Shown here piece after piece: positions 1 to 64,000 of a DNA stretch of 64,000 nucleotides. A program made the position numbers and the translations under genes. A model generated the notes under the pieces. That model worked only from the letters and a program-made list of their open reading frames with translations, was not told the DNA's origin and searched no databases. How positions within the stretch are numbered: position 1 is the first letter of the stretch; every line of letters starts with the position of its first letter. Source of the stretch: Atopobium sp. (GTDB lineage Bacteria > Actinomycetota > Coriobacteriia > Coriobacteriales > Atopobiaceae); contig JAIJTS010000003.1 of assembly GCA_022732885.1 (NCBI GenBank), positions 44,205 to 108,204 on the forward strand. The letters are read 5' to 3'.

Positions 1-437
1 TCAGCCATCTTGTACAGGTCCTCACGGCGCTTGACGGATGCACCTACGCCGTTAGTTGCGTCGATGATCTCGTTTGCAAGACGCTCTGCCATGGTCTTCT
101 CTTTACGGCTACGGCTGAAAGTGACCATCCAGCGGATAGCAAGAGTAGTTGCACGACGGGAGTTAACCTCCATTGGGACCTGGTAAGTAGCGCCACCAAC
201 ACGCTTAGGCTTAACCTCAAGTGTTGGGCGAATGTTATCCATAGCCTTCTTGAAGACAGTGAGGGCATCCTCGCCAGTCTTCTCTGCGACGATATCAAAT
301 GCACCGTAGACAATGCGCTCTGCGGTTGCTTTCTTGCCGTCGAGAAGGACCTTGTTAATAAGCTGGGTTACCAGACGATTGTTGTAGACGGCGTCAGGCA
401 TAACCTCACGACGTACTGCTGCTGCGCGACGCGGCAT
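1..437 (-). CDS. rpsG: 30S ribosomal protein S7 (C-terminal end runs off window edge)
   Basis: Minus-strand frame translates from ATG at 437 as [36 protein letters not shown]...[20 protein letters not shown], a canonical S7 sequence. Lies downstream of rpsL as in the str operon. No stop before position 1. Confidence 0.9.
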
Positions 438-475
438 ATTAATCTCCTAAGAACTAGTTCGAGTAGTGGACGTGA

Positions 476-847
476 TTACTTAGCACGCTTAGTGCCGTAA
501 CGGGAACGGCCCTGAGCACGATTCTGAACTGCTGCGCAGTCGAATGCACCGCGAACAACCTTGTAACGAACACCAGGAAGGTCACGGACACGGCCGCCAC
601 GAACAAGAACAATGGAGTGCTCCTGGAGGTTGTGACCCTCACCAGGAATGTAAGCGGTTACCTCAATGCCATTAACAAGACGAACACGAGCAACCTTACG
701 GAGTGCTGAGTTAGGCTTCTTTGGCGTAGTGGTGAAAACGCGGGTGCAAACACCACGCTTCTGTGGGTTGTGCTGAAGAGCGGCGTTCTTAGACTTTGAC
801 TTGACGCTCACGCGGCCCTTACGTACGAGCTGGTTAATAGTAGGCAA
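476..847 (-). CDS. rpsL: 30S ribosomal protein S12
   Basis: ORF 476..904 contains [11 protein letters not shown]...[19 protein letters not shown]. True start is probably the TTG/Leu codon just before PTINQL (position 847), giving the usual 123 aa. Confidence 0.9.
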
Positions 848-1084
848 GATCTTCTCCTTCTTATACCTATCTACCTGCAGTTTTACATATTCGAAAGGCG
901 ACACAGCACTGTCCCCTTGGAATTACGCAGGGAAGTACTTTACGCTGATGAAAGCCACATGTCAACAAGCCACTGTGCCGGGCGTATCTATACTTCATAA
1001 ACTGCACACAATGTAGAATAAAAATAACTTGTCTAACTATCAAAAACCTTTAATGAAAATCCGGTATTCACAATCTTAAAATTT

Positions 1085-1726
1085 TTATAAGAGTTTAATG
1101 CACATATCTTCAACTGCATGAAAGAGGACAGGAGCCAAGACATTCTTTCGAAATATTAAAAATAAAGCTGTGTATAACAGACCATTTCCAATACCAAAGG
1201 TAATATAAGACCAAATAGGTTCAAGATTATTAACATTATTTACAAGCGGAAAGATTATATGAGTTACCCCCCACAATACGTTAGAGAATAATGAACCTAT
1301 AATATATGCTGATACATTAGTGATCTTCCAATATCTTAATAAACCTTCATTAAATTGTTCGGTTAGATAAACTCGGAAGAAAAATTCCTCAGGAAGTGCC
1401 ACTAAAAATAAATAGTGAACCCAAGCGTAAATTCTATCAATATAATTTTCTTGAGATAAAAGAACAGGAATAAATGAAATGAACAATAAAATGGCTATAC
1501 TAAAAGGCTTGAAACTTTTAGCAATAGTATTACTGTAATGTTTTATGGTTATATATACAGGATAAATTGAAATGACCATACTAAAAGCTACTTTACTAAT
1601 GTAACTATTTTCAAACAAATTCGCATTGTATTTATATACTAACGATGCAATACTGATTATAAAAACCAAAATTAAATAACTATAAAGAGCTTCATTCTTG
1701 AATTGTTTTTTCTGTTTATTTTCCAT
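1085..1726 (-). CDS. CPBP family intramembrane glutamic endopeptidase (CAAX protease / Abi-type)
   Basis: 213 aa, multi-TM. Conserved motifs EEFFFR, LWGVTH and FHAVED match the three CPBP motifs. GC about 30%, far below flanking ribosomal genes. Confidence 0.75.
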   Translation of the reverse strand: MENKQKKQFKNEALYSYLILVFIISIASLVYKYNANLFENSYISKVAFSMVISIYPVYITIKHYSNTIAKSFKPFSIAILLFISFIPVLLSQENYIDRIYAWVHYLFLVALPEEFFFRVYLTEQFNEGLLRYWKITNVSAYIIGSLFSNVLWGVTHIIFPLVNNVNNLEPIWSYITFGIGNGLLYTALFLIFRKNVLAPVLFHAVEDMCIKLL

Positions 1727-1835
1727 TCTTACTTCACCGTTCTACATACTAATAATCTCATCACAGATATCTATAATTTCTTTATCGTGCGATTTTAGAT
1801 AGCCATAAAAAGTTGCAAATGACTTCAAATGTCTA

Positions 1836-2219
1836 TTAGTGTTCTTGAAGATGAGCGGCGTGTGCAAGTCCTACGCGAATCAAAGTTGTGACGTGCTCGT
1901 CTGCAAGTGAATAGATAACTTTTCTTCCATCTCTTTTTGCATTTACAAGACCACGATCACGCAAAAGACGCAACTGATGAGAGGTTGCTGACTGAGAAAC
2001 GGAAAGCATTTCCTGCAACTCTGTTACGCTTTTCTCGCCATTTACTAAGGCACCCAAAATCTGAAATCGCGTAAAGTCAGACAGGGCATCAAAAATTTGA
2101 GTTGCATCGTAGATGATGTCATCGTTTACCAGGTAGTCGTTCATTTTCTGATCAGAAACATAATCACAGGTAAAATGAGCGTGATTGCCCTGTTCAGAAT
2201 CGTTGGAGTGACTATCCAT
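1836..2219 (-). CDS. ArsR/SmtB family metal-responsive transcriptional repressor
   Basis: 127 aa. HTH region LSDFTRFQILGALVNGEKSVTELQEMLSVSQSATSHQLRLLRDRGLV. His-rich C-terminus (LAHAAHLQEH) resembles an alpha5 metal site. Confidence 0.8.
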   Translation of the reverse strand: MDSHSNDSEQGNHAHFTCDYVSDQKMNDYLVNDDIIYDATQIFDALSDFTRFQILGALVNGEKSVTELQEMLSVSQSATSHQLRLLRDRGLVNAKRDGRKVIYSLADEHVTTLIRVGLAHAAHLQEH

Positions 2220-2319
2220 TTGCTATTCCAATCCTTTTAAAAGCACGAAGTAAATGACTAAACGAAAGTTAATCTTTAATGATTAGTATATACCGATACT
2301 TCCTTATATCAGCACAACT

Positions 2320-2353
2320 AAAGAGGACTCCAGCTAACGGCTGAAGTCCTCTT
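2320..2353 (-). terminator. Putative rho-independent terminator downstream of rpoC
   Basis: Perfect 9-bp inverted repeat aagaggact/agtcctctt with 15-nt loop, directly 3' of the rpoC stop on the minus strand. Trailing sequence is only moderately T-rich. Confidence 0.45.
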
Positions 2354-2403
2354 GTGTATCGAAGATTACCTCCGAAAGAATTTGATAGAGCGGGCGAGGT
2401 TAT

Positions 2404-5400
2404 TTACTCGTCGTCCCCTGCCTCAGCGTCCATGCGAACAACCTGGTTAAGGAGGTCATCCAAAGAGCCAAGGTCCTCATTGATTACATCTGGGCTAACC
2501 TCGTCGGAAGAAGAACCGATGAGTGTCTCAGTGTAATCAGAGTGAGTGGATGGAGCTGCAGAGCCCAGCATCAGTCCGCCATCGCCTTCTGGCGAGAAGA
2601 CCATGTTGAGCAGCTGAGAAAGATCCTCAGAATCTGCCTCATCCTCTTCTGGCTCAAGAATGTAGAGAAGGTTACGAGCCTCAAGACCATCGCGGAGCTC
2701 CTCGATTGCCTTTGCACCAATACCATCGATGCGAAGCAGGTCTTCCTCGGTCTTACCGATAAGATCGCCTACGGTCTCAATGCCAACCTCGCTGAACTTG
2801 TTGGTCCAACGCTGTGACACGCCAAGATCGTCGAAGAGATACAGCTTTGCATCCTCACTTGAAAGCGTACGGCCATTCTTGGAGTAAACGCCACCGTTGT
2901 AATCCTCGTTGACCCAATCAAGCTGCTTAGGAAGCTGCTCCTCAATGTCCTTAAGCTCCACTGGTGCCCAGTCTGGAAGAGACTTAGCAAAAGAAGAGGT
3001 TGGACCATCAATCTTGGTACCGTGATACGTAAGCTCAACATCATTGTATGCGGAAAGACCAGTACCTGCAGGAATCTGCTTACCAACAATGACGTTGGAC
3101 TTGAGGTCAAGCAGGTGGTCAACATCGCCCTCGATAGCTGCAGAAGTAAGAACACCTGCAGTACGGATGAACGATGCGCTAGAGAGCCAAGAATCGATAG
3201 AGCTTGCAACCTTTAGCGTACCAAGAATTGCTGGCTCTGCCTCTGGTGGAGTACCACCAGCAAGAGCAATGTTCTGGACAGTCTCTGCGAATACATAGCG
3301 GTCCACATACTGACCAAGCAGGTACGAAGAGTCACCTGGGTTGGTAACCTGAACGCGGCGAAGCATCTGACGTGCGATAACCTCGATGTGCTTATCGTTG
3401 AGTTCTACACCCTGGGAAGTATAGACGTCCTTAACGGACTCAACGAAGGTGTGCATAGTGGACTCAATGTCGGTGAGTCGACGGAGCATACGGAAGTTGA
3501 CAAAGCCGCGGGTAATCTGGTCGCCAGCACGGACAACTACGCCATCCTCAATGCCAGGCATGAAGCGGACGGATGCAGGTACACGCCACTCCTCGATAAC
3601 ACGGGAAGCATCGTCTGCATCAACAATACGCAGCAGGTACTCGGTGGTCTCTGGGGTAATGTGAAGAACACCAGAAACAGGAGCCAGGTCAGCCTCGCGA
3701 CCAAGAATCTTCTCGTTGACGTTGCCAACAACATCAAACATACGAGCAACGGTAGGAAGACCCTGCGTAATATCGTCTGCGCCTGCAACACCACCAGAGT
3801 GAATGGTACGCATGGTTAACTGAGTACCAGGCTCACCAATGGACTGAGCTGCGATAATACCAACTGCAGTACCAATGTTGACAGGACGACGGGTGGAAAG
3901 ATCCCAGCCGTAGCACTTCTGGCAGACGCCGTACTTAGACTTACAGGTCAGAAGCGCGCGGAGCTGAACCTTAGCAAGGCCATGCTCAACAAGACGCTCA
4001 AGATCCTGCTTGGACTCAACATAGCCACCAGCAGGGATAAGAACCTCACCGGTGTTTGGATCGCATACATCCTCGAGGGTGCAGCGGCCAATCAGGTCAG
4101 TATTAACAGAAGTCTGACCAGGCTTGATCAGAGGATAGGTGACTGCCTCATCAGTACCGCAGTCCTCCTCGCGAACAATGACGTCCTGTGCAACGTCGAC
4201 AAGACGACGAGTCAGGTAACCAGAGTCGGAAGTGTGGGATGCAGTATCTACCAGGCCCTTACGAGCGCCATAGGTAGAAATGAAGTACTCAAGAGGCTCA
4301 AGACCCTCACGGAAGTTTGCCTTAATTGGAAGGTCAATGGTTTCACCGGACATATCCGCCATCAGGCCTCGCATACCAGCAAGCTGGCGAAGCTGTGTCT
4401 TAGAACCACGAGCTCCAGAGTCAGCCATCATGTAAATTGGGTTGTTCTCTGCAAAGCCTGCAAGCATCTCAGAGCCGAGAAGATCGGTGCACTCGGTCCA
4501 TGCGTTAACAACCTCAACGTGACGCTCTCGCTCGGAGAGGAAGCCGTCCTCGTAGTACTCGTTGATCTGATCAACGCGGTCCTGTGCCTCCTGAAGCAGC
4601 TGTGGCTTGTGTGGAGGAATGACAGCGTCCCAAACAGAAACGGTCAGACCAGCAAGGGTTGCATAGTGGAAACCTGTCTTTTTGATGTTGTCCAGAATTG
4701 GCTCAACATCAGCCATTGGATAGCGGTCGCAGCAATCGTTGACCAAAACGCCAATGTCAGACTTAACCATCTTGTAGTTAATGTATGGGTAATCCTCTGG
4801 CAGGCACTGACGGTTGAAGATAATGCGACCAACAGTGGTCTCAAAACGCTTGGTACCCTCAGTAACATCCAGATCCTCATACTGACCGCGGCCAGTCATA
4901 ACGCGGAAGATAGCACGATCGCTATCAGCAACGTTTGCATCCTTGGAGCTTACGCGGACAACAACCTTTGCCTGAAGATCAAGGTCACGGTTGGCCTCAA
5001 TAGCCAGAAGAGCATCCTCAAAGCTTGCAAAGGTAAGAGTCTTAGCGTCTTCACCGGTCTTCTCGGAAGTGAGGTAGTAGACGCCAAAGACCATATCCTG
5101 AGAAGGAACGGTCAAAACCTTACCAGAAGCAGGGCTTCTGAGGTTGTTGCTGGAAAGCATCAGAATGCGAGCCTCTGTCTGTGCCTGAGTAGAAAGCGGC
5201 ACGTGGACAGACATCTGGTCGCCGTCGAAGTCTGCGTTAAATGGTGCGCAGACCAGTGGGTGCAGGTGGATAGCCTTACCCTCGATAAGAACTGGCTCAA
5301 ATGCCTGGATAGACAGACGGTGAAGGGTAGGTGCGCGGTTGAGAAGAACGAGGCGGTCCTGAATAACCTCATCCAGAACGTCCCAAACAACTGGGGTACC

Positions 5401-6831
5401 ACGGTCAATAGCGCGCTTTGCGCCCTTGATATTTTCTACCTTGCGGAGCTCAACCAAACGACGCATGACAAATGGCTTGAAGAGCTCAAGTGCCATAGCA
5501 GATGGAAGACCGCACTGGTGCAGCTTCAGGTGTGGGTCAACAACAATAACGGAACGGCCAGAGTAGTCAACACGCTTACCCAGAAGGTTCTGACGGAAAC
5601 GACCTTGCTTACCCTTAAGAGCCTCAGCAAGAGACTTCAGAGGACGTCCACCACGACCAGTGACGGGACGACCACGGCGACCATTGTCAAACAAAGCGTC
5701 AACGGACTCCTGAAGCATGCGCTTCTCGTTGTTAACAATGATAGAAGGTGCCTCAAGGTCAAGCAGGCGCTTAAGACGATTGTTGCGGTTAATAACACGA
5801 CGATACAAATCGTTTAAGTCGGAAGCTGCAAAACGGCCACCATCAAGCTGAACCATAGGACGAAGATCAGGTGGAATAACTGGTACAACGTCAAGAATCA
5901 TGTTAGCTGGATCGTTGCCACCCTTAAGGAAAGCGTCAACAATCTCAAGGCGTTTAATAGCCTTCTCGCGCTTTTGCTTCTGAGCATCCTCATTGGCGAT
6001 AATAGCGCGGAGCTCCTTGGCCTCTTTCTCAAGGTCAATGTTGGAGAGAAGGTCGCGGACAGCCTCTGCACCCATGCCGCCCTTGAAGTAGATGCCATAG
6101 TAGCGCTTAAGCTCGGAGAACAGACCCTCATCGGAGATGAGCTCTCTAGTCTCAAGCTGCATGAACTTCTCGAAAGCCTCACGACGAAGTGTCTTCTCTT
6201 CCTCGTACTCTTCCTCAAGATCGGCAACGCCTGCGCGAATCTCATCCTCAGAAAGAGGCTCAAAATCGCCAAACTCGTCATCTTGTGGCTGGCCCTGCTC
6301 ACGAAGGCGTGCGATCTGATCGTCACGCTCTGCATCGAGCTCTTCAAGGTCTGCTGCAAGCTCCTCACGAAGATCGTCTACGTCAGCCTCACGTGCCTCA
6401 GTGTCAACACTGGTGATTACGTAAGATGCAAAGTAGAGGACTTTCTCGAGGTCCTTGCTCTTGATATCAAGAAGACGTGCCAGAGGGAAGCTGGTTGGAC
6501 TCTTGAAGTACCAAATGTGGCTTACAGGAGCAGCAAGCTCGATGTGGCCCATGCGGTCACGACGAACCTTTGCGGTGGTTACTTCAACACCGCAGCGCTC
6601 GCAGGTAATGCCCTTGAAGCGAATGCCTTTGTACTTACCGCAGGCGCACTCCCAGTCCCTTACAGGTCCAAAGATCTTCTCGCAGAAAAGGCCGTCCTTT
6701 TCTGGCTTAAGGGTACGGTAGTTGATGGTCTCAGGCTTCTTTACCTCGCCATAGGACCAACCGCGGATATCATCAGCAGACGCTAGAGAAATTTTAATAG
6801 CGTCAAATTCAGTGGAATCGAAATCTGCCAC
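2404..6831 (-). CDS. rpoC: DNA-directed RNA polymerase subunit beta' with C-terminal HhH/acidic extension
   Basis: 1475 aa. N-terminus [68 protein letters not shown] and zinc-finger Cys motif. Conserved NADFDGD. Immediately downstream of rpoB. Confidence 0.97.
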
Positions 6832-6836
6832 AGTCG

Positions 6837-9800
6837 CTACTCCTTATCGGTGGTCGCGTCGCCTACAAGTGCGGATGCACCCTCAGCGTCTTGGGACAGG
6901 TCGGAAGCGGTTACCTCAGTAAAGCCAAGGTCGTTGAGGATCTCAACAGCGTTCTTCTCCTCAGGATCTGTGACCTTTGCGGTATTAGCACGCTTACGAT
7001 AGGAGATTGGCTCAATGTCAAGTGCCAGGGAGCGAATCTCTTTGACCAGAACCTTGAAGGACTCAGGAATTCCTGCAGTAGGAATGTTCTCGCCCTTAAC
7101 AATGGACTCATAGGTCTTAACACGGCCGTTGGTATCGTCAGACTTAACGGTGAGAATCTCCTGGAGGACGTTAGCAGCACCGTATGCATACAGTGCCCAA
7201 ACCTCCATCTCACCAAAGCGCTGACCACCAAACTGTGCCTTACCACCCAGAGGCTGCTGGGTAACAAGAGAGTAAGGACCAGTTGAACGTGCGTGGATCT
7301 TATCGTCAACCATGTGACCGAGCTTCAGGATGTAAGAGACGCCAACGGTAATTGGGCTCTTGAATGCCTCGCCGGTACGACCATCGTAGAGGGTAGTCTT
7401 ACCACGCTCGTTGAGCTGTGGAACAAACTCCTCACGCATGTCCTCGCCGTACTCTTTGAGAGCCTTGTTGATCATGTTGATATTGGTGCGGCGAACAATC
7501 TCTGCAACGGACTCATCAGTAGCACCGTCAAAGAGTGGTGTTGCAACAGGAATTGGGCCTTCAACGTAACGCTTAGAATCTGCGTCATCGTCATCCCAAC
7601 CATGTGCAGCGCCCCAACCAAGGTGGCACTCAAGCAGCTGACCAACGTTCATACGAGAAGGAACGCCCAGTGGGTCGAGAATAACGTCTACTGGGGTACC
7701 GTCTGCCATGTAAGGCATGTCCTCAACAGGGAGAACCTTACAAATAACACCCTTGTTACCGTGACGACCAGCAATCTTATCGCCTTGCTGGATCTTTCTA
7801 CGCTGAGCAACAAAGACGCGGACCAGGTCATTTACTCCTGGAGGCAGGTCGTCTCCAGCCTCACGGCTGAAGCGGACAACGTCAACAACGCGGCCATAGG
7901 AGCCGTGTGGCATCTTAAGGGAAGTATCACGAACGTCGTGTGCCTTAGCACCAAAGATTGCGCGAAGCAGGCGCTCTTCTGCGGTCAGAGCGGTCTCACC
8001 CTTAGGAGTGACCTTACCAACCAGAATATCGCCAGGGCCAACCTCAGCGCCGATGCGGATGATACCGTCATCATCGAGGTTTGCGAGCATGTCCTCACCA
8101 AGGTTAGGAATCTCGCGGGTAATCTCCTCAGCACCAAGCTTGGTGTCACGAGCATCAATCTCGTGACGAGAAATGTTAACGGAGGTCAGAAGGTCTTCCT
8201 GAACAACACGCTCGGAGACGATAATACCGTCCTCGTAGTTGTAGCCTTCCCATGGCATGTAAGCAACGGTAAGGTTTGCACCAAGTGCCAGCTCAGAGTG
8301 ATCGACAGATGGGCCATCTGCGATTGGCTGACCCTTCTCAACCTGCTGTCCAACAGTAACAATTGGACGGTGGTTGATGCAGGTAGACTGGTTAGAGCGC
8401 TCGTACTTAGGAAGATCGTAGCGCTGAGAACCGTGCTCATCGGAGTAGATGACAACGTGAGCTGCGTCTACCTCGGTGACCTCGCCTGCAAACTCTGCGC
8501 AAATAAGCTCGCCAGAGTCCTGAGCTGCGCGGCCCTCCATGCCAGTTCCAACATAAGGAGCGTGGGACTGAATCAGAGGCACTGCCTGACGCTGCATGTT
8601 TGCACCCATGAGGGTACGCTTTGCATCGTCGTGCTCAAGGAATGGAATGAGGTTAGCTGCGACGGAGAGAAGCTGACGTGGAGAAACATCCATGTAGTCA
8701 ACGTCCTCAACAGGAACCTGTGCAGGTGCACCGAAGGAACCGTCGAAGTCGCGAGTACGTGCAATAACACGGTCTGCATTTACAACCTTGCCGTCTGCGT
8801 CAACCTCAACAAACTTCTTAGACTTAGGGTCAATTGGGGTATTAGCAGGAGCAATAATGTGATTCTCCTCCTCGTCTGCAGTCATCCAAACGATGTCGTC
8901 AGAAACAACGCCACCTGTAACCTTACGATAAGGAGCTTCAATAAAGCCGTACTCATTTACGTGAGCATACAGTGCCAAGGAGCCGATAAGACCAATGTTT
9001 GGTCCCTCAGGAGTCTCGATTGGGCACATACGGGAGTAGTGCGAGTTGTGAACGTCGCGGACTGCGGTAGGAACGTTGGTACGACGGCTGGAGCCGGACT
9101 TGTGTCCTGCAAGACCGCCAGGTCCCAGAGCAGAAAGACGACGCTTGTGAGTCAAACCAGCAAGTGGGTTTGCCTGGTCCATGAACTGTGAAAGCTGAGA
9201 AGAACCGAAGAACTCCTTGATTGCAGCAACAATTGGACGGATGTTGATCAGAGACTGTGGAGTGATGTCGTCTGCGTCCTGAGATGCCATGCGCTCACGG
9301 ACAACACGCTCCATACGGCTCATACCAATGCGGAACTGGTTCTGGACCAGCTCACCAACGGTACGAACGCGGCGGTTGCCAAAGTGGTCAATGTCATCAA
9401 GGTGCTTAGACTCATCACCTGCGTGCACTGCAAGAAGATACTTTAGAGCTGCGACGATATCCTCTTTGGTAAGGACACGTACGTCTGCAGGAATCTCTTC
9501 CTCAAGCTTCTTGTTAATCTTGTAACGACCAACGCGAGCAAGGTCATAGCGCTGCTCATTGAAGAAGAGGCCGTCAAGCAGAGAACGGGCAGAGTCAACA
9601 GTTGGTGGCTCGCCTGGACGCTGACGACGATAAATCTCGATAAGAGCATCCTCACGTGTAGTAGCAACATCACGCTCAAGTGTGTTGCGAACAACATCGG
9701 AATCACCAAGGAGCGAGAGAATCTCGTCATCGGTAACAGCGATGCCAAGTGCACGGAGGAAGACAGTAGCGCTCTGGCGACGCTTGCGGTCAATAGAGAC

Positions 9801-10352
9801 GACCAGATGGCCGCGCTTATCAACCTCAAACTCAAGCCATGCACCACGTGCAGGAATGAACTGAGACTTGTGGACCAAAACACCGTTGTCCATCTCTGAC
9901 GAGAAGTACACGCCAGGTGAACGAACGAGCTGAGAAACCACAACACGCTCAGAACCGTTGATGATGAAGGTGCCGCGCTCAGTCATCAGTGGGAAATCGC
10001 CCATGAAGACAAGCTGCTCCTTCATCTCACCAGTCTCTTTATTGACAAAACGGACGTCAACAAAAAGAGGTGCTTGATATGAAATGTCTTTTGCACGACA
10101 CTCAGCCATTGAATTGGCAGGGTCGCCAAACTGATGGTCACCAAAGGTGACCTGCATGGTTCCAGCGCTGTTCTCAATTGGCGAGAACTCAGCGAAGGAC
10201 TCTGCAAGGCCCTCTCCCATAAAGCGCTCAAATGATTCCTTCTGTACAGAAATCAGATTTGGCAGCTCCATAGCTGCGGGAATCTTACTGAACGTCCTGC
10301 GTCCAGTATGCGCCTGAGGCGTGGTGAGGGAAGTCTTTTTAGCGGTAGACAC
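6837..10352 (-). CDS. rpoB: DNA-directed RNA polymerase subunit beta
   Basis: Canonical beta-subunit sequence throughout. ORF reaches 10397 on a TTG. A GTG at 10352 is preceded by GAAGGAGGA at 7-nt spacing and is the more likely start (about 1171 aa). Confidence 0.95.
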
Positions 10353-10624
10353 CAGGTTGTCCTCCTTCAAAAGGGTGGAAGGTGGCAATTGTCGCAACCT
10401 AGTAATTTAGTCAAGATTTTAATTTGCGTCAACATAAAAACACTTGATTTTTTAAGACGTTTTGACTATATTATCGCGTTTATGTTTTTCAACTGCACAA
10501 ACGTTATGCTGCAGGTAAATCCTTAAATAGCTTGTCTTTTTTATATGTGAAGATTTTATGAAGAAGTCCTATGAAGGCGGAAATCGCTTTCGGTGAGCAG
10601 CTCTCCCCCTGCTGTCTTGCTTTA

Positions 10625-10790
10625 CACGGCGCTCCATGCGCTCCGAGCGCACGGGTTTCTCGCCAGGTGCAGGTACGAGCGCGGCTGCGAGCGCACGGGT
10701 TTCTCGCCACACGCACCAACCTTTTCCTGCGTGCGCAGCTGCGAGCGCGCGGGTTTCTCGCCACACGCGCTAGCCTTTTGCTGCGTGCGC
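10625..10790. repeat. Tandem ~54-bp direct repeats (2.5 copies) each carrying GGGTTTCTCGCCA
   Basis: Units gctgcgagcgcRcgggtttctcgccacacgcNNNNNccttttNctgcgtgcg. Exact 13-mer at 10653, 10696, 10750. The four overlapping ORFs called here on both strands are repeat artefacts. Confidence 0.7.
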
Positions 10791-10819
10791 CTAAAAAGTG
10801 CAAAGAATCTGTATTTGAG

Positions 10820-10906
10820 CCACCGAATCTTTTACAAAATCAGGCAAATCCACAGAATCTTTGATACTTTTAGGCAAAATCCACCGATTCTTTTAAGAAA
10901 TCAGGC
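10820..10906. repeat. Three imperfect ~30-bp direct repeats (ccacMgaatcttt..aaatcaggc)
   Basis: Units at 10820-10845, 10846-10875 and 10876-10906, read directly from sequence. Confidence 0.6.
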
Positions 10907-11005
10907 GCGAGAAGAACTAGGACAAGTCATCCTGAATTCACGAGCAGCACACCGGATTTATGAGCCTGAAATGCACACCAAGTCTGAGCAAAAGTACTCA
11001 GATAA

Positions 11006-11065
11006 GGCGAGAAAAACAGGCAAATCACTCAGACATGGCGAGAAAATCCGGCAAATCGCTCAGAC
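11006..11065. repeat. Two ~30-bp direct repeats (ggcgagaaaaNcNggcaaatcRctcagac)
   Basis: Adjacent copies at 11006-11034 and 11035-11065. They contain GGCGAGAAA, the reverse complement of the TTTCTCGCC core. Confidence 0.6.
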
Positions 11066-11108
11066 TTGATGTACTTTTCAGGCTACAACAAAGCCTTTCT
11101 CGCCAGGC

Positions 11109-11143
11109 AAACAAAAAAGAGGCCAGACTAAAGTCTGACCTCT
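11109..11143 (-). terminator. Rho-independent terminator after rplL
   Basis: Minus-strand hairpin gaggtcagac-ttta-gtctggcctc (one G:U pair) followed by a UUUUUUG run. Lies 25 nt downstream of the rplL stop. Confidence 0.55.
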
Positions 11144-11166
11144 TCAGTAAGCTATTTAGGAAGGAC

Positions 11167-11547
11167 TTACTTAAGGGTGACGGTAGCGCCAGCCTCCTCG
11201 AGCTGAGCCTTAGCAGCCTCAGCGTCCTCCTTCTTTGCGCCCTCGAGGACAGCCTTAGGAGCACCCTCGACGACCTCCTTTGCCTCCTTGAGGCCAAGGT
11301 TGGTAAGAGCACGGACAACCTTGATGACGCCGATCTTGTTGTCGCCGAAGCCCTCGAGGATAACGTCAAAGTTGGACTTCTCCTCTGCCTCCTCAGCAGC
11401 GCCACCAGCTACAGGAGCAGCAGCAACAGCTACAGGAGCAGCAGCGGAAACGCCGAAGACGTCCTCAAGCTCGTGAACGAGCTCAGAAAGCTCGAGTGCT
11501 GGCATCTCTTTAAGGGCCTCAATGATCTCATCTTTAGTGACAGCCAT
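11167..11547 (-). CDS. rplL: 50S ribosomal protein L7/L12
   Basis: 126 aa. [38 protein letters not shown], Ala/Pro hinge, and C-terminal domain [33 protein letters not shown]. Confidence 0.95.
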
Positions 11548-11679
11548 GTCAATTCTCCTTTTTAAACGATGCAGCCTTTGTACTGCATCTGGGCAAAAGC
11601 CCGGCTTGTATAAGTACGATTGAGTGCATCTACACTCTCACGCGGTTTGCGCCAATGCGCGGGTACAACAAAACGTTGC

Positions 11680-12201
11680 TTATGCAGCGTTCTTCTGATC
11701 TGCGACTGCAGAAAGAGCGGTTGCGAGTCCACGAGCTGGACCAGCGCAAACCTGTGCAATACCGGTAAGTGGGCTTGCAACAACGAAGACAAGCTTTGCA
11801 ATGAGCTCCTCGCGAGAAGGAAGATCTGCGTAAGCCTTTGCCTCGTCAGCGGTAAGTGCCTGACCATCAGCGATACCACCAATGAACTCAACTTTCTTGA
11901 GCTTCTTGGCCTCATCCTTGATGACCTTAGCGGCCTCGACAGGATCGTTCTCATAGAAAACGTATGCGCAGGTACCGGCGAGCATCTCGTCAATCTCTGG
12001 CATACCAGCGTTCTTAAGAGCAATCTTGACGATGTTGTTCTTATAGACCTTCATGTGAGCGCCTGCTGCGGTAAGTGCGCGGCGAAGCTCCTGAGTCTCC
12101 TTTACGGAAAGACCACGATAGTCGATAACAAACAGGCCCTTGGAGTTGTCGAGAGAAGCGGAAACTTTCTCAAGCAAATCAACTTTAGACTGAGCTGGCA
12201 T
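11680..12201 (-). CDS. rplJ: 50S ribosomal protein L10
   Basis: L10-like sequence directly upstream of rplL. ORF begins at 12222, but MPAQSKVDLLEK (ATG at 12201) is the likely start. Confidence 0.9.
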   Translation of the reverse strand: MPAQSKVDLLEKVSASLDNSKGLFVIDYRGLSVKETQELRRALTAAGAHMKVYKNNIVKIALKNAGMPEIDEMLAGTCAYVFYENDPVEAAKVIKDEAKKLKKVEFIGGIADGQALTADEAKAYADLPSREELIAKLVFVVASPLTGIAQVCAGPARGLATALSAVADQKNAA

Positions 12202-12646
12202 GTAGTACACCTCCTTTATCATGTCTCAGGCACGAGCGCCAACAGGTGCGGCCCTCACATGAAAAGACCCCACTTTGGCAACCAAAGCGGGGTCTGGATG
12301 TACTAATCTCAAGACCACCTCGGCAGGCGGGAATTCCCATTAAGCCTTGGATTCAAGGCGCCGGCTGTCTTTGGCAGCGAACGTGCAACTGCAAGACGTC
12401 TGTCTTGCGTGGGATATTGTGCAGCAAAAAACTATTCAAGTCAAGGTTGAGCGCACAATTTCTTTCTCTTCACAAAAATTTGACGAGAAGAGCGGCTGTG
12501 CTGCTATGTACACGCTACAAGCCGTGCGCGCCGAATGTTCACCGCAAGCCGCATGCGCACCATAAGCAGATCAGCGCGGCAAGAAAAATCCGCTACCTGC
12601 AAGCAGATACCGGATTAAACGTGCTAGGTACTTCTAAGCGATTAGC
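12202..12646 (-). promoter_or_regulatory. Long 5' leader of the rplJL operon (candidate L10 autoregulatory leader)
   Basis: 445 nt with no convincing coding sequence between rplA and rplJ. Position matches known L10(L12)4-binding leaders. Structure not verified. Confidence 0.3.
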
Positions 12647-13354
12647 TTAGTCCTCCATGAGGTTACGAACCTTGGTTGGATCAACCTTGATGCCAGGGCC
12701 CATAGTAGAGGAAATAGCAACGGTCTTGACGTACTTACCCTTTGCGCTGGATGGCTTGACGCGGATAATCTCGGAGATCAGTGCGCCATAGTTCTCAACA
12801 AGCTGCTGGACCTCAAAAGAAGCCTTGCCGATTGCAACGTGGCAGATACCAAAACGGTCTGCACGATACTCAACACGACCAGCCTTGAGCTCGTTAACCA
12901 TCTTTGCAACATCCATGGTAACGGTGCCAAGCTTTGGGTTAGGCATAAGACCACGAGGACCAAGAACGCGACCAAGACGGCCAACCTTACCCATCATCTG
13001 AGGGGTTGCGATTGCTGCGTCAAAGTCAAGCATGCCCTTCTCGACCTCAGCGATGAGCTCGTCGCCACCGACGATGTCAGCGCCAGCTGCCTCAGCCTCG
13101 CGGGCCTTCTCGCCCTCTGCAAAGACTGCAACGCGAACGGACTTACCAGTGCCGTGAGGCAAAGAGATAGAACCGCGAACGTTCTGGTCAGCCTTACGAG
13201 TATCAACACCAAGGCGAATTGCTACCTCAATAGTCTCGTCAAACTTAGCAGTTGCAAGCTCCTTAGTAAGGGTTACTGCCTCTTTTGGGCTGTAGAGATT
13301 TGCACCATCTACCTTGGCAACTGCATTCTTGTAGTTCTTTCCGTGCTTAGGCAT
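12647..13354 (-). CDS. rplA: 50S ribosomal protein L1
   Basis: ORF reaches 13393 but [16 protein letters not shown] (ATG at 13354) is the canonical L1 N-terminus. Conserved [17 protein letters not shown]. Confidence 0.93.
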
Positions 13355-13465
13355 TATGTACCTCCTGTGGTTAGCGGGCGTCCGCCCTCCCACTCCTGCA
13401 TCTTCCGCCTATAGTTACGCCCTCTTGGCAAGAAACCCAACTACGTGCACAAGCGTCGGATGCTC

Positions 13466-13502
13466 TGACAAAACAACCGTCAGCCACGCAAATGGCTGAC
13501 GG
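13466..13502 (-). terminator. Hairpin plus U-tract between rplK and rplA (terminator/attenuator; L1 leader region)
   Basis: Inverted repeat ccgtcagcca/tggctgacgg (10 bp) followed on the minus strand by UUGUUUUGUC. Lies between the rplK stop and rplA start. Confidence 0.5.
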
Positions 13503-13511
13503 GAGTAAACA

Positions 13512-13940
13512 CTACTCGGCGATGGTTACACCCATGGAACGAGCGGTACCAGCGACGATCTTCTTTGCAGCCTCAATGTCGTTTGCGTTGAGGTCAGGCA
13601 TCTTGATCTCAGCGATCTTGGTGAGCTGCTCCTGAGAGAGCTGGCCAACCTTATCGCGCTGAGGAACACCAGAACCGCCCTTGAGGTGAAGCTCCTTCTT
13701 AATGAGCTGAGCTGCTGGAGGAGTCTTGGTTACGAAGTCAAAGGAGCGATCCTCGTAAACAGAAATCTCGACTGGGATGATATCGCCAGCCTTGTCCTGA
13801 GTTGCAGCGTTGAATGCCTGGCAGAACTGCATAATGTTGACCTGTGCAGCACCCAGAGCTGGTCCTACTGGAGGAGCTGGGTTTGCCTGGCCTGCAGGAA
13901 TCTGCAGCTTAATAAAGTTAACAACCTTCTTAGCGGGCAT
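13512..13940 (-). CDS. rplK: 50S ribosomal protein L11
   Basis: 142 aa. [30 protein letters not shown], canonical L11. Confidence 0.95.
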
Positions 13941-14036
13941 GTTAAGCCTCCTGTTTGAATACGTTTAAGTCTATTCTCGCGCACTCCCGAGAAGCAATCC
14001 ACAAGGGACGAGAAGTGCGGGATAAGCCGTTAGTTA

Positions 14037-14582
14037 CTAGTCTATCAGGGAAATCTGATCCATGGTGAGCTCAACCGGAGTCTCGCGACCAAAGATGGTA
14101 AGCATGACCTTGATCTTGCCGGACTCTGCGTTGACCTCAGAAACAGTTCCGTCAAAGTCAGCGAGAGGACCAGAAAGAACGTGAATTGCCTGACCGACCT
14201 CAATATTGGTTGCTGTACGCTTAGGTACAGGGCTACCCGTCTTCATACCGCCACGACGCATAATCTTATCGAACTCATCGCGACGCAGAGGAACTGGCTT
14301 GCCGTCAATGCCAACAAAACCAGTTACGCCTGGAGTGTTGCGAACAACAGCCCAGGTATTATCATCCAGCTCCATGCGAACAAGAACATAACCTGGGAAG
14401 ACCTTAGACTCTTTGGTCTCACGCTTACCGCCGTCCTTGACCTCAGTAACTTCCTCAGTAGGAATCTGAATATCAACAACAGCACGCTCAAGGCCATAGG
14501 TCTCAATACGGTGCTCAAGGTCAGTTTTTACCTTGTTCTCATAACCTGAATAGGTGTGAACTACATACCAGCGCTTAGCCAT
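14037..14582 (-). CDS. nusG: Transcription termination/antitermination factor NusG
   Basis: 181 aa. WYVVHTYSGYENKV with KOW-region motif. Sits between secE and rplK as is conserved. Confidence 0.93.
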   Translation of the reverse strand: MAKRWYVVHTYSGYENKVKTDLEHRIETYGLERAVVDIQIPTEEVTEVKDGGKRETKESKVFPGYVLVRMELDDNTWAVVRNTPGVTGFVGIDGKPVPLRRDEFDKIMRRGGMKTGSPVPKRTATNIEVGQAIHVLSGPLADFDGTVSEVNAESGKIKVMLTIFGRETPVELTMDQISLID

Positions 14583-14585
14583 TGA

Positions 14586-14948
14586 TTATCCCCTCAGTCC
14601 AGTAAAGGCGACGAGACCAGCAACAATGCCAGTATCAACCAGCCAAGTTACCAAGCCAAAGAAAATGATTGTTGCAATTACGGCCACAGAGAAACCAGCA
14701 AGCTCAGAGCTTGAAGGCCACACAACGCGGTGCATTTCTGTACGAACGCCTGCAAAATAAGCACCCAGGCGACCAAAGAAGCCAGGGTTAGCGTTACGCT
14801 GAAGGGACTTCTCCTGCTTCTTTGCCTCAGCCTTAGCGGCCTTAGCAGAAGTTTCAGGAGTAGCTTCAGCCTGAAGGGCCTCACGCTGGGCACGCTCTTC
14901 TGCGCGAGCCTTACGTACGCTCCTCTTATTGCGCTCCTTATTTGCCAT
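14586..14948 (-). CDS. secE: Preprotein translocase subunit SecE (long basic N-terminus, actinobacterial type)
   Basis: 120 aa with a single C-terminal TM helix (AVIATIIFFGLVTWLVD). Lies immediately upstream of nusG. Confidence 0.85.
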   Translation of the reverse strand: MANKERNKRSVRKARAEERAQREALQAEATPETSAKAAKAEAKKQEKSLQRNANPGFFGRLGAYFAGVRTEMHRVVWPSSSELAGFSVAVIATIIFFGLVTWLVDTGIVAGLVAFTGLRG

Positions 14949-15019
14949 CCTACGCTCCCTTGGATGTCATACTTACATACAAACCGGCCAACCCTTATGG
15001 GAAGGCCGGTGAAGTTATC

Positions 15020-15095
15020 TGGCAGGCCAGGAAGGACTCGAACCCTCAACAAACGGTTTTGGAGACCGCCGCTCTACCATTGGAGCTACTGGCCT
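15020..15095 (-). tRNA. tRNA-Trp (anticodon CCA)
   Basis: Minus strand reads aggccagtagctccaatggtagagcggcggtctCCAaaaccg...ggttcgagtccttcctggcctgcca. Good cloverleaf with encoded CCA. Conserved position upstream of rpmG-secE-nusG. Confidence 0.9.
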
Positions 15096-15113
15096 AGAAC
15101 GAACCCACCAAGC

Positions 15114-15263
15114 CTAGCGGGTCTCGCGATGTACCGTGTGCTTGTGGCACCATGGGCAGTACTTTTTCAACTCCATACGATCTGGGTTGTTGGACTTATT
15201 CTTGTCCGTAGTGTAATTACGACGCTTGCACTCAGTGCAGGCGAGAGTAACGAGTGTACGCAT
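15114..15263 (-). CDS. rpmG: 50S ribosomal protein L33 (zinc-ribbon type)
   Basis: Below the 60-aa ORF-track cutoff. Minus-strand translation: [49 protein letters not shown]. Confidence 0.85.
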
Positions 15264-15387
15264 TGATCCTCCTGAACACGGTCACGAGATGTATTCTCGA
15301 AATGTGACGCGGTTGCTTAGATTAGCACCCAATACCCAGAGATGTCAATACTTTTCTCTGATTACTCTAGGCGTTCACATATTTTTT

Positions 15388-15421
15388 GACAAAAAACCCG
15401 GCGCGCAAAAAGCACGCCGGG
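15388..15421 (-). terminator. Rho-independent terminator after tuf
   Basis: Hairpin cccggcgtgc...gcgcgccggg (9/10 bp) followed on the minus strand by UUUUUUGUC. Lies 24 nt past the tuf stop. Confidence 0.6.
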
Positions 15422-15444
15422 CAACTTAGCAACTTTAAAAGAAG

Positions 15445-16650
15445 TTACTCGATGACGGTGGAAACACGACCATCGCCGACAGTGTGGCCACCCTCGCGGA
15501 TAGCGAACTTCAGACCCTGCTCAAGAGCAATTGGGTGAATGAGCTCGCAGCCAACGGTGATGTGGTCACCAGGCATAGCCATCTCTACCTTGCCACCGTT
15601 TGCATCGGTGAGCTCGTAGATGTCGCCGGTTACGTCAGTTGTACGGAAGTAGAACTGTGGACGGTAACCAGAGAAGAATGGGGTGTGACGGCCGCCCTCT
15701 TCCTTAGTAAGAACGTAAACCTCACCGGTGAACTTCTTGTGTGGAGTAACGGTACCAGGCTTGCAGAGAACCTGACCGCGCTCGATGTCCTCGCGCTTAA
15801 CGCCACGAAGAAGAATACCAACGTTGTCGCCAGCCTCGCAGAAGTCCATGGTCTTACGGAACATCTCAATGCCGGTAGCAACAGAGCTCTGGGTTGGCTT
15901 AATACCAACGATCTCGACTGGATCGTTGAGCTTGAGCTCACCACGCTCAACACGGCCGGTAGCAACGGTACCACGACCAGAAATGGTCATGACGTCCTCG
16001 ATTGCCATCAGGAATGGCTTCTCGTTGTCACGAGCTGGTGTTGGGATGTAGGAGTCAACAGTGTGCATGAGCTCACGGATGGACTCAACCCACTTCTCCT
16101 CGCCGTTAAGAGCGCCGAGAGCGGAACCACGGATGATTGGAAGGTCATCACCTGGGAAGTCGTACTCGGAGAGAAGGTCACGGGTCTCCATCTCGACGAG
16201 GTCGATGAGCTCGTCATCGTCGACCATATCGCACTTGTTCAGGAAGACAACGATGTAAGGAACGCCGACCTGACGTGCAAGAAGAATGTGCTCACGAGTC
16301 TGAGCCATAGGACCGTCGGTTGCAGCAATAACGAGGATTGCGCCGTCCATCTGAGCTGCACCAGAAATCATGTTCTTGATGTAGTCTGCGTGGCCAGGGC
16401 AGTCGACGTGAGCATAGTGGCGCTCCCAAGTCTCGTACTCAACGTGAGCAACGGAAATGGTAATACCACGCTGACGCTCCTCTGGAGCCTTATCGATGTT
16501 CTCGAAGGCGGTATAGTCTGCCTTGCAGCCCTCGGTCTCAGAGAGAACCTTGGTGATTGCTGCGGTAAGGGTAGTCTTACCGTGGTCGACGTGACCAATA
16601 GTACCGATGTTTACATGTGGCTTTGTGCGGTCAAACTTTTCCTTGGCCAT
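15445..16650 (-). CDS. tuf: Elongation factor Tu
   Basis: [28 protein letters not shown]... ATG at 16650 is preceded by GAAGGAGGA; the ORF-track start at 16656 is TTG. Confidence 0.97.
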
Positions 16651-16757
16651 TGCCAATCCTCCTTCTGGAACTAACCCTCGGGCTAGACCGTGGTGAAAAA
16701 ACGTCTGTTTATACTCAACGGCGCAAATGTCTTAGACATGTACGCCGCAAAGAGTCT

Positions 16758-16833
16758 GGTACCGGCGACTGGATTCGAACCAGTGACGTCACGGGTATGA
16801 GCCGTGTGCTCTAACCAGCTGAGCTACGCCGGC
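16758..16833 (-). tRNA. tRNA-Met (anticodon CAT, elongator-like; Ile2/lysidine type not excluded)
   Basis: gccggcgtagctcagctggttagagcacacggctCATacccgtg...ggttcgaatccagtcgccggtacca, cloverleaf checked by hand. Confidence 0.85.
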
Positions 16834-16852
16834 ATAAATGCCGCTTGAAAAA

Positions 16853-16928
16853 TGGAGCCCGCGACCGGATTTGAACCGGTGACCTCTTCGTTACCAACGA
16901 AGTGCTCTACCTACTGAGCTACACGGGC
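16853..16928 (-). tRNA. tRNA-Thr (anticodon GGT)
   Basis: gcccgtgtagctcagtaggtagagcacttcgttGGTaacgaag...ggttcaaatccggtcgcgggctcca. Confidence 0.88.
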
Positions 16929-16929
16929 G

Positions 16930-17014
16930 TGGTGGGGATACTTGGACTCGAACCAAGGAACCAATAAGGAGCGGATTTACAGTCCGCCGCAGTTGCCGCT
17001 GTGCCATATCCCCA
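16930..17014 (-). tRNA. tRNA-Tyr (anticodon GTA, long variable arm)
   Basis: ggggatatggcacagcggcaactgcggcggactGTAaatccgc + variable arm + ggttcgagtccaagtatccccacca. Confidence 0.85.
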
Positions 17015-17349
17015 AATGCCGTTTTCAAGTACTCTTGAAGCAATTTTGTACGCCGTTTACCTTGCAGTTTAACGTACGCAGAAGGTCTAGTTAAACTTCC
17101 GTATTACCTCGTAAGCGGGAAAATATTACGATTGAATAAAAATCTTGTCAACGTAATACACCCAACCGGGCGTATCTTATCAAATATTTTCCACAATTCC
17201 AACTGATTTTCTCGCCACAACTCCAAGCGGGTTTCTCGCCAAACGAATACTGGCTTTTGTAGTTGCCTATGAGATCCATACGCGATATGTCACGAATGCC
17301 CCAAAATTTGCACGAAAAAAGCCAGGCAATGCCTGGCTGAAAATTCAAG

Positions 17350-17425
<76 letters not shown>

Positions 17426-17516
17426 ATCAAGTGCAGAGGATATTCTATAGACTTTTATGGTTTTGGTCTAGTATCAATTTTTGAGAATTTTACTTCCAAC
17501 ATGCTACGCTTGCAGT

Positions 17517-18095
17517 TTATCTACCCAGAAGCTTCCAGAGTTTCTCGCGCTGTTCTGGAGAAATACGGTCTTCAAGCGTCATGCGTGTACTGACCTGATC
17601 GCGACGCATCTCTTCGACAACGTTATCTGCCTGGGAAATCTCGTGGACAAGCGACGCGCTTGCAATACGCGTGACCTCGCCGGGGCCAAAGCCGGCCGTG
17701 GCGCGAATGTCTCGGTCCGACGTAACCAGAAATACCTTGCGACCAGCCTCTCGTGCGTCCGTGACCAGGCGTTCGATGACGCTATCTGCGGACTCCCCCG
17801 TCTCGGAAAAGACCAGTTGCACACCAGCATGGCTGCGCTCCGGGCGCTCGTCGTTTACGTTTCCCTTGCCATCGAACACAATAACGGACTCGTAGGCGCT
17901 TTGTGCAAACGTGGCAACGTCAGAGATGAGCGCTAAACGGGCGCGATAAAACGGATCGGTATTGAGGTGATAGGCCCTCTCAGCAGCGGTTTCTTGCGCA
18001 GAAGAGCCACGCTCATCCAGCAGCGCCTCATAGCGAGGGGTTGCCAGCATGACGTTATAGCCATCGACCACAAGCAGCGATTTTTTCTGAGCCAT
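17517..18095 (-). CDS. yacP: YacP-like NYN-domain RNase (Rae1/YacP family)
   Basis: 192 aa. N-terminal LLVVDGYNVM PIN/NYN signature. Conserved position after cysS-rlmB as in Bacillus (cysS-yazC-yacO-yacP). Confidence 0.75.
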   Translation of the reverse strand: MAQKKSLLVVDGYNVMLATPRYEALLDERGSSAQETAAERAYHLNTDPFYRARLALISDVATFAQSAYESVIVFDGKGNVNDERPERSHAGVQLVFSETGESADSVIERLVTDAREAGRKVFLVTSDRDIRATAGFGPGEVTRIASASLVHEISQADNVVEEMRRDQVSTRMTLEDRISPEQREKLWKLLGR

Positions 18096-18113
18096 ACCTT
18101 ACGCTTCCTGGGC

Positions 18114-19217
18114 TTACGCGTCCTGGGTCCTGCGGAGCCACTCATAGCACATGACCGTTGTTGCCTGAGCAACGTTCAGGGACTCTACCTGGCCAAACTG
18201 AGGAAGCTTGCACGTAAAATCGCACTTCTCGAGCATAAGGCGAGAAATTCCTGAACCTTCAGAGCCCATAACAAGTGCAAGGCGGCCTCCCATAGGAGCC
18301 TCCCACACGGACTGAGTGGCGTGCTCGGTGGAGCCACATGTCCAAAAACCTGCGGCTTTGAGCTCTTCAAGAGCGCGTGGCAGATTAGAAACCTGAGCAA
18401 TTGGCAGGTGAAGCACGGCTCCTGCGGAAGTCTTGTATGCTCCAACGCCAACTCGAGCGGCGCGAGCGTTTGCAATAACGACGCCGGCTGCGCCAACTAC
18501 CTCAGCACTTCTTACGATTGCGCCAAAGTTTCCCTCGTCAGTGACATGATCCAAGACCACAACCAGCGCGTTTTCAGAACCGGCGCGCTGAATAATTTCA
18601 GAGAGGTCGGCGTAGGCAAAAGGCTGTGTACGGACAATAACGCCCTGGTGAGCGCCGTGGCTTGAAAGCGAGTCAAGTACTGGTTTTGCAACACGCTCGA
18701 CAGGAATACCCTCCTGCTCAAGCTGGCGTGCAAGCGCCTCAATCTCCTGGTCCTTCTGTCCGCTTGCGGCTTGTACCAGCGCATTCTTCAAAGGAATGCC
18801 AACAGTCAGCGCCTCAGCTACTGCGCGACGACCCTCGATAAGATCAGTTGCAGGCTTCTTATTGCCGGGACGTCCAGCGGCGGCACCTCGCTGTCCACCA
18901 GCGCCTTTCTGTCCGCGAGTGCCCTGAGCTGCACGTGCGCCTTGTGTGGAGCGTGCGCCCTTTGAGCCCTGGCCATTCTTGGCGCCAAAATAACCGCCCC
19001 AGTCGGCAGTCTTCTTGGAGCCACGACCTGCGCCACCGCGACCAGCAGCGCCACCACGACCTGCAGCGCCACCGCGACCTGCGCCGCTGCGACCTGCAGC
19101 TCCTCCGCGACCTGCGGAGCTACCGCGACCCGAAGCTCCACCGCGGCCAGCAGCGCCACGACCAGCAGCACCCTCGGAACGAGTGTTTTTAGAGGTAGAA
19201 CGCTGATTTCTTGCCAT
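18114..19217 (-). CDS. rlmB: 23S rRNA (guanosine-2'-O)-methyltransferase RlmB (SpoU/TrmH family) with ~125-aa RGG/GAR-rich N-terminal extension
   Basis: C-terminal SPOUT domain (ENALVVVLDHVTDEGNFGAIVRSAEVVGAAGVV...LALVMGSEGSGISRLMLEKCDFTCKLPQFGQVESLNVAQATTVMCYE). N-terminus is (GAAGRGG)n low complexity encoded by 15-18-nt tandem DNA repeats. Confidence 0.85.
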   Translation of the reverse strand: MARNQRSTSKNTRSEGAAGRGAAGRGGASGRGSSAGRGGAAGRSGAGRGGAAGRGGAAGRGGAGRGSKKTADWGGYFGAKNGQGSKGARSTQGARAAQGTRGQKGAGGQRGAAAGRPGNKKPATDLIEGRRAVAEALTVGIPLKNALVQAASGQKDQEIEALARQLEQEGIPVERVAKPVLDSLSSHGAHQGVIVRTQPFAYADLSEIIQRAGSENALVVVLDHVTDEGNFGAIVRSAEVVGAAGVVIANARAARVGVGAYKTSAGAVLHLPIAQVSNLPRALEELKAAGFWTCGSTEHATQSVWEAPMGGRLALVMGSEGSGISRLMLEKCDFTCKLPQFGQVESLNVAQATTVMCYEWLRRTQDA

Positions 19218-19219
19218 AG

Positions 19220-20701
19220 TTAGTCTGCCTTACGCTTAAGTCGAGCGCCAGCGGCGGTATCTTCAATCAAAAGTCCAAGCCCAGCAATGCCGTCTCTAAT
19301 TTGATCGGCAACTGCCCAGTTCTTCTGGGAACGAGCCTCTTGTCGAGCAGCAAGCAAAGCCTCTGCAGCCTCATCGGCTGACGTGCCCTCATAACCTGCT
19401 ACCTGGGATGCAAGCGTTACAAGCTCCTCTGGTAAATCAGAGGTAGACGCTGCCTGAGTCAAATCGATTCCCAAAGCTCCTGTGAGCTCACACAACATAT
19501 CTGATGCACGGAGAACAGGACTTGCGCCAACGTTCTGGCCAACCTCTGCAAGATAGGTATTTGCAGCAGTTACCAGCGCAAAGATAGCAGCAAGTGCTCC
19601 TGCAGTATTGAAATCATCATCCATCTGAGCGTCAAACTCGCTCTGGGCTGTGTTAATTGCCTCAGCAAGCGTACGATCAGCATCGGAAAGTTCATGCTGA
19701 GCAGACGACTGCTTGTAAGCCCAGCGGAGATTTGCAACGCAGGTCTTCATACGCTCAAGCGTGCCAACAGTTCCTTCAAGACGCTCAAATGAGAAATCAA
19801 GTGGTGCACGATAGTGCGTCTGAAGCATCAAAAGTCTTACTGCATCTGCAGGGTACTTGTCCAAAACTTCCTTGAGTGTGTAGAAGTTGCCCAAAGACTT
19901 GGACATCTTCTCGCCATCAACGCGAAGCATTCCAGTATGCATCCAATAATTGGCGAGAGGAGCGTGCCAAGCACAAGATGCCTGCGCGGTCTCGTTCTCA
20001 TGGTGAGGGAATACCAGGTCAGAACCACCACCGTGAATGTCAATTGGAGTGCCCAGGTAGCGATGAATCATGGCGCAGCACTCACTGTGCCAACCTGGAC
20101 GACCTTCTCCCCAAGGGCTTGGCCAGCTAGGCTCACCAGGCTTTGCCGCCTTCCAGAGTGCAAAGTCAAATGGATCGCGTTTCTCGTCATTAACCTCAAC
20201 GCGCTCACCTGCGCGGAGCTGATCAAGGTCTCGGCCAGAAAGCACGCCATAGCCGTGGTCAGAACGAACCGAGAAGTACACGTCGCCCGAAGGCACCGCG
20301 TAAGCGTGACCCTGTTCAATCAAAGATTGAATCATCTGGAGCATGGCTTCAATCTCGTGCGTTGCGCGAGGACGAATATCAGGGTCCAGTATATTGAAAC
20401 GGTGCATCTGCTCGATAAACGCTTGAGAAAACTCTTCAGAAACCTCTTGAGCAGTCCTTCCCTGCTCAATGGCACGCTGAATAATCTTGTCGTCAACGTC
20501 AGTCAGGTTCTGAGCAAAAGTGACCTCATAACCTTTGTGCATCAGATAACGTCGAATAACGTCAAACGAGAGGAAGGTACGGGCGTTTCCGATGTGAATC
20601 TGATCGTAAACCGTAGGACCACACACGTACATGCGGATTTTGCCCTCGTCGATTGGCTTTAACTCTTCTTTTTTATGCGTCTGAGTGTTATAGACAAGCA
20701 T
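19220..20701 (-). CDS. cysS: Cysteine--tRNA ligase
   Basis: HIGN (HIGH-type) motif in MYVCGPTVYDQIHIGNARTF, KMSKS present (GEKMSKSLGN). ORF reaches 20818, but the ATG at 20701 (MLVYNTQTHKKEEL) is the likely start. Confidence 0.93.
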   Translation of the reverse strand: MLVYNTQTHKKEELKPIDEGKIRMYVCGPTVYDQIHIGNARTFLSFDVIRRYLMHKGYEVTFAQNLTDVDDKIIQRAIEQGRTAQEVSEEFSQAFIEQMHRFNILDPDIRPRATHEIEAMLQMIQSLIEQGHAYAVPSGDVYFSVRSDHGYGVLSGRDLDQLRAGERVEVNDEKRDPFDFALWKAAKPGEPSWPSPWGEGRPGWHSECCAMIHRYLGTPIDIHGGGSDLVFPHHENETAQASCAWHAPLANYWMHTGMLRVDGEKMSKSLGNFYTLKEVLDKYPADAVRLLMLQTHYRAPLDFSFERLEGTVGTLERMKTCVANLRWAYKQSSAQHELSDADRTLAEAINTAQSEFDAQMDDDFNTAGALAAIFALVTAANTYLAEVGQNVGASPVLRASDMLCELTGALGIDLTQAASTSDLPEELVTLASQVAGYEGTSADEAAEALLAARQEARSQKNWAVADQIRDGIAGLGLLIEDTAAGARLKRKAD

Positions 20702-21059
20702 ACATACTCCTCGCAACCATTGTGTATTGGTGTAAGTATAAACGGTTTGTGGAAAACCTTTTAGTTCCATACATAGCACAGAAAAAATAAATTGTGTCGT
20801 ATGGGCTTTGTCACACACTCAATTTTTCATTATATCACTCGAATATTTCAAAAATCGAACTTTCGGTGAATTATAATATTTTTAATTTAATATTTTATGT
20901 TTATTATAAGAATATAACCTATTTAACTGGTTGTTTAAAAATATCTACTTTTCTATCTACTACCATTCATCGAAAAAAGGTTTTTCTCTTATTAAAGCTT
21001 CTACAATATTCACAACGTGTTAGCTAGCACAAATTACAACAACTTGTAAGGAGACAGCT

Positions 21060-21152
21060 ATGAAATGGATTATCAAACCATCAAAGCAGGCTACAACAAT
21101 TACCGGCTGTGTTATTTTCATCAACATTTGTGGAGCAAGATTCAACGTTTAA
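21060..21152 (+). CDS. Candidate RiPP precursor peptide (30 aa, 2 Cys): MKWIIKPSKQATTITGCVIFINICGARFNV
   Basis: Below the ORF-track cutoff. AGGAG at 21049-21053 sits 6-7 nt upstream of the ATG. Same strand as the radical-SAM/SPASM gene, 51 nt upstream of it. Low GC like the rest of the island. Confidence 0.5.
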   Translation: MKWIIKPSKQATTITGCVIFINICGARFNV

Positions 21153-21203
21153 TCTAATTGCTGCTGGAGAGATTTTCTCTCCAGCAGCTAGAATCGCAGG
21201 TGA

Positions 21204-22529
21204 ATGGATATGGCTAACAGATATAACTCCTTTAAATTTTCAAAATACAATTCCTTCGTTGAACATGATGATAATTTATATATCTACAATTCATTCACTG
21301 GTGGATTGTTAGAAGTTGACAAAACTTTGAAAGATTATTTCAAAGCAAAAAAATTCGACAATCAATTATCAAGTTCGATTAAAGCGTTATCCGACGAAAC
21401 ATCGGATAATCTACTGTCAGGCGGAATTCTAGTAGACAGCTCTATTGACGAAACAGAAGCACTTATCTGTTCATCCCAAATACATCGATTTGCAACAGAT
21501 AATCTAACTTTAACAATTGCTCCTACCACTTATTGTAACTTTAGGTGTCCTTACTGTTTTGAAAATATTAGAAATCAAACATCAATGTCAGAAGAAACGA
21601 TTGCCCAAATACCTCGATTTATTAAAAGTAACTTCCCTGATTTGAAGGCACTTCAAATTGTTTGGTATGGTGGAGAACCACTACTCGAGTTAGATAAAAT
21701 TTCATTATTGACCAGCAAGCTAATAAATAATGATTATTACTTGCAACCAGCTTCAATAGTAACGAATGGATATCTGCTAAATGAACAAATTGCACACAAA
21801 CTTGTTGACCTAGGTATTAACAACGCTCAAGTCACAATTGACGGTTCAAGAAATGATCATAATTTACGCAGAATTCCAGCGAATGGCTCACCAACTTTTG
21901 ACCGTATACTTAAAAATATTCAGTCTTGTTCTAATTTGCTCAACATTACAATTAGAATCAATGCCGATAAGACTAATGTTAAGCATGCGGATGAGTTATT
22001 GGAAGACCTTGAAAAAGCTGGTTTAAAAGATGTCGTTTCAATAAGTTTATCGCCAGTAACTGATTACACTGAAAAGAATAATGATTTGGGAGTATGTTTT
22101 TCATCTTCCCAATTTGCTGATGAAGAGTACATCTTCTATAAAAAGGCGGTACAAAAAGGATTTGATGTCGTAGGTAGTCTATTGCGTCAAAGGCAAATTT
22201 GTGGAGCAATTTCCTACAACTCTTATGTAATTGACCCTCATGGTGATCTTTATAAATGTTGGGATTCAATAGGAAATATAGATGAGAAAGTGGGAACCAT
22301 CTATGATTCCATACAGCTAAATACCAATCTTTGCAAATGGCTTACATACAATCCGTATAAGAAAAATTGTATTAACTGTAAAGTCCTTCCCATGTGTAAT
22401 GGTGGTTGCCCAAATCAATTCATCCAAACGGGAAGACTTGGGTGTTGTAGTAGTTTTTATAATCTCAACAAAAAACTAGAGTTGATTTCCTATGTGCTTA
22501 ATAATAATGAAGGTGATTCGAATGAGTAA
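21204..22529 (+). CDS. Radical SAM / SPASM-domain peptide-modifying enzyme (sactipeptide/ranthipeptide-maturase-like, anSME superfamily)
   Basis: 441 aa. CNFRCPYC (CxxxCxxC) after a ~115-aa N-terminal extension (YIYNSFTGGLLEVD, RRE-like). WYGGEPLL glycine-rich SAM motif. C-terminal SPASM Cys cluster (CGAISYNSYVIDPHGDLYKCWD...CINCKVLPMCNGGCPNQ). Confidence 0.85.
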   Translation: MDMANRYNSFKFSKYNSFVEHDDNLYIYNSFTGGLLEVDKTLKDYFKAKKFDNQLSSSIKALSDETSDNLLSGGILVDSSIDETEALICSSQIHRFATDNLTLTIAPTTYCNFRCPYCFENIRNQTSMSEETIAQIPRFIKSNFPDLKALQIVWYGGEPLLELDKISLLTSKLINNDYYLQPASIVTNGYLLNEQIAHKLVDLGINNAQVTIDGSRNDHNLRRIPANGSPTFDRILKNIQSCSNLLNITIRINADKTNVKHADELLEDLEKAGLKDVVSISLSPVTDYTEKNNDLGVCFSSSQFADEEYIFYKKAVQKGFDVVGSLLRQRQICGAISYNSYVIDPHGDLYKCWDSIGNIDEKVGTIYDSIQLNTNLCKWLTYNPYKKNCINCKVLPMCNGGCPNQFIQTGRLGCCSSFYNLNKKLELISYVLNNNEGDSNE

Positions 22530-24162
22530 GTTTTTTAACATTATCCGCTACTGTATATCTACCATTCTGGATAAGGGCAGTCTTGCGATTTTTCTCTTTC
22601 TGTCATTCTTTGTCACAGCGCTTATGGTGATCCAACCGCTTCTTGTTGGATTTGTAATTAATCTTTTTATTTCAGGAACAACTTGGAGCGAGATACTTTT
22701 CTATTGCGCCATAGTTGCCGCACTAGGAATCCTCATTGCCGGCTGCTCCTATCTTGCTAAAACACGGTATTGTCAGTTACAGGTTGATTCTGCGTTTACT
22801 ATTGAGCGACAGCTGATTGACAAGATTCAACATGCAGATTCATCGTTTTTCTCGTCATATGATTCTGGTCATTATCGTCAGACAGTAAATAATGATGCTA
22901 ATGACGTTTCGATTTTTATACTTACACAATGTATGAGCTTTGTAACAACTATGGTCTCTGTCTTAGGCACACTGGCAATTATTTTATATCTGAACCCATT
23001 AACCGCTCTTGTAACAGTTGTTCTGTTGTTGGTGAGTTTTATTATCTATAAGCAAATCCAAGCTGCGGCCTATAAAAGATACAGAGAATCCAAAGAACTA
23101 AGATCTCAATATGGATCTATTGAGCTTTCCCAATTCACAGACGTAGATTTTATCAGGCGTCATTCTCTCTTTGAGCGTTTCTTTAATCAGCACTATGCCG
23201 TCAATCAAAAACTTCGTAGTGCCATTCATGAGCAGTACAAACTGGAATTTGGTGTACAGGAATTAAACAATGCTGTAATTGCCGTATTCCAAGCCATTGT
23301 CTTTATTACCTGTGCATATCAAATTTTCCTTGGAGCACTCCAGCCTGGCTATATTGCAACCATTTCAAGCTATTTTGTATCGCTCTTAGGTTCTATTACG
23401 CTTCTTATGGAATTTGGCATGGCTTATCAGAGTATTACGGTAAGTCTTAATCGAATTGAGCAGATTCTTGATTTACCTCAAGAGTCCGTTGGTAACATCA
23501 TTCCATCAGAGAACGTCAATCAAATTACCTGCACAAATGTATCTTTCTCTTATCCGCATACAAATAAAGTACTGATGAACAACTTGTCTTGCAGTTTTGC
23601 AAAAGGAAATATATACGCCATTACCGGTGGAAACGGTACCGGCAAATCAACATTTCTGAAACTCATTAACGGAGAGTGGTCTTCTCACCTATCGGGCACT
23701 ATTACTATTAACGAGGACTTACTAGCTCAAATTAATCAGTATGAACTCCGAAAAAATACTCTTGGATTTACCGAACAAGAGCCAAGCATTGTTGACGATA
23801 CAGTAAGAAATAATCTGACCCTACTCTGCAAAAAGCAACCAACAGATGAAGAGATAATCAACTATATCAAGCTGTTCAATCTGGAAAAATTGCTGCTTGG
23901 AGACGATCAAAATCTTGACGTTCGCCTGGGTGAACGAAGCTCTGCTATCTCTGGTGGAGAAAAGCAAAAGATTGCAATTATCCGCATGATGCTTATGAAT
24001 CCAAGTGTTATGTTGCTTGACGAGCCAACTTCTGCATTAGATCAAAAAAGTGTTGATATCCTTCTTAATCTTCTCAAGAAGGTCAAGCAGGACCACATCA
24101 TACTTCTCATATCTCATGACCCTAAAGTGGTGGAAGCAGCCGACCATATCGTAGAGCTGTAA
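22522..24162 (+). CDS. ABC transporter, fused permease/ATP-binding protein (type I exporter, no C39 peptidase domain)
   Basis: Six N-terminal TM helices, then NBD with Walker A GGNGTGKST, signature LSGGEKQKIAI, Walker B LLDEPTSALD. ATG at 22522 with GAAGGTGA RBS overlaps the rSAM stop by 8 nt. The ORF track gives upstream in-frame starts at 22492 and 22507. Confidence 0.85.
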   Translation: MSKFFNIIRYCISTILDKGSLAIFLFLSFFVTALMVIQPLLVGFVINLFISGTTWSEILFYCAIVAALGILIAGCSYLAKTRYCQLQVDSAFTIERQLIDKIQHADSSFFSSYDSGHYRQTVNNDANDVSIFILTQCMSFVTTMVSVLGTLAIILYLNPLTALVTVVLLLVSFIIYKQIQAAAYKRYRESKELRSQYGSIELSQFTDVDFIRRHSLFERFFNQHYAVNQKLRSAIHEQYKLEFGVQELNNAVIAVFQAIVFITCAYQIFLGALQPGYIATISSYFVSLLGSITLLMEFGMAYQSITVSLNRIEQILDLPQESVGNIIPSENVNQITCTNVSFSYPHTNKVLMNNLSCSFAKGNIYAITGGNGTGKSTFLKLINGEWSSHLSGTITINEDLLAQINQYELRKNTLGFTEQEPSIVDDTVRNNLTLLCKKQPTDEEIINYIKLFNLEKLLLGDDQNLDVRLGERSSAISGGEKQKIAIIRMMLMNPSVMLLDEPTSALDQKSVDILLNLLKKVKQDHIILLISHDPKVVEAADHIVEL

Positions 24163-24163
24163 T

Positions 24164-24658
24164 TTATTGCGCGCTACGTCCCAGCAGAACAACTGCCCAG
24201 GCAGCAATGCCTTCTTGAGTGCCCACAAAACCAAGGCCTTCGGTGGTAGTTGCTTTTACGCCAACTTTGTCTGACGTAACGCCCATGACCTCAGCCATGC
24301 GGTTTCTCATAGCGTCGCGATGAGGGAGCAGCTTAGGTGCTTGAGCTGCAACGGTGCAGTCACAGTCCAGAAGCTCAAAGCCCTCATTACGAACAAGCTG
24401 CATAACATGGGACAGAAGCACCATAGAATCAGCGCCCTCATAAGCAGGGTCTGTATCAGGGAAAAGCTGGCCAATGTCGCCGGCACGCATAGCTCCTAGT
24501 AGGGCGTCCATGAGTGCATGAGCCAAAACGTCAGCATCGGAATGGCCGAGAAGACCTTTGGTGTGCTCAATTTTAATACCACCTAAGATAAGATCTCTGC
24601 CCTCTACCAGGCGATGAACATCGTATCCGTGGCCAATTTTAAGCTCTGGCATACTCAC
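24164..24658 (-). CDS. ispF: 2-C-methyl-D-erythritol 2,4-cyclodiphosphate synthase
   Basis: IGHGYDVHRL...GHSDADVLAHALMDALLGA, canonical IspF motifs. Confidence 0.93.
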   Translation of the reverse strand: MSMPELKIGHGYDVHRLVEGRDLILGGIKIEHTKGLLGHSDADVLAHALMDALLGAMRAGDIGQLFPDTDPAYEGADSMVLLSHVMQLVRNEGFELLDCDCTVAAQAPKLLPHRDAMRNRMAEVMGVTSDKVGVKATTTEGLGFVGTQEGIAAWAVVLLGRSAQ

Positions 24659-25458
24659 TCTACAGCCCCACTTCCGGTTGCGCCTTCTAACAAGCGTCGG
24701 CTGAGCGTGGCTTCAACAATTGCAAGGTCAGACGGGTACGTGACCTTCACGTTTTCTCGTTGCGACTCAACGCACAGCACCGTAAGACTCAGTCGCTCAA
24801 CTAACGACGAATCATCGGTTCCCTGATAGCCCTCCTGACGAGCCACTTCGTGAGCTTCAAGCAGCGTGCGCGTCTTAAACACCTGAGGGGTCTGGGCAGC
24901 CCAGAAAGTAGAGCGATCAGGTGTATCTACGATGGTTGTGCCGTCTACGCGCTTTAGCGTATCAGTTGCACGGTGAGCCAAAATTGCTCCCGCAATCTTA
25001 GGAGAGTTGCGGACCGTACCAATGACCTGCTCAATGGTTTCTACCTCAATGAGCGGACGAACCGCATCATGAACAGAAACAAAATCATATCCGACAGGCA
25101 CTACCTGAAGCGCGTTGTAAACCGATTCCTGTCTGGTAGCACCAGATGTTGCAAAGTGAACGGGTTTGTGGAGTACAAGCTTGCCCAAAACACCCTCTTG
25201 AACTGCAGCGCGTTTCTCGTCAGAGCAAGCAATTACAATGTGAGCCACGCTGGGCGCGTGATCAAACGCAAGGATTGACCAGCTCATCAGCGGAAGTCCG
25301 CAAACAGTAATAAACTGCTTGCCGTCAGGATATCCAAAGCGCTCGCCAATGCCGCCGGCCACAATGACGGCAACGGTATCGGCTTTTGCTCCATGTGTTG
25401 AAAGGCGAGAAGGACGTGGCTTTGACACAACCTTTGCACAAGTGCTGCTTGCAGCCAT
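24655..25458 (-). CDS. ispD: 2-C-methyl-D-erythritol 4-phosphate cytidylyltransferase
   Basis: VAVIVAGGIGERFG nucleotidyltransferase motif. Overlaps ispF by 4 nt. After ~35 N-terminal residues of uncertain true start. Confidence 0.88.
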   Translation of the reverse strand: MAASSTCAKVVSKPRPSRLSTHGAKADTVAVIVAGGIGERFGYPDGKQFITVCGLPLMSWSILAFDHAPSVAHIVIACSDEKRAAVQEGVLGKLVLHKPVHFATSGATRQESVYNALQVVPVGYDFVSVHDAVRPLIEVETIEQVIGTVRNSPKIAGAILAHRATDTLKRVDGTTIVDTPDRSTFWAAQTPQVFKTRTLLEAHEVARQEGYQGTDDSSLVERLSLTVLCVESQRENVKVTYPSDLAIVEATLSRRLLEGATGSGAVE

Positions 25459-26537
25459 TATTCTGACTTACCCCACATTCTGCGGAGACTGTTAGCAAGT
25501 GCACCGGGGTTCTCGACACCCAGGGATTTGAGGCTAGACGTATCGTTTTCTGCAACGTGAAGCAGCTGCTGCAGGTTATCGTAGGCGTCAACAATTCTGG
25601 CTGCAATTTCATCGTTGACTACGTGAACGCGAGAAAGCGTGCGCAGGCCCAGAGGCTCCATGGACGCATCTTCTCCGCGACCATCGGAGTAGCCAAGAAT
25701 CTGGCCAACACTCTCTGCGGAACGGAGCTCAGTGTTGGCTGTCTCATGGAAGCGGCGGCGAATAGCGCGTGCCTCCTCAGCAGAAGAATCTACAGCGTAA
25801 TCGCGAATCATCAGGTTATAGGCCTCGTCGATGCCGCCCAAATATTCCTCGCGCTGCATAGCAGTGGTTTTACCCTCGCTGCCCAACTCCAAAAGGCAGG
25901 CATCCAGCTGATCAACGGCACTAAACAGAACCTCAAAGAGATAGAAAATACCAGCTACATCGCCCAGAGTGACGTAGTTATCAAGCTCAAGCGCGGTCAG
26001 GCGCAGAAGCGCACGATCAAGCTGCTGACGTGTATTCTGCATAGCAACCGAAAGCTGATTGACGGTAGACATAATGGCTGGTACAGACTTCAGCGGAATA
26101 ACGTGACCATCAACGTAGACGGTAATCAACGAACGGCGAGAAGACACTGCAATCACAATTGACTTGGTGAGCAAGCTCATACGAGCTGCAGTACGATGGC
26201 GAGTGCCTGTTTCTGCAGTTGGAAGCGTTGCGTCAGGATTAAGGTGGAAGTTGGCACGTAAAATTCTGGTGAGATCTTTATCTACCACCACGGCGCCATC
26301 CATTTTGCAGAGCTCAAACAGGCGGTTTGCGGTAAAGGAAACATCAAGTTTAAAACCGTCTCCACCTGCAGCAAGAACGTTTTCTGTATCCCCTACACAA
26401 ATGAGGGCACCAAGACGACCAGCAATAATCATATCCAGAGCAACGCGGAGCGCTGTTCCTGGAGCAGTCATTTTCAGAGCTGAAGCAATACGGTCCCCGT
26501 CTTCTAATGCGTTTGGATCAAGTTGCGTTGGCTCCAT
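25458..26537 (-). CDS. disA: DNA integrity scanning protein DisA (diadenylate cyclase)
   Basis: DAC domain motifs MDGAVVVDKDL and GTRHRTAARMS. ~359 aa. Upstream of ispD as in Firmicutes/Actinobacteria. Confidence 0.88.
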   Translation of the reverse strand: MEPTQLDPNALEDGDRIASALKMTAPGTALRVALDMIIAGRLGALICVGDTENVLAAGGDGFKLDVSFTANRLFELCKMDGAVVVDKDLTRILRANFHLNPDATLPTAETGTRHRTAARMSLLTKSIVIAVSSRRSLITVYVDGHVIPLKSVPAIMSTVNQLSVAMQNTRQQLDRALLRLTALELDNYVTLGDVAGIFYLFEVLFSAVDQLDACLLELGSEGKTTAMQREEYLGGIDEAYNLMIRDYAVDSSAEEARAIRRRFHETANTELRSAESVGQILGYSDGRGEDASMEPLGLRTLSRVHVVNDEIAARIVDAYDNLQQLLHVAENDTSSLKSLGVENPGALANSLRRMWGKSE

Positions 26538-26770
26538 GGCTCTCCCCTAATTACTTGCAGCTTATAGGCTGCGTTTTGCGTTGTTGTACGTTTACAGTTT
26601 CAATTTGTTTCAACGTTTCAAGTATACGGTTTTGTTGCCAGTACGTGTAGTGACGGTTTTGAGAAGACGGGTTTCTCAACGGATTTCTCAACGGGTGCCT
26701 GGGCAGTCTACTCGACACGGACTTCTTGCCAAGGTTTTCTCGCCAAGAGAACTACGCGTTTAGCTGCGAT

Positions 26771-26800
26771 ACAAAAAGACCCGAGGCAGAACCTCGGGTC
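26771..26800 (-). terminator. Rho-independent terminator after clpC
   Basis: Perfect 9-bp hairpin gacccgagg/cctcgggtc with 5-nt loop, followed on the minus strand by UUUUUGU. Confidence 0.65.
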
Positions 26801-26809
26801 AGAACTAAC

Positions 26810-29440
26810 TTAGTCGGCGGAGGACATCAAATCAGACGAGCCGCCAGCGCTACCCTGTGGCAGCGAGGATGGACCCATGCTGACATCCATCTGGTCAAGC
26901 TGCGCCATGGTCTCTTTCTTGCGAGGCTCAGGAATAACGCCTGTGGTCTTGGTGAACACAAGCTTCTTGCCTTCAGCGTCAACATCAACAGCAACAATGT
27001 CACCTGCGTTCCACTGACCAGAGAGAAGCTCCTCGGACAGTGGATCTTCAATCATCGACTGAATGGTACGGCGCAGTGGACGAGCTCCGTAGACAGGATC
27101 GGTTCCGTCTTTGGCAATCAGGTCCTTTGCAGCCTCGGTGAGCTCGATGGACATGCCATTTGCAATCAGGCGATCGCGCAGCTCAAGAACCATAAGGTCA
27201 ACAATGCCACGAAGCTGCTCGGTAGAGAGCGACTTGAAGACAACAATCTCGTCTACACGGTTCAAGAACTCTGGGCGGAATCCACGCTTGAGCTCGGACA
27301 TAACGCGGCTGGTAATCTCTTTGTCGGAAAGGCCCTTAGAACCCTCTGACGAGAAGCCCATGGTATTGGTGCGGGCAATCTCGCGAGCGCCAATGTTAGA
27401 GGTCATGATGACAACCGTGTTGGAGAAGTCCACGTGACGGCCTTGACCGTCAGTCAAGCGGCCCTCGTCAAGAATCTGCAACAAGATGTTGAAGACGTCT
27501 GGATGTGCCTTCTCAATCTCATCAAAAAGCAGGACAGAGTATGGACGACGGCGGACAGCCTTGGTGAGCTCACCGCCCTCATCATAGCCTACGTATCCTG
27601 GAGGAGCACCAACCAGCTTAGCTACGGTGTGACGCTCCATGTACTCAGACATGTCGTATGAAAGCAAGGCATCTTCGGAGCCAAACAGGAACTCTGCCAG
27701 GGTTTTTGCAAGCTCAGTCTTACCTACACCGGAAGGGCCTAGGAAGATGAAAGAGCCGCCAGGACGCTTTGGGTCTTTGAGAGGGCTGCGGCTTCTGCGG
27801 ATTGCCTTTGCAACCTTAACAACAGCCTCGTCCTGACCAACAACACGCTGGTGAAGGATGCCTTCTGTACGAAGCAGCCTTGAAGCCTCAGTCTCGGTGA
27901 GGTTGGAAACAGGAACACCGGTAATGCCGGAAACGACCTTTGCAATATCGTCCTCGTCAACGGTAACAATGTTCTTGTCCAGCTGCTCACGCCACTCAGT
28001 CTCCAGGCGATCCCTCTCTGCTACCAGGGATTTCTCCTGGTCACGCAGACGAGCTGCCTGCTCAAACTCCTGAGCGCTTGCCGCCTCAGACTTCTGGGTG
28101 CGAACGCGGAGAAGATCTGCGTCTACCTGGGCAATCTCTGGAGGAAGGCTCATCTTGTGAATGCGTGCGCGAGCGCCAGCCTCATCGAGGACATCAATGG
28201 CCTTGTCTGGCAAGAAACGGTCCTGGATGTAGCGGCTCGAAAGCGCAACAGCAGCCTTAATAGCAGCCTCGGTGTAGTGGACGTGGTGGTGCTTCTCATA
28301 GCGGTCCTGAAGACCGTGGATGATAGAAATGGTGTCGTCGTTGTTTGGCTCGCCGATGTTGACTGGCTGGAAACGCCTCTCAAATGCAGCGTCCTTCTCG
28401 ACATGTTTACGATACTCTTCTGCCGTAGTTGCGCCGATAACCTGGATTTCTCCACGAGACAGCGGTGGCTTCAAGATAGACGCGGCATCGATGGAGCCTT
28501 CTGCGGAACCGGCGCCAATGACGGTGTGAATCTCGTCAATAAAGAGGATGTCATTCTTGGATTTCTCCAGCTCAGCAACAACCTTCTTCATGCGGTCCTC
28601 AAACTCACCGCGATACTTAGATCCTGCTACCAGGCTTGCCAGGTCAAGCGTCCAGACCTGCTTTCCACGGAGGATGTCAGGAACGTTGCCGGATGCAATG
28701 AGCTGAGCCAGGCCCTCAACAATAGCGGTCTTGCCAACGCCAGGATCGCCCAGGATAAGTGGGTTGTTCTTCTGGCGACGTGCAAGAACCTGCATGACAC
28801 GCTCAATCTCGCGGTCGCGGCCAATGACGGGGTCAAGCTTTTTATCTGCGGCAAGCTTGGTAAGGTTACGACCAAACTGCTCCAGCATGGAAGCGTCATC
28901 GTTTGCGTTAGGACGCATCTGGCCAGCGCCTACCGGCATGCCAAAGATGCCACCCTCAATGCGAGGCTCTGCCATACGAGGGCCAGCAGGTGCATCGTCT
29001 GGAGTCTGGGCAACAAGCTCATCAACGGCGTTTCTTACGGCATCACCCGAGACACCCATGGTACGCAGGGCATCCATTGCGCGACCATTACCCTCGGACA
29101 CAATACCTAAGAGCAAGTGTTCTGTTGCAATATAGCTTTGACCGTGGGTCATGGTTTCTCTGTACGCGTCCTCAAGCACGCGTTTTGCGCGAGGAGTAAA
29201 CGGAATGTGGCCGCCAGGAATAGGGTCTCCTGCGCCCGTGGTGAGCTCTTTTACAGTTGCCAGGGCCTCATCATACGAGACCTCCAGCTTAGCCAGAGCC
29301 TGAGCAGCAATACCCTCCCCCTCTTTGATGAGAGCAAGTAGCAGGTGCTCGGTACCAACATACATCTGGCCAAGACCGCGAGCCTCGTCCTGAGCCAGGC
29401 TCATGACTTTACGCGCTCTGTCAGTGAATTTATCAAACAT
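26810..29440 (-). CDS. clpC: ATP-dependent Clp protease ATP-binding subunit ClpC
   Basis: 876 aa. Two Clp-N repeats, two AAA+ modules ([25 protein letters not shown]), UVR-like middle region. Confidence 0.95.
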
Positions 29441-29729
29441 GTGCTGAAACCTCTCAAAACTCTATATATTTTTGGTTTATACCCATCAGAAGGCTCTGCA
29501 AACATACGACTCGCGTTGGATTTTTCTCCTCCGTATGAACCACACAAACGCCAGGCGAGAAACCCGCGCTGCCGAGAAGACCGCGCTGTCGCCGCAAGCG
29601 CCGAGACTCAGCCGTCGCGGCAAGCTCCACGACACCGCCTCCACACACAAAAAGCCCGGTACCTGCAATGAGCGGATACCAGGCTGATGCGTTTGTATAT
29701 TGCGCTGGGGCAGCTAAGCTTCCAAGCTC

Positions 29730-31316
29730 TTAGCGCTTCTCGGGCTTGAGCTGTGGGAAAAGAAGAACGTCGCGGATAGAAGGCTGATCGCAGAAGAGCA
29801 TCATCATGCGGTCGATGCCGTAGCCAATGCCGCCCGCTGGTGGCATACCGTACTCAAGTGCGCGGATGAAGTCGTAATCGTACTCCATAGCCTCTTCATC
29901 GCCCTGGCGCTTAGCCTCCATTTGAGCAGCAAAGCGCTCCTCCTGGTCAACAGGGTCGTTGAGCTCAGAGTATGCGTTTGCGTACTCGGCACCACAGATA
30001 ATAAGCTCAAAGCGATCAGTCAGGCGAGGATCGTCTGCCTTGCGCTTGGTGAGCGGAGAAACCTCTGCAGGATAATCGCAGACAAAGGTTGGGTTTACGA
30101 TGCTCTTCTCGCCAAGCTCATCGTAGATCTCAAACAGCAGCTTGCCAGCCTGCCACTCTGGATTCCACTCAATCTCAAAGCGGTCCAGGACTGCGCGGAG
30201 TTTCTCGACAGGAGTGTCAATGGAGAGCTCCTCGCCGGTGACCTCGGACGCAATCTCTGCCAGGGATGCAACGCGCCAGTTGCCGGAGAGGTCAACCTCG
30301 GTACCCTGGTAAGTGATGACCTCGTGGCCCTCCTCACAGCCGCAAGCCTTGCGGGCAATCTCCTGGAAGAGCTTCTGGGAAAGCTCACGCATGCCGGCCA
30401 GGTCAGAGTAGGCGGCGTATGCCTCCATGGAAGTAAACTCTGGGTTATGCGTGAGGTCGGTGCCCTCGTTTCTGAACTGACGACCAAGCTCGTAGACGCG
30501 CTCAAGACCGCCAACAAGCAGGCGCTTTAGCGGAAGCTCGGTTGCAATACGCAGGTAATTCTCGGTGTTCAGAGCGTTGTAGTGCGTGATGAATGGCTTT
30601 GCGTTTGCGCCACCAAGAATCTCCTGGAGAACAGGGGTCTCAACCTCCATGTAGCCGTCCGCCTCCATGAACTGGCGGATGATGGAGATAATCTGAGAGC
30701 GCTTGCGGAATACGTCACGGACCTCGGGGTTCATGATGAGGTCAACGTAGCGCTGGCGATAACGAACCTCGCGGTCGGTAAGGCCGTGGAACTTCTCTGG
30801 CAGAGGACGTAGCGACTTGGAGAGAACCTCCAGCGAGGTCACTGCTAGGGAAAGCTGGCCGCGGCGCGTACGCATGATAGCGCCGGTTGCGCCGATGATG
30901 TCGCCAAGGTCGAGAAGACCAAGGAGCTCCCAGTTCTTCTCGTCAAGGTTGTTGATGCGGCAGAAGAGCTGAATCTGACCGGTATAGTCTTCTATCACGA
31001 CAAACGCGATCTTGCCCTGGTTGCGGATGGCGCGGACGCGGCCAGCCACGGAATAGACTTCCTCGCCAGTCTGGCCATCCTCGAGGTCAGCGTAGCGCTC
31101 CTCCAGCTCAGCGACGTGAGCGGTGACGGTGGACTTGATTGGGTATGGGTTAACACCAGCGTCAATGAGTGCCTGGCGACGAGCCTTGCGCTGCGCGCGC
31201 TCGTCGTTGATGGAAGCCTCTGGGGTAGCTTCGGTTGCATCAGCAGCGGTTGCAGCAGCGTTCTCTGCTGCAGCATCGGTTGAGCTACCAGCGATGTTGT
31301 TCTCTACTTCGGACAT
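29730..31316 (-). CDS. lysS: Lysine--tRNA ligase (class II)
   Basis: Class II motifs including C-terminal GGIGYGIDRMMMLF. ATG at 31316 (MSEVENN) is preceded by GGAGGA. The ORF track extends to 31355. Confidence 0.93.
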   Translation of the reverse strand: MSEVENNIAGSSTDAAAENAAATAADATEATPEASINDERAQRKARRQALIDAGVNPYPIKSTVTAHVAELEERYADLEDGQTGEEVYSVAGRVRAIRNQGKIAFVVIEDYTGQIQLFCRINNLDEKNWELLGLLDLGDIIGATGAIMRTRRGQLSLAVTSLEVLSKSLRPLPEKFHGLTDREVRYRQRYVDLIMNPEVRDVFRKRSQIISIIRQFMEADGYMEVETPVLQEILGGANAKPFITHYNALNTENYLRIATELPLKRLLVGGLERVYELGRQFRNEGTDLTHNPEFTSMEAYAAYSDLAGMRELSQKLFQEIARKACGCEEGHEVITYQGTEVDLSGNWRVASLAEIASEVTGEELSIDTPVEKLRAVLDRFEIEWNPEWQAGKLLFEIYDELGEKSIVNPTFVCDYPAEVSPLTKRKADDPRLTDRFELIICGAEYANAYSELNDPVDQEERFAAQMEAKRQGDEEAMEYDYDFIRALEYGMPPAGGIGYGIDRMMMLFCDQPSIRDVLLFPQLKPEKR

Positions 31317-31383
31317 GTATCCTCCACGTAAAAACGCCCCGCGCCAGACGGACACGGGGCGACCAAAAATCTTTTGTGCCAGT

Positions 31384-31863
31384 CTAGCGAGTAATAGAGG
31401 TAATGGTGTACTTCTTCACCTTGCCGTTTGGCGTGGTGAACTCAACCTCGTCGCCCTTCTTGTGACCAATAAGAGCCTCGCCAGCTGGGGACTCATTAGA
31501 GATCTTGTGCTCAAGGGAGTTAGTCTCAGTAGTACCAACAATTACATACTTAGTTGTCTTGCCTTTTGCATCAGCAAGCTCAACGGTTGTACCAATTGCA
31601 ACGGTAACATTGCGCTTGCTGCCGCCCTCGACAACCTTTGCGACAGAGAGAATCTGGCGAATCTCATTGATGCGGGACTCGTTGTGGGACTGCTCTTCTT
31701 TTGCAGCGTCATACTCGGAGTTCTCAGAAAGGTCACCAAAACCGCGAGCCTCTTTGATGCGCTCAACAATCTCATCGTGCTTCTCGCCCTCACGATAAGC
31801 CAGCTCATCGACAAGCTTCTGACGGCCTTCTGGGGTAAGTACAATCTCTTTAGTAGTATCCAT
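31384..31863 (-). CDS. greA: Transcription elongation factor GreA
   Basis: 159 aa. LT.EG...L..EL.....E, acidic coiled-coil tip (GDLSENSEYDAAKEEQ), and FKBP-like C-terminal domain. Confidence 0.92.
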   Translation of the reverse strand: MDTTKEIVLTPEGRQKLVDELAYREGEKHDEIVERIKEARGFGDLSENSEYDAAKEEQSHNESRINEIRQILSVAKVVEGGSKRNVTVAIGTTVELADAKGKTTKYVIVGTTETNSLEHKISNESPAGEALIGHKKGDEVEFTTPNGKVKKYTITSITR

Positions 31864-31913
31864 CGTGTTCTTTCTGTTGATGGGTCGAGTAGGTCTATAC
31901 GTATGAGCTGGGG

Positions 31914-32123
31914 TTACTCAGACTTCTTAGAGTCCTCGTCTTCGACAATCTCAGCCTTTGGCTCCTTGGATTTCTCCTCAGTCTCAGACTCCATGCCCTC
32001 GCGAACACTCTTAACAGTCTGACCAACAGCTTTTCCGAGCTTTGGAAGGTTCTTAGGTCCAAAAATGACCATAACAACGACAACAATAATCAGAAGCTCT
32101 GGAATACCAAGTCCTAAAATCAT
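31914..32123 (-). CDS. tatA: Twin-arginine translocase subunit TatA/E
   Basis: MILGLGIPELLIIVVVVMVIFGPKNLPKLGKAVGQ, classic TatA. ATG at 32123; the longer ORF to 32210 lacks homology. Confidence 0.85.
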   Translation of the reverse strand: MILGLGIPELLIIVVVVMVIFGPKNLPKLGKAVGQTVKSVREGMESETEEKSKEPKAEIVEDEDSKKSE

Positions 32124-32219
32124 ATAAACCCCCAGAAAATCTTTTCCTGTAAAAGCGTTTAGAAAAAACGCCGTATCGGCTAGTATAACCGAGGGAAACC
32201 TTACTAACAAGGAATTAAC

Positions 32220-33050
32220 ATGGTCTTACATGATTTTTGGACATTTTTTATATGGTCGACTGTAGCGGGCCTTATTATTGTTGGCGTTTACCAGCTACTT
32301 CTATTAATTCTGCGTGCTCGAGGCATTTTTGTAACTCGTACAAAATTTGGCCTCACGATGATTTTTGATTCCGAAGATGCCGACGACACACCTATTAGGT
32401 TGCTCAATGTTAACGGCACCTTCCAGTCTGTAAGTTATATTGCGCCTGATCTGCGCTTTGAACTCTGCGTCCACTATCACCGCATGATGGCGCAGGTTAT
32501 CCAGCAGATAGCCCCACAAGGTCATGTTGTAGTTATGGGCGGAGGAGGTTTCTCGCTGCCAAAATTCCTGGCCACACACATGAAGGGCGCCGTTATTGAC
32601 GCGATTGAGATTGATCCGAAGATTGTCTTGCTTGCTCGTGAGCACTTCTTTTTGGACGAAGCGCTGAGCGCAGCTTCAAGCGAATTGCATGTTATCGAAG
32701 ACGATGCGTGGAAGGTCCTGCAGGATTCGGATGCCAGCAGCATTGACGTGCTGGTAAACGAGGTATTTGCTGGTCGCAAGTCACTTGGACCTCTGGGGAC
32801 TACGGCTGGCGCGCAAACGGTCAAAGAGAAGCTTGCGTTTGGCGGAGTGTATCTGGCCGATGTCCGCTGTCCGCTCGAAGGCCGTGGATCTGCGCTACTC
32901 TCCCAGGTTACGGGCGCCTTTGCACACGAGTTTGCGCACGTTGCGTACGTGCCCGAGTGGCCCGATACTCCTAAAATCCCAGGTAACAACCTCTTAATTG
33001 CAACCGACGCGGATATCGCACTTCCCGAAGGTGCAATTGTAGTGAAATAA
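32220..33050 (+). CDS. Spermidine-synthase-like (SpeE family) protein with N-terminal membrane segment
   Basis: VVMGGGGFSLPKFL (GGGDG-like), AVIDAIEIDPKIVLLAREHF and later D-rich motifs resemble aminopropyltransferases. Two N-terminal hydrophobic helices. Confidence 0.55.
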   Translation: MVLHDFWTFFIWSTVAGLIIVGVYQLLLLILRARGIFVTRTKFGLTMIFDSEDADDTPIRLLNVNGTFQSVSYIAPDLRFELCVHYHRMMAQVIQQIAPQGHVVVMGGGGFSLPKFLATHMKGAVIDAIEIDPKIVLLAREHFFLDEALSAASSELHVIEDDAWKVLQDSDASSIDVLVNEVFAGRKSLGPLGTTAGAQTVKEKLAFGGVYLADVRCPLEGRGSALLSQVTGAFAHEFAHVAYVPEWPDTPKIPGNNLLIATDADIALPEGAIVVK

Positions 33051-33093
33051 AGTCACGCTATGATCTAACTGCGTGACAACCGACGCCTACAAT

Positions 33094-33161
33094 CCTGTTG
33101 ACTACCATCCTGTTGCTTGCTCGATCATTATCCAGTTGACCGCCATCCTTTTGCTTGCTCG
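33094..33161. repeat. Two ~30-bp imperfect direct repeats (tgttgacYRccatcctKttgcttgctcg)
   Basis: Copies at 33094-33123 and 33132-33161. Confidence 0.55.
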
Positions 33162-33241
33162 TAAAAACTGCATATTTAACCTTGTTTATGCAGAATTTTG
33201 TATCAAAATTTTGAGCCTCAAAAATTTGACTACTTTTTTGA

Positions 33242-33418
33242 GTAAAAATCCCGTTTAGTTGGAGATCAAATCACAAACTCGGAATTTTTTGTCTCACGTT
33301 TGTGCAGGTAGCAAAAAGTGTCCAGATTTTACTATTTTTGTCCACCACAAAAACCCAGGTAAATGGCTTGCATAAAAATCAACTATTACTGCATACTCCA
33401 ACTAAACGGAATTTTTAC
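33242..33418. mobile_element. MITE-like 177-bp element, copy A (22-23 bp terminal inverted repeats gtaaaaatcccgtttagttggag / ctccaactaaacggaatttttac)
   Basis: Near-perfect TIRs at 33242-33264 and 33396-33418. A second copy of the same size with the same TIRs is at 39462-39638 in inverted orientation. No ORF inside. Confidence 0.6.
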
Positions 33419-33472
33419 CACTTACATCCCAAGCAATCAACAAAACCGCAGTTGTCTGAAATTTGTGCTAAG

Positions 33473-33589
33473 CCAGTGCTAGATTGGCTTGCAATTTATA
33501 CTGCTCCAGTGCTAGATTGGCTTGCAATTTATATCGCTCCAGTGCGTATGCCGACCCGGTGCGTATACCGCCCCAGTGCGTCTGCGCCG
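33473..33589. repeat. Tandem repeats upstream of malic enzyme (2 x 34 bp ccagtgctagattggcttgcaatttata.., then 3 x 17 bp ccRgtgcgtNtRcSSMc)
   Basis: Read directly from sequence; every unit begins ccagtgc/ccggtgc. Confidence 0.65.
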
Positions 33590-33779
33590 TACAATTGCAG
33601 CCAGTCTTGCCTTTGCCAAAAAGTAAATTCCTCAAATTCCCAAGAAAACATAACGTGAAATGAGTAGTGTTATCCTTAAAAAGGTGGACAGGTACTATTC
33701 ATGACATGCAAAAAACATGTTTGCATCAGTCAATCTACCTAGAAATAAAATACACCTGGGAGTTAGCTTGGGAGTTGCT

Positions 33780-35414
33780 ATGAAAACAGGTTTTGAACTA
33801 CTAAATGACCCCTTCCTCAACAAGGGAACCGCTTTTACGCAAGAGGAGCGTCAAAAATATGACTTGGTAGGCCTTCTCCCTCCTTATATTCAGACCATCG
33901 AGGAGCAGGCGGAACAGGCATACGTGCTTTTTCAGCAGTACCCCAATCTTGAGACAAAGCGCCACTATCTCATGAGGCTTTTCTCAGAGAACCGCACACT
34001 GTTTTACAACCTGTTCTCAAAGCATATCGAAGAGTTCATGCCTATCGTCTACGATCCAACCATCGCGCCTGATATTGAGCAGTACTCCCGGCGCTACGTT
34101 GACTCGCAGTACGCATGCTTCCTGTCAGTTGATCGCCCTGAGGACCTCGAAACCTCGCTGAAGAACGCTGCAGCAGGTAGAGACATTGACCTGATTGTTG
34201 TTACGGACGCAGAGGCAATTTTGGGCATCGGCGACTGGGGCACCAACGGCGTTGAGATTTCCGTTGGCAAACTCATGGTTTACACCGCTGCAGCTGGCGT
34301 TGATCCAAACCGCATCATGCCTGTTGTCATTGACGCCGGTACCAATCGTCAGGAGCTGCTCAATGACCCACTGTACCTGGGCGAGCGCCACAAGCGCATT
34401 GATGAGGACCGCTATAACGCCTTCATTGACAGCTTTGTAACCACCGTCGAGAAGCTCTTCCCTAACCTCTACCTGCACTTCGAAGACTTCGGCCGCTCAC
34501 ACGCTGCGGCAATTCTGGAGCGCTACAAGAACACCTATCCCGTCTTCAACGACGACGTCGAGGGCACCGGCATCGTCACGCTTGCAGGCATCCTCGGTGG
34601 CCTCAACATTTCTGGCGAGAAACTCGTCGACCAGGTATATCTCTGCTTTGGTGCAGGAACTGCTGGTTGCGGCATTGCTGAGCGTGTGCTGCAGGAGTTT
34701 GTGGACCAGGGAATGGATCGCGAAGAGGCTCGCAAGTGCTTCTACCTGGTTGATCGCCAAGGCTTGCTATTCGAAGACATGGATAACCTCACTCCACAGC
34801 AGAAGCCATTTGCTCGCAAACGTTCTGAGTTTCCAAACGCTGATGAGCTCACCAACCTTGCGGCTGTTGTGAAAACGGTCCATCCAACAATCATGGTTGG
34901 TACCTCTACCGTTCACGGCGCCTTTACTGAGGAGATTATCCGCGAAATGGCAGCTCACTGTGAGCGCCCCATGGTCTTCCCTCTGTCCAACCCAACTAAG
35001 CTTGCAGAGGCAACCGCCCAAGACCTGCTGACCTGGACTGATGGTCGCGCACTTGTTGCTTGCGGTGTTCCGTCCGATGACGTGGAGCTAGACGGCGTAA
35101 CCTACCAGATTGGTCAGGCAAATAACGCTCTTATCTACCCTGGCCTTGGTCTTGGTGTTCTTGCATCAAAGGCTCGTCTGCTCACAGATCAGATGATTTC
35201 CCTAGCAGCTCACTCGCTTGGCGGAATCGTTGACACCACAAAGCCTGGCGCGGCAATTCTTCCTCCAGTCTCCAAGATTACCGAGTTCTCCGAGCGTATT
35301 GCCGTTGGCGTTGCAGAAGAAGCCCTCAAACAGGGCTTGAACCGAGAGCCAATTGCTAATGCAAAAGAAGCAGTTGACGCCCTCAAGTGGTTCCCAGTCT
35401 ATAAAGAGCTGTAA
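33780..35414 (+). CDS. NAD-dependent malic enzyme / malolactic enzyme family
   Basis: About 545 aa. [28 protein letters not shown] malic enzyme N-terminal signature, two Rossmann GxGxxG ([11 protein letters not shown]). ATG at 33780 is preceded by GGGAG. Confidence 0.88.
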
Positions 35415-35424
35415 TACGCCAGAG

Positions 35425-36411
35425 TTAGTCCAGCAGCACGCCTTCAGCAGCAGAGGCGGAGCCGTCGAGGACGTTACACTTTTGGATCTGGTGGACAAAC
35501 CAAGTGCGGAATGCCTTTTGGTCAACGCCAACGCATACCGTTGCGTTGGGTTTCTCGCCAAGATATCCGGCTAGGTCAACAACGGTGCAGCCGGTGGTCA
35601 GACCACCAGCACACTCGACGTCCACAAATACATCTTTGGTCTCAAACATCTGAGGCGCCAGCAGGTACGCCACGGCCGTTGGGTCGTACATGCTAAAGCC
35701 CTCCGCCTTGTAGTGGACGCGGTAGTTGAGCAGCAGCTTAACCAGCATGTCACCACTCTTGCCGGAGTTCTGGATGTTCTCGATGTCCTCAGGCATAACA
35801 CGAGCGGCGTCACCCACCTCAAGGCCAACCATGGCCACATGAACACCAGACGCAAAGACAATCTTTGCTGCTTCAGGGTCAACGCCCACGTTGAACTCGG
35901 ACATGACGCCAAGGTTACCGCGGGTCAGAGCACCGCCCATCATAACAATGCGCTCGATATGCTCTTTAACCTCTGGGTATGCTTTCAGCAGCAGGGCAAT
36001 ATTGGTCAGAGGACCAAGCGTGACGAGCGTGGTTTTCCCGCCAGTTAAAGCACCTTCCATAATGACGCGATGCTGTGCTTCAAGTGCAGTTTCTTCAAGT
36101 AGGCAGTCCAGCTGAATGCCGTCAAACTCGTAGCCTCTCATGCCTGAAGCGCCGTGGACGTCACTTGCATCCATTGGCTTTCTGATCAGGGGTTCAGCCG
36201 CGCCGCGCGCGACAGGCACGTGCTGATTCCAGAATTTAAGCAGCTTGAGGGTATTGTTGGTGACGTTCTCGATGCCAACATTTCCGCTAACGGTGGTAAT
36301 AAGCTTGATATCCAGTGCCTTTGCGGCAAGAGCAAATCCCAGCGCAATGGCGTCGTCAATGCCAGGATCTGTGTCGATGATGACACGCGTCTTAGTTGAA
36401 AGCGTTGCCAT
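35425..36411 (-). CDS. Inosine-uridine preferring nucleoside hydrolase (IunH/Rih family)
   Basis: N-terminal VIIDTDPGIDDAIAL aspartate cluster. 328 aa. 3' region contains an exact copy of the dispersed 13-mer (35548-35560). Confidence 0.88.
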   Translation of the reverse strand: MATLSTKTRVIIDTDPGIDDAIALGFALAAKALDIKLITTVSGNVGIENVTNNTLKLLKFWNQHVPVARGAAEPLIRKPMDASDVHGASGMRGYEFDGIQLDCLLEETALEAQHRVIMEGALTGGKTTLVTLGPLTNIALLLKAYPEVKEHIERIVMMGGALTRGNLGVMSEFNVGVDPEAAKIVFASGVHVAMVGLEVGDAARVMPEDIENIQNSGKSGDMLVKLLLNYRVHYKAEGFSMYDPTAVAYLLAPQMFETKDVFVDVECAGGLTTGCTVVDLAGYLGEKPNATVCVGVDQKAFRTWFVHQIQKCNVLDGSASAAEGVLLD

Positions 36412-36426
36412 AAGTCTCCTTTGTAC

Positions 36427-36535
36427 GTTTGATCTGCGTGTATGTTACGTTTGAGCTGCGTATAGACTGCGTTTTGCTGTGTGCAAGCTGCGTATTGTTA
36501 TGCGCAAGCTGCGTTTTGCTGTGTGCAAGCTACAA
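36427..36535. repeat. Five ~21-bp tandem repeats (tgcgttttgctgtgtgcaagc-like) between rbsK and the nucleoside hydrolase gene
   Basis: Units gtttgatctgcgtgtatgttac / gtttgagctgcgtatagac / tgcgttttgctgtgtgcaagc / tgcgtattgttatgcgcaagc / tgcgttttgctgtgtgcaagc. Confidence 0.65.
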
Positions 36536-36566
36536 ATTATGAAGCAACAATCACGGTAATTTTAGC

Positions 36567-37487
36567 CTAAAACTCAATTACCTGCTGATACGTTGGAATT
36601 GATTGCTGCGCACCAACCTTGGTAGTGGCAAGAGCCGCAGCCTTTGCTGCTACGTCGAGTGCCTGCTTGATGCCATGACCCTCCAGCTGTCCCAATGCCT
36701 GGAACGCGGCAAGTGTGCCCATAAACGTATCTCCCGCGCAGGTAGTATCCACAGTATCCACGTGATAGCATCCCTGCTGGTACACGCCGTGCGCGTCGGC
36801 AGCAATAGAGCCCTTGGAGCCCAGCGTCAGCACCGCAGTTGAAACGCCACTTGCAAGCACCTTCTGGACCGCAGCCTCGGGGTCTGCCAGCGGACTAATC
36901 TTGCCCTCACCAAACAGGTCCGCAAACTCGATCTCGTTCAGGCAGAGCACGTCCACACTGGCGAGAAGACCGGTGGTCATGGGAGCCGCTGGCGATGGGT
37001 TCACCATCGTATAGAGCCCCAGGTCATGAGCATGCTTGATGAGCTCAAACGTGGTCGACAACTCGCACTCAAACTGCGTCAAGAACACATCACCCGGCTC
37101 TGCGATGCCATCTAGCACTGCTTTTACGTCGCCAGCCGTGCGAGCATAATTAGCGCCGTGGTCCAAAATAATGCAGTTATCGCCGCCCACGCGTACAATC
37201 ACGGCAACACCAGTAGAAACACCAGGCAGCTCATCTACCTGCTCCGCATTGACTCCATAACCAGTAAGCGAATCCTTCAAGTCACACCCAAACGCATCGG
37301 CGCCAACCGCACCAATCATGTGAACATCTGCACCCATTAAAGCTGCAGCAACCGCCTGGTTGGCACCCTTTCCACCTGGACTAGTAACAAGGTTTTTTCC
37401 GCCAATAGTCTCACCCTGTTGAGGCATCTTATCTGCCTCTATGGAAATATCCATGTTGAGACTTCCAAATACAATCACTTTGCCCAT
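36567..37487 (-). CDS. rbsK: Ribokinase
   Basis: MGKVIVFGSLNMDI...GGKGANQAVAAA and C-terminal DTTCAGDTF anion-hole motif, PfkB family. Upstream of the nucleoside hydrolase on the same strand. Confidence 0.88.
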   Translation of the reverse strand: MGKVIVFGSLNMDISIEADKMPQQGETIGGKNLVTSPGGKGANQAVAAALMGADVHMIGAVGADAFGCDLKDSLTGYGVNAEQVDELPGVSTGVAVIVRVGGDNCIILDHGANYARTAGDVKAVLDGIAEPGDVFLTQFECELSTTFELIKHAHDLGLYTMVNPSPAAPMTTGLLASVDVLCLNEIEFADLFGEGKISPLADPEAAVQKVLASGVSTAVLTLGSKGSIAADAHGVYQQGCYHVDTVDTTCAGDTFMGTLAAFQALGQLEGHGIKQALDVAAKAAALATTKVGAQQSIPTYQQVIEF

Positions 37488-37651
37488 GAAATTCACCTAT
37501 CACTACCTATAAACTTTCTTGAAATAATACCTTGTAAAAGGCAAGGAACTGTTTTGTCTTCAGACACATTTTATATCTGAACCATCAGATAAGACTAAAG
37601 CACTAAAAGCATGGGTATATGCTTGATGTTTTCGTTTTGGAAAGGATTGCA

Positions 37652-38422
37652 ATGGACTTACAAGAAGCTATGGAGCAGCGTATTTCTATGCGCGCTTACG
37701 ATCAAAAGCCTATTGAACAAGAAAAACTTTCTCAGCTCCAAGAAGCCATTGATGTTGCAAATGCTCAAATGGCAAAAGTGGCACCTGATCACCCTGCAAT
37801 TCTCACTATCGAGGGTCCTCATCTTGAAGACGGCACCTCTGTCCACATGAAAAACAAATCTATTGTCGGCCCCATTTACCACTACGTAGCAGGTTATTGT
37901 GAAGACGCAATTTCCCGTGAACTCATTGGTTATTATGGCGAGAAAATCGTTCTTCTCGCCACCCAGCTGGGTATTGGCTCATGCTGGATTGCTGAGACTA
38001 TGGATAGAAAGACTCTATCTCGCGAAGAGTATAACGGTCTTAACCTGGGCATTATTATCTCTATTGGATACGCTCCAGAGAAGATTCCGCTCAAGCAGGA
38101 GGGCATTCGTACCGCAATCCGCCTGCGTACTAAGAAACCTGCGCAGATTATGACGGCAAACGGCACTCCAACTGAGCCGGAGCAGATGCCCGAGTGGTTT
38201 AACCGTGGCATTGATGCGGTTTTGGCATGTCCAACCGCTATCAACAAGCTGCCTGTTGTATTTGACCTGACAGATGGCGTGGTAAGTGCTTCTATACCTA
38301 ACCAGCGCCACCTTATTCAAGACTATGACCTGGGTATTTCCAAGCTGCACTTTGAACTTGCCGCTGACCTTAAGGGTACGTGGGAACTTGGACAGCCTGG
38401 TAAATTTATCGTTTTCGAATAG
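37652..38422 (+). CDS. Nitroreductase-family protein
   Basis: RISMRAYDQKPI near the N-terminus (RxSxRxF/Y signature). About 256 aa from the internal ATG; the ORF track starts at 37619. Confidence 0.6.
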   Translation: MDLQEAMEQRISMRAYDQKPIEQEKLSQLQEAIDVANAQMAKVAPDHPAILTIEGPHLEDGTSVHMKNKSIVGPIYHYVAGYCEDAISRELIGYYGEKIVLLATQLGIGSCWIAETMDRKTLSREEYNGLNLGIIISIGYAPEKIPLKQEGIRTAIRLRTKKPAQIMTANGTPTEPEQMPEWFNRGIDAVLACPTAINKLPVVFDLTDGVVSASIPNQRHLIQDYDLGISKLHFELAADLKGTWELGQPGKFIVFE

Positions 38423-38534
38423 CGCTCGCCGAGCAACACCCAGCTTGTAGCGCTTCCGGCTTAGCGCACCCAACGCGCTTCTCAGCTCAGCGCACCTAGC
38501 TCGACGCCACATCACTTACAAGAAAGGACATCAC

Positions 38535-39242
38535 ATGGCCTGCTCCGCACAGCACGTTGCAAACAAAGTTCTCTCGTCCTACCAGTGGAGACTTGCAACC
38601 AAAAAGTATGACCCAACCAAAAACGTTTCTGACGAGGATCTTGAGGTAATTCTTGAGGCCGCTCGCCTCGCACCAAGCTCCTATGGTCTAGAGCCTTGGC
38701 GCTTCTTGGTTGTTAATTTGCGAGAGAATCAGGCCTCTGATCAGTCTCTTCGCCTTAAAGAGAAACTTTATGAGCCGTGCTATGGTGCTCGTGCATCCCT
38801 CAATGGCGCTCATTACCTGGTTATTCTTCTTGCTCGCAAGAACGTCAACGCAGAGTCTGCTTACGTCAAGCACATGATGCACGACATCAAGCAGCTTCCT
38901 GCAGACTTTGAACCAACCTACGCCGCTGCTTTTAAGAACTTCCAGGAAAACATGTTTGACCTGGCAGGCAACGAGCGCGCAACCTTCGATTGGGCTTGCA
39001 AGCAGACCTACATTGCACTCTCAAACATGCTTACTATGGCCGCTATGATTGGCGTTGATAGCTGCCCAATTGAGGGCTTTAACCGCAAGGCTGTCGATAA
39101 GATCTTGGAAGAAGAGGGTCTTCTCGATGGCGGACAGTATAACGACTTTGGCGTTTCCTGTATGCTTAGCCTGGGCTATCGTGACATGGATCCTGTCCAG
39201 AAGCATCGTCAATCTGCTGAGGATGTTATTGTTAGGCTGTAA
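38535..39242 (+). CDS. NAD(P)H nitroreductase (NfsB-like)
   Basis: 235 aa. WRLATKKYD, APSSYGLEPWRFLVV, typical of oxygen-insensitive nitroreductases. Confidence 0.75.
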   Translation: MACSAQHVANKVLSSYQWRLATKKYDPTKNVSDEDLEVILEAARLAPSSYGLEPWRFLVVNLRENQASDQSLRLKEKLYEPCYGARASLNGAHYLVILLARKNVNAESAYVKHMMHDIKQLPADFEPTYAAAFKNFQENMFDLAGNERATFDWACKQTYIALSNMLTMAAMIGVDSCPIEGFNRKAVDKILEEEGLLDGGQYNDFGVSCMLSLGYRDMDPVQKHRQSAEDVIVRL

Positions 39243-39461
39243 AGCGCTATTACACTAACTTGTGAGCTGCCCCCTATTTCCACTACCTGGGAAATAGGGG
39301 GCAATCTATTTAGCAGGCAATTCCCTCTTGAGCGAAGAAGCCTTTGCTTTGTAGGAAGCTTATTGCACGTGCGAAACTCCGTCGCACACAGTTCGGTCAC
39401 ACGTCATTTTGACGCCAACTGGCCTTTTTTGGTCCAACGAAACCTATTTCAACGCAAAGTG

Positions 39462-39638
39462 GTAAAAAATGCGTTTAGTTGGAGTATCCAGAATTGATAG
39501 ATTTTTATGCAAGCGATTTACCAGCACTTTTAATTGGACAAATTTTACGTGTACATTCACATTATTTCTGAACTGCTAAAACGTAAATGCCAAAATGGCA
39601 AAATCAAAAAATTATCTCCAACTAAACAGATTTTTTAC
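39462..39638. mobile_element. MITE-like 177-bp element, copy B (TIRs gtaaaaaatgcgtttagttggag / ctccaactaaacagattttttac), inverted relative to copy A
   Basis: TIRs at 39462-39484 and 39616-39638. Internal segment gatttttatgcaagc is the reverse complement of gcttgcataaaaatc in copy A. Confidence 0.6.
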
Positions 39639-39860
39639 CCAAAACAGTACCCTCTGAATGACATATCAATTTCTTGATTAATTTTTATGCATATTTGTCT
39701 GTTTTTATGCATATTAGAGTATTTTAAGCGCCCCGTGAACCGTGTGCAACCGATGTACTTCGACACGCCACACACACTACTCACGCCGTGTAACTACGAC
39801 GTGCATAGTGTGCTCAAACAAACGGTGCAGACGACCAACCTAAACAGAGAAAACCTTTGA

Positions 39861-40916
39861 TTACCTGCGAATAAACCTAAACCCGCGGCCAGAGTGAATG
39901 TAGGGTAAGAATGCTCGATCTTCCTCGCAGATCATTCCAGCAATGTTATCGCGAGCATCAAGCTCTAAAAGCCCTCGAGCAATTGAAAGTTCTCCTGCAT
40001 AGCGGCCATACGCTTTGCTGCTCACTAAGATAGCGCCATCAGCCACCGTCTCCCAGTTAGTAGGTTTTGCCTCGTATACTGGAGCATCTTTCCAAAGTCT
40101 AGACTCTTGCGAGCGAATAATATACGAACTGGAATCAGGACGATCTGTCTGACGTCGGCCATATAAATACTCAAAATCAGGTTCTAACTTGGCTTTTAAC
40201 TCAATACAATTTCGCTCAAGCTGACCAACACGCTTCCACGTAGTCTCAGTAACATCTGGATCACCAATAAGCACTACGTCAGAATCTGCATCGTAAAGAG
40301 CAAGCATTGCCTGAATAAGCGCATCACCAGAAAGTCCACGATGTTCCTCTACGGTTGGAAGTCCCTCGTAAAGAGGACCGCGGAAGACTTCACCAGGCAC
40401 AAACGAGAAAATCTGGAATCCAAGAGCAGAAAGGTGTGCATTAATCTGAGCCACGCGCTCAAGCGAAAGGCCTGTGTAACTCTTGGGATAGTAATTGTGG
40501 CAGGCGGCAAAGCGGGTAAAGTCGGCGCCAGCAGCTCGCCATGCGGAAATGTCATCCTTAGTGATGGTTGAAGCATTAAAGACCACATGGAACTTGCGAG
40601 AAAGCTCAACAGTCTCTGCCGCGTCGAATCCAAAATCAAGACGAACATACGTAATGCCCAGCTCTGCAAGCTCGTCAAACTTCTGAACGCCAAGCTTTGA
40701 AAGAGTAGCAGGAGAAACATCAGCAATGAGGTTAATCTCCGCCTTTCTACAAAGCTCCAAGAGCTTACGAGCCTCAGTACGATAATCAATCCCCTCTTCT
40801 TCTGGGATTTGTAGAGAAGTAAACGCATAGTGACATCCGGCTGCCCGCGCTTTTGCTACGACCTTAGCATTAGCCTCATATCCACTGGCAAAATACAGTG
40901 AAATTCCGGTGCGCAT
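39861..40916 (-). CDS. mupG: DUF871 / MupG-like 6-phospho-N-acetylmuramidase
   Basis: 351 aa. N-terminal MRTGISLYFAS typical of DUF871. Last gene of the murR-murQ-murP cluster. Confidence 0.7.
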   Translation of the reverse strand: MRTGISLYFASGYEANAKVVAKARAAGCHYAFTSLQIPEEEGIDYRTEARKLLELCRKAEINLIADVSPATLSKLGVQKFDELAELGITYVRLDFGFDAAETVELSRKFHVVFNASTITKDDISAWRAAGADFTRFAACHNYYPKSYTGLSLERVAQINAHLSALGFQIFSFVPGEVFRGPLYEGLPTVEEHRGLSGDALIQAMLALYDADSDVVLIGDPDVTETTWKRVGQLERNCIELKAKLEPDFEYLYGRRQTDRPDSSSYIIRSQESRLWKDAPVYEAKPTNWETVADGAILVSSKAYGRYAGELSIARGLLELDARDNIAGMICEEDRAFLPYIHSGRGFRFIRR

Positions 40917-41073
40917 AAATCCTCCAAGTAAATTGCAAACGCTTCTAAAAGACGGGGTTTCTCGCTAGTCGAGAAGACCGACGGACAGCCAGTCAGGACG
41001 CCGGGCGAAAAGAAAAATCCCTCTTCCTAGGATACCTAAGAAGAGGGATAAACGTTTCTAAAACGTGTGGTAT

Positions 41074-42561
41074 TTACTCGCCAAAGACGTCGTTGATACG
41101 ATCCTCATCAACGCCAAAGAACCAAGTAAGTACAAAACCTGCAGCGTAAGCAAGAAGCATTGCAAGCAGGTAGAAGACCTGATTGCCAGGCTGGACAATC
41201 AGCAGGCCGAAGAAGCCAGAAACGCCCTGGGAAACAGTACCAAGGTGGAAGATGTAAGCAACTACGGAACCAATACCAGAGCCAAGGCATGCAGTGATGA
41301 ATGGCTTACCAAGAGGCAGGGTAACTGCGTACATAAGAGGCTCGCCAATGCCGAGCATACCAACTGGAATGGACTCGGTGAGGTACTTCTTGACGCGCTT
41401 GTTCTTGGTCTTGAAGAGAAGTGCAAGACCAGCACCAACCTGGCCGCCGCCTGCCATCATCAGCAGAGGAAGCAGGTAGTTGATACCCTGAGTTGGACCC
41501 TCTGGGTTGTTAAGCATAACGTGGATTGGGGTAAGTGCCTGGTGAAGACCAACAGAAACCAGTGGCAGGAAGGTAGAACCAAGCAGGTAAGCACCAAAGA
41601 CGCCAAGCTTGTCATAGAAGAACTGAAGGACAAAGAAGATTGCCTGAGTGAGCCATGCACCTGCAGGCTGAAGAACCAAAACGGAACCAATGACACCGAG
41701 AATAACGGTGCAAAGTGGAGTCAGGAAGGTGTCAAGAACGCTTGGCATAACCTTGTGCAGGTTCTTCTCGAGGAATGCAAAGAAGATTGCGCAGATGATT
41801 GCACCAATCATGCCGCCTGCTGCTGCGTTGAACAGATCAGAGGAAGCAACGATAAATGCGCCCTTCTGGAAAGCAACAGTTGGAAGGCTAAATGGAAGGT
41901 GAACCAGACGGGTTACAGTGCCATCAACTGTCTTAGAAGCAAGAAGAGGCATACCAGCGTTAGCAATGGAAAGTGCACCAGCCATAGCACCAAGAACGCG
42001 AGAACCGCCAAACTCCTTGGCAGCATTCTCGCCAGCAAGAACTGGCAGGTAAGCGAAAAGTGCCCAACCCATGGTCCAGATAGCTGCAAACCACCACTCG
42101 TTAGCAAAAGCCTTACCAGTGGAGAAGTTGATAACGTTGATAATACCGTTAATCAAACCTGCAGCAATGATGCCAGGAAGCAGTGGAACAAAGATGTTAG
42201 CAATCTTCTTGAGGAAGCGCTGAACAGGCTTGTTCTCATACTTAGCCTTCTGAGCTGCCTTGTTATCCTTAGCTGCGGCAACAACGTCGTCCTCAGATGC
42301 ATCACCTGCAGCAACGCCGGTAAGCTTGGAGAACTCAACAATAACCTTGTTGACAACGCCAGGACCAAGAACAACCTCAAGGTACTCTGCATCCTCAACC
42401 AGACCCAAGACGCCGTCGATAGCCTTAAGAGCCTCGGAGTCAACCTTTGAAGGGTCAGCGGTCTTAACGCGGAGCCTGGTCATGCAGACCATGTTGCTCT
42501 GAACATTTTCTTTGCCACCGACGGCAGCAAGAATCTGCTCTGAAAGCTTGGTGTAATCCAT
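41074..42561 (-). CDS. murP: PTS N-acetylmuramic acid/glucose-family EIIBC component
   Basis: N-terminal EIIB with CMTRLR phospho-Cys motif, then a ~10-TM EIIC. ATG at 42561 (MDYTKLSEQILAAVGG); the ORF track extends to 42660. Confidence 0.85.
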   Translation of the reverse strand: MDYTKLSEQILAAVGGKENVQSNMVCMTRLRVKTADPSKVDSEALKAIDGVLGLVEDAEYLEVVLGPGVVNKVIVEFSKLTGVAAGDASEDDVVAAAKDNKAAQKAKYENKPVQRFLKKIANIFVPLLPGIIAAGLINGIINVINFSTGKAFANEWWFAAIWTMGWALFAYLPVLAGENAAKEFGGSRVLGAMAGALSIANAGMPLLASKTVDGTVTRLVHLPFSLPTVAFQKGAFIVASSDLFNAAAGGMIGAIICAIFFAFLEKNLHKVMPSVLDTFLTPLCTVILGVIGSVLVLQPAGAWLTQAIFFVLQFFYDKLGVFGAYLLGSTFLPLVSVGLHQALTPIHVMLNNPEGPTQGINYLLPLLMMAGGGQVGAGLALLFKTKNKRVKKYLTESIPVGMLGIGEPLMYAVTLPLGKPFITACLGSGIGSVVAYIFHLGTVSQGVSGFFGLLIVQPGNQVFYLLAMLLAYAAGFVLTWFFGVDEDRINDVFGE

Positions 42562-42801
42562 ACTTTCCTTCTTTCTCTCGTTGCGATGTTGCAACAAATA
42601 CCTTTCAAGAATACATAAAAAATGAACATTGCGGTACAACAATCCATACCTGTGGTTCATTGTTTCATGTTTTGACAGAATCTAAACGCTCTATTACCGC
42701 AGGTAAATTGAACGTGTTTCAAAAACTAGCCCTGCTCTTGCTTGTTACGCTAATACCACTGGCCGATGCGGCTGAAACAAAAGTGCAGTTTTGGCCAAGA
42801 G

Positions 42802-43737
42802 TTACTGCAATGCTCCTCTGACATGACCGTGGGCTGCATCAAGCTTAGCTTTTGCCTCTTCAACCGGCATCTGAGTAAGCAGCATGACAATAGCAAGCTT
42901 TGCATTACCATTAGCCTGTTCAAGCGCCTGAGCTGCCTCTTCACGAGTACAACCTGTTGCTGCCATAGTGATGTTCTGTGCACGAACTACCAGTTTCTTG
43001 TTGGTTTGCTGCACGTCAACCATAAGGTTTTGATATGCCTTACCTACGCCAACCATAGACCCAGTAGAAATCATGTTCAAAATCATCTTTTGAGCGGTAC
43101 CAGACTTAAGACGCGTAGAACCCGTGAGAACCTCAGGTCCGCAAGAAGGCTCAATGGCAAGCTCTGCCTCTTTGCCAACTTCAGAGCCCTTATTACAGGC
43201 AATAGCAACGGTCTTGCAGCCCAAAGAGCGAGCATAGCGCAGGCCACCAATAACGTAAGGAGTACGGCCACTAGCAGCAATTCCAATGGCAATGTCGTTC
43301 TTGTTCAAACCAATCTTTTTGAGCTCATCTTCGCACAGCTCAAGAGAATCTTCTGCGCCCTCAACTGCACGTACAAAGGCCTTCTCGCCACCGGCGATAA
43401 GACCAACAACCACGTCAGGAGAAACGCCAAAAGTTGGTGGGCACTCAACGGCGTCCAAAACGCCCAAACGCCCTGAGGTTCCCGCGCCAAAGTACACAAT
43501 TCTGCCACCAGCCTCAAGCGAGGAAACTGCCCACTCGATTGCCTGTGCCACCTGAGGAAGAACCTCTTTTACGCCCGATACGACGTTCAGATCTTCCTGG
43601 TTCATAACACTGACCAGCTCCAGTGGGGTCATCTGATCCAGGTCCATGGTGTTGGGGTTTCTTGTCTCGGTGACAAGTTTTGTTAAATCAATCACGTTTT
43701 CACCTTCTGTGTTGTGATTTTTACGCAATAACATCAC
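42802..43737 (-). CDS. murQ: N-acetylmuramic acid 6-phosphate etherase
   Basis: SIS domain, conserved LVTETRNPNTMDLD and GAGTSGRLG. True start may be an internal GTG/ATG a few codons in. Overlaps murR by 17 nt. Confidence 0.88.
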   Translation of the reverse strand: MMLLRKNHNTEGENVIDLTKLVTETRNPNTMDLDQMTPLELVSVMNQEDLNVVSGVKEVLPQVAQAIEWAVSSLEAGGRIVYFGAGTSGRLGVLDAVECPPTFGVSPDVVVGLIAGGEKAFVRAVEGAEDSLELCEDELKKIGLNKNDIAIGIAASGRTPYVIGGLRYARSLGCKTVAIACNKGSEVGKEAELAIEPSCGPEVLTGSTRLKSGTAQKMILNMISTGSMVGVGKAYQNLMVDVQQTNKKLVVRAQNITMAATGCTREEAAQALEQANGNAKLAIVMLLTQMPVEEAKAKLDAAHGHVRGALQ

Positions 43738-44635
43738 TATCTATACCAGGTAAATCTTCATTGGAAGAAGATGCGCTGGCATGCTCAGCTGAGTCTAATT
43801 TGCCAATATAGTTTGTTGAGAAACGCTTAACGCTCTTCTCGTAATTTCTGTTTACATAAGCTGCAAAAAGCGCGTCTACTACGTTGAGCTGAGCAATTCT
43901 TGAAGACATGGCACCACTTCTCATGATGTGCTCAGTCTCTGCAATACCCAAAACGTAATCGGAGCGACGAATTAATTCCGAATCAGTACCACCGCGGGTA
44001 ATAGAAACCACCTTTGCACCGTTTGCCTTTGCAATCCAAGCACACTCAATGGCTTCTCTGGTAAGACCAGAATAGCTGATAACAATAGCAAGATCTTCTC
44101 GCCCCATGTTTTTGGCATAAAGCAGCTGAGAGTGGTAATCATCACTTAAATTGCAACTAATGTTGAGACGCATAAGTTTAAGCTGCAAATCTCTTGCAAC
44201 CAAAAGCGAAGCTCCCATGCCAAAAAGGCAAATAGCATGCGCCTGCATCATGCACGAAACAACAGAGTCAACAACCTGAGCGTCAAGTAACTGACTGGTA
44301 AGCTCCAGTGAAGAAATGTTTTTTGCTGTTACTTTTTCAATGATTACATCAGTGGTGTCACCTGCGATAACGCCACCAACCGCAATATCGTTACTTTTGT
44401 TACTTACGGCCAGCTCGTAAATAAGTGCCTGTTGAAACTCTTTATAACCGCCGCAGCCAAGCTTCTTGCAAAGCCTTACTACCGTTGATGCGGACGTATA
44501 CGTTTGAGCAGCTAATTTATGAATTGACTGACCAACTGCTGCCTGTGGATCAGACAGAATATAGTCAACAATGTCTCGTTCAGCCGAACTAGCATTTTTG
44601 CGATACTCTTCCAGGCGAAGACGAACACCTCTCAC
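43721..44635 (-). CDS. murR: MurR/RpiR family transcriptional regulator (HTH + SIS)
   Basis: 304 aa. N-terminal HTH_6 (SIHKLAAQTYTSASTVVRLCKKLGCGGYKEF) and C-terminal SIS domain. Confidence 0.85.
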   Translation of the reverse strand: MRGVRLRLEEYRKNASSAERDIVDYILSDPQAAVGQSIHKLAAQTYTSASTVVRLCKKLGCGGYKEFQQALIYELAVSNKSNDIAVGGVIAGDTTDVIIEKVTAKNISSLELTSQLLDAQVVDSVVSCMMQAHAICLFGMGASLLVARDLQLKLMRLNISCNLSDDYHSQLLYAKNMGREDLAIVISYSGLTREAIECAWIAKANGAKVVSITRGGTDSELIRRSDYVLGIAETEHIMRSGAMSSRIAQLNVVDALFAAYVNRNYEKSVKRFSTNYIGKLDSAEHASASSSNEDLPGIDSDVIA

Positions 44636-45113
44636 GCAATCACCTCCGGTTGACTAAAACGTTTGACTACATTGTTTCACGTTGCTAGAAAAATTTCATC
44701 TGTAAAGTAGGCGGTAGTGTAAGTGTTATTAGTACGTATTGCTTCGAGGGTGTACTCGACTCATGTAGCGTATGCAAATACCTATATTTTCCCAGCGTAA
44801 TGTAGTGGCAATTGTCATAAAAAGCGTGTTTTATTTGAGATACTTTTTTATCACTTCATAAAAATCTTTACTAACTAGTGGACATTTGACCACGTAAAAC
44901 CTGATTAAAATATTTCATTTTTGCCTAAAAAATTCAAATTTAGATACCATTGACAGCTTTTTTGATACCACTCGCAGTACGTTAACGTACGCATTATTTC
45001 ATCTTAAAAAAGTAGCTGCAATTTTGATGAAACGCGCGTCATCATAAACGCAAATTATCTCAGTCAGTTGAGATAGCAGGTGTTTTACCTAAGGCAAAAC
45101 CGAAGGAGACAAT

Positions 45114-47111
45114 ATGCGCACCAACGAAGATTTGCACCAGAATCAAACAGCTCATTCTGAGCACTCATCTAACGCAGGCTCCCTTGCTGGGCAGACCAGA
45201 AGGCAATTTCTGAGCAGAAGTGCTCTTGGTCTAGCCGCTCTTGCAGGTCTTGGCCTTACTGCCTGCCAGACAAAAGGTGGCGCAACTGCTGCTAAGGGAA
45301 CTGCAAAGAAGGTTGACTCTGTAGACGGCACGTTCCAGTACGATAAGGTCTTCCCTGTTCTGAATGATAACGATGCCTTTGATGACTCTCTTGTCACCAA
45401 CCAGCTTAACAGCTTTGTTTGCTTTGCTGGTCAGGGCACCGTCTATGTAAAGAGCTCAGAGCCTCAAAGCTTTGGCCTCTTTGTAAACGGTCATCAAGTA
45501 CCAACTGACAAGCTTGACAGTTCTTCCTGGAACCAGATTGATATCTCTGACGTAACCGTTAATGGCGATAACCGCCTGCAGGTCAGCACCGTAAAAGAGA
45601 CTCAGGCTACCTTTGAGGTCAAGATTGGCTACCCAACCCTTATTGACGGTACCAAAGACTACGCCAACAATGACAACTTCAAGCTGATTGACCAGATTAT
45701 CAATGCTGAGATTGCCAACGGCTTTACCTCTGCACAGCTGGTTGTTACTAGGTACGGCAAAATCATCAAGAAAACCAACTACGGCAACGTCAATTCTTAT
45801 AACAAAGACGGCTCTCGTATCAAAGACGGCAAGGCTGTTGACGATAACACCCTCTATGACCTGGCTTCTAACACAAAGATGTATGCCACTAACCTGGCAA
45901 TTGAAAAACTGGTCACCGACGGGCAACTGGACGTTTCCAAAAAGGTTCAGGAGTACATTCCAGACTTCAAGGACCAAGAGGGCGATAAAATCCTGGGCAA
46001 GAATGACCTTACCATTCGTGAGATTCTTGAGCATCAGGCTGGATTCCCACCAGATCCTCAGTACCACAACCGCAACTACAACCCAGAGAAGCCAGACGAT
46101 CCACAGCCAAATGCAAACCAAAAGCTGTACTCCCAGAATCGTGACGAGATCCTGCAGAAGATTATTGAGACTCCTCTGCAGTACGTTCCAGGCACTAAGA
46201 CCGCCTATTCAGACGTAGACTACATGCTTCTTGGTTTTATCATCGAGAAGATCACCAATAAGCGCCTTGACCAGTACGTTAAGGAAGCTCTCTACGAGCC
46301 TTTGGGACTCAAAAACGTTACGTTCAACCCACTGGACAACGGCTTTAAGGCTGATGGAATTGCAGCTACTGAGCTTAACGGAAACACTCGTGACGGCCTG
46401 ATTACCTTTGACAACATGCGTACCGACACCATTCAAGGTACCGTCCATGACGAGAAGGCCTACTACGCCATGGGCGGCATCTCTGGTCACGCTGGTTTGT
46501 TTGCAAGTGCTTCTGACCTGGCCGTTCTTGTCCAGACTGTTATGAACCGTGGTGGCTACGGCAATACCATGCTCTTTAGCGAAGACGTTCATGACCAGTT
46601 CATCAAGCCAAAGGACACCAGCGTTACCTATGGTTTGGGCTGGAGGCGTAAGGGTCACATTGGCTACCAGTGGGCCTTCTCGCCAATTGCAAACGCTGCA
46701 ACCGTTGGACACACTGGCTGGACCGGAACGCTCACTGTCATTGATGTATACAACAACACCAGCTTGGTGCTGCTCACCAATACTAAGAACTCACCTGTCA
46801 TTAACAACAAGGTAGATCCTAACGACTTTGTGGGCAATCACTTCCTAACCGGTGGCTACGGTGTTGTTTCTACACTGGCATTTGATGGTCTTGACGACGC
46901 AAACGCCGAGGGTAACAACGCAAAGCTGATGGACATGGTTATTGCCAAGTACCAGCTTATTCAGGCAAAGGCAGATTATCAGACTGACCCCGATAAGGCT
47001 TCCCTGAAAGCACTGCTTGAAGTCTGTGACCAGAGAAAAGATTCCAAGGTTATCAAAGACTTCCAAGCAAGCGACTTGTACAAGACCATCTCGCAGTTTG
47101 TTGGTAAGTAA
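45114..47111 (+). CDS. Tat-exported lipoprotein, serine hydrolase of the beta-lactamase/PBP (class C / DD-peptidase-like) family
   Basis: 665 aa. RRQFLSRSALGLAALAGLGLTAC gives a Tat motif plus lipobox. Catalytic SxxK (ASNTKMY), YSD and HTG motifs. Extra ~190-aa N-terminal domain. Divergent from the murR operon. Confidence 0.8.
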   Translation: MRTNEDLHQNQTAHSEHSSNAGSLAGQTRRQFLSRSALGLAALAGLGLTACQTKGGATAAKGTAKKVDSVDGTFQYDKVFPVLNDNDAFDDSLVTNQLNSFVCFAGQGTVYVKSSEPQSFGLFVNGHQVPTDKLDSSSWNQIDISDVTVNGDNRLQVSTVKETQATFEVKIGYPTLIDGTKDYANNDNFKLIDQIINAEIANGFTSAQLVVTRYGKIIKKTNYGNVNSYNKDGSRIKDGKAVDDNTLYDLASNTKMYATNLAIEKLVTDGQLDVSKKVQEYIPDFKDQEGDKILGKNDLTIREILEHQAGFPPDPQYHNRNYNPEKPDDPQPNANQKLYSQNRDEILQKIIETPLQYVPGTKTAYSDVDYMLLGFIIEKITNKRLDQYVKEALYEPLGLKNVTFNPLDNGFKADGIAATELNGNTRDGLITFDNMRTDTIQGTVHDEKAYYAMGGISGHAGLFASASDLAVLVQTVMNRGGYGNTMLFSEDVHDQFIKPKDTSVTYGLGWRRKGHIGYQWAFSPIANAATVGHTGWTGTLTVIDVYNNTSLVLLTNTKNSPVINNKVDPNDFVGNHFLTGGYGVVSTLAFDGLDDANAEGNNAKLMDMVIAKYQLIQAKADYQTDPDKASLKALLEVCDQRKDSKVIKDFQASDLYKTISQFVGK

Positions 47112-47301
47112 AGCTCGTGTAAACAAGCGGTGTTGCAAGAATAAGCGCTGCGCACAAACGAGGTACCATTCACATCTTGTCTAGCAACGGCCTCTCCTCC
47201 GACTAGACACACCAAAGCCCGGATGCTATTGCGCGGCATCCGGGCTTTTTTGTGCATGTACGGTGGTCCTGCGAGGGCGCGGGCTTCTCGCCAGATGCAT
47301 C

Positions 47302-47850
47302 TTACAGTGCGGCGAGAAAATCCTCTGCTTGCTGAGCAATTGCCTGGTGAACCTCGGGTTCTGGCTCCCAAGTTCCCTCAGTCCAAGCGGTTACAGGAAG
47401 CGAGAAGCCATTAAACGGCTCAACTGGCTTAGTGCGCAGAGCTAAGAACTGCTGCTTTACCACGGCAAGCGATCCTGCAGTCTTGTTTCGGCCGCCGACG
47501 CCACTTGCGGTGACAACCTTGCCAGCAATGGCGGTCTCGGACTTCTTCTGGTAATCGGAGGTAAGCGGACGGCTCAGCCAGTCTAGGATATTCTTAACGG
47601 TGCCGGGGATGCTGTAGTTGTACTCAGGGGTAAAGAGCCACACGCCATCAGCGGCCATAACGGCGTCCCTAACTTTCTGAACACCTTCAGGAGCTGGGAA
47701 TTCTTCATCCTGATTGAGCAGAGGAACATCCAAGACGTCAACTACCTCAACCTCCGCCTTGCCCTCAAGTGCCTGAGCGGCAACCTGGCTCAGCTTCTTG
47801 TTGAACGAATTTTTACGGCCGGAACCAATGATAAACACAATTTTCTTCAT
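47302..47850 (-). CDS. NAD(P)H-dependent FMN reductase (flavodoxin-like fold)
   Basis: MKKIVFIIGSGRKNSFNKKL...FTPEYNYSIPGTVKN, NADPH-dependent FMN reductase family. Confidence 0.85.
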   Translation of the reverse strand: MKKIVFIIGSGRKNSFNKKLSQVAAQALEGKAEVEVVDVLDVPLLNQDEEFPAPEGVQKVRDAVMAADGVWLFTPEYNYSIPGTVKNILDWLSRPLTSDYQKKSETAIAGKVVTASGVGGRNKTAGSLAVVKQQFLALRTKPVEPFNGFSLPVTAWTEGTWEPEPEVHQAIAQQAEDFLAAL

Positions 47851-47951
47851 GAGCAGACCTCTCCGTGAGTGCTACGTAAATATAAAATCATGCACGAGCA
47901 AATCTGCCCGTACATGATTTGTGTACCCAAATGTTAGTTCTGTAGTCGTAT

Positions 47952-48497
47952 TTAGCAGAAGTCCGAGAAATTCGCACAGCTTTCAAGCGCTTTTACCACC
48001 TGCTCAAGACCTGCGAGGTCTTCCCGGGTAAATCGCGCTACGCTCGGGCTATCAATGTCCAGCACGCCAACTACCTGGTTATCCTTGAAAATAGGAACAA
48101 CCACCTCAGAGTTAGAAGCAGAGTCACACGCAATGTGTCCGGGGAACTGATGCACATCCTCTACCAGCTGACTTGTCTTTGTTGCCGCAGCTGTTCCGCA
48201 CACTCCTCGACCAAACGGAATGCGAACGCAGGCAACTTTGCCCTGGAACGGTCCTAGGCGCAACTCGGGAGCACTCGACTCGTGAGCGCTTGAAGCCACG
48301 CCCGCGCCCGGAGCCGCACCCGCGTCCGGCTCCACGTCCGACACCGTAGCATGATCTACCAGGTAGAAGCCTGCCCAGTTAATGTCGTCTAGAGCGTCCC
48401 ACAAAAGAGCGGCAGCGTTGGACAGCACCGGCAGCCAGTGGGTATCAACCTCAGCGAGCGAGACAATCTGTTTTGCAAGTAAACCGTAGTCTGTCAT
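47952..48497 (-). CDS. GAF-domain free methionine-(R)-sulfoxide reductase-like protein (fRMsr/YebR family) with Ala/Gly-rich insertion
   Basis: WAGFY, CGTAAAT and HIACDSASNSEVVVPI match fRMsr catalytic motifs. A ~35-aa low-complexity insert sits between them. Confidence 0.65.
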   Translation of the reverse strand: MTDYGLLAKQIVSLAEVDTHWLPVLSNAAALLWDALDDINWAGFYLVDHATVSDVEPDAGAAPGAGVASSAHESSAPELRLGPFQGKVACVRIPFGRGVCGTAAATKTSQLVEDVHQFPGHIACDSASNSEVVVPIFKDNQVVGVLDIDSPSVARFTREDLAGLEQVVKALESCANFSDFC

Positions 48498-48499
48498 GG

Positions 48500-48868
48500 T
48501 TACTTCTCTGGCAAAATCTCAATCCAGCAGCCATCAGGGTCTGCAATAAAGTAGAGGCCCATTTTTGGGTTCTCTTTAACGATGCAGCCCATTTCCTCGT
48601 GAAGCGCATGGAAGGCGTCAAAATCGTCAACGCGGAAGGCAATGTGCGTATCTTTTCCGCCGTTATCGTAAGGCTCTACCCAACCACGGTTCCACGTAAG
48701 CTCCAGCTCAAAGGGAGACCAATCGTTTACCAAAAACGTATTGGTCCAAGAACCGTCCTCTGGCCCCTTAACGCGGTCAACGCGAAATCCCAGAGCCTTC
48801 TTATAAAACTCGACGGTCTTCTCGCTATCCAAAACATGAGTGCAGCGGTGAACAAATCGTGCCTGCAT
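48500..48868 (-). CDS. VOC-family protein (glyoxalase I / lactoylglutathione lyase-like)
   Basis: 122 aa. HVLDSEKTVEFYKKALGF...HIAFRVDD..., glyoxalase fold signature. Confidence 0.75.
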   Translation of the reverse strand: MQARFVHRCTHVLDSEKTVEFYKKALGFRVDRVKGPEDGSWTNTFLVNDWSPFELELTWNRGWVEPYDNGGKDTHIAFRVDDFDAFHALHEEMGCIVKENPKMGLYFIADPDGCWIEILPEK

Positions 48869-48925
48869 ACATCCTCCTTTGTTGTGCGCTCGGTTGCTGT
48901 GCTCGGTAGTGCGCCCTTTTGCGCG

Positions 48926-50719
48926 CTAGTTGAGCTCCTGCTCAAGCTGGTCAACCAGCTGACCAAAGTACTTGAGCGCAGCGTTAACGGGGTCTGGAGT
49001 TGCCATGTCAACGCCAGCGCCGCGAAGCAGCTCGATTGGGGTCTTGGAGCAACCGCCGGAGAGGTAGCCAATGTAGTCCTTGACCGCAGGCTCGCCCTCG
49101 GAAAGGATGCGCTGAGACAGGGCAATAGCTGCCGAGAAACCAATGCAGTACTGGTAGACGTAGAAGTTGTAGTAGAAGTGAGGGATACGGGACCACTCCA
49201 GCTTAATCTCTTCGTCCAGCTCAATGCCAGGTCCAAAGTACTCTGCGCAGAGCTTGCCGTAGCGCTCAGAGAGAACCTCGGCGTTCAGAGCCACGCCGTC
49301 AGCGTTCATCTGGCTGATGTCACGCTCAAACTCGGCAAACATGCACTGACGATAGATGGTGCCACGGAAGCCCTCAAGGAAGTGGTTAAGGATATATGCG
49401 TGGCGAGCAGGATCGGTCTCGTGCTCAAGCAGGTAGTGCGAGAGCAGCGCCTCATTACAGGTAGATGCAACCTCTGCAACAAAGATGGAATACTCAGAGT
49501 AGGTAATCTCCTGGTTGTGAGAGGAGAAATACGTGTGCATGGAGTGGCCCATCTCGTGGATAAGGGTGTAAACGTCGTCAAGGCCACCCTGGAAGTTAAG
49601 GAGCATGACAGGGTTCATACCCTTGCCACCTGCGGAATAAGCACCGGAGCGCTTACCTGGAGTCTCGTACACGTCAACCCAACGGCTCTCCAGGCCTTTC
49701 TTGACCAGGCCAACGTACTCTTCCCCCATAGGTGCCAGCGCCTTAACAATAAGGTCGCTAGCCTCCTCGTAGGTGAACTTCATGTCAACGTCGTCGACAA
49801 GAGGAGTGTAGACGTCCCAGAAGTGCAGCTTGTCCAGACCCATAGCACGTTTACGCAAGTCAACATATTTGTAAAACGCTGAGAAGTTCTGGTGAACGGC
49901 GTCAATGAGGTTGTTATAGACCTCAACAGGAATCTCGTTCTCTGCAAGAGCAGCCTCAAGGGAGCTTGCATACTTTCTAGATGACGAGAAGAACTGCAGG
50001 TTCTTGACCTGACTGGTCAGAATTGCAGCGGAAGTGTTACGGAACTCACCCAAGCGGCTATAGAGCTGCTTGAATGCGGACTCGCGCAGGACACGGTCAG
50101 CATCCATCAGCAGAGGAACAAATGAACCGCTGGTCAGCTTATGAGTCTTACCCTCAGAGTCAACCGCGTCGTCAAAGGTAAGATCTGCATCACCAAACAT
50201 GGAGAAGATGTTGGTTGGCTGAGCGGCAAGCTCTCCAGCGCGTGCCAGCAGCGCTTCTTCTTCAGCAGAAAGGGTGTGCTCACGCTGGTTCAAGATCTTG
50301 TTGAGCTTACGACGATAGAACTCAAGAGCTGGAACCTCTGCATAGAACTTCTCGACAGATTCTGCTGGAATTGCCAGAAGCTCTGCGGCAAACCAAGAAG
50401 TTGCCTCGCCAATCTGAGTATATGCACTGGTAGCGTTTGCAACGTATGCCTGGTACTTGGCTACGCGAGTATCCTCATCACCTTTTCGCTCAGCATAATT
50501 GATAATCTTGTAGAGCAAAAGATCCATCTGATCTTCAAGCTGTAAGAACTCCAGAAGGGCCTGAGCAGAGGTGGAAATCTTTCCCTTGAACGCAAGCAGC
50601 TTTGGGCAGTAAGCCTTAAGCTCCTCAAGTCCAGCCTCATATGCCTCATCACTAGGGAACATTGAGGACAAATCCCACTTATATTTGCTGTCAATTTCTT
50701 CGCGAGACTCGTATGCCAT
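48926..50719 (-). CDS. pepF: Oligoendopeptidase F (M3B family)
   Basis: 597 aa. HEMGHSMH zinc motif (HExxH) and downstream E. PepF-like N-terminal region. Confidence 0.9.
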   Translation of the reverse strand: MAYESREEIDSKYKWDLSSMFPSDEAYEAGLEELKAYCPKLLAFKGKISTSAQALLEFLQLEDQMDLLLYKIINYAERKGDEDTRVAKYQAYVANATSAYTQIGEATSWFAAELLAIPAESVEKFYAEVPALEFYRRKLNKILNQREHTLSAEEEALLARAGELAAQPTNIFSMFGDADLTFDDAVDSEGKTHKLTSGSFVPLLMDADRVLRESAFKQLYSRLGEFRNTSAAILTSQVKNLQFFSSSRKYASSLEAALAENEIPVEVYNNLIDAVHQNFSAFYKYVDLRKRAMGLDKLHFWDVYTPLVDDVDMKFTYEEASDLIVKALAPMGEEYVGLVKKGLESRWVDVYETPGKRSGAYSAGGKGMNPVMLLNFQGGLDDVYTLIHEMGHSMHTYFSSHNQEITYSEYSIFVAEVASTCNEALLSHYLLEHETDPARHAYILNHFLEGFRGTIYRQCMFAEFERDISQMNADGVALNAEVLSERYGKLCAEYFGPGIELDEEIKLEWSRIPHFYYNFYVYQYCIGFSAAIALSQRILSEGEPAVKDYIGYLSGGCSKTPIELLRGAGVDMATPDPVNAALKYFGQLVDQLEQELN

Positions 50720-50884
50720 GAGCCTTCCTTTCTTGGCTGGTCAGTATTCACTGGTATTTAGTGTCCCACATACACACCAGTTTCATGCCGATAACAAGAA
50801 AAAATGAACCCATTTGATACAAATTATCAAACGGGCTCATTGCTTTTATAGGCTCATTGCTTTTACAGCTTATTGAAAACCTTA

Positions 50885-52677
<1,793 letters not shown>

Positions 52678-52762
52678 ATTAAATCTCTCCCTCTCCCTGA
52701 TTTGTGTTTGAGGTTGCCTGAGGTCACAAGGTAAACAGCAACCTCAGGCACAGATTTTGAAT

Positions 52763-54079
52763 TTAGTATGACCAGTCTTCGTCTGAATCAGACTTAGTCT
52801 CTGTGGTCTCAGAATGAACAAGCTGCTTATCATACGTTTTAAAGAATGGCATCCAAATAAGACCAGATACCACAAAGATGATAAGCATCAAAACAATACT
52901 TCCTGCAGTTCCACCGGTAAGGAATGTGGCAATTGGGAATGGGCAATACCACATGTTAAAGAGCATTGAAGGGATAGCTCCTAATGGAATTACCTTGGTA
53001 AATACATACGCAATAAGTGGAAGAACAATACCTTGAAGCCACATTGGAATCATCATGATTGGGTTCCAAGCAACAACACCAAATACACAAGGCTCATTGA
53101 TGTTAAAAATTGCTGGAACGAGACAAGCTCGACCAAGTGCTTTTAGCTGGTTTGATTTAGCGGAGAATGCCATCAAGAGCACAAGGGATAATGTGCAGCC
53201 AATACCGCCAATCCAGAGATAACCAGAATAAACAAATGCATCGGTAAATACAGCCAGATTTGAAGCTGTTGCACTACCTGCAGCTGCAAGAGCACCGTTT
53301 GCCTCAGCATTTGCAAGAAGAATTGGAGTAAATACTGGAGTAAGCACCCAAGTAGAAATACCCATAGAATACAGGAAGCAGAAGAGGAACATTGCAATTA
53401 CGAGGCCAACTGGCGAATTAACAATACTCTGAAGAGGCATAAAGCAGTTAACAACAAGCTGATACAGATTGAGGTTTAGGAACTTTGGATCGGTAAGAAT
53501 CCAACCAAAAACTGTTACGATGCCAATTGGCAGCATAGAGTTAAACCAGTCTTTTACAAAATCAGGAATTACAGAGTCCTCTTTAAAGAATGAGAAGTCG
53601 GCAAATTTATTGAGAACTGCTGCAGATATAAGGCCGGCAACAATGGCCAAGAACATTCCGCCAGCACCGAAGCCACCAATATTAGAAATACGGAACCAGG
53701 TTGACTCACCTGCTGCAATCATTGCTGCTTGATCAGCCACAAACTGTGGATTTAAAGAAATCAAGAACAAAATAACACCAGCAATACCCGCATTAATCGC
53801 AGAGCGTTTGTGATTTTTAAGCGTTAACAGATTGTAAGGAATCAAAAATGCAACAATGAGGCCAACGATGCCAAAGGTCCAACCATAAGGTGTCCAGAAG
53901 TTTGGCCACCACTTAAAATAATTCTGAGGAATTGTAAGCAGACTAAAAATTGAACCCAAAAAAATAAGTGGCAGTGTCTGCAATACAGAATTCTTAATGG
54001 TAAGAATCCAAGGATTTTGAACAATTTTGTTGACTGTTGGTGAGAAGCTCGTTTGGAGCCAATCAATAAGCTTGTTCAT
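52763..54079 (-). CDS. PTS cellobiose-family EIIC permease
   Basis: 438 aa, about 10 TM helices, typical EIIC_cel length and N-terminus. Confidence 0.85.
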   Translation of the reverse strand: MNKLIDWLQTSFSPTVNKIVQNPWILTIKNSVLQTLPLIFLGSIFSLLTIPQNYFKWWPNFWTPYGWTFGIVGLIVAFLIPYNLLTLKNHKRSAINAGIAGVILFLISLNPQFVADQAAMIAAGESTWFRISNIGGFGAGGMFLAIVAGLISAAVLNKFADFSFFKEDSVIPDFVKDWFNSMLPIGIVTVFGWILTDPKFLNLNLYQLVVNCFMPLQSIVNSPVGLVIAMFLFCFLYSMGISTWVLTPVFTPILLANAEANGALAAAGSATASNLAVFTDAFVYSGYLWIGGIGCTLSLVLLMAFSAKSNQLKALGRACLVPAIFNINEPCVFGVVAWNPIMMIPMWLQGIVLPLIAYVFTKVIPLGAIPSMLFNMWYCPFPIATFLTGGTAGSIVLMLIIFVVSGLIWMPFFKTYDKQLVHSETTETKSDSDEDWSY

Positions 54080-54162
54080 ACTTTTAATCTCCTTATCAAC
54101 GTGTTACTAACAAAATCTTGCATAAATAATTTGATTAACAGATAGTTCAGTTCATCATCAGA

Positions 54163-54492
54163 TTACTGCGCATTTGCTTCTCGAATAGTTTTAATAAGAT
54201 GCTTGAGGGCTTTCTCGCCGTTGAGCGTTGAATAATATGCAGGATCCATAAGAATTATTTGAACGGATTTGTCGGCGTATTTCTCTTTGAGCTCATCAAC
54301 AAGATACTTTAGGTGAGGGCCAATCATCAAAGCATCAATTGAGTCAATATAGCTATCAATTTCAGCTTCACTTCTTGCGGTAATAGAAATATCAAGATTA
54401 TGTTCTGCAGCAGCTTTTTTCATATTTACTGCCATAAAACCACTACTTGCACCAGAACCGCAGACCAAAAGAACCTCAAGGTGTTTAGACAT
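54163..54492 (-). CDS. PTS cellobiose-family EIIB
   Basis: MSKHLEVLLVCGSGASSGFMA with phospho-Cys motif. ATG at 54492 with AAGAAGG RBS; the ORF track starts at 54525. Confidence 0.85.
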   Translation of the reverse strand: MSKHLEVLLVCGSGASSGFMAVNMKKAAAEHNLDISITARSEAEIDSYIDSIDALMIGPHLKYLVDELKEKYADKSVQIILMDPAYYSTLNGEKALKHLIKTIREANAQ

Positions 54493-54718
54493 GTATTGCC
54501 TTCTTTCTTGTCGAATGAACACCAAGTTGTTTCTTGTTGAATCATTATGTTCCTACTCTTAGAAAACTCCAATAAAAAAGTTTTTAAAAAGCGAGGAAAT
54601 AAACTATAAACTAATTTTGGTGGGTACTACATTGGACAGTAAAAATAAGACTACCTATTACACTCAACTTATCGCAAAGCATTTAACCACTCTGCTAAGA
54701 CTGATAAGAGGTGTCTAA

Positions 54719-56194
54719 ATGGACAAAAGATTATGGAACGAATCAGGGTTTTTCGATATCCCTAATTATGTACAGAACTTAACGGATTTAGCTGGCTGGT
54801 TCCTTACAACAACTAATTCCTGGTCTGGGCATTTTGTTGAACTACACGATTTTTGCGACTACATCGACGATAACGTAAGCTTATTCGACACGCCGTTTGA
54901 TATACCTCATTATCAAATTCCTGGAGTGCTTGAAAAATTTGCTTGTTTATTTAAGTCTGAAATATGCGAACAAGAAAATGCTTATAACTATCAAAAAATT
55001 CTTGATAAATACGGCGTAGACATTATAAATGACGCCGAGTCACTTTCTAATATTAACGAGCTCGTTTTAAACAAAGAGTGTATCTATGCAATCATTACAA
55101 AATGCGTTACCGAAGATCCTAAAGGAGTTGGACTTCTCTATACCGCAGCAGAAAGTTCACTTCTTGATAGATGCCTATTCAAATTGGATGATATCAGGAG
55201 GATGTTTAGACCAAACTATAACTTTGGACGTAGAGAAAAGAAAACTACTCCGAGCACAGAAGGAGATTACTGGGATTACATAGAAACAAATAAACTCCCA
55301 GAATGGGTTTGGTGCCTGGTTGGAAATGTAATTGACGAACATCTTTTTGGAGAAGACCATACGATTGTCCATGGGACGCGACATTTTTCTCCTGGAACAA
55401 AAGTTTATTGTCTTCCAAATCAATGGGGCGATGGATACGAGAAAATCGGTGTGATAGGAAAGCAAAGAGGTTCACGAGAGCTCATTAGAATTGTAATGAG
55501 TAGAGAGTTGATTCATAACTTTAAGTGTCAAAAAGTTTTTTCACCATATGTCATTAAGCGTATGTATAGACGCAGCAACCAGGGTATGAACTTTAAGGGT
55601 TGGGGGCAATCAGAAGCGGAGCATGAGACCATCTTGTCACTACTTTCATGGTTTAATACAACTCCTGAAGAAGAAAAACAAAGGGCACTGCTACTTAATA
55701 GTTCACAACTATCATTTTTGATACATGTTGGCGATACGCCAAACCAGAAAATTCATTTGAGAATTGAACGACACAGTCGCAGAGATGATTGTTGTGGTGC
55801 TGGGTGGTATGGATTCTATAGAATTGGTGAGAAACCAGAACAGTCTATTGGTCTCCTTGATTGGTATGGATACTGGCCAGATGATGTGTCCTACGAAGAA
55901 TGTAAGTCAAACTACAAACCATCGTGTGAATTATTAGGTGGATTTTTAGATGCCGGAATTCTTAACTGGAAGAATACCTATGAGTCTATTCCAACTAATG
56001 GTAGACCTCCATTTACGTGGGAATTTGAGGCGATCTCGGAGCATGGCAGTCTATCGAATGCTGGACATAATACATACCCAGAGAACTTTCCATCAGTTAT
56101 GAGACTTCTGACAACATGGGGCTTTCCAAAGATTTGGAATTCAACCAGTAATGTACCTGATGCATTTCTTGGTTTTATGCGAGAACAAAAATAA
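54719..56194 (+). CDS. Hypothetical protein (491 aa, Cys/Trp-rich, no recognisable domain)
   Basis: Long clean ORF, about 40% GC. No signal peptide or TM. No motifs I can assign. Confidence 0.6.
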   Translation: MDKRLWNESGFFDIPNYVQNLTDLAGWFLTTTNSWSGHFVELHDFCDYIDDNVSLFDTPFDIPHYQIPGVLEKFACLFKSEICEQENAYNYQKILDKYGVDIINDAESLSNINELVLNKECIYAIITKCVTEDPKGVGLLYTAAESSLLDRCLFKLDDIRRMFRPNYNFGRREKKTTPSTEGDYWDYIETNKLPEWVWCLVGNVIDEHLFGEDHTIVHGTRHFSPGTKVYCLPNQWGDGYEKIGVIGKQRGSRELIRIVMSRELIHNFKCQKVFSPYVIKRMYRRSNQGMNFKGWGQSEAEHETILSLLSWFNTTPEEEKQRALLLNSSQLSFLIHVGDTPNQKIHLRIERHSRRDDCCGAGWYGFYRIGEKPEQSIGLLDWYGYWPDDVSYEECKSNYKPSCELLGGFLDAGILNWKNTYESIPTNGRPPFTWEFEAISEHGSLSNAGHNTYPENFPSVMRLLTTWGFPKIWNSTSNVPDAFLGFMREQK

Positions 56195-56332
56195 ATCTCA
56201 GGCCCCGCTCTCGCCCACCTTCACAACTCCATCCCTACCGTTCGCGAAAAATGTCAGCTTTGGTGAACAAGTGGCAAATCCACGTATCTAGCAGAGATAT
56301 AATCGCAGGTAAACAACGGATGGAGGACTGTC

Positions 56333-57099
56333 ATGAAGATGCACCTCATTGAGCCCAACGCTTGCACCCAGACCACGCCTACCGTATTGCTGATTCATCC
56401 CATGCTTTCTTCGGCAGAGGGAATGAAGACAGTTCTTGTGAACAATATGGGCGACGACCTGCGCTATCTAGTCCCAGATCTTGCTGCCCACGGAGAAGAA
56501 GACGCAAAAGAATATGTTCGGCGTCCCAAGAAGCAGTGCAGATTCATGACTGGCTGCTGAAACACAACATAACCCATCTCTCCCTGGGTTTTGGCGCGTC
56601 CCTTGGCGGCGTAGTTCTATCCGAGCTCCTCAAGTTCCCCGATTTAGTCTTTGACCACCTCTTCTTTGAGGGAACAAGCTTCTGGACAGGAGGATTTCTT
56701 GCCTCCGCGCTTGAGTTTGTACTCAAGAAAGTATTTCTTGCCAAGCACCGCAAAGCTATTGCAGACCCCGAACTTTCCATACAAAAGATGGAACAACTTT
56801 ACGGAAAAGTTGCAGCTAAACCTATGTCAGAGCACTTTATTGCGATGAGTGACCAAAGCATCCAGAACATCATCCACGACTGCAGCAACGTTGACCTTCC
56901 CACCCTTAGCCCCGACGTACAACGCCGCTGCATCTTCACGTATGGCGAGAAGGACTTTGACTTGAAACGTGCAAGGCAGGTTCTGCCCAAAGTCTATCCC
57001 GAGGCCACGCTTACTATCTGGCAGGGCTATGACCACTGCGAACGCATGACCAGCGATTCAGCGGCGTATGGTCAAATGCTCAGAGAACTTGTGATTTAG
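56333..57099 (+). pseudogene. Alpha/beta hydrolase with an internal frameshift near 56516-56520 (two ORFs 56333-56560 and 56362-57099)
   Basis: N-terminal part (MKMHLIEP...VLLIHPMLSS...) is in frame 2. Lipase box GFGASLGG and the remainder are in frame 1. A one-base shift after ...EYV joins them. Core-like GC (~52%). Confidence 0.6.
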
Positions 57100-57158
57100 A
57101 GCACGAGACTAATCACTCCTTGAGAAGCGATACGAAAGAACATTTCAGTCTTTTTGAA

Positions 57159-57200
57159 CAACGCAAATGCAACGCAAATTTTTGCGTTGCATTTGCGTTG
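57159..57200. promoter_or_regulatory. Perfect 20-bp inverted repeat (caacgcaaatgcaacgcaaa-tt-tttgcgttgcatttgcgttg)
   Basis: Read directly. Lies between the hydrolase pseudogene and the AlbA_2-family gene. Could be a bidirectional terminator or operator. Confidence 0.5.
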
Positions 57201-57241
57201 CATAGTTCCTATACTATTAACTTACCGAGAAGGGAGCTCCT

Positions 57242-58495
57242 ATGCGAGAAACTACTGATGTCGAATTTAAATCTGATATAAATAGTTCATCATTTTTAAA
57301 AACTGTAAGCGCTTATGCTAACTTTTGTACTGGAGTCATCATATTCGGAATTGATGATAGCGGTACTGTTGTTGGTCTTAAAAATCCCACTCACGCCTGC
57401 TTAGATATTGAAAATAAAATCAATGACTGTATCTCTCCACGACCACAGTATTCACTTGAAATAAATGAAAGTCAAAAAACTATCGTACTTCATGTTAAAG
57501 AAAGTCCAAATAAACCATATTTCTATAAAGGTAAAGCTTACAGAAGAAGTGATAGTTCTACTGTTGAAGTTGACAGAATTGAGCTGGGAAGGCTAATACT
57601 AGCTGGTGAAAATCTTACATATGACCAATTGCCTTCTCGAAATCAAGAACTCACCTTTGAGACTCTATCTCAAAAACTTTATAACATTCTTGATATATCA
57701 ACTATTAATAATGATATTCTGAAAACCCTTGGTCTTATAAAAAATGAAACGTACAACCATGCTGCTGCTCTTCTTGCCGATTCTAATTCATACCCAGGAG
57801 TAGACATCGTACAGTTTGGATCGTCTATTAATAAAATGCTCGATCGATCAACAACAGAGAGAGTATCTATTTTAACTCAATTCGAAACAGCTATAGAGAA
57901 ATTTAAACTACATCTATGCTTTGAACAAATTGAAGGAACTGAAAGGAAAACTGTTGAGAAAATTCCTCAAGAAGCATTTCGTGAGGCCATTGCCAATGCA
58001 TTAATACATAGAACCTGGGATATAGAAGCACGCATACGAATAAGTATATTCTCCGACCGCGTAGAAATCATATCCCCAGGCGGTCTCCCCTCTGGTCTTT
58101 CGGAAGAAGAATACCTTAGTGGACGTGTCTCAGTTCTCAGAAATCCTATCTTGGCAGAAGTATTTTATCGTCTTGGATATATCGAAAAGTTTGGTACTGG
58201 TGTTTTTCGTATAAAGGAAGCGTATTTTACTAAATTAGAAAAGCCTCGATTCGAAATTAACAAAAACTCTGTCACAGTGATATTACCAATTCTTGGATCA
58301 CAGTCAGGGATTTCCAACGATGAAACATTTCTTTTGGAAAAGATGTCCTCAGGACGTCGTTATTCACGCAAAGAACTCGATAATTTAATGGGATTCGAGA
58401 AGACCAAAACAATTCGTCTTCTTGGTTCTCTTATCAACAAGGGTCTTGTTATTGCTGAAGGAGCAAATAGAGCAAGGCGTTACATTCGTGCGTGA
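57242..58495 (+). CDS. AlbA_2 (Schlafen-like) DNA-binding domain + HATPase_c_4 (RecG C-terminal-like) + wHTH protein; putative ATP-dependent DNA-binding regulator
   Basis: N-terminal TTDVEFKSDINSSSFLKTVSAYANFCTGVIIFGIDDSGTVVGL (AlbA_2). Central FREAIANALIHRTWD...RISIFSDRVEIISPGGLP (HATPase_c_4). ~36% GC. Confidence 0.7.
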   Translation: MRETTDVEFKSDINSSSFLKTVSAYANFCTGVIIFGIDDSGTVVGLKNPTHACLDIENKINDCISPRPQYSLEINESQKTIVLHVKESPNKPYFYKGKAYRRSDSSTVEVDRIELGRLILAGENLTYDQLPSRNQELTFETLSQKLYNILDISTINNDILKTLGLIKNETYNHAAALLADSNSYPGVDIVQFGSSINKMLDRSTTERVSILTQFETAIEKFKLHLCFEQIEGTERKTVEKIPQEAFREAIANALIHRTWDIEARIRISIFSDRVEIISPGGLPSGLSEEEYLSGRVSVLRNPILAEVFYRLGYIEKFGTGVFRIKEAYFTKLEKPRFEINKNSVTVILPILGSQSGISNDETFLLEKMSSGRRYSRKELDNLMGFEKTKTIRLLGSLINKGLVIAEGANRARRYIRA

Positions 58496-59011
58496 TACAA
58501 CACAATAAATATATTTAACATTGATTACAAAGCATAATCCTTAAGACAACTAATTGTGTTGAAAGAATGAACTTAACTAAATAATAACTACGTACAATGT
58601 ATCAATTTATTTTAAGATTTGAAAAAATAATTACGTAAGTTGATAAAGTATAAATCACAACCGCCCGCATAGCGGGTGGTTTGTTCTTAGGGTATAACCC
58701 TAAGTATACTTGCCCAGGACTCAAGTCCTTTGACCTTCACTTCGTTCAGGTCACAATAGCAATGTTCCACCGGTAGCCAATTAAACTGGCTAGCTAGTGA
58801 AATTATTTACTGAAGGGATTTTCATATTCCTTCAAGTTCAACTTATCCTGAGCTATATCAACGTTTTCCTACTCTCGAATATATTTCTTATTTTACGATA
58901 TGATGGTCCGAGCTTATAAGTTTCAACTATGGTAGCAACATAGCTCTATCAATTTATAAATAAAGATTAAAGACCTCCTGGAAATAGGTTCGCTTACACA
59001 ACCTTGATGCG

Positions 59012-59044
59012 CGTAATATCGTTATTGATAATAACGATATTACG
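59012..59044. promoter_or_regulatory. Perfect 15-bp inverted repeat with 3-nt spacer (cgtaatatcgttatt-gat-aataacgatattacg)
   Basis: In the 650-bp AT-rich spacer between two convergent genes. Likely terminator or protein-binding site. Confidence 0.45.
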
Positions 59045-59154
59045 AAATAGTCACACTCTTTTTGCAAAAAATTTGACACCATTAATTGAACGTAATCTTT
59101 TCGTAGCCTAGTTCCTATACTTTAAAAATAAAACTAGCAGCCCTTTAGAAGACT

Positions 59155-59757
59155 TTAAGAAATCACAAGGTCTTCCTTTATATGCTTACCTTGACTTATA
59201 CAATCATCTTTTTTATTTTTTCGTATTGTCCCTACCAAATAAGTCAGATAATGATTCAATTCATTGTAGTAAATATGGCCTATCTTAGCTTTATATTTAA
59301 AGAGCCATTCAATATCAGCATCTAAAGGATTTCTTTTCTGATATTCAGAATAATCCCAACCATCTATATCATATTCAGAAAGATGAGATTCTGGTTCTGA
59401 ACCATAAGATTTTGGAAAACGTTTCTTATATTCCTTTGTTAACCAACTTGTATTTTTACCATCATGCTCAATGAAATTATTAAAATCATTTATCGTTTCT
59501 TTTATCGTTAAGGGCTGACTTTGTATATAGTTTCTTAATGGAACGGATGGGATTAAGTTTTCTTCTCTCATCTTTTTTCTTATATATAGCATAAGTTCAA
59601 TTGTTGTAGAATCGTCTCCATATTTTCCACAATCATCTTCGAATCCTTCTCTTTTTTCAATTACTTTTTTATATAAAGGTTCAATTTCTTTCCACCCATC
59701 TTTTTCAAAGACTTTTTCAATCGTTTCTTGAAATTTGATTTCAGCGCTACTCGACAT
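59155..59757 (-). CDS. Hypothetical protein (200 aa, Lys/Glu-rich, soluble)
   Basis: Clean ORF at ~30% GC. Tandem with the upstream 229-aa gene. No domain recognised. Confidence 0.55.
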   Translation of the reverse strand: MSSSAEIKFQETIEKVFEKDGWKEIEPLYKKVIEKREGFEDDCGKYGDDSTTIELMLYIRKKMREENLIPSVPLRNYIQSQPLTIKETINDFNNFIEHDGKNTSWLTKEYKKRFPKSYGSEPESHLSEYDIDGWDYSEYQKRNPLDADIEWLFKYKAKIGHIYYNELNHYLTYLVGTIRKNKKDDCISQGKHIKEDLVIS

Positions 59758-59853
59758 ATTAACCCTCTACTTTCTATTTATATTAATCACATTACAAAAA
59801 ATGGATACACTTTATTTCATATGGAAAATAATCAATACAAAATCAAAAATCAA

Positions 59854-60543
59854 CTATTCCATACTCGAAATAGTTTGCTTTTCTTGATGATAATCTAGAA
59901 CACAACATTCTTCATTATTAAATGGACATATAGTCCACTGAGGGAACTCCCTACTACCATTATTTTGAACCAAACATTCAAATTTCACATGACAGGAATA
60001 TGTATATCCCCCATTTTTCCAATAAAGTTTGGTCATAAATATATATCCGTCTTTTTGGACATTTCCACTTTTGGGATTTATTGAATCATTATTGTAATCT
60101 TGATGATATGTTGGTCCTCCTAAGACAGAACGCCACCCTATAATATTACACGGTAACTTAGCTTTCTCCTTAGACAAAATATCTTTAGATTTCTCGTCTA
60201 TTGCTCCCATTCTTACTGAATAAGCATCATTATGACTAATATTCTCGACACTAAACTCGCACGCTAGTACACCATTCTGTACAGCATCTTTAGCGCACAT
60301 ATATGAATACGCATCATTAGAAAATTGAACTGTTTCAAGTTTTACTCGAAAGTTTGAGACATTTAAAAAAACTTCAATATTTTGAGATTCTTTAGCAATA
60401 TCATTTGCCTCTATGGCATGTTTATTTGCTTCTTCTGCAATTTTATTAGCAGTTTTGGAATTTTTATTAGCTTTAAAAGCCATTACAGCAGAAATAAGAC
60501 TAAACAATGAACTCAATGCTGCAATAATCGTATCAATCGACAT
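59854..60543 (-). CDS. Hypothetical membrane-anchored protein (229 aa, one N-terminal TM, 8 Cys)
   Basis: N-terminal helix IIAALSSLFSLISAVMAF, then a coiled-coil-like segment and a Cys-rich C-terminal domain. ~30% GC. Confidence 0.55.
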   Translation of the reverse strand: MSIDTIIAALSSLFSLISAVMAFKANKNSKTANKIAEEANKHAIEANDIAKESQNIEVFLNVSNFRVKLETVQFSNDAYSYMCAKDAVQNGVLACEFSVENISHNDAYSVRMGAIDEKSKDILSKEKAKLPCNIIGWRSVLGGPTYHQDYNNDSINPKSGNVQKDGYIFMTKLYWKNGGYTYSCHVKFECLVQNNGSREFPQWTICPFNNEECCVLDYHQEKQTISSME

Positions 60544-60672
60544 TCTTAGATTTCCCTTTTCATATCAATGTTCCTCAATTAGTTAAAACTATAAGCACAT
60601 TAAATATATACATCAGTTTACAAAAAAGAATTCTATATAATTCAACTAACTAGTAGTTCACATTGAATCGAA

Positions 60673-60993
60673 GTGATTACTATGGGGTATTCAATCGTAT
60701 TTTGGTCCTTAACCGCAATTCTTGGCATTTGGTCTCTTGTACTTCTATCTGGTCATGGTGCTATTTCAATTGCTGGATTTAACACAATGACTGAAGATGA
60801 AAAGAAAACAATTGACGAGAAAAAACTCTGTTTTGTAGCGGGTATTTGCACGCTTATAGCTGCGTTAGTACTCTTTTTCATGGCACTACTTGGTCCAAAT
60901 ATACCAAACACAACAGCAGTCATTGCGGGCAGTATTATTGCGATTGATGCGGTAGTAACGGTTTATATTGCAAACACAAAATGCAAAAAATAA
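60673..60993 (+). CDS. Small membrane protein, DUF3784-like (3 TM)
   Basis: 106 aa. Pattern TM-TM-NTMTEDEKKTIDEKKL-TM resembles DUF3784/SdpI-like small membrane proteins. Confidence 0.5.
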   Translation: MITMGYSIVFWSLTAILGIWSLVLLSGHGAISIAGFNTMTEDEKKTIDEKKLCFVAGICTLIAALVLFFMALLGPNIPNTTAVIAGSIIAIDAVVTVYIANTKCKK

Positions 60994-61101
60994 TAAAAGC
61001 CTGACGACAAAATACTTGAAGTTCTCATTACCTTTAGACAATAGCTCTTGTCAAAACAAATACAAAGCATCACCTCAAACTACTCGTCTCTTTCATCTCT
61101 C

Positions 61102-62025
61102 TTAAGACAAAGTCTGATCGCGCACATATACAAGTAACCGTACAAGCACAACAACACAAAGCCCTGCTGCAAGTACCGTTTCAACAGTAGCTATTCCGTC
61201 GAGCCATTGGAGAGGCTGGCCAAGTTTAACTAGATATGCAGCTGTTTGCTTGCACGCAATAGCGCTGATTACAAAGGGAAAAGTAAACGCGGCGTGACTG
61301 GGAAAGAATGGTTTAGTAAGACACCTGATGCACCATACAAGCGAAGCTACATAAATAATTGAAGCGATTGCCAGCATAACCAAAAGAAACGGCACGAACT
61401 TTGGCGTAATAGATTGAATATATCCTGCAATACAAAGACTTGTTGGAGCTGCATAAATACAAGCGAGCGACTCAGCAGAATCAGGCACCGGCCCATATTT
61501 AACATACCGTACGCTCACTACTATAAAAAGCACCACAAGGCAGATAAATCCAAACCAAAATGCAAGCGTACCAACACTGGTTTCAAAATTGACCGCCGGC
61601 GCTGTAACACTGGCAACAACAATACCTACATACACAATGAACCAGCTGGCGTGCACATTCTCCCAATTAAATTTTGCAATATATCGAGAAGTAAAGATAG
61701 CTATGCACAATATGTGTAACGCAATTCCTGCAAACCAAAATAATTGTGCTGCATCACCAATATCAGCCTTCATATACACCGAAATCAGCATAACTGCCAT
61801 CGGATATGTTGCAGCAACTGAAAGACCAATCGGATCAGAGAGCTCTCGCAATACAACTTTAGTCGACACAATAAATTTGAGGGTATAGAGAGCTAAAAGA
61901 GCAATAGAGATAATGCCACAGGCAAAATAAAAGGTCTCGAAAGAAGTCTTAAAAAGATTTCCAAGTGCTGCAAAACCTAATGCAACGCCACAAATAGCAA
62001 TGGGAACTTTTTGGACGTAGTTCAT
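61102..62025 (-). CDS. TDT-family (TehA/Mae1-like) anion transporter
   Basis: 307 aa, about 10 TM helices. Overall resemblance to tellurite-resistance/C4-dicarboxylate transporter family. Confidence 0.65.
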   Translation of the reverse strand: MNYVQKVPIAICGVALGFAALGNLFKTSFETFYFACGIISIALLALYTLKFIVSTKVVLRELSDPIGLSVAATYPMAVMLISVYMKADIGDAAQLFWFAGIALHILCIAIFTSRYIAKFNWENVHASWFIVYVGIVVASVTAPAVNFETSVGTLAFWFGFICLVVLFIVVSVRYVKYGPVPDSAESLACIYAAPTSLCIAGYIQSITPKFVPFLLVMLAIASIIYVASLVWCIRCLTKPFFPSHAAFTFPFVISAIACKQTAAYLVKLGQPLQWLDGIATVETVLAAGLCVVVLVRLLVYVRDQTLS

Positions 62026-62179
62026 AAGGATTCTTCTATCTGTTTAGGAAACTCTTTTTATTTCTTTCAATAATAGATATTTATTTTCATGAAAGCGAAC
62101 TCAGTAGCGGATATATTTCTATGCGTTGCGACAACAGCTAACAAAAAATCCGCTGATAGCGAGTTTGAAATTCTTATGG

Positions 62180-62226
62180 TCGCGGGGACAGGGATTTGAA
62201 CCTACGACCTTTGGGTTATGAGCAAA
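62180..62226 (-). other. tRNA 3'-half-like fragment (T-arm GGTTCAAATCC + acceptor + CCA), no complete cloverleaf
   Basis: Minus strand reads ...ggtcgtaggttcaaatccctgtccccgcgacca. No matching 5' acceptor strand, D-arm or anticodon arm upstream. Sits at the low-GC/high-GC junction. Confidence 0.4.
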
Positions 62227-62427
62227 TTAGGATAGAAGTTCCGTAAATTTTTTCACCTATCTCACCTGAGCATACTGTACTGATTAGGCGCTTTGTGCTT
62301 TTGCGTCTCCAACGTTTTGTAGAAATCTACTTCTTCTACATCTCCAGCTTCATTTTGGCAGTCCTTTCGTACGCTGACTCCGTCTCGCCTTGAGATCGGA
62401 TCCCCCAACACGAGGAGACAGACGGCC

Positions 62428-62781
62428 ATGAGAAAGAGCATTGACGAGAGGTCGCATGAGGCAATCAGCGCGAACCTGAAGCACAGGGACATCGAGGTCC
62501 TGGAGGAGAACTGGGCGCACGGCTCGGACGGCATCGACTTCATCGTCATGGACGACGAGGAGCTCATCTTCGTGGACACCGCCACCAAGTGCGGGGGCTT
62601 CGACGTGCCCCGTGAGGAGCCCGACCAGGAACGCTTCGAGCGCATCGCGGCAGCCTACCTCGCCGAATCCGAGGTGGAGGGCCTCGCCAGCATCCGCTAC
62701 GACATCGTGAGCCTGCTGGTGACGGGCTCGGAGAAGGCGCTCCTGCGCCACCACAAGAACGTCCTAAACGACGGGAGATGA
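62428..62781 (+). CDS. YraN/UPF0102-family (PD-(D/E)xK-like) small endonuclease-like protein
   Basis: 117 aa. GSDGIDFIVMDDEELIFVDTATKCGG...AAYL matches the UPF0102 pattern (GE.D.I...LVFVEVK.R). ~65% GC with strong GC3 bias. Confidence 0.55.
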   Translation: MRKSIDERSHEAISANLKHRDIEVLEENWAHGSDGIDFIVMDDEELIFVDTATKCGGFDVPREEPDQERFERIAAAYLAESEVEGLASIRYDIVSLLVTGSEKALLRHHKNVLNDGR

Positions 62782-62965
62782 CCCTAAGGCGGCTGCCCCG
62801 GGCCTTCGGGCTCGGGGCGGGGCGTCCTTCCTCGAGTCAACATGTCAGCTGCGACAATACCTCAACGCGCTCGGCACTCTCTAAACGCAGACTGCTCTCA
62901 GGAGCTGCGGCTCTGGGACAGCTGGTCATGGTTTGTTATAACGTGAAATCTGGTGAGTGCCCGTC

Positions 62966-63796
62966 TTAGCCAGGTAGCGGGAATTGAAAGCCGCAGTTAT
63001 TTACGAACTGGATAAGCTGAACAACAGCAGCAGCGAACTGTACCCCGCCGTTGACTCCTCGCAAGAAGCCAAGTGCGCTCTTGAGTACTCCTCGCTTAGG
63101 TTCCCCGCTTTCTATCTGCGCGCGAACAATCTCGGCATTATCGCGTACATCTTCAATTGTTTCGGCATCGTCAATTTCCGTCCCTGCCGCGCTAAGAATC
63201 GCATCAATCAATTTGTTCAGAGCTTGCTCGTCAATGCCGATGTTCTGAGTTGCGTTGATGGTTGAGCTGTCAGTCGCTTGGTTCATCTGCAGGTTGTTCA
63301 CGGACCCGAAATTGTTTGTCACTGAATCTCCGCCATCGAGTCCTATTTCGAATCCAATCATGGTCAGATGTTCGGTTATGTTCGCGATGAGGCGCCGTAC
63401 AACTTTGTCCAAGAAGCCTTTGTACATATCCGCGAATTTATTTCCACTCGCAAAGGTGTAGTAAAAATAGCTTCTACCGGAAATGTTCTGGACAATCATT
63501 TCCTTGAGGATGAGATACACTTCTGCGCTCTCTTCCTCGGGTATAGTGCTGAAATTGATGAGGGTAGTTCTAAGGCCCCCCGCTACCTCCCGGACGTCTT
63601 CTTCTGCATTGAAGCCCTCGGGGGTATGGTTATCAACGCAATCATCGAGATACGCTTTTACATCCGGCTCTGCTTCAATACGGTCAAGAAACCGTTTGAA
63701 AGGCGCTGGCGATTCGTCCCAATTCGATCGTAAAAGTATGTTCGCCTCGTGGTTGAAGCGATAGAGGGTCTTCTTAAAGGCGGTCTTATCGGTCAT
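62966..63796 (-). CDS. Hypothetical protein (276 aa)
   Basis: Clean ORF. Start overlaps the stop of the upstream zinc-ribbon ORF by 11 nt. Confidence 0.55.
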   Translation of the reverse strand: MTDKTAFKKTLYRFNHEANILLRSNWDESPAPFKRFLDRIEAEPDVKAYLDDCVDNHTPEGFNAEEDVREVAGGLRTTLINFSTIPEEESAEVYLILKEMIVQNISGRSYFYYTFASGNKFADMYKGFLDKVVRRLIANITEHLTMIGFEIGLDGGDSVTNNFGSVNNLQMNQATDSSTINATQNIGIDEQALNKLIDAILSAAGTEIDDAETIEDVRDNAEIVRAQIESGEPKRGVLKSALGFLRGVNGGVQFAAAVVQLIQFVNNCGFQFPLPG

Positions 63797-63968
63797 TGAA
63801 ATTGCTCACCCCGCATAACGGACATACGTACATCGACATTGAAAGGAGACGTGACACTTTCGACTGCTTTCCGCAGTGCTTGCAAGTCGTAATGGCAAGC
63901 GTATCTATGGAAGGCTGCAAGACGGGCTCGTCATCCGGTTTCGGCTGTTTGCCCGCCTTGAACGACAC
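63786..63968 (-). CDS. Small zinc-ribbon protein (CxxC...CxxC)
   Basis: 60 aa, CKHCGK...CPLCG. GTG start with AAGGAAAGG RBS. May extend beyond window end. Confidence 0.45.
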   Translation of the reverse strand: MSFKAGKQPKPDDEPVLQPSIDTLAITTCKHCGKQSKVSRLLSMSMYVCPLCGVSNFNDR

Positions 63969-64000
63969 GGCCTTTCCTTTAGTTCGTCTCTCGAGCTTCT

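Follow-up and report, generated by a model that had tools for sequence, protein, structure and literature searches.

Introduction

The closest described counterpart of the locus reported here is the Clo7bot family of NCBIfam, whose precursors (TIGR04333) carry 4 to 9 cysteines and are encoded by up to nine tandem genes, and whose peptide maturase is TIGR04334; TIGR04463 and CefB (NF038107) are related NCBIfam maturases. The peptide family is thus already catalogued, while it is experimentally uncharacterized: in the literature we found no experimental work and no published chemistry on Clo7bot, and no experimentally defined reaction for Clo7bot, TIGR04463, CefB, or FlmE/OhkG. Further points of comparison are the ranthipeptides and SCIFF peptides, with the enzymes CteB (thermocellin; 5WGG and 5WHY) and PapB (a ranthipeptide synthase; freyrasin). 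A SCIFF precursor has six cysteines in about 45 residues, and SCIFF loci usually have no dedicated exporter. At the level of populations, a comparison is offered by allelic loci for bacteriocins and pheromones, such as the agr specificity groups of staphylococci and blp and comC of pneumococci.

The locus lies in a 64,000-nucleotide stretch of DNA (the window) from a human-associated Lancefieldella (formerly Atopobium). It has in common with Clo7bot the leader motif (MKFIKKP in Paraclostridium, MKWIIKP in the window), a Cys-containing core that starts after about 14 to 18 residues, and peptides encoded on the strand of the enzyme, usually upstream of it. It differs in having one 30-residue precursor with two cysteines and in its host, an actinobacterium (Coriobacteriia). 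With CteB and PapB, to which it is only 17 to 20% identical, the enzyme shares the radical SAM/SPASM architecture and two auxiliary-cluster Cys motifs, and possibly an RRE-like N terminus. As in those systems, the enzyme would act on a short ribosomal peptide that contains Cys. With two cysteines in 30 residues this peptide falls outside SCIFF, and it lacks the Cys-X3-Asp repeats of the PapB substrate. The exporter of the window, in contrast to SCIFF loci, is probably translationally coupled. We propose, with a probability of roughly 0.7, that the locus is a Clo7bot-like minimal RiPP operon (M-x-W/F-I-x-x-P leader, Cys core) built as a replaceable cassette and making a bacteriocin-like product.

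Results

A low-GC operon interrupts the cysS-ispF neighbourhood

A composition scan of the window gave a GC content of 0.31 to 0.35 over 20600-22600 and 0.37 to 0.42 over 22400-24200, compared with 0.50 to 0.55 in the flanks and 0.477 for the entire window. Together with three plus-strand ORFs, this profile bears out the low-GC segment that the first-pass annotation had placed between cysS and ispF, although the start that it gave for cysS (20818) was corrected to 20701. The features are as follows.

19220..20701, minus strand: cysS, left flank, core genome (97.6% amino acid identity to L. parvula cysS, dS 0.39)
20772..21059, plus strand: cassette-specific upstream region, putative promoter (L. 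parvula homology ends at about 20771)
21060-21152, plus strand: precursor peptide gene, 30 aa (ORF call and AAGGAG ribosome-binding site)
21160-21188, plus strand: perfect 13-bp stem-loop between precursor and maturase genes, without a U-tract (inverted repeat I3)
21210..22529, plus strand: predicted peptide maturase of the radical SAM/SPASM type, 439 aa, N-terminal domain RRE-like (PF04055 and Cys motifs)
22522..24162, plus strand: ABC half-transporter, six-helix membrane domain and ATPase, 546 aa (PF00664 and PF00005)
24164..24652, minus strand: ispF, right flank, core genome

The exporter and ispF are convergent, with stop codons 1 nt apart. More distant Atopobiaceae have an empty site, where cysS comes after ispF either directly, across a gap of 158 bp, or behind a single hexapeptide-transferase gene, and this adjacency upholds the claim that a conserved neighbourhood is interrupted here. 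A horizontally acquired island would combine atypical composition, an empty site in relatives, and mobility signatures (integrase, tRNA, flanking repeats); the segment shows the first two, and neither an integrase nor flanking direct repeats were found in the gene tables and repeat listing. An immunity gene, a receptor, a regulator, and a protease were likewise not found within the locus, in agreement with the earlier remark that no dedicated protease or regulator was visible. Genomic context and ORF conservation, presented below, support what the first-pass annotation had read here, a RiPP operon in which a precursor gene is joined by a radical SAM/SPASM maturase whose N terminus is RRE-like and by a coupled exporter. 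We see in the locus a minimal operon for a modified peptide: one precursor of 30 residues with two cysteines, the radical SAM enzyme that would act on it, and an exporter.

Upstream of the peptide gene are a −10-like TACAAT (21002-21007), a conserved near-palindrome, GTGTTAGCTAGCAC (21017-21030), and the ribosome-binding site AAGGAG (21048-21053), 6 nt before the ATG. Alleles A and C (see below) are only 64% identical in this region, yet the block CTACA-TATTCA-AACGTGTTAGCTA-CACA and the ribosome-binding site are kept between them. No consensus promoter exceeding chance expectation was found. We infer from the sequence that 20772..21059 has promoter and operator roles. The hairpin at 21160-21188, which was absent from the earlier description, has a dG of −29.2 kcal/mol (z −5.1), and none of 200 shuffles folded equally well; in allele C only the closing pair of its stem is changed, within surroundings that are about 76% identical. 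It probably stabilizes or attenuates the transcript and would thereby set the ratio of precursor to enzyme.

The precursor belongs to a widespread leader family

The peptide encoded at 21060-21152, MKWIIKPSKQATTITGCVIFINICGARFNV, begins with a leader of approximately MKWIIKPSKQ..., and C17 and C24 lie in its core (...TTITGCVIFINICGARFNV). All three Lancefieldella alleles encode 30 aa and keep both cysteines and an N/D-I-C-G-x-R-x-N-V tail, and a Gly-Gly is absent from every one of them, so the earlier description of a two-Cys precursor without a Gly-Gly leader holds throughout. Between A and C the overall dN/dS of the peptide is 0.20, with 11.5 synonymous differences. The first-pass annotation had named a lack of conservation of the ORF with the enzyme as grounds for refutation; the ORF is conserved together with the enzyme in related loci, where the reading frame, both cysteines, the ribosome-binding site, and the hairpin are kept and synonymous changes are present.

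In 50 distinct peptides that adjoin homologous enzymes on the same strand in Collinsella, Olsenella, Blautia, Paraclostridium, and others (Coriobacteriia, Clostridia, Halanaerobiales, Ktedonobacteraceae, and others), the leader M-[KE]-[WF]-I-x-[KE]-P precedes a core that contains Cys. Across these 50 precursors, Cys is the sole universally enriched core residue. Scored with TIGR04333 (cut-off 31 bits), the Paraclostridium relatives reached 36.4 and 27.6 bits, the allele C peptide 20.6 bits, and the window peptide 12.4 bits, over residues 1-10 only. The window peptide thus falls outside TIGR04333 (at least 31 bits, leader plus Cys-rich core), with the leader in common and a core of only two cysteines. 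We judge the 30-aa peptide to be a genuine precursor because of its conservation among alleles, its dN/dS, the leader shared across 50 peptides, and the TIGR04333 matches.

The enzyme resembles maturases of Cys-containing peptides

The most likely start of the enzyme is 21210 (AGGTGA, 6 nt, ATG), which gives 439 aa, the gene-caller length on other contigs; the start first assigned, 21204, is an alternative giving 441 aa. PF04055 matched with an E value of 1.8e-18 (67.7 bits against a cut-off of 29.5), placing the protein in the radical SAM superfamily, and its CX3CX2C motif (C111/C115/C118), the ligand of the SAM-cleaving [4Fe-4S] cluster, is invariant among 28 homologues. The C terminus has the spacing by which the SPASM subfamily holds two auxiliary clusters (CX9-15GX4C, gap, CX2CX5CX3C, gap, C), and all seven of these cysteines are invariant among the 28 homologues (C333...G347-x4-C352, C389-x2-C392-x5-C398-x3-C402, C414). 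Of the Pfam profiles suggested as a check in the first-pass annotation, PF04055 was found, while the Pfam SPASM model was not among the matches at E ≤ 0.1; the C-terminal SPASM cluster that it had proposed is supported by the cysteine spacing and by the fold match to the SPASM enzymes CteB and anSME.

Among NCBIfam models, all matched below their cut-offs, TIGR04334 scored best (270.4 bits against a curated cut-off of 600), aligning end to end (enzyme residues 11-434 cover positions 1-437 of the 440 in the model), followed by TIGR04463 (262 bits) and CefB (221). PapB, at 124 bits, had the top score among the experimentally characterized maturases in this list. The SCIFF maturase model TIGR03974 reached 79 bits against a cut-off of 425, and the anaerobic sulfatase maturase model 73 bits, under the top peptide-maturase matches. 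By these scores the enzyme is a distant relative of TIGR04334 and not an equivalog. A sequence search of the PDB gave CteB as the best match (5WGG, E 1.9e-19), and an AF2 model of the enzyme (pLDDT 86) was matched best by CteB in Foldseek (5WHY/5WGG, full length, TM 0.67 to 0.70), then by TigE and anSME; the alignments spanned 445 to 461 columns for CteB versus about 375 to 380 for anSME. In the model, residues ~10-95 (pLDDT 57 to 92) form strands 10-12, 16-21, 24-29, and 35-38, which precede helices 40-48, 57-61, and 64-72. A RiPP recognition element (RRE) is an N-terminal winged helix of three strands and three helices that binds the leader; CteB carries one, and the alignment to CteB covers this predicted N-terminal domain.

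We read the enzyme as a peptide maturase because of the NCBIfam ranking, the position of CteB as its closest match by sequence and fold, and the PapB score. Its homologues adjoin small Cys peptides and ABC exporters and not the sulfatases or cofactor pathways that the first-pass annotation had named as the opposite case. A rival reading, which we hold to be extremely improbable, takes the small ORF as spurious and has the enzyme mature a protein encoded elsewhere, in the manner of anSME, PqqE, or cofactor-type maturases. The sulfatase maturase family and anSME structures do occur among the weaker matches, but conservation contradicts this reading: the alleles all keep the ORF, its ribosome-binding site, both cysteines, and the leader, and the leader motif extends across phyla. 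Moreover, no sulfatase or cofactor genes were found near any locus whose flanking genes were inspected, and the alignment with CteB takes in the N-terminal domain, which anSME lacks.

As to the bond that is formed, the conserved cysteines and the similarity to CteB and PapB, at 17 to 20% identity, point to a thioether. A serious though unlikely alternative is that the enzyme installs something else (a C-C or C-O cross-link, an epimerization, or a Cys-derived oxidation), making the product a chemically new RiPP class. The top-scoring families all lack a defined reaction, the identity to CteB is only about 20%, and SPASM enzymes of similar score include DynA (C-C and ether links), YhhB and AmcB (cyclophane formers), and anSME. 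Thioethers, however, are what PapB and CteB form, the closest characterized enzymes by score and fold, and they accord better with the universal enrichment of Cys in the 50 precursor cores and the invariance of both cysteines in the three Lancefieldella alleles. As far as sequence goes, this is not the undescribed RiPP class considered earlier, since the leader and enzyme are distant relatives of TIGR04333/TIGR04334.

The exporter accompanies the enzyme in related clusters

The exporter start had been placed at 22492; we corrected it to 22522, behind a GAAGGTGA ribosome-binding site, giving 546 aa. The reported overlap of exporter start and enzyme stop persists after this correction as an 8-nt ATGAGTAA overlap, with the exporter ribosome-binding site inside the last codons of the enzyme, and the exporter appears translationally coupled to the maturase. 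The protein begins directly with its membrane domain and has no match to the C39 peptidase (PF03412), as had been stated; it shows neither feature of the PCAT class (C39 peptidase and double-glycine substrate). Its role would be export and possibly self-protection.

The association of peptide, radical SAM enzyme, and ABC transporter, whose co-occurrence had been suggested as a check, recurs in clusters of Collinsella, Olsenella, and Blautia (e.g., L010, L027, L048, L109). Their enzymes are 39 to 44% identical to that of the window, their leaders (MDWINEP, MEWITEP, MSWIVKP, MKWINKA) have the same motif, and one core has F/I-C-G-A-R in common with the window. The order of enzyme then exporter is kept, mostly overlapping or within tens of bases, and the exporter is again C39-less. 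The nearest homologues of the window exporter outside the genus are those overlapping homologous enzymes in Collinsella-type clusters. Because of this relationship and the conserved gene order, we assign the exporter to the peptide system.

The related clusters are more elaborate. Their cores are 35 to 54 aa long with 4 to 7 cysteines, and most clusters have an extra ABC ATPase and further proteins between precursors and enzyme, which the window does not; an ABC-2 permease match was obtained in the Blautia cluster only, for the single neighbouring protein to which Pfam assigned a type. The HTH regulator upstream in L108/L109 and the histidine kinase after the Blautia exporter are also not in the window locus. 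By this comparison, the window locus looks like a stripped-down version of related clusters with immunity-like ABC-2 transporters.

A variable cassette lies beside a vertically inherited exporter

The island is composite, and only ~20772-22508 (promoter, peptide, and enzyme) behaves as a variable cassette. It occurs in state A (this window), B (A with a hypervariable core), C (deeply divergent), or is absent (L. parvula). Compared with L001, the window has a sharply bounded block of 64 to 76% nucleotide identity (20750-22500) between flanks of 91 to 95%. For allele C, dS is 1.29 in the enzyme (dN/dS 0.13) versus 0.19 in the exporter, 0.41 in ispF, and 0.27 in ispD; the exporter is 96.5% identical at the amino acid level in allele-C strains, their enzyme only 73%. 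The core is hypervariable: between the window and L003 it differs at 12 of 60 nucleotides, and the enzyme next to it at 8 of 720 (Fisher p 1e-9).

In L. parvula-type genomes, about 165 bp of unrelated sequence replaces the cassette, and the enzyme gene persists before the exporter as its final 7 codons and stop; these residual codons indicate a once complete operon from which the cassette was deleted. The exporter of cassette-less genomes is intact, with a dN/dS of 0.075 (0.07 between two such genomes), and a 41%-identical copy occupies the same site in Lancefieldella sp. Marseille-Q7238. The exporter is a vertically inherited resident of the site across the genus. Its acquisition is probably old, because its dS equals that of the flanks, and recent turnover appears limited to the 1.7-kb cassette. 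The locus is not the single 3.3-kb island first described; its composite make-up, with a variable cassette beside a vertically inherited exporter, is new here. Because relatives swap or lack the precursor-enzyme pair yet all keep the exporter, the locus looks like a strain-competition locus.

Retention of the exporter without the cassette could equally mean an unrelated housekeeping role. In that case Lancefieldella would have a multidrug or housekeeping ABC transporter resident at this site, the cassette would have been inserted upstream of it by chance, and the peptide might act intracellularly or exit by another route. Its purifying selection in the absence of peptide and enzyme, also in the Marseille-Q7238 copy, and a synonymous divergence that follows the flanks and not the cassette agree with this. 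We nevertheless find it quite improbable, since the overlap puts the exporter ribosome-binding site within the last codons of the enzyme, the 7 residual codons in cassette-less genomes point to deletion from a complete operon, the gene order is kept across the family, and the nearest extra-genus homologues partner homologous enzymes.

Discussion

In the operon that we propose, a strong ribosome-binding site would drive translation of the 30-aa precursor, and the hairpin past its stop codon would stabilize or partly terminate the transcript, probably yielding more precursor than enzyme. The RRE-like domain, to judge from its fold, would bind the conserved N-terminal leader. The enzyme would then use its SAM cluster, together with two auxiliary clusters, to cross-link C17 and C24 to acceptor carbons of the core, most likely as thioethers of the ranthipeptide type (sulfur on a beta or gamma carbon of the acceptor residue) or the sactipeptide type (sulfur on its alpha carbon). 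The coupled ABC half-transporter would export the product, and the short leader would be retained or removed by a housekeeping protease, because no dedicated one is encoded. At the population level, promoter, precursor, and enzyme form a replaceable cassette beside the vertically inherited exporter.

The product is most likely a thioether-cross-linked, exported peptide serving competition between strains as a narrow-spectrum, bacteriocin-like agent. Antagonism is hinted at by the ABC ATPase and ABC-2 permease of related clusters, an arrangement of the lantibiotic-immunity type, and by the orphan exporter under purifying selection. The exporter probably also protects its host, which would explain its retention in strains that lost the cassette.

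The population pattern is reminiscent of agr, blp, and comC in its bounded hypervariable segment of peptide and processing enzyme, its conserved flanks, its divergent coexisting alleles, and its strains that have lost production and retain part of the locus. This resemblance concerns the pattern only and implies no homology; in contrast to those loci, the window cassette has no co-varying receptor or immunity gene, and the part retained is the exporter. The comparison raises the possibility that the peptide is secreted as a signal, namely a pheromone for quorum sensing ("pherotype"), with A, B, and C as specificity groups. A short product with a hypervariable core, a co-diverging processing enzyme, and a locus without a dedicated immunity gene would suit a signal; a histidine kinase adjoins the homologous Blautia cluster, and the conserved palindrome before the precursor could be an autoregulatory operator. 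Yet no co-varying receptor of the kinase, Rgg, or RRNPP type was found in or beside the cassette, retention of the exporter by cassette-less strains is not predicted for pure signalling, and related clusters have immunity-like ABC ATPase and ABC-2 permease genes. Because the locus contains no immunity gene, receptor, regulator, or protease, it does not by itself separate an antimicrobial from a signalling role; we regard the signal as unlikely and favor the bacteriocin-like product.

A bolder, and rather doubtful, proposal is that the leader family forms a cross-link of neither a known sactionine nor a known ranthionine type and that, jointly, the A, B, C, and null states with their retained exporter are a balanced polymorphism of producer and immune-only strains. 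If this were true, no natural substrate would be simpler for elucidating the reaction than the Lancefieldella peptide, with its 30 residues and two cysteines, and competition between strains of human oral and gut Lancefieldella would be structured by the polymorphism.

Gene content and layout of the locus

The composition profile gave a GC content of 0.31-0.35 at about 20600-22600 and 0.37-0.42 at 22400-24200, compared with 0.50-0.55 in the flanks and 0.477 for the whole window, and this stretch encodes a short peptide, a radical SAM enzyme, and an ABC exporter on one strand between cysS and ispF. The first-pass annotation had described such a low-GC segment at this place; its gene set holds, while the exact starts required small corrections (to 21210 for the enzyme and 22522 for the exporter).

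Features of the locus (window coordinates)
19220-20701, minus strand: cysS, flanking core neighbour
21060-21152, plus strand: precursor peptide ORF, 30 codons, MKWIIKPSKQATTITGCVIFINICGARFNV, with AAGGAG 6 nt 5' of the ATG
21160-21188, plus strand: perfect 13-bp stem-loop, -29.2 kcal/mol, z -5.1
Likely start 21210, plus strand: radical SAM enzyme ORF, 439 aa (length as called in other contigs), with AGGTGA, 6 nt, then ATG
Likely start 22522, plus strand: ABC half-transporter (exporter) ORF, 546 aa, ribosome-binding site GAAGGTGA
24164-24652, minus strand: ispF, flanking, convergent with the exporter

The energy of the stem-loop was equalled by none of 200 shuffles. An exporter start at 22492 conflicts with the ribosome-binding site and with the length of the product in relatives (546 aa). 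A second 30-aa ORF, read in a different frame (21065-21157), was set aside because relatives show no conserved motif in it. A promoter and terminator scan of the locus gave no signal above chance and no intrinsic terminator, and the hairpin has no U-tract. The stop codons of the convergent exporter and ispF genes are 1 nt apart (24160-24166) and, since no terminator-like structure was detected between them, the opposite-strand transcripts probably overlap. About 20 nt 5' of the precursor ribosome-binding site lies a near-palindrome, GTGTTAGCTAGCAC (palindrome GTGTTAGCTARCAC; 21017-21030), the sole copy in the window. The block around it is among the few that the window allele (A) shares with a divergent Lancefieldella allele (C), the intergenic region being otherwise 64% identical; the allele C version is a perfect palindrome, GTGTTAGCTAACAC, and the element may be an operator.

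The exporter start overlaps the enzyme stop (ATGAGTAA), bearing out the translational coupling claimed in the first-pass annotation, and the exporter ribosome-binding site falls inside the last codons of the enzyme. The order enzyme then exporter, the latter without a C39 domain, recurs in Collinsella, Olsenella, and Blautia clusters, mostly with the genes overlapping or within tens of bases, and the nearest exporter homologues outside Lancefieldella (33-35% identity) are the partner exporters of Collinsella/Olsenella/Blautia-type clusters. Based on the ribosome-binding site, the recurring gene order, and the partner-exporter homologues, the exporter most probably belongs to the peptide system. 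On one Collinsella-type contig (L109, 8088-11258), a phage-type integrase, a SIR2-STALD gene, and a TIR-domain gene lie just 3' of the homologous cluster, which suggests a mobile or defence-island context for the Collinsella cluster.

Elsewhere in the window, downstream of cysS, a TrmH/SpoU-type RNA methyltransferase gene (18114-19217, minus strand) encodes a long N-terminal Gly/Arg/Ala-rich low-complexity repeat (AAGRGG...), with GC up to 0.66 and 61-70% identity to the related locus L003, especially at 18800-19200; homologues vary in length from 339 to 367 aa. The alignment with L003 also has large indels at about 17200-17600, adjoining a tRNA-Thr gene. Five minus-strand tRNA genes (Trp, Met, Thr, Tyr, Thr) and a ribosomal protein L10 leader (Rfam RF00557; 44.5 bits, barely above threshold) lie at positions recorded jointly as 15020-17425 and 12253-12392.

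The precursor peptide and its leader are conserved

In L001, a related metagenomic contig whose enzyme is 73% identical, the order cysS, peptide, enzyme, exporter, ispF is kept, and its 30-aa ORF, MKWIVKPTKQVTTLGYCGIRIDICGARHNV, retains both cysteines, the ribosome-binding site, and the hairpin, several peptide codons differing only synonymously. Other core positions invariant or nearly so across three alleles are T12, T13, N/D22, I23, G25, R27, N29, and V30. We then surveyed 79 loci with homologous enzymes from species-representative genomes for same-strand short ORFs with an M-[KEDNQS]-[WFY]-[IV]-x-x-P start followed by a Cys-containing core. Such peptides were found in Collinsella, Olsenella, Blautia, Lachnospiraceae, Peptostreptococcus, Paraclostridium, Halanaerobiales, Ktedonobacteraceae, and others; all 50 distinct peptides had W, F, or Y at position 3, and 44 of the 50 had I at position 4 and likewise P at position 7. 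Across the 64-kb window, a looser form of the pattern matched only the 21060-21152 ORF and one chance site. The 30-aa ORF is thus a genuine precursor with a conserved leader. It is the shortest of the set and, together with one Peptacetobacter peptide (L067), has the fewest cysteines (two).

The Paraclostridium peptides exceed the cut-off of the NCBIfam Clo7bot peptide family TIGR04333 (36.4 versus 31 bits), against 20.6 bits for the allele C peptide and 12.4 bits for that of the window, which matches through its leader only. Because the leader is shared with Clo7bot peptides and TIGR04333 matches weakly, we regard the locus as a distant, minimal relative of the Clo7bot peptide/maturase pair. 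In a Halanaerobiales MAG (L058, 4964-5958), five tandem precursors with the same leader carry E-[IL]-N-G-G just before the first Cys, much like the well-known double-glycine cleavage sites; peptides of Lancefieldella and Collinsella have no such site, so leader removal may differ between branches of the family.

The enzyme is a peptide-maturing radical SAM/SPASM protein

The first-pass annotation had proposed an HMM search of the enzyme, SCIFF-maturase models included. The enzyme matched Pfam Radical_SAM (E 1.8e-18), and peptide maturases headed the NCBIfam list: the Clo7bot maturase TIGR04334 (270 bits, end to end), TIGR04463 (262), and CefB (221), then FlmE/OhkG (190), the geopeptide maturase (164), and PapB (124 bits). 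The SCIFF maturase (79 bits) and the anaerobic sulfatase maturase (73 bits) scored far below the top matches, and every NCBIfam match was below its curated cut-off. In an alignment with 27 homologues, C111, C115, and C118 (CX3CX2C) are invariant, as are seven correctly spaced SPASM cysteines (C333, C352, C389, C392, C398, C402, and C414), supporting the predicted C-terminal SPASM cluster. The closest solved structure by sequence is CteB (5WGG, E 1.9e-19). The AlphaFold model (pLDDT 86, pTM 0.86) has a strand-then-helix N-terminal domain (residues ~10-95) preceding the barrel, and Foldseek placed CteB first (TM 0.67-0.70 over 445-461 aligned columns, that is, full length), followed by TigE and then anSME, whose alignments fell short by roughly one N-terminal domain. 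This predicted domain and the full-length match to the CteB fold support the suggested RRE-like extension, and a reading of the enzyme as an anSME or cofactor maturase is contradicted by the gene neighbourhood and the N-terminal domain.

A 13-nt exact repeat, ATTTGTGGAGCAA, occurs at 21126-21138, where it encodes I-C-G-A of the peptide core (I23-A26), and at 22197-22209, where it encodes Q-I-C333-G-A at the first SPASM Cys; roughly 0.1 such matches are expected by chance in 3.9 kb. Many precursors of the family have a hydrophobic residue followed by C-G-A, C-G-K, or C-G-L. The repeat may be a coincidence or a case of mimicry.

In its mode of action the locus probably resembles ranthipeptide and sactipeptide systems. 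Its scores fall short of the curated thresholds for the SCIFF, PapB, and Clo7bot equivalog families, so by that measure it belongs to none of them. Literature searches for TIGR04333, TIGR04334, TIGR04463, NF038107, and "Cys-every-fifth" found no published experimental chemistry on the Clo7bot-like family, and those for radical SAM, sactipeptide, or ranthipeptide loci in Collinsella, Atopobium, or Lancefieldella found nothing specific. A 2025 paper describes peptide arginases in Bacteroidota clusters with DD(I/V)LF-type precursors, in which the radical SAM (FlmE/OhkG) enzymes are uncharacterised (PMC12703449); since those enzymes are uncharacterised, FlmE/OhkG was dropped as a route to the chemistry. 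The locus had been considered a possible undescribed RiPP class. Since peptide and enzyme relate distantly to TIGR04333/TIGR04334, we see in it instead a new actinobacterial variant, pared down to a minimum, of a radical SAM RiPP family that is catalogued but whose chemistry is uncharacterised.

A swappable cassette lies beside a fixed exporter

The source organism is Lancefieldella (formerly Atopobium): the window ispF is 93% identical to that of L. parvula, and an oral Atopobium sp. MAG holds an enzyme fragment 98% identical to that of the window. Within the genus, the cassette of promoter, precursor, and enzyme (about 20772-22508) occurs in four states.

Cassette states in Lancefieldella (locus handles refer to the compared genomes and metagenomes)
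State A: window, L088, L089, L090, L092; peptide A, enzyme A, exporter
State B: L003, L082, L083; enzyme near-identical to A (dS 0.048), core differs: MKWIIKPSKQTTTITSCGFFFDICGKRYNV
State C: L001, L002, L100; promoter, peptide, and enzyme divergent, exporter conserved
Null state: L098, L099 (ispF protein named L. parvula by NCBI), L101; exporter only

State B differs from the window at 12/60 nt of the core, 8/720 of the enzyme, 0/51 of the peptide-enzyme spacer, and 80/1600 of cysS, an excess in the core (Fisher p 1e-9 versus the enzyme, 6e-5 versus cysS). State C differs in a sharp-edged block at about 20750-22500 (64-76% identity), outside which cysS, exporter, ispF, and ispD are 91-95% identical; dS is 1.29 for the enzyme (dN/dS 0.13) versus 0.19, 0.41, and 0.27 for exporter, ispF, and ispD. 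The null genomes have neither peptide nor enzyme, and 20772-22508 gives way to some 165 bp of AT-rich sequence unrelated to it, yet the exporter is intact (546 aa) and still preceded by the enzyme's last seven codons and stop (GAAGGTGATTTGAATGAGTAA). Their exporter is 92% identical to that of the window, with dS like the flanks (0.47-0.51) and dN/dS of 0.075 (0.07 between two null genomes).

In a more distant species, Lancefieldella sp. Marseille-Q7238, this site holds an exporter 41% identical to that of the window, again with neither peptide nor enzyme, and outside the genus (ispF ~73-74% identical) ispF is followed by cysS directly or via one hexapeptide-transferase gene. The vertical exporter, the variable cassette, and the empty ispF-cysS site outside the genus suggest that a complete operon entered this junction early in the genus. 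Inheritance of the exporter has been vertical ever since. The promoter/precursor/enzyme module, by contrast, has been lost in some lineages, exchanged for deeply divergent alleles in others, or altered in its core. The 3.3-kb segment, which had been taken for a single island, is therefore composite, the exporter diverging with the flanks and the cassette alone being replaced or lost. This swappable cassette beside a fixed exporter is our main new result, and it cautions that a low-GC "island" can combine an old resident gene with a young swappable module. No flanking direct repeats or att-like sites were found at the island or cassette borders, nor an integrase marking them. A metagenome scan with the enzyme gave only two close loci, both allele B, the rest being distant 28% matches.

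Clustering at 90% identity gave 2889 members for the exporter (P0241) and 97 and 39 for the enzymes of alleles A and C (P0001/P0002), a rough hint, since fragmentary sequences may inflate such counts, that exporter-only is by far the most frequent state among the Lancefieldella sampled. The orphan exporter of Marseille-Q7238 (L107, 5001-6647; OX424407.1) lies beside a cysS whose protein looks, by eye, far more alike than the exporter, so over longer periods the exporter itself seems to be exchanged or to evolve rapidly. In disA (25458-26537), the state A locus L088 differs from the window by 45 synonymous and 1 non-synonymous changes (dS 0.19) while being identical in cysS, ispF, and ispD, which indicates a recombination tract confined to disA.

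Proposed function

Beyond the gene set, translational coupling, conserved precursor and leader, enzyme class, and population structure observed here, we propose that the RRE-like domain would bind the conserved leader, that the enzyme would cross-link C17 and C24 to acceptor carbons, and that the coupled ABC transporter would export the product. The cross-links are most likely thioethers, because no core residue other than Cys is universally enriched and because CteB and PapB, the closest relatives to have been characterised, form thioethers.

We favour a bacteriocin-like product, with the exporter possibly doubling as protection. Related clusters add an ABC ATPase, the sole adjacent protein typed by Pfam being an ABC-2 permease, and this immunity-like set argues for such a role, as do the hypervariable core and the coexistence of deeply divergent alleles. 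The main rival, that the modified peptide is a pheromone, would account for the small size of the product and for the pattern of alleles, but the locus holds no co-varying receptor, and a pheromone leaves the retention of the exporter unexplained. A third argument for the bacteriocin-like role is that cassette-less strains keep the exporter under purifying selection, as immune-only genotypes would be expected to do.

In the human microbiome, peptides modified by radical SAM enzymes have become a leading source of narrow-spectrum antimicrobials and of enzyme chemistry that is new, and the Clo7bot-like family is widespread. The architecture seen here is ordinary for the field; the chemistry of the family is uncharacterised, and a two-Cys member with a natural allele series makes it readily testable. 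With one 30-aa precursor, one enzyme, and one exporter, the Lancefieldella set is probably the member of the family best suited to heterologous expression. The cassette alleles and exporter-only strains together form a natural experiment on whether the exporter also confers immunity and whether strains of the mouth and gut antagonise each other according to the allele they carry.

Follow-up and report, generated by a model that had tools for sequence, protein, structure and literature searches.

A conserved 30-codon ORF beside a radical SAM/SPASM maturase gene in Atopobium sp. is a probable RiPP precursor gene

The 64-kb stretch of Atopobium sp. DNA analyzed here (the window) contains a 30-codon ORF at positions 21060 to 21152 of the forward strand. 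Comparison of homologous loci established that this ORF is a real, conserved gene. We conclude, with a probability of roughly 80%, that it encodes the precursor peptide of a minimal RiPP cassette whose three genes specify the precursor, a radical SAM/SPASM maturase and an ABC exporter. The encoded peptide is very probably the substrate of the adjacent maturase. It belongs to the radical SAM/SPASM-modified Cys peptides as an uncharacterised member and falls outside all curated families.

The cassette occupies a low-GC island (20760 to 24162, forward strand) with about 36% GC, compared to 51–53% in its flanks. The island is 3.4 kb long and lies between cysS and ispF, both of which are on the reverse strand; the same site is occupied in two homologous loci, L009 and L011. 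Three co-oriented genes were found in the island, encoding the peptide, a radical SAM/SPASM protein and an ABC exporter in which permease and ATPase are fused. The exporter gene (22522 to 24162, forward strand; 546 aa) likely starts with the ATG at 22522, which has the Shine-Dalgarno (SD) sequence AAGGTGA, and overlaps the maturase stop codon by 8 nt. The longest ORF for this protein begins at 22492. Only ABC_membrane and ABC_tran domains were detected in the exporter; an N-terminal C39 peptidase domain was absent, and matches to models of peptidase-containing exporters begin at model position 118–153 or later. No protease, immunity gene or regulator was found in the three-gene cassette. The loci of relatives carry extra genes, i.e. 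an ABC ATPase with two membrane proteins and an HTH regulator, that are absent from the Atopobium cassette.

The ATG of the peptide ORF is at 21060 and its TAA stop codon ends at 21152, giving a 30-aa product, MKWIIKPSKQATTITGCVIFINICGARFNV, with Cys residues at positions 17 and 24. The SD sequence AAGGAG is located at 21048 to 21053 on the same strand, such that AGGAG (21049 to 21053) is separated from the ATG by a 6-nt spacer. These results bear out the preliminary description, which had placed a 30-codon ORF with Cys17 and Cys24 at 21060 to 21152, with AGGAG 6–7 nt before the ATG. There is no in-frame start codon further 5' of this ATG, and GGAG is kept at the same distance from it in every homologous locus. 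The ORF had also been described as co-oriented with the radical SAM gene and 51 nt before it. The orientation is correct, and the distance holds for the first ATG of the maturase ORF at 21204; however, the likelier maturase start is 21210, which gives a gap of 57 nt, as in L009. We favor 21210 because it is preceded by an SD sequence (AGGTGA, 21198 to 21203) with a 6-nt spacer and yields a protein of 439 aa, like the homologue P0002. The term unannotated was apt in that the ORF carries no name, but its exact sequence had already been called by bulk gene callers. The peptide and maturase ORFs share a reading frame, and in-frame read-through between them would encounter three stop codons. Other ORFs in this region were rejected. 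A 77-codon ORF upstream of the peptide (20794 to 21027) is not a gene and contains 1- and 2-nt indels in relatives. A +3-frame ORF overlapping the peptide (21065 to 21157) and an antisense ORF (21020 to 21145) are both interrupted by stops in the L010 locus.

The peptide can be divided into a leader part (codons 1–16, 21060 to 21107) with M-K-W-I-I-K-P at its N-terminus, and a core part (codons 17–30, 21108 to 21149) made up of the heptads C-V-I-F-I-N-I and C-G-A-R-F-N-V, the boundary between the two parts being a putative one. No double-glycine cleavage motif is present in the peptide.

The preliminary description had named conservation of the DNA without conservation of the ORF as evidence against its interpretation. 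In the homologous islands that were searched for a short ORF, the ORF is kept as a protein. It is retained beside maturases that are 98%, 73% and 45% identical to that of the window, with synonymous changes in the leader and both Cys residues invariant. In five close loci the frame is undisturbed, the leader changes comprise synonymous (ATC>ATT, CCA>CCG) and amino-acid (A11T, G16S) substitutions and both Cys codons are fixed. The L009 locus, whose maturase is the one with 73% identity, carries MKWIVKPTKQVTTLGYCGIRIDICGARHNV, which had already been called by a gene caller. The L011 locus is from another species with the same cysS/ispF context and a maturase that is 45% identical, and it carries MEWVVRPNRKARFYTARCGIKITICGQRVIM. 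Residues M1, W3, P7, C17, I23, C24, G25 and R27 are invariant across these three lineages (maturases 100–45% identical). Moreover, the peptide frame is the sole reading frame open in all three, the other frames being broken by stop codons.

A metagenome collection was searched with a degenerate DNA pattern consisting of an SD sequence, M[KE]W[IV][IV][KR]P, a gap and ICGxR. Five matches were obtained. All five contain an intergenic hairpin 3' of the peptide ORF, and an SD sequence and ATG like those of the maturase 5' end are present in each of the four matches for which downstream sequence is shown that far. One contig (L027) repeats the second, L009-type allele, and near-identical DNA is present in Atopobium sp. 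metagenome-assembled genomes. A phmmer search of a representative library with the 30-aa peptide identified one true relative, P0122, such a library being unable to chart peptides this short. The other matches, P0121 and P0123, are spurious repeat translations and not relatives of the peptide. The Bacillus and Enterococcus relatives bear the labels 'Protein of unknown function' and 'hypothetical protein'.

The two parts of the peptide have diverged to very different extents. In the core, Cys17, I23, Cys24, G25 and R27 are invariant and the remaining positions are hypervariable, resulting in a consensus of two heptads, C-x-x-x-x-[N/D/T]-[I] and C-G-x-R-x-[N/I]-[V/M]. Among the close loci, 10 of the 42 core columns are variable as opposed to 27 of 416 columns around the core (p=8e-4), and the core codon variants comprise eight non-synonymous changes and one synonymous change. 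The window was also compared with the L001 locus. The maturase gene differs at 6 of 1326 nt (one residue), whereas the core differs at 7 of 42 nt (five residues; p=2e-8 relative to the maturase gene); neither the leader (0/48 nt) nor the hairpin spacer (0/54 nt) differs at all. This pattern implies that a single maturase may serve several cores. The core outpaces neighboring non-coding DNA in change while the frame, both Cys residues, G25 and R27 stay in place; therefore, diversifying selection or allele shuffling is indicated rather than decay.

These comparisons were needed to judge the ORF against chance. The window contains 20 AGGAG-N5–9-ATG sites, about six of which head ORFs of 25–39 codons that are evidently not genes, and hence an SD sequence followed by 30 codons is by itself not beyond chance. 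The neighboring 77-codon ORF is likewise spurious. Both observations would be expected if the peptide ORF were a chance product of AT-rich intergenic DNA that happens to contain AGGAG. We consider the probability of this explanation negligible, as a core that outpaces its non-coding flanks yet keeps its frame, Cys residues, G25 and R27 does not behave like neutral DNA. The ORF is above chance because its frame and protein are conserved and because its N-terminal motif is found throughout the family.

The hydrophobic second half of the window allele (CVIFINICGA) raised a different possibility, namely that the ORF encodes a small membrane peptide, a toxin or an immunity peptide with no link to the radical SAM gene other than proximity. 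At about 10 residues, the hydrophobic run is not long enough to cross a membrane, and in other alleles it is broken up by R, K or D (CGIRIDICG, CGIKITICG). In addition, the peptide co-occurs with the maturase clade in every locus checked, and its leader resembles that of a catalogued family of radical SAM target peptides. A peptide of this type is thus highly improbable, and we retain the assignment as a maturase substrate.

Divergence between the window and L009 is concentrated in one block. Sliding nucleotide identity to L009 is 59–84% from about 20760 to about 22550 and 87–99% outside this region. This allelic block (20760 to 22550, forward strand) comprises the upstream non-coding DNA, the precursor gene and the maturase gene. 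At the protein level, CysS, IspF and IspD are 98.9%, 97.5% and 97.4% identical between the two loci and the ABC exporter is 96.5% identical, whereas identity falls to 72.9% for the maturase and 67% for the peptide. Because only this block diverges, there are at least two divergent alleles of the promoter–precursor–maturase module in one species-level background. The exporter lies outside the divergent block and is common to both allele backgrounds.

The N-terminus of the peptide is shared well beyond Atopobium. Short Cys-containing ORFs with the motif MxW[IVLY][IVN]x(P) and a strong SD sequence adjoin maturase homologues in 10 of 10 distinct loci, which were inspected by hand and come from Lysinibacillus, the Bacillus cereus group, Enterococcus and several metagenomes. 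Enzymes of the loci fetched for this comparison are 37–45% identical to the window maturase. Contigs for P0006 (L028, L029) and Muribaculum (L008) have no motif ORF and are too short to judge. The motif ORFs are present in one to four copies per locus, with the first Cys 1–12 residues after the motif (8–11 in most). Since they are found upstream of the enzyme gene, behind the exporter gene or on the opposite strand, their position is not fixed as it would be for upstream ORFs. Their cores are Cys-rich and unrelated to the Atopobium core (for example MNWVIEPEAGPATMCNNCFFYAHGGCTSKCSLQECTIRF and MNWINKPEQGIEPNFICWFFDCFDKLCGVKVCNDKCTNYNCIIFFG); Cys is common to the cores of all family peptides, with two to seven residues in each. 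The stricter motif MxW[IV][IVN]xP has a single match in the six frames of the 64-kb window, which is the peptide ORF, and this motif scan found no other candidate substrate in the island or the window.

The division into leader and core that had been suggested on the basis of a charged N-terminal half and a hydrophobic half with two Cys residues is supported by these findings: MxWΦΦxP is common to peptides with unrelated cores beside maturases that are 37–43% identical, and the core is hypervariable. The peptides conform to the classical pattern in which a conserved recognition sequence is followed by a variable core. Residues 1–10 of the peptide matched positions 1–10 of the Clo7bot peptide model TIGR04333 weakly (E 0.11, 12.4 bits), and residues 1–19 of the L009 allele matched positions 1–18 of the same model with an E of 3e-4 and 20.6 bits; both scores are below the 31-bit cut-off. 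Apart from one chance match, Pfam contained no match to any family peptide, and NCBIfam contained none to the longer Cys-rich relatives. In the literature we found nothing relevant on the peptide N-termini, Clo7bot, OhkG/FlmE or Atopobium radical SAM RiPPs.

A perfect hairpin with a 13-bp stem and a 3-nt loop (21160 to 21188, forward strand; dG −27.8 kcal/mol, z −5.4) lies between the two genes, 7 nt from the peptide stop codon and 21 nt from the maturase start. In the second, L009-type allele the stem is kept and the loop is different. L011 also contains a 13-bp stem in this intergenic region, of entirely different sequence and 46 nt past the peptide stop codon. The hairpin was not called in a scan for intrinsic terminators, as it has no T-run, and Rfam assigned no family to the intergenic region, with only a chance match to a miRNA hairpin on the opposite strand. 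It probably acts by partial termination or by stabilising the precursor transcript. A very stable hairpin in this position, together with a peptide ORF in the frame of the maturase ORF, could also be part of a regulatory arrangement in which translation of the short ORF and the hairpin control the maturase, with the true substrate encoded elsewhere. This explanation is very unlikely. It is the amino-acid sequence that is conserved and not merely the position of the ORF, and the 46-nt distance in L011 differs from the spacing in the window. Furthermore, the peptides of relatives are encoded divergently, behind the exporter gene or upstream of three other genes, which is impossible for a cis-acting upstream ORF, and the island and window provide no alternative substrate. 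The peptide itself is therefore the better candidate for the substrate of the maturase.

The region upstream of the peptide ORF was also inspected for regulatory elements. A 14-bp near-palindrome, GTGTTAGCTAGCAC (21017 to 21030), lies about 30 nt 5' of the ribosome-binding site and is perfect in the other allele (GTGTTAGCTAACAC), making it a possible candidate operator. A promoter scan did not detect a sigma-70-type site upstream of the peptide ORF. A promoter-like match inside the hairpin (21165 to 21194) was dropped, since it is not conserved in the other allele.

The maturase gene (21204 to 22529 on the forward strand, with the likely start at 21210) encodes a protein with a Radical_SAM domain. 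The CX3CX2C motif at residues 111–118 (C111, C115 and C118) is invariant in 106 homologues, as are the SPASM residues C333-x13-G-x4-C352, C389xxC392x5C398x3C402 and C414. An AlphaFold model built on the 106-sequence alignment had a pLDDT of 91.5. In this model residues 10–95 form a β-β-β(-β)-α-α-α arrangement with high confidence. RiPP leader-recognition (RRE) domains have the same layout of strands followed by helices. The N-terminal domain of the maturase is therefore predicted from the model to be an RRE-like, leader-binding domain. When the N-terminal and C-terminal parts were searched in isolation, Pfam returned no match, so that no call of RRE or SPASM domains is made at the sequence level. 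The closest PDB match by sequence is the thioether synthase CteB (E 2e-19, ~21% identity). In a Foldseek search the whole maturase model aligned to CteB, which has an RRE, over 446–458 columns with a TM score of about 0.7; other fold matches were TigE, anSME, SuiB and ChlB.

The maturase was also compared with curated family models. The best six are all models of Cys-peptide or thioether-type maturases, and the window enzyme scored below the curated cut-off of each one: Clo7bot (TIGR04334; 270.4 bits over the full length, cut-off 600), TIGR04463 (262.1 bits, cut-off 525), CefB (NF038107; 220.7 bits, cut-off 600), FlmE/OhkG (190 bits), geopeptide (164 bits) and PapB (NF047865; 124.3 bits, cut-off 340). 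The SCIFF maturase model TIGR03974 gave 79 bits (cut-off 425), and no sactisynthase model was among the best 25 family matches. Ten homologues scored 271–318 bits against TIGR04463, which is the best model for most of them, and none of the 11 enzymes tested reached the cut-offs of TIGR04463 or CefB (525 and 600 bits). As neither the maturase nor the ten homologues reach these cut-offs, we consider the clade a sister of the curated families that has no model of its own.

By analogy with these enzymes, the peptide may well carry one or more Cys-derived thioethers, the thioether chemistry being extrapolated from distant relatives (CteB, 21% identity) because no curated cut-off is reached. A different modification of the same substrate, i.e. 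a C-C or ether cross-link, epimerisation or Cys oxidation, is unlikely but has several points in its favor; the two Cys residues could then serve as disulfide partners or metal ligands, for example. The clade lies outside every curated family, the SPASM fold matches anSME, SuiB, TigE and ChlB carry out other chemistry, and the core contains R27 as well as aromatic residues (F/Y at positions 20 and 28). These aromatic positions are not conserved, however, with F, Y, R or K at position 20 and F, Y, H or V at position 28, whereas Cys is the one feature common to all family cores. In addition, the closest structure is that of a thioether synthase, and the six best family models point in the same direction. 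We thus favor a Cys-derived thioether.

The arrangement of the putative rings can be considered further. Peptide residue 22 is N, D or T depending on the allele. These are the established acceptor residues of ranthipeptides, and a Cys32–Thr37 link, with C-x4-T spacing, has been reported for CteA (PMC8326336). Because residue 22 is always one of these acceptors and because C-x4-T is the CteA spacing, two short, unnested rings are favored. The specific pattern in which Cys17 is linked to residue 22 and Cys24 to a residue at 27–29 is only tentatively proposed, with the odds against it; the two-heptad ring model is not uniformly supported because L011 has Ile in place of N29, the second putative acceptor.

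Combining these results, we propose the following pathway. The 30-residue peptide would be translated from its strong SD sequence, and the hairpin would probably raise the level of precursor mRNA above that of enzyme mRNA. The MKWIIKP motif would form a strand and dock on the RRE-like domain at the N-terminus of the maturase. The radical SAM cluster would then cleave SAM, and an acceptor residue of the core would lose a hydrogen to the 5'-deoxyadenosyl radical. The intramolecular thioether may be closed by a Cys thiol bound at an auxiliary Fe-S cluster of the SPASM domain. With two Cys residues, up to two small rings could form, which would be short, not nested and ranthipeptide-like. The product would presumably be exported by the translationally coupled ABC transporter, and leader removal, if any, would depend on a protease encoded elsewhere.

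Several known systems resemble this cassette in part. In the Clo7bot system (TIGR04333/TIGR04334), short Cys peptides with a similar N-terminal leader are encoded beside a radical SAM/SPASM enzyme of about 440 aa, and TIGR04334 is the best-scoring maturase model for the window enzyme. The scores are far below the cut-offs, however, and the Atopobium locus has a single precursor copy with two Cys residues rather than a tandem array. The host also differs, being what we take to be an Atopobium-like actinobacterium and not a Clostridium. We found no experimental characterisation of Clo7bot peptides or their maturase in the literature. TIGR04463 and CefB are the next-best full-length matches of the maturase (262 and 221 bits). 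Some peptides of relatives resemble CefA in having a Cys at every fifth residue, e.g. CWFFDCFDKLCGVKVC in Lysinibacillus, but the Cys spacing in the window peptide is seven.

CteB of the CteA–CteB (SCIFF/thermocellin) system is the closest solved structure both by sequence and by full-length fold, the N-terminal domain included. The L011 allele shares C-x4-T with CteA, and the window peptide contains C-x4-N twice. In contrast, the enzymes are only ~21% identical, the leaders are unrelated, and there are two Cys in 30 residues as opposed to six in about 45. The β-thioether ranthipeptides freyrasin (PapA–PapB) and NxxcA–NxxcB contain short repeats that pair a Cys with an Asp or Asn acceptor (PMC8326336). 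Similarly, the 30-residue alleles have N or D at position 22, and the distance from Cys24 to N29 is the same, but the spacing is C-x4-[N/D/T] here and C-x3-D or N-x-x-C there. The Atopobium cassette also lacks a regulator. NxxC clusters, in contrast, are under shp/rgg quorum-sensing control.

The gene order is that of sboA–albA (subtilosin), in which a small precursor gene is directly 5' of a radical SAM/SPASM gene that is followed by exporter genes. Sactipeptide operons such as sboA–albA also contain a stem-loop between the precursor and maturase genes. The hairpin-type arrangement of sactipeptides, in which donors occupy the N-terminal half and acceptors the C-terminal half, would hardly fit a 14-residue core. 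Peptides with double-glycine leaders differ as well, since the GG motif and the exporter C39 domain are both missing here. With respect to its population pattern, the locus is reminiscent of specificity-group (pherotype) loci such as staphylococcal agr and pneumococcal comCD/blp. In both cases otherwise nearly identical genomes carry divergent alleles of a sharply bounded block that encodes a peptide and the enzyme processing it, but no receptor or regulator gene is present in the Atopobium block.

For specialists, one more precursor of this kind would be routine. Nevertheless, the shared leader motif, the hypervariable core and the allelic precursor–maturase block make it a reasonably attractive experimental target. 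If our assignment is correct, an under-studied member of the human oral microbiota would produce a very small, exported, cross-linked peptide from three genes, and such a cassette would be an easy target for heterologous production. An enzyme that tolerates many cores, as suggested here, would be of use in peptide engineering. The motif MxW[IV][IVN]xP provides a handle for precursor genes that are usually missed beside this generically named radical SAM/SPASM clade.

The broadest reading of our data is speculative and rather doubtful. According to this reading, MxWΦΦxP peptides and their maturases would form an undescribed, widespread RiPP family of Firmicutes and Coriobacteriia, with a minimal Atopobium branch that makes a product of about 14 residues from two Cys heptads, possibly with a new ring pattern or linkage. 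Precursor–maturase alleles with hypervariable cores would then persist because the peptide lets strains of the human oral community recognise or kill one another, which would make the locus a RiPP analogue of pherotype loci. The hypervariability of the core next to a near-identical enzyme and the bounded allelic block do point to selection on the effect of the peptide on other strains. Given the variable core and the divergent promoter–precursor–maturase alleles, the product is most likely a strain-discriminating bacteriocin or signal.

The island encoding the precursor peptide, the rSAM maturase and the ABC exporter was compared in three lineages, extending down to 45% maturase identity. In all three cases (3/3) it lies between cysS and ispF, occupying 20760-24162 in the window, 1110-4546 in L009 (the second allele) and 2400-5944 in L011 (the lineage with the 45% identical maturase), and its GC content is 36-38% in genomes of ~52% GC. 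Either the island was acquired long ago and its composition has not adjusted to that of the host, or it is the product of repeated hits on the same site. On the minus strand at window positions 11500-16700 are AGGAG-led genes with starts typical of ribosomal proteins L33, L11, L1, L10 and L7/L12 and of EF-Tu. From these gene starts we conclude that the DNA on both sides of the island is ordinary core chromosome.

The starts given by the longest ORFs are probably wrong for three genes. The likely start of cysS is the ATG at 20701, which has AGGAG upstream and yields a protein of 493 aa, rather than the GTG at 20818. Similarly, the likely starts of the rSAM gene and of the ABC exporter (546 aa) are 21210 instead of 21204 and 22522 instead of 22492, respectively.

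Two elements were found upstream of the peptide gene. A 14-bp near-palindrome, GTGTTAGCTAGCAC, is situated at 21017-21030, after the putative promoter region and before the RBS. At the same site the second allele (L010 and L027) contains a perfect palindrome, GTGTTAGCTAACAC, within DNA that is only ~75% identical; the 14-bp palindrome is not present in L011. The near-palindrome is a candidate binding site and could be recognized by a regulator encoded elsewhere. The other element, in the cysS upstream region, is an imperfect 15-nt inverted repeat (20783-20827) with arms that are 80% complementary and 15 nt apart. It coincides with the start of the divergent allelic block, and its region matched no Rfam family.

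Among the loci around more distant maturase homologues, L012-L014 and L017-L019 have additional genes between precursor and maturase, encoding an ABC ATPase and two immunity-like membrane proteins of ~265 aa. These genes are preceded in L017-L019 by an HTH_26 regulator and a ~190-aa membrane protein, and the L012-L014 cluster adjoins a conjugation coupling-protein gene (TraG/TrwB domains). Other loci carry multiple distinct genes for Cys-rich peptides with the MxW leader, some divergent from the maturase and others behind the exporter: 2643-2783 (-) and 6106-6460 in Lysinibacillus (L015/L016), 3137-3238 (-) and 3575-3718 (-) in Enterococcus (L020), and 3602-3766 (-) and 7080-7598 in the Bacillus cereus group (L021). 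Public records list these genes as 'hypothetical' or of 'unknown function', or leave them uncalled. The top two non-family matches of the peptide search in the protein library, P0121 and P0123, are long 'proteins' with tandem repeats of ~28 and ~75 residues; they resemble translated repetitive DNA and were rejected as unrelated to the locus.

Divergence between window positions 21204-24162 and positions 4001-6960 of the close locus L001 is mosaic along the locus. The maturase gene contains only 0-4 nt differences per 300, compared to 10-17 in the exporter and 11-39 in the housekeeping flank. This pattern suggests that the maturase segment was recently exchanged between strains.

Follow-up and report, generated by a model that had tools for sequence, protein, structure and literature searches.

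A conserved, modular inverted-repeat family at intergenic sites of Lancefieldella ('Atopobium'), a candidate exapted mobile element

Known intergenic repeats and the two units in the window

REPINs consist of two inverted short repeats that form a hairpin, and they are inherited vertically and persist for long periods at orthologous sites. The Lancefieldella (formerly Atopobium) units described here resemble them in their inverted-repeat hairpin, vertical inheritance, and long-term occupation of orthologous sites, but REPINs are shorter, number hundreds of copies, are built of REPs that are each palindromic, and depend on a single-copy RAYT gene. Invertons are also similar, as several loci share a common inverted-repeat (IR) consensus flanking ~100-300 bp; the Lancefieldella units differ in having neither orientation polymorphism (~120 copies) nor an adjacent recombinase gene.

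The Neisseria Correia element (CREE/NEMIS) is alike in being non-coding and intergenic, in its length (~100-200 bp) and IRs (~24-26 bp), in its several size classes generated by internal segments, and in forming a long hairpin when transcribed. Correia elements have been documented as promoter, IHF-binding site, and RNase III target (PMC10969869). They have truly terminal repeats, a flanking TA duplication, and >100 copies per genome, whereas in the Lancefieldella unit one repeat is internal, no duplication is seen, copies number ~10-20 per genome, and these copies are fixed at orthologous positions. BOX elements of Streptococcus pneumoniae (boxA-boxB-boxC) are likewise modular non-coding intergenic repeats with variable internal modules and end modules able to pair, have no known transposase or clear target-site duplication, and have suspected regulatory roles (PMC10969869). 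They differ in bearing no sequence relationship to the Lancefieldella units and in lacking long near-perfect 24-bp IRs and a one-sided extension. The literature searched described no MITEs for Atopobium/Lancefieldella, nor any repeat family for L. parvula and relatives.

We analyzed a 64-kb stretch of Atopobium sp. DNA, here called the window. It contains two 177-bp segments, at 33242-33418 and 39462-39638. A preliminary description of this DNA had reported these segments, their bounding IRs, and their opposite orientation, and had quoted strings from their interiors; all of this was confirmed. Over its full length, copy 1 can be aligned to copy 2 in reverse complement, and the IR arms measure 23-24 bp (GGTAAAAAATNCGTTTAGTTGGAG). 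The arms of copy 1 (33242-33264 and 33396-33418, 23 nt) are 96% complementary and those of copy 2 (39461-39484 and 39616-39639, 24 nt) 92%, with a spacing of 131 nt in both. The 12-nt core GTTTAGTTGGAG has exactly four matches in the window when one mismatch is allowed, against 0.36 expected, and no shuffled sequence reached four; the IR 22-mer, with up to three mismatches, has three matches against 0.00 expected. Identity between the two copies is 66% over whole units and 63% over the interiors.

The repeated unit is asymmetric. In alignments between sites, homology passes one IR by 72-85 bp and the other by ~6-8 nt in all three size classes of the family, whose IR modules, each bounded by a pair of almost invariant 24-bp IRs, measure 148, 160, and 178 bp; thus, on one side, the IRs are not the termini of the unit. 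For the window copies, homology continues ~72 nt past one IR and ~6 nt past the other, which makes the unit 257 bp rather than 177 bp. The one-sided extension ends in the short AT-rich palindromes TCAA-N4-TTGA and TGCATA-N12-TATGCA, a profile from one size class matches the extension of another (nhmmer), and the 148-bp class has a third, internal IR copy. The features of the two units are as follows.

33169..33425, minus strand: unit copy 1, 257 bp, 178-bp class, site group C (between-site alignments; nhmmer profiles of all three classes cover ~33165-33454)
33396..33419, minus strand: copy 1 IR-L (named in unit orientation, as is IR-R), on the side without the extension, GGTAAAAATTCCGTTTAGTTGGAG (repeat and core matches)
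33265..33395, minus strand: copy 1 interior, 131 nt, including TTTTTATGCAAGC (alignment with copy 2)
33242..33264, plus strand: copy 1 IR-R, adjoining the extension; the plus strand reads GTAAAAATCCCGTTTAGTTGGAG (repeat and core matches)
33169..33241, minus strand: copy 1 extension (between-site alignment and nhmmer profiles)
33169-33192: copy 1 extension palindrome TGCATA-N12-TATGCA
33203-33214: copy 1 extension motif TCAAAATTTTGA
33218-33229: copy 1 extension motif TCAAAAATTTGA
39455..39711, plus strand: unit copy 2, 257 bp, 178-bp class, site group E (between-site alignments, nhmmer profiles, orthologues)
39461..39484, plus strand: copy 2 IR-L, GGTAAAAAATGCGTTTAGTTGGAG (repeat and core matches; pi 0.042 among orthologues)
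39485..39615, plus strand: copy 2 interior, 131 nt (pi 0.112)
39616..39639, plus strand: copy 2 IR-R, CTCCAACTAAACAGATTTTTTACC (repeat and core matches; pi 0.046 among orthologues)
39640..39711, plus strand: copy 2 extension (pi 0.064)
39666-39677: copy 2 extension motif TCAATTTCTTGA
39688-39711: copy 2 extension motif TGCATATTTGTCTGTTTTTATGCA

Two other origins of the extension were considered and rejected. It is not an independent repeat targeted by the IR module, as its palindrome pattern occurred away from any unit in 0 cases in 543 kb of loci. Some units are interrupted by an IS-like element; derivation of the extension from an end of that element was ruled out, with a local alignment no better than shuffled sequence and nothing found by nhmmer.

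The two inverted units have their extensions pointing outward (33169-33425, 39455-39711) and enclose a 6-kb block with genes for malolactic enzyme, nucleoside hydrolase, PfkB kinase, and two nitroreductases. The first of these had been labeled malic enzyme, but sources name malolactic enzyme; its start is probably near 33774, since homologues have 546 aa. Both copies had been placed in promoter-proximal spacers, which holds for copy 1 but not for copy 2: there, a nitroreductase gene (ending at 39242) and the minus-strand gene mupG (ending at 39861) converge, and copy 2 lies between their 3' ends. Since the gene preceding copy 2 comes with a strong terminator of its own (39268-39303), there is no obvious need for an insulator at that position. 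Units do not keep a consistent orientation with respect to neighboring genes.

Distribution and conservation across genomes

Scanning one genome per species for the IR pattern gave at least 117 stretches. Among the matches listed, 83 came from ~50 Atopobium, Lancefieldella, or Atopobiaceae assemblies, and the remaining 34 were single, without a partner repeat, and in unrelated taxa. The unit architecture recurs in ~50 Atopobium/Lancefieldella assemblies (among the matches listed) at ~15 unrelated intergenic sites, and the estimated number of copies per genome is roughly 10-20. Sites with unrelated flanks number at least five for the 178-bp class, ~7 for the 148-bp class, and at least three for the 160-bp class. 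We are therefore dealing with a multi-copy non-coding family at many unrelated loci, rather than with two lone copies in homologous flanks, and segmental duplication does not account for it because the flanks of the copies are not homologous. As far as seen, only Lancefieldella ('Atopobium') members of the parvula clade carry the family. Copies of the 148-bp class are 96-100% identical between unrelated sites, and contigs end ~50 nt inside units, both of which are signs of past or recent spread.

Nearly all family copies occupy orthologous positions across species. Orthologues of copy 1 with homologous flanks were found at five loci (L039, L069, L076, L089, and L221), and copy 2 has ~50 non-identical orthologous copies with ~88% identity. 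Using 50 orthologues of copy 2, we compared the diversity of each part of the unit with that of third codon positions (pi 0.149). Diversity was lower in the IRs (pi 0.044, 83% invariant sites, P = 2e-9), in the extension (pi 0.064, P = 2e-6), and in the interior (pi 0.112, P = 1.5e-4), while the flanking spacers had a pi of 0.20. Among orthologues of the 148-bp class, the IR module was 94.6% identical vs 89% in the adjacent 70 nt. As measured by sequence diversity, these comparisons show purifying selection on the window copies, strongest on the IRs and the extension, and gene conversion among IR copies could partly explain the low diversity. The window copies appear to be old, vertically inherited insertions of the 178-bp class, fixed at orthologous sites, rather than recently transposed junk.

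Proposed origin and role

With moderate confidence, we interpret the family as an exapted relic of a mobile element that is now a fixed, constrained modular intergenic repeat, most likely with a protein-binding, hairpin-forming, or insulating role; we infer both function and mechanism. A host function was probably acquired, because the same sites are occupied across many species and the sequence is unusually constant. Some kind of transposition in the ancestor of the clade would have carried the family to ~15 intergenic sites, and the 148-bp class may even now be spreading or undergoing homogenization. The IRs and the extension palindromes are putative recognition sites for a protein encoded elsewhere, which might be transposase-derived or a regulatory DNA-binding protein. 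In read-through transcripts from neighboring genes, the repeats are predicted to form a stem of 22-24 bp, with A and U tracts on its flanks, that would block or process such transcripts. By analogy with Correia, ERIC, and BOX elements, the unit would then insulate adjacent genes.

A related possibility, which we advance only tentatively, is that the units are no decaying transposons but vertically inherited and selectively maintained cis-elements, i.e. a domesticated module with a dedicated DNA-binding partner, in which pairs of units serve as boundary elements. A protein-DNA complex built on the IRs and extension palindromes would organize or insulate Lancefieldella metabolic gene clusters. 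Candidate boundaries of this kind are the unit pairs that flank the malolactic/nitroreductase cluster and the phosphoketolase gene.

Alternative explanations and significance

The preliminary description had read the two segments as MITEs, a reading that was only partly supported. In its ordinary active form, a MITE would be an IS deletion derivative mobilized in trans by a transposase specific for the 24-bp terminal IRs, and its copies would be neutral passengers that may incidentally provide promoters or terminators. We consider this unlikely for the family, although many of its properties fit: the units are small, bounded by 24-bp IRs, and present as many copies across unrelated intergenic sites; copies of the 148-bp class hardly differ from site to site, and assemblies end within them; and the unit is missing from the same site in some lineages. 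At 257 bp and without conserved coding capacity, the unit also agrees with MITEs in size and coding content. The elements had been said to have no ORF; short ORFs of ~16-47 aa do exist inside them, but none is conserved, including 39479-39571 in copy 2 (conservation line and alignment read). A candidate small protein gene (TTG start inside the IR, MEY..FYAS.LP) was rejected because its length is 16, 30, 35, or 47 aa depending on the site group and its frame changes. Variable positions in the ORFs of the units display no codon periodicity or third-position pattern.

Other properties are not those of an active MITE. As described above, the homology that continues 72-85 bp past one IR means that the IRs are not termini, the window copies are old and fixed, nearly all copies are at orthologous positions, and conservation exceeds that of synonymous sites, which is unexpected of neutral passengers. 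No target-site duplication was found: the bases adjoining the IRs are conserved between sites and hence part of the unit, so no duplication is visible there, and the outer boundaries show no evident direct repeat. An autonomous partner with the same ends was absent from the 117 genome loci listed, 28 viral loci, and plasmid and phage collections, and no locus examined has a transposase gene between the repeats or adjacent to them. The plasmid and phage collections gave no match to the family at all, and the matches in viral contigs are host flank beside a tRNA gene and a prophage border.

Unoccupied sites were also considered. The unit is absent from the copy 2 site in five loci (L165 and four others) and from the copy 1 site in L. 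rimae, strain Marseille-Q7238, and L220. At orthologous sites, what separates occupied from empty is in each case a block of ~520-600 bp rather than just the element. No clean empty site was found by way of the neighboring nitroreductase and malolactic enzyme, as the junctions of the lineages without the unit are not clean, and among the loci examined there were no empty sites except at the copy 2 site. In the reverse direction, we found no case of the window acting as an empty site for elements found elsewhere. Thus, with no target-site duplication and no clean empty site, the argument for mobility rests on distribution and not on junctions.

The units could instead be small RNA genes or cis-acting RNA elements, transcribed into a structured RNA whose main helix is the IR stem, an explanation we regard as rather improbable. 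This explanation would account for the conservation of the whole unit, interior included, beyond that of third codon positions, and for a fold (-55 to -63 kcal/mol, IR stem dominant) that is more stable than that of shuffled sequence (z-score -2.9 to -3.7). At several variable stem positions, G-U pairs arise on one strand only, the one running from IR module into extension, a T run follows the last IR in the 148- and 160-bp classes, and copy 2 lies between convergent genes, a frequent location of stand-alone sRNA genes. However, neither window unit contains a consensus promoter or terminator, the scans having returned only a weak (5 pairs) minus-strand terminator site in copy 2 at 39588-39600. 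RNAalifold recovered the IR stem without conserved interior structure (covariation term -0.04), and with one double change in 24 sequences the stem has essentially no covariation, so its pairing as RNA stays a prediction. No size class had an Rfam match at E <= 1. The IR arms retain a consistent mismatch (TGCG vs TCCG), which points to a sequence-specific rather than a pairing-specific constraint. By eye, there was no convincing match in the interior to a catabolite-responsive (cre) site or other known operator.

It is very improbable that the inverted units are composite transposon ends, or a recombination cassette, delimiting a mobile 6-kb block. The outward-pointing extensions suit such a structure, the same geometry exists around the phosphoketolase gene in L098 (316-nt arms, 85% complementary), and L. 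rimae differs in gene content between the two sites. However, the window units share only the 66% identity given above, each is also found alone at its site in other genomes, and two units are in direct orientation in L087. All relatives have the block at one and the same chromosomal location, and no units bound the additional 3.5 kb present in other strains. Least credible, and already disfavored, are invertons, in which a recombinase would flip the segment between shared IRs and cause phase variation of neighboring genes: several loci per genome do have one IR consensus around 100-130 bp, with the IRs conserved in place, and the window copies are oppositely oriented, but this opposition involves whole units, extension included, the interior is flipped relative to the extension in 0 of ~120 copies (24 + 38 + 11 paralogues/orthologues, plus ~50 copy 2 orthologues), and there is no gene for copy 2 to drive.

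The oral cavity and gut commonly harbor Lancefieldella parvula and its relatives, whose genomes are small (~1.5 Mb). Because the units break metagenome assemblies of the genus and can create chimeric contigs, knowledge of them helps both assembly and annotation. Conserved beyond synonymous sites and fixed in dozens of species-level lineages, the family is a good candidate for a mobile element exapted to a host function, and it is tractable enough for studying how miniature repeats turn into regulatory or structural DNA.

Two inverted-repeat segments and the genes around them

Both 177-bp segments of the preliminary description, copy 1 and copy 2, are present where it placed them, and their opposite orientation is borne out, as the whole of copy 1 aligns with copy 2 once the latter is reverse-complemented. 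The ends are most alike (75 nt at 83% and 36 nt at 86% identity), with a weaker middle. Where 0.36 occurrences of the core GTTTAGTTGGAG would be expected in the 64-kb window, there are exactly four, and the 22-mer of the inverted repeat (IR), at up to three mismatches, has 3 matches against 0.00 expected. Arm spacing is 131 nt in each copy. A unit, as listed here, is the IR module plus a one-sided extension.

Features around the two copies (window G+C, 47.7%)
32220-33050, plus strand: spermidine-synthase-like gene, preceding copy 1
33169-33425, minus strand: unit copy 1, 257 bp
33242-33264 and 33396-33418: IR arms of copy 1, 23 nt, 96% complementary
33717-35414, plus strand: open reading frame of the malic-type enzyme gene, following copy 1
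After the malic-type enzyme gene, minus strand: nucleoside hydrolase gene
After the nucleoside hydrolase gene, minus strand: PfkB kinase gene
Before copy 2, plus strand: two nitroreductase genes, the second ending at 39242
39455-39711, plus strand: unit copy 2, 257 bp
39461-39484 and 39616-39639: IR arms of copy 2, 24 nt, 92% complementary
39861-40916, minus strand: mupG, following copy 2
Beyond mupG, minus strand: PTS EIIBC gene

Overall identity between the two units is 66% (92% and 83% in the IRs, 63% in the interior between the arms, 56% in the extension), and both extensions face outward from the 6-kb gene block between them. The promoter-proximal siting proposed for both copies holds for copy 1, which lies upstream of the malic-type enzyme gene, but not for copy 2, which lies between the convergent 3' ends of the second nitroreductase gene and mupG, downstream of a strong terminator hairpin (39268-39303). 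Sources name the homologues of the malic-type enzyme malolactic enzyme; since these are 546 aa long, the start in the window is probably near 33774.

Other repeats and extra DNA occur nearby. Tandem direct repeats (38 nt twice, 33 nt twice and 17 nt three times; 33092-33161, 33457-33522 and 33530-33587) flank copy 1 on either side between the spermidine-synthase-like and malolactic enzyme genes, and belong to a roughly 600-bp block absent from unit-less relatives. Tandem repeats of 21-22 nt resembling CTGCGTTTTGCTGTGTGCAAG lie at 36424-36545, in the spacer that separates two minus-strand genes, those for the nucleoside hydrolase and PfkB, and G+C-rich tandem repeats of 15-18 nt resembling GCGCCACCGCGACCAGCA occupy 19030-19170, probably inside a coding region. 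A second, unrelated family of 54-nt tandem copies at 10640-11100, with motifs such as GGCGAGAAAAnCnGGCAAATCnCTCAGAC, matches sequence near units in five loci from other genomes or contigs (L007, L008, L026, L043 and L098; 75-87% identity). In related strains (L121, L128 and L165, about 3530-7100), about 3.5 kb of extra DNA, absent from the window (~37498-37652), lies between the PfkB kinase and first nitroreductase genes, with no repeat units at its borders.

A modular repeat family in Lancefieldella

Scanning one genome per species for the pattern AAAAANNNNGTTTAGTTGGAG returned at least 117 stretches. Among the matches listed, 83 belonged to some 50 assemblies labelled Atopobium, Lancefieldella parvula or Atopobiaceae, and the other 34 were lone matches in unrelated taxa, without a partner repeat. 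The Lancefieldella repeats pair into three size classes, the 24-nt IRs being counted in the lengths; again among the matches listed, there are 24 copies of about 178 bp, the two in the window among them, 11 of about 160 bp and 38 of about 148 bp. The 148-bp class has a third, internal repeat copy (pattern + + -). Judged by flanks among these matches, five sites, groups A to E, harbor the 178-bp class (copy 1 in group C, copy 2 in group E), about seven the 148-bp class and at least three the 160-bp class.

The IRs had been taken as the termini of the element, which fails on one side. Past one IR, homology between sites lasts for only about 6-8 nt, with the boundary between (C)AAAGTGG and GTAAAAAA, and beyond the other it runs on for 72-85 nt. 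In the 178-bp class this extension starts with ACC-CAAAACAG, followed by about 20 variable nt, ATATCAATTTCTTGATTAGTTTT, two variable nt, TGCATAT, 8-9 variable nt and GTTTATGCA; at the same place, the 148- and 160-bp classes each carry a version of their own, with short AT-rich palindromes and a terminal ATATGCA motif. Profiles of these two classes match copy 1 right through its extension. The window has just two occurrences of TGCATA-N12-TATGCA, each beside a unit, and all 14 occurrences of its relaxed form in 543 kb of loci lie <200 nt from a unit. These matches and palindromes show that the extension is part of the unit.

Spread of the family is indicated by the many unrelated sites at which units sit and by 148-class copies that keep 96-100% identity across unrelated sites and different genomes. 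Orthologues of both window copies, with homologous flanks, are present in other species; the window copies are old insertions and no recent duplication. At the copy 1 site, the unit is absent from L. rimae and Lancefieldella sp. Marseille-Q7238 (L216-L219), in which the two genes, about 720 bp apart in the window, stand 17-20 bp apart in operon-like fashion. It is also absent from a relative closer than these, at 89% amino-acid identity (about 95 bp between the genes), and present in relatives at 96%. The copy 2 site is empty in five metagenome loci, with about 100 bp between nitroreductase and mupG versus 618 bp. Occupied and empty versions of both sites differ by a ragged-ended block of about 520-600 bp. 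Neither site shows a readable target-site duplication or a precise junction of insertion.

The "MITE-like" label fits how the copies look and their likely origin. An ordinary active MITE is nevertheless unlikely: the IRs are not terminal on one side, no duplication or partner was found (no transposase gene lies between these IRs in the genome loci among the matches listed or in the viral loci), and the copies in the window, fixed and under constraint, are not fresh insertions. Composite-transposon ends, which the outward-facing extensions could recall, seem very improbable. An inverton, the arrangement that paired inverted repeats might bring to mind, is the least credible reading, as the orientation of interior to extension is constant, with 0 flipped in about 120 copies.

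Contigs in MAG and Logan data frequently break off about 50 nt into a unit, a further sign of spread. Contigs L090 and L159 join left and right flanks that belong to different unit sites, and at the copy 2 site L159 also has a unit resembling the 148-bp class; these combinations suggest recombination between units, or assemblies chimeric at the repeat. In L098, a phosphoketolase (XFP) gene sits between 316-nt inverted arms (916-1231 and 4527-4842, 85% complementary) made of a 148-class unit plus extra flank, with extensions outward as around the window's 6-kb block. A foreign sequence beginning AGT(T/C)ACGTCTCAAAAAGTGGTGTAAGGCTATTTCCTTAC, which carries a GTAAGG/CCTTAC hairpin and has no similarity to the unit extension, starts at four junctions (L020:7107-7187, L026:2484-2535, L080:6726-6823 and L114:1-60), three of them inside repeat units, and the contigs stop shortly beyond. 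This sequence probably represents one end of an insertion sequence with a preference for units as targets.

Constraint and candidate functions

Diversity (pi) in 50 aligned non-identical orthologues of the copy 2 intergenic region, with Mann-Whitney p per segment against third codon positions of the adjacent nitroreductase gene
Flanking spacers: pi 0.20, not lower than third codon positions
Third codon positions: pi 0.149, reference
Unit interior: pi 0.112, p = 1.5e-4
Extension: pi 0.064, p = 2e-6
Two IRs: pi 0.044, p = 2e-9

Invariant sites make up 83% of the IRs in these orthologues versus 32% of third codon positions. Among 148-class orthologues, the IR module is 94.6% identical versus 89% in the adjoining 70 nt, and paralogues resemble one another about as much as orthologues do, an outcome that neutral decay after an ancient insertion would not give. 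Given this similarity and the low segment diversity, the units, their IRs and extension above all, are either kept by selection or homogenised by conversion.

Several identities were rejected. A protein gene is out, since the ORF from a TTG inside the IR varies in length with site group (16, 30, 35 or 47 aa) and has no consistent frame, and codon periodicity is absent from the variable sites. The suggested supply of promoters or terminators finds no support in consensus scans, which placed no promoter inside either window unit and a sole, weak terminator-like site (39588-39600, minus strand, in copy 2). Plasmid and phage collections contained nothing similar. IR-pattern matches in viral contigs arise because group A units lie in host DNA adjoining a tRNA gene and prophage border. 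A tRNA gene is some 120 nt away from the group A unit (L077:699-772; L197, L204, L206 and L212), and in IMG/VR proviral contigs this unit sits at the predicted prophage edge, next to a partial copy of the tRNA 3' end.

A small or cis-acting RNA family is somewhat more doubtful than the active MITE. In read-through transcripts the IRs would pair into a long A/U-flanked stem, but no Rfam family matches any size class at E <= 1, which speaks against a known RNA family, and RNAalifold on 24 sequences recovers only the IR stem and a small TCAA/TTGA stem (covariation term -0.04; one double change, in copy 1), which speaks against a structured RNA. There is hardly any variation in the 24-bp repeats, the arms hold a constant TGCG versus TCCG mismatch, and each size class has its own extension palindromes, a pattern that points less to RNA pairing than to a putative role in sequence-specific protein recognition.

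The repeat family appears to be undescribed for Lancefieldella in the literature that could be searched, and its novelty is within a known kind, the small non-coding intergenic repeats. On the comparisons of copies and sites, we favor with moderate confidence a transposon-derived modular repeat family that may now serve as stable, functional intergenic DNA in the genus.

Follow-up and report, generated by a model that had tools for sequence, protein, structure and literature searches.

What does the AT-rich DNA at 57.1–61.0 kb of the window (the whole 64,000-nt stretch of Atopobium sp. DNA analysed here) represent: one undescribed defence module, or several genes with separate histories? A sequence-only reading of this segment had described a gene with AlbA_2 and HATPase_c_4 domains (A), two tandem genes (C and B) and a DUF3784-like gene (D), and had proposed a candidate defence module. 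The coordinates of the four open reading frames and the 96-bp spacer between C and B were reproduced (Table 1), and Pfam matches agreed with the domain calls for A and D. The GC content of about 30% given for the segment fits B (29.5%) and C (32.5%) and is somewhat too low for A (36.3%) and D (37.7%); the A–B gap stands at 32.8%, against a whole-window mean of 47.7% and 50–55% in the adjoining core regions. Our preferred reading, to which we assign a probability of about 0.7, is that the segment is not a single system but the variable cargo bay at a recombination hotspot beside a conserved SLAC1/TehA-type gene. The host chromosome is of the oral Lancefieldella/Atopobium type (Coriobacteriia).

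Table 1. Genes and sequence elements of the segment and its flanks, in window coordinates
Feature	Position	Strand	Size	Remarks
Alpha/beta-hydrolase-like flank gene 'G245'	56333–57099	+		Compared with the intact 263-aa L028 orthologue
Palindrome	57159–57178/57181–57200		20-nt arms	Arms 100% complementary; four copies of a ~10-mer (CAACGCAAAT)
Promoter-like site of A	57187–57215	+		−35 TTGCAT 57187–57192, 17-nt spacer, −10 TATACT 57210–57215
Shine–Dalgarno (SD) sequence of A	57228–57235	+		GAAGGGAG
Gene A	57242–58495	+	417 aa	Open reading frame call
Six consecutive hairpins	58653–58892		240 nt	Seam between A block and B block
Terminator-like GC-rich hairpin	58659–58681			T-run on both strands; between convergent A and B
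Palindrome	59012–59026/59030–59044		15-nt arms	Arms 100% complementary; within the 3′ flank carried along with B
Paralogue of A promoter segment (…TAGTTCCTATACT…)	59045–59130	+		Direct repeat; antisense into B 3′ end
Gene B	59155–59757	−	200 aa	Open reading frame call
Gene C	59854–60543	−	229 aa	Open reading frame call
Gene D	60673–60993	+	106 aa	Open reading frame call
SLAC1/TehA-type transporter gene	61102–62025	−		Conserved hotspot anchor
PADLOC candidate system PDC-M14	62966–64000	−		2 kb from the segment

Comparison with sister genomes shows that the segment is a mosaic. The SLAC1 protein is 88–93% identical across related contigs, yet at least six different cargo layouts lie beside its gene. 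We regard the site as a defence-island-type hotspot because, at this same position, sister genomes carry Gabija (GajA, 5.1e-215, and GajB, 2.1e-201, in L. parvula contigs), a Tmn-like YobI NTPase (Walker A motif, two transmembrane helices, PADLOC Tmn match of 6.6e-30), IS elements or other small genes. The blocks come and go independently among these genomes, which bears out the accessory nature claimed for the segment, and blastn alignments place the seams between a block holding A and G245 (56217–58619; 94% identical to L028 and L040-42), an IS200-end element (58653–58892), a B block (58884–59859), a C cassette (approximately 59860–60568) and a backbone (60636–62079). On our preferred reading the five blocks have separate histories: gene A accompanied by a putative palindromic operator and a promoter of its own, a hairpin end probably orphaned from an IS200-type element, B between 5′ and 3′ flanks of its own, a tight cassette containing C alone and the DUF3784–SLAC1 backbone, with the cargo swapped as separate single-gene cassettes. 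Gene D (DUF3784, 3.7e-18), which encodes a small membrane protein, was rejected as a module member, since in many related genomes it accompanies SLAC1 as part of the backbone; in L006 it is a pseudogene.

The site shares with known defence islands and integration hotspots a conserved flank (SLAC1), variable low-GC cargo, known systems in sister genomes, and IS scars and pseudogenes. Its compositional anomaly (29–38% GC against 47.7%) is accompanied by the IS200-end-like element and by a flank gene, G245, that is apparently frameshifted, with its N terminus in the frame 56333–56560 and the remainder in the frame 56362–57099; in L021, an IS3-type transposase lies downstream of B. By contrast with those islands, the hotspot shows no evident integrase, tRNA or att site, and much of the cargo consists of uncharacterised genes. 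Homologous recombination in the shared flanks seems to be the route of cargo exchange. Within the window, the defence content consists only of the pSlfn-type gene A and the candidate PDC-M14, of which PDC-M14B occupies 62966–63796 (6.5e-158) and PDC-M14A is represented by its C terminus (63786–63968, 7.2e-12), the start of the gene being beyond the window end. Defence hotspots of oral Actinomycetota (Coriobacteriia) have been little studied, and here the shuffling of single-gene cassettes extends to Gabija, Tmn-like and Schlafen-type cargo.

Gene B encodes a cytosolic, mostly helical orphan protein with no hydrophobic segment (32 K + R and 37 D + E), modelled with AF2 at a pLDDT of 78.7 and a pTM of 0.82. 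As the sequence-only reading had supposed, neither B nor C has recognisable homology to a known family: searches of Pfam, NCBIfam, PHROG, PADLOC (E ≤ 0.1), PDB sequences and Foldseek returned no match for either protein, and the fold of B had none in PDB or BFVD. Clustered at 90% identity, the B family forms about 160 clusters, drawn from Gram-positive bacteria of the mouth and gut. From its invariant residues (H125, D148, E150, H161, E166 and H169), the likeliest role for B is that of a metal-dependent enzyme or sensor in the cytosol. In L. parvula contigs, B lies directly upstream of GajA/GajB, and in the mitis-group streptococci it follows BnzB-like and BnzA-like genes; B adjoins components of both Gabija and Bunzi, yet matches neither component model. 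The neighbours in that second phylum include BnzB (3.9e-61), a type I restriction endonuclease (2.2e-170) and a type IIG restriction–modification (R–M) protein (E = 0), and B is retained where Gabija or Bunzi gives way to type I or type IIG R–M. The gene that consistently accompanies B in Streptococcus encodes a SAP_new25-domain protein and is absent from the window. Scans of the B contexts L021-24 and L037-39 gave no recognised defence gene.

Gene C, the family of which is rare, encodes a protein whose membrane anchor is followed by a long A/N/K/E-rich helix and, at the C terminus, by a beta-sandwich containing conserved cysteines; one N-terminal transmembrane segment (residues 1–25) and eight cysteines bear out the membrane-anchored, Cys-rich character noted earlier. 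The K-rich stretch that follows the transmembrane segment suggests, by the positive-inside rule, that C is most likely membrane-tethered with its bulk facing the cytoplasm. In a clade of 60–67%-identical C proteins outside the window lineage, C lies 133 bp downstream of a gene for a 1,087-aa YobI-family NTPase, and this Tmn-like NTPase is present at every locus with a complete upstream gene (the contigs of L001 and L008 end within that gene, which is unannotated there). Tmn, however, has been described as a single-gene system, the window contains no Tmn gene and C has no NTPase motif. One distant relative of C adjoins ToxN and small serine recombinases within a mobilisable element.

These neighbourhoods raise the possibility, which we hold tentatively and at well under even odds, that B is a new family of single-gene anti-phage or defence-island accessory or regulatory proteins and that C is a second such family. 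If this is true, B would stand at defence-island edges in two phyla, beside Gabija in the Coriobacteriia and beside Bunzi-like and type I/IIG R–M genes in the mitis-group streptococci, and C would be a membrane-tethered partner or stand-alone cargo alongside Tmn-like NTPases and ToxN. Guilt by association makes both families candidates for new functions, anti-phage or island-associated, in bacteria of the human mouth, and B should be easy to test because it is common in mitis-group streptococci. The association comes from a few dozen sampled loci with much redundancy among them, and the neighbour counts carry no matched control for background defence-gene density.

C and B had been proposed to form a membrane sensor/effector or toxin–immunity pair. 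The two genes lie on the same strand, their 96-bp spacer holds no terminator-like hairpin, their order is kept in the close relatives L006 and L007 and each family is associated with defence islands, all of which would suit a functional two-gene module co-transcribed from a C promoter. In a profile search, however, B matched 35 loci and C matched 13, and only the window, L006 and L007 had both; the other 32 B loci and the other 10 C-family loci have one gene alone. C is missing from about 10 of 11 distinct B contexts; every context type except the shared C–B arrangement has B alone. The identities in L006 also differ (83% for C and 97.5% for B), indicating different histories, and a seam lies 5 bp past the C stop codon. 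Moreover, the 100 bp upstream of B recur in loci that lack C, so B brings its own upstream region. Sequence and fold searches revealed no toxin, effector or immunity domain in either protein. We therefore rejected the pair as a module, its adjacency being confined to the window lineage, which is essentially the outcome that the sequence-only reading had named as a refutation, and consider a functional C–B unit quite unlikely; the defence-type nature of the site stands, whereas the conserved two-gene module does not. B and C would instead be single genes carried as cargo independently of each other, from two uncharacterised families found repeatedly beside known anti-phage genes, and their adjacency should not be treated as an obligate pairing.

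Two other explanations concern what such cargo might do. B, and perhaps C, could be orphan immunity or accessory proteins of polymorphic-toxin islands rather than anti-phage proteins. B is a small, soluble protein that diverges fast and has spread horizontally among oral taxa, a variable ADP-ribosylglycohydrolase lies downstream of it in mitis-group streptococci, and some B loci have tandem DUF443 paralogues in a layout typical of immunity arrays. We nevertheless think this unlikely: the B and C neighbourhoods listed contain no LXG, WXG100, T7SS or other toxin gene, no Pfam Imm family is matched (Imm41 at E = 7.7 in only 1 of 38 B members), and it is restriction, Bunzi-like and Gabija genes that are found immediately upstream. 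Alternatively, B, C and D could be lineage-specific genes with an ordinary cellular role, such as SLAC1-linked envelope or transport functions, their low GC content and variability reflecting relaxed constraint beside a recombination-prone site. B and DUF3784 do adjoin SLAC1 in many Lancefieldella-type contigs, because of which B may be a fast-evolving resident gene and not cargo; neither B nor C was found in phage and plasmid collections, and one distant C relative (L044) lies beside cell-envelope polysaccharide genes. Against this explanation, which we judge very unlikely, B also occurs in Streptococcus, Granulicatella and Lachnospira in very different, SLAC1-free neighbourhoods; its alleles diverge as much within one genus (56–84% identity) as across phyla (53–59%), when SLAC1 stays at about 90%; its GC content is 26–30% in every host, compared with 35–46% for the surrounding loci; and known defence genes recur as neighbours.

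We infer biochemical roles for A as well as for B and C. Gene A matches SLFN_AlbA_2 (PF04326, 1.3e-19, residues 3–110) and the GHKL-type HATPase_c_4 (PF13749, 1.1e-21, residues 263–348), and its C-terminal region (approximately residues 328–414) has sub-threshold matches to the winged-helix family HTH_27 (0.043), Lrs14 (0.0057) and Csa3 (0.024); it also matches PHROG 12156 (5e-48) and PDB 3lmm (4e-14). This domain order points to a bacterial Schlafen of the GHKL–HTH class, resembling the pSlfn HisKinase–HTH proteins (Perez Taboada et al. 2026, PMC13056530; also PMC13552941 and PMC12680541) in its AlbA_2/Slfn domain, its HATPase_c_4 domain and its putative C-terminal HTH-like region, and likewise standing alone as one gene amid variable, defence-rich surroundings. 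The architecture is not new: the pSlfn-HisKinase-HTH class, the second commonest among catalogued bacterial Schlafens, accounts for 19.2% of catalogued pSlfn (PMC13056530). The N terminus of A (E3-TTDV-E8-F-K10) carries an Ex4ExK stretch at the position of the published catalytic motif Ex4DxK (PMC13056530), the second acidic residue being Glu and not Asp. The link to defence that had been drawn from the AlbA_2 architecture is backed by PMC13056530 and by PMC12680541, which found bacterial AlbA_2 clades to be enriched near defence systems. However, the protective pSlfn have DUF262 or Ig-like fusions, or, in an Enterococcus protein, no known C-terminal domains, and neither of the two HisKinase-type genes assayed was among them (PMC13056530). 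If A acts in defence at all, it would probably do so as a triggered Schlafen-type RNase; it could also be mainly a transcription regulator.

Relatives of A are found in phages and streptococcal phage satellites. The A cassette (approximately 57133–58502) is missing from the otherwise syntenic L043, so A behaves as a single-gene indel or cassette. The palindrome at 57159–57200 belongs to this cassette, with which it is kept at 95% in L028 and L040-42. It overlaps the −35 region of A, the −35 element falling within the right arm, and is a putative operator at which A would probably be autoregulated through its putative HTH. The promoter-like site is a tentative assignment, read from the sequence itself; a consensus promoter scan did not return it because its −35 element matches at only 3 of 6 positions.

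The two strong palindromes reported earlier are both perfect, and each is far beyond chance in 6.5 kb, but they are not a pair of borders around the whole segment, one belonging to the A cassette and the other to the 3′ flank of B. The latter (59012–59044) is also present in L021-24 and L006, within their B blocks, and with substitutions in L037. Between A and B, the hairpin element at 58653–58892 is 90% identical to L037:4673–4913, which directly follows an IS200-like Y1 transposase gene. It is probably the orphan end of an IS200/IS605-type element; it matches no Rfam family, and its DNA fold has a z score of −5.84, with none of 200 shuffles equally stable. Finally, alignment of 57135–57245 against the 3′ flanks of B identified the paralogue of the A promoter segment next to the second palindrome.

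The place of the AT-rich segment around genes A to D was compared across related genomes. The SLAC1/TehA-type transporter gene (SLAC1) and a 491-aa ORF (54719–56194) flank the segment, and their products are 88–93% identical to proteins of Lancefieldella parvula and uncultured Atopobium sp. contigs, and equally to those of many human oral metagenome contigs. Because of these identities, we infer that the window probably derives from an oral Lancefieldella/Atopobium-type Coriobacteriia genome. SLAC1 is kept across related contigs, and the genes after it vary. In the window and two fetched loci (L006 and L007), the order is the DUF3784 gene (reverse), C, B, a gap and A (reverse). In L. parvula contigs, B is followed by GajA and GajB; another group carries a 177-aa gene, a 1,087-aa YobI-family NTPase, C and then PepF. 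Three further layouts begin with DUF3784: two small genes, B and an IS3-type transposase; an 84-aa gene, B, a 157–165-aa gene and PepF; and B, a 375–378-aa protein, TM2 and zinc-ribbon proteins, A and a hydrolase-like gene. L043 has the last of these layouts without A. The YobI-family NTPase contains a Walker A motif and two TM helices and matches the PADLOC Tmn model (6.6e-30); Tmn has been described as an anti-phage transmembrane NTPase of the YobI family (PMC13001434). Within the window, the PADLOC candidate system PDC-M14 occupies 62966–64000, where a 276-aa gene matches PDC-M14B (6.5e-158) and an ORF extending beyond the window end matches the C terminus of PDC-M14A (7.2e-12). The SLAC1-adjacent site is thus a defence-island-type hotspot. 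A YraN/UPF0102-like gene lies at 62428–62781.

The segment itself is built as the sequence-only reading had described it. Its ORF positions matched ORF calling exactly, the C–B spacer is 96 bp, and the observation as a whole (ORFs, domains, GC content and palindromes) was confirmed. GC content is 29.5% in B, 32.5% in C, 32.8% in the A–B gap, 36.3% in A and 37.7% in D, against a window mean of 47.7%. The palindromes at 57159–57200 and 59012–59044 are perfect, with arms of 20 + 20 nt and 15 + 15 nt, respectively. No Rfam family reached its gathering score in the A–B gap, where a permissive scan returned sub-threshold noise only, and no tRNA gene that could serve as an integration target lies near the site. 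Counts from the consensus promoter/terminator scan were not above shuffled expectation, and the scan was uninformative except for a hairpin at 58659–58681.

Features of the segment and its homology blocks (window positions; L numbers denote fetched homologous loci)
Feature	Position	Strand	Remarks
Hydrolase-like gene + A block	56217–58619		94% identical to L028 and L040–42
Promoter-like site of A	57187–57192 (−35), 57210–57215 (−10)		TTGCAT, 17-nt spacer, TATACT; not listed by the consensus scan
Gene A	57242–58495	+	417 aa
Hairpin element	58653–58892		240 nt, six consecutive hairpins; 90% identical to L037:4673–4913
B block	58884–59859		82% identical to L037–39
Gene B	59155–59757	−	200 aa
C block	~59860–60568		common to C loci only
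Gene C	59854–60543	−	229 aa
Backbone block	60636–62079		DUF3784 + SLAC1
Gene D	60673–60993	+	106 aa; DUF3784 (Pfam, 3.7e-18)
SLAC1/TehA-like gene, next after D	61102–62025	−

Seams were located by blastn of window positions 56200–62300 against all fetched loci and are sharp throughout this interval. L043 aligns to 56217–57132 and 58503–58654 only, so A with its palindrome and promoter (~57133–58502) is a single-gene indel. The hairpin element folds as DNA into six hairpins (z = −5.84), and its counterpart in L037 directly follows an IS200-like Y1 transposase gene; the element, which lies where the A and B blocks meet, is probably an IS200/IS605-type end left as an orphan, with no transposase in the window. 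The match of L021–24 to the window (92%) starts at 58668. The seam between C and B falls 5 bp past the C stop codon, and loci that lack C share the 100 bp upstream of B. In L006, identity to the window is 83% for C, 97.5% for B and 99% for A, and these unequal values again indicate separate histories for the three genes.

The sequence-only reading had proposed that C and B may form a two-component sensor/effector or toxin–immunity pair. Profile HMMs for B and C, made from their alignments and run on six-frame translations of all fetched loci, found B in 35 loci and C in 13; the window, L006 and L007 are the only loci with both. Once redundancy is removed, about 11 context types of B remain, just one of which contains C, so the pair is not conserved elsewhere, the outcome that the proposal itself had named as its refutation. 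No terminator was found by the scan between C and B, so read-through from C into B is possible. An obligate C+B two-component system is nevertheless unlikely; the C–B ‘module’ is a lineage-specific juxtaposition. The idea of an accessory, defence-type segment stands in that the hotspot is real, but the site holds independently exchanged single-gene cassettes and not one module, with the DUF3784 gene D as backbone.

Gene A encodes the domains first assigned to it, SLFN_AlbA_2 (1.3e-19) and HATPase_c_4 (1.1e-21; both Pfam), and its C terminus gives sub-threshold winged-helix matches only. This architecture corresponds to the already catalogued prokaryotic Schlafen class pSlfn-HisKinase-HTH, which accounts for 19.2% of the 5,930 bacterial Schlafens catalogued (PMC13056530). 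The N terminus reads E3-x4-E8-x-K10, whereas the published catalytic Schlafen motif is Ex4DxK (PMC13056530). AlbA_2 clades of bacteria show enrichment in the vicinity of defence systems (PMC12680541), and some Schlafens protect through triggered tRNA cleavage (PMC13056530, PMC13552941). The fusions shown to be protective belong to classes other than that of A (PMC13056530), so that a role for A in defence is plausible, although unproven. Phages and streptococcal phage satellites carry relatives of A, and among solved structures the closest is that of an uncharacterised protein (3lmm). PADLOC matches of A to pAgo-associated ‘Aga’ models and to Csa3 span generic domains only and were rejected as evidence of system membership. 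The palindrome at 57159–57200 is made up of four 10-mer copies and overlaps the promoter-like site, an arrangement suggesting that A may be autoregulated through its C-terminal HTH. The B 3′ flank carries, at 59045–59130, a paralogue of the A promoter segment 57135–57245 (…TAGTTCCTATACT…); this copy points antisense into B, is kept in other B blocks and may serve as an antisense promoter or be a relic. The α/β-hydrolase-like gene beside A (56333–57099) occupies two reading frames in the window, through either a frameshift or a sequencing error, and is intact (255–263 aa) in L028 and L040–43.

As noted from sequence earlier, B and C lack recognisable homology: neither matched Pfam, NCBIfam, PHROGs or PADLOC. 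The remote-homology check, by profile searches against PDB sequences (nothing at E < 0.05) and Foldseek on AF2 models, gave no assignable match, nor did any family recur consistently when 38 B members and 16 C-family members were scanned permissively against Pfam. The sole matches from the family scans, DUF7497 (0.042) and IseA (0.039), were dismissed as noise-level.

The B family comprises ~160 clusters at 90% identity. Its members are ~200-aa stand-alone proteins without Pfam domains, as were all matches listed in a second profile search aimed at domain-fused distant relatives. Hosts include Streptococcus mitis, S. oralis, S. pseudopneumoniae, S. infantis, Granulicatella and Lancefieldella/Atopobium, and Lachnospira eligens has a relative at 31% identity. 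The GC content of B is 26–30% in all hosts. Lancefieldella-type alleles (56–84% identical to the window B) have diverged as far from it as streptococcal alleles (53–59%), while SLAC1 stays at ~90%. In the streptococcal and Granulicatella loci (L012–L016 and L026–L034), a SAP_new25-domain protein (205 aa, 2.7e-20) is always next downstream of streptococcal B. The upstream cargo varies: some loci have a homologue of BnzB (3.9e-61) accompanied by a weakly BnzA-like membrane protein, others a restriction enzyme of type I (2.2e-170) or a type IIG restriction–modification enzyme (E = 0). Bunzi is a validated system (bioRxiv 10.1101/2022.05.11.491447). Taken together, these observations identify B as a horizontally exchanged gene at defence-island edges in two phyla. 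A mobile-element origin was considered and rejected for B and C, neither of which occurs in IMG/VR viral contigs, GenBank phages or PLSDB plasmids. AF2 predicts the structure of B fairly confidently (pLDDT 78.7, pTM 0.82) as helical with one β-hairpin, and a Foldseek search of PDB and BFVD gave no match for it (best E 1.5). The family is strongly conserved, with a mean column identity of 58% in the alignment, and the invariant polar residues include H125, D148, E150, H161, N165, E166 and H169; this invariant His/Glu/Asp set suggests that B may perform metal-dependent chemistry. BnzA-like, BnzB and ~90-aa genes are the usual upstream neighbours of B in mitis-group streptococci, and some loci carry an ADP-ribosylglycohydrolase and DUF443 paralogue arrays further on.

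The C family is smaller, with 13 clusters by word-indexed search and 14 at E < 1e-10 by exhaustive profile search; its broad alignment was too diverse for use as a genome-scan query. All 14 are 210–245 aa, none is named, and they share a TM segment at the N terminus, a long helix bearing A/N/K/E repeats and a β-sandwich with conserved Cys. The AF2 model is of moderate quality (pLDDT 62.5), and CBM21, ApaG, GH2 Ig-like domains and the TMEM106B luminal domain were set aside as generic β-sandwich matches (E 0.05–0.5). A K-rich stretch just after the TM segment suggests, by the positive-inside rule, that the bulk of C may be cytoplasmic, and if so a picture of C as an extracellular sensor is doubtful. 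Outside the lineage of the window, C lies downstream of the Tmn-like NTPase in all loci with a complete upstream gene; in L001 and L008 the contig end truncates that gene, which is unannotated. A 28%-identical relative (L045/L046, 6965–9330) sits between a ToxN_toxin gene and two small serine recombinases, which have been proposed as defence-cargo markers (PMC13552941), in a mobilisable element that also encodes a MobL relaxase and a TraG-type coupling protein. Another relative adjoins polysaccharide genes. The AlbA_2 class of A was already catalogued; B and C are genuine orphan families with a suggestive defence-island association and are candidate defence genes.

A ~154-bp piece over the SLAC1 3′ end (61015–61168) has a second copy upstream of B in several loci, and in L040 the duplicates (6487–6640 and 7733–7886) bracket DUF3784 and a small gene. 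The arrangement resembles what an insertion would leave behind; the window, where C sits, lacks the second copy. Low-GC islands also occur elsewhere in the window, at 21204–24162 (a radical-SAM-like protein with a generic pVip match, 1e-13, then an ABC-type ATPase) and at 1085–2219 (a 213-aa orphan and a 127-aa winged-helix protein with a Csa3-like HTH).
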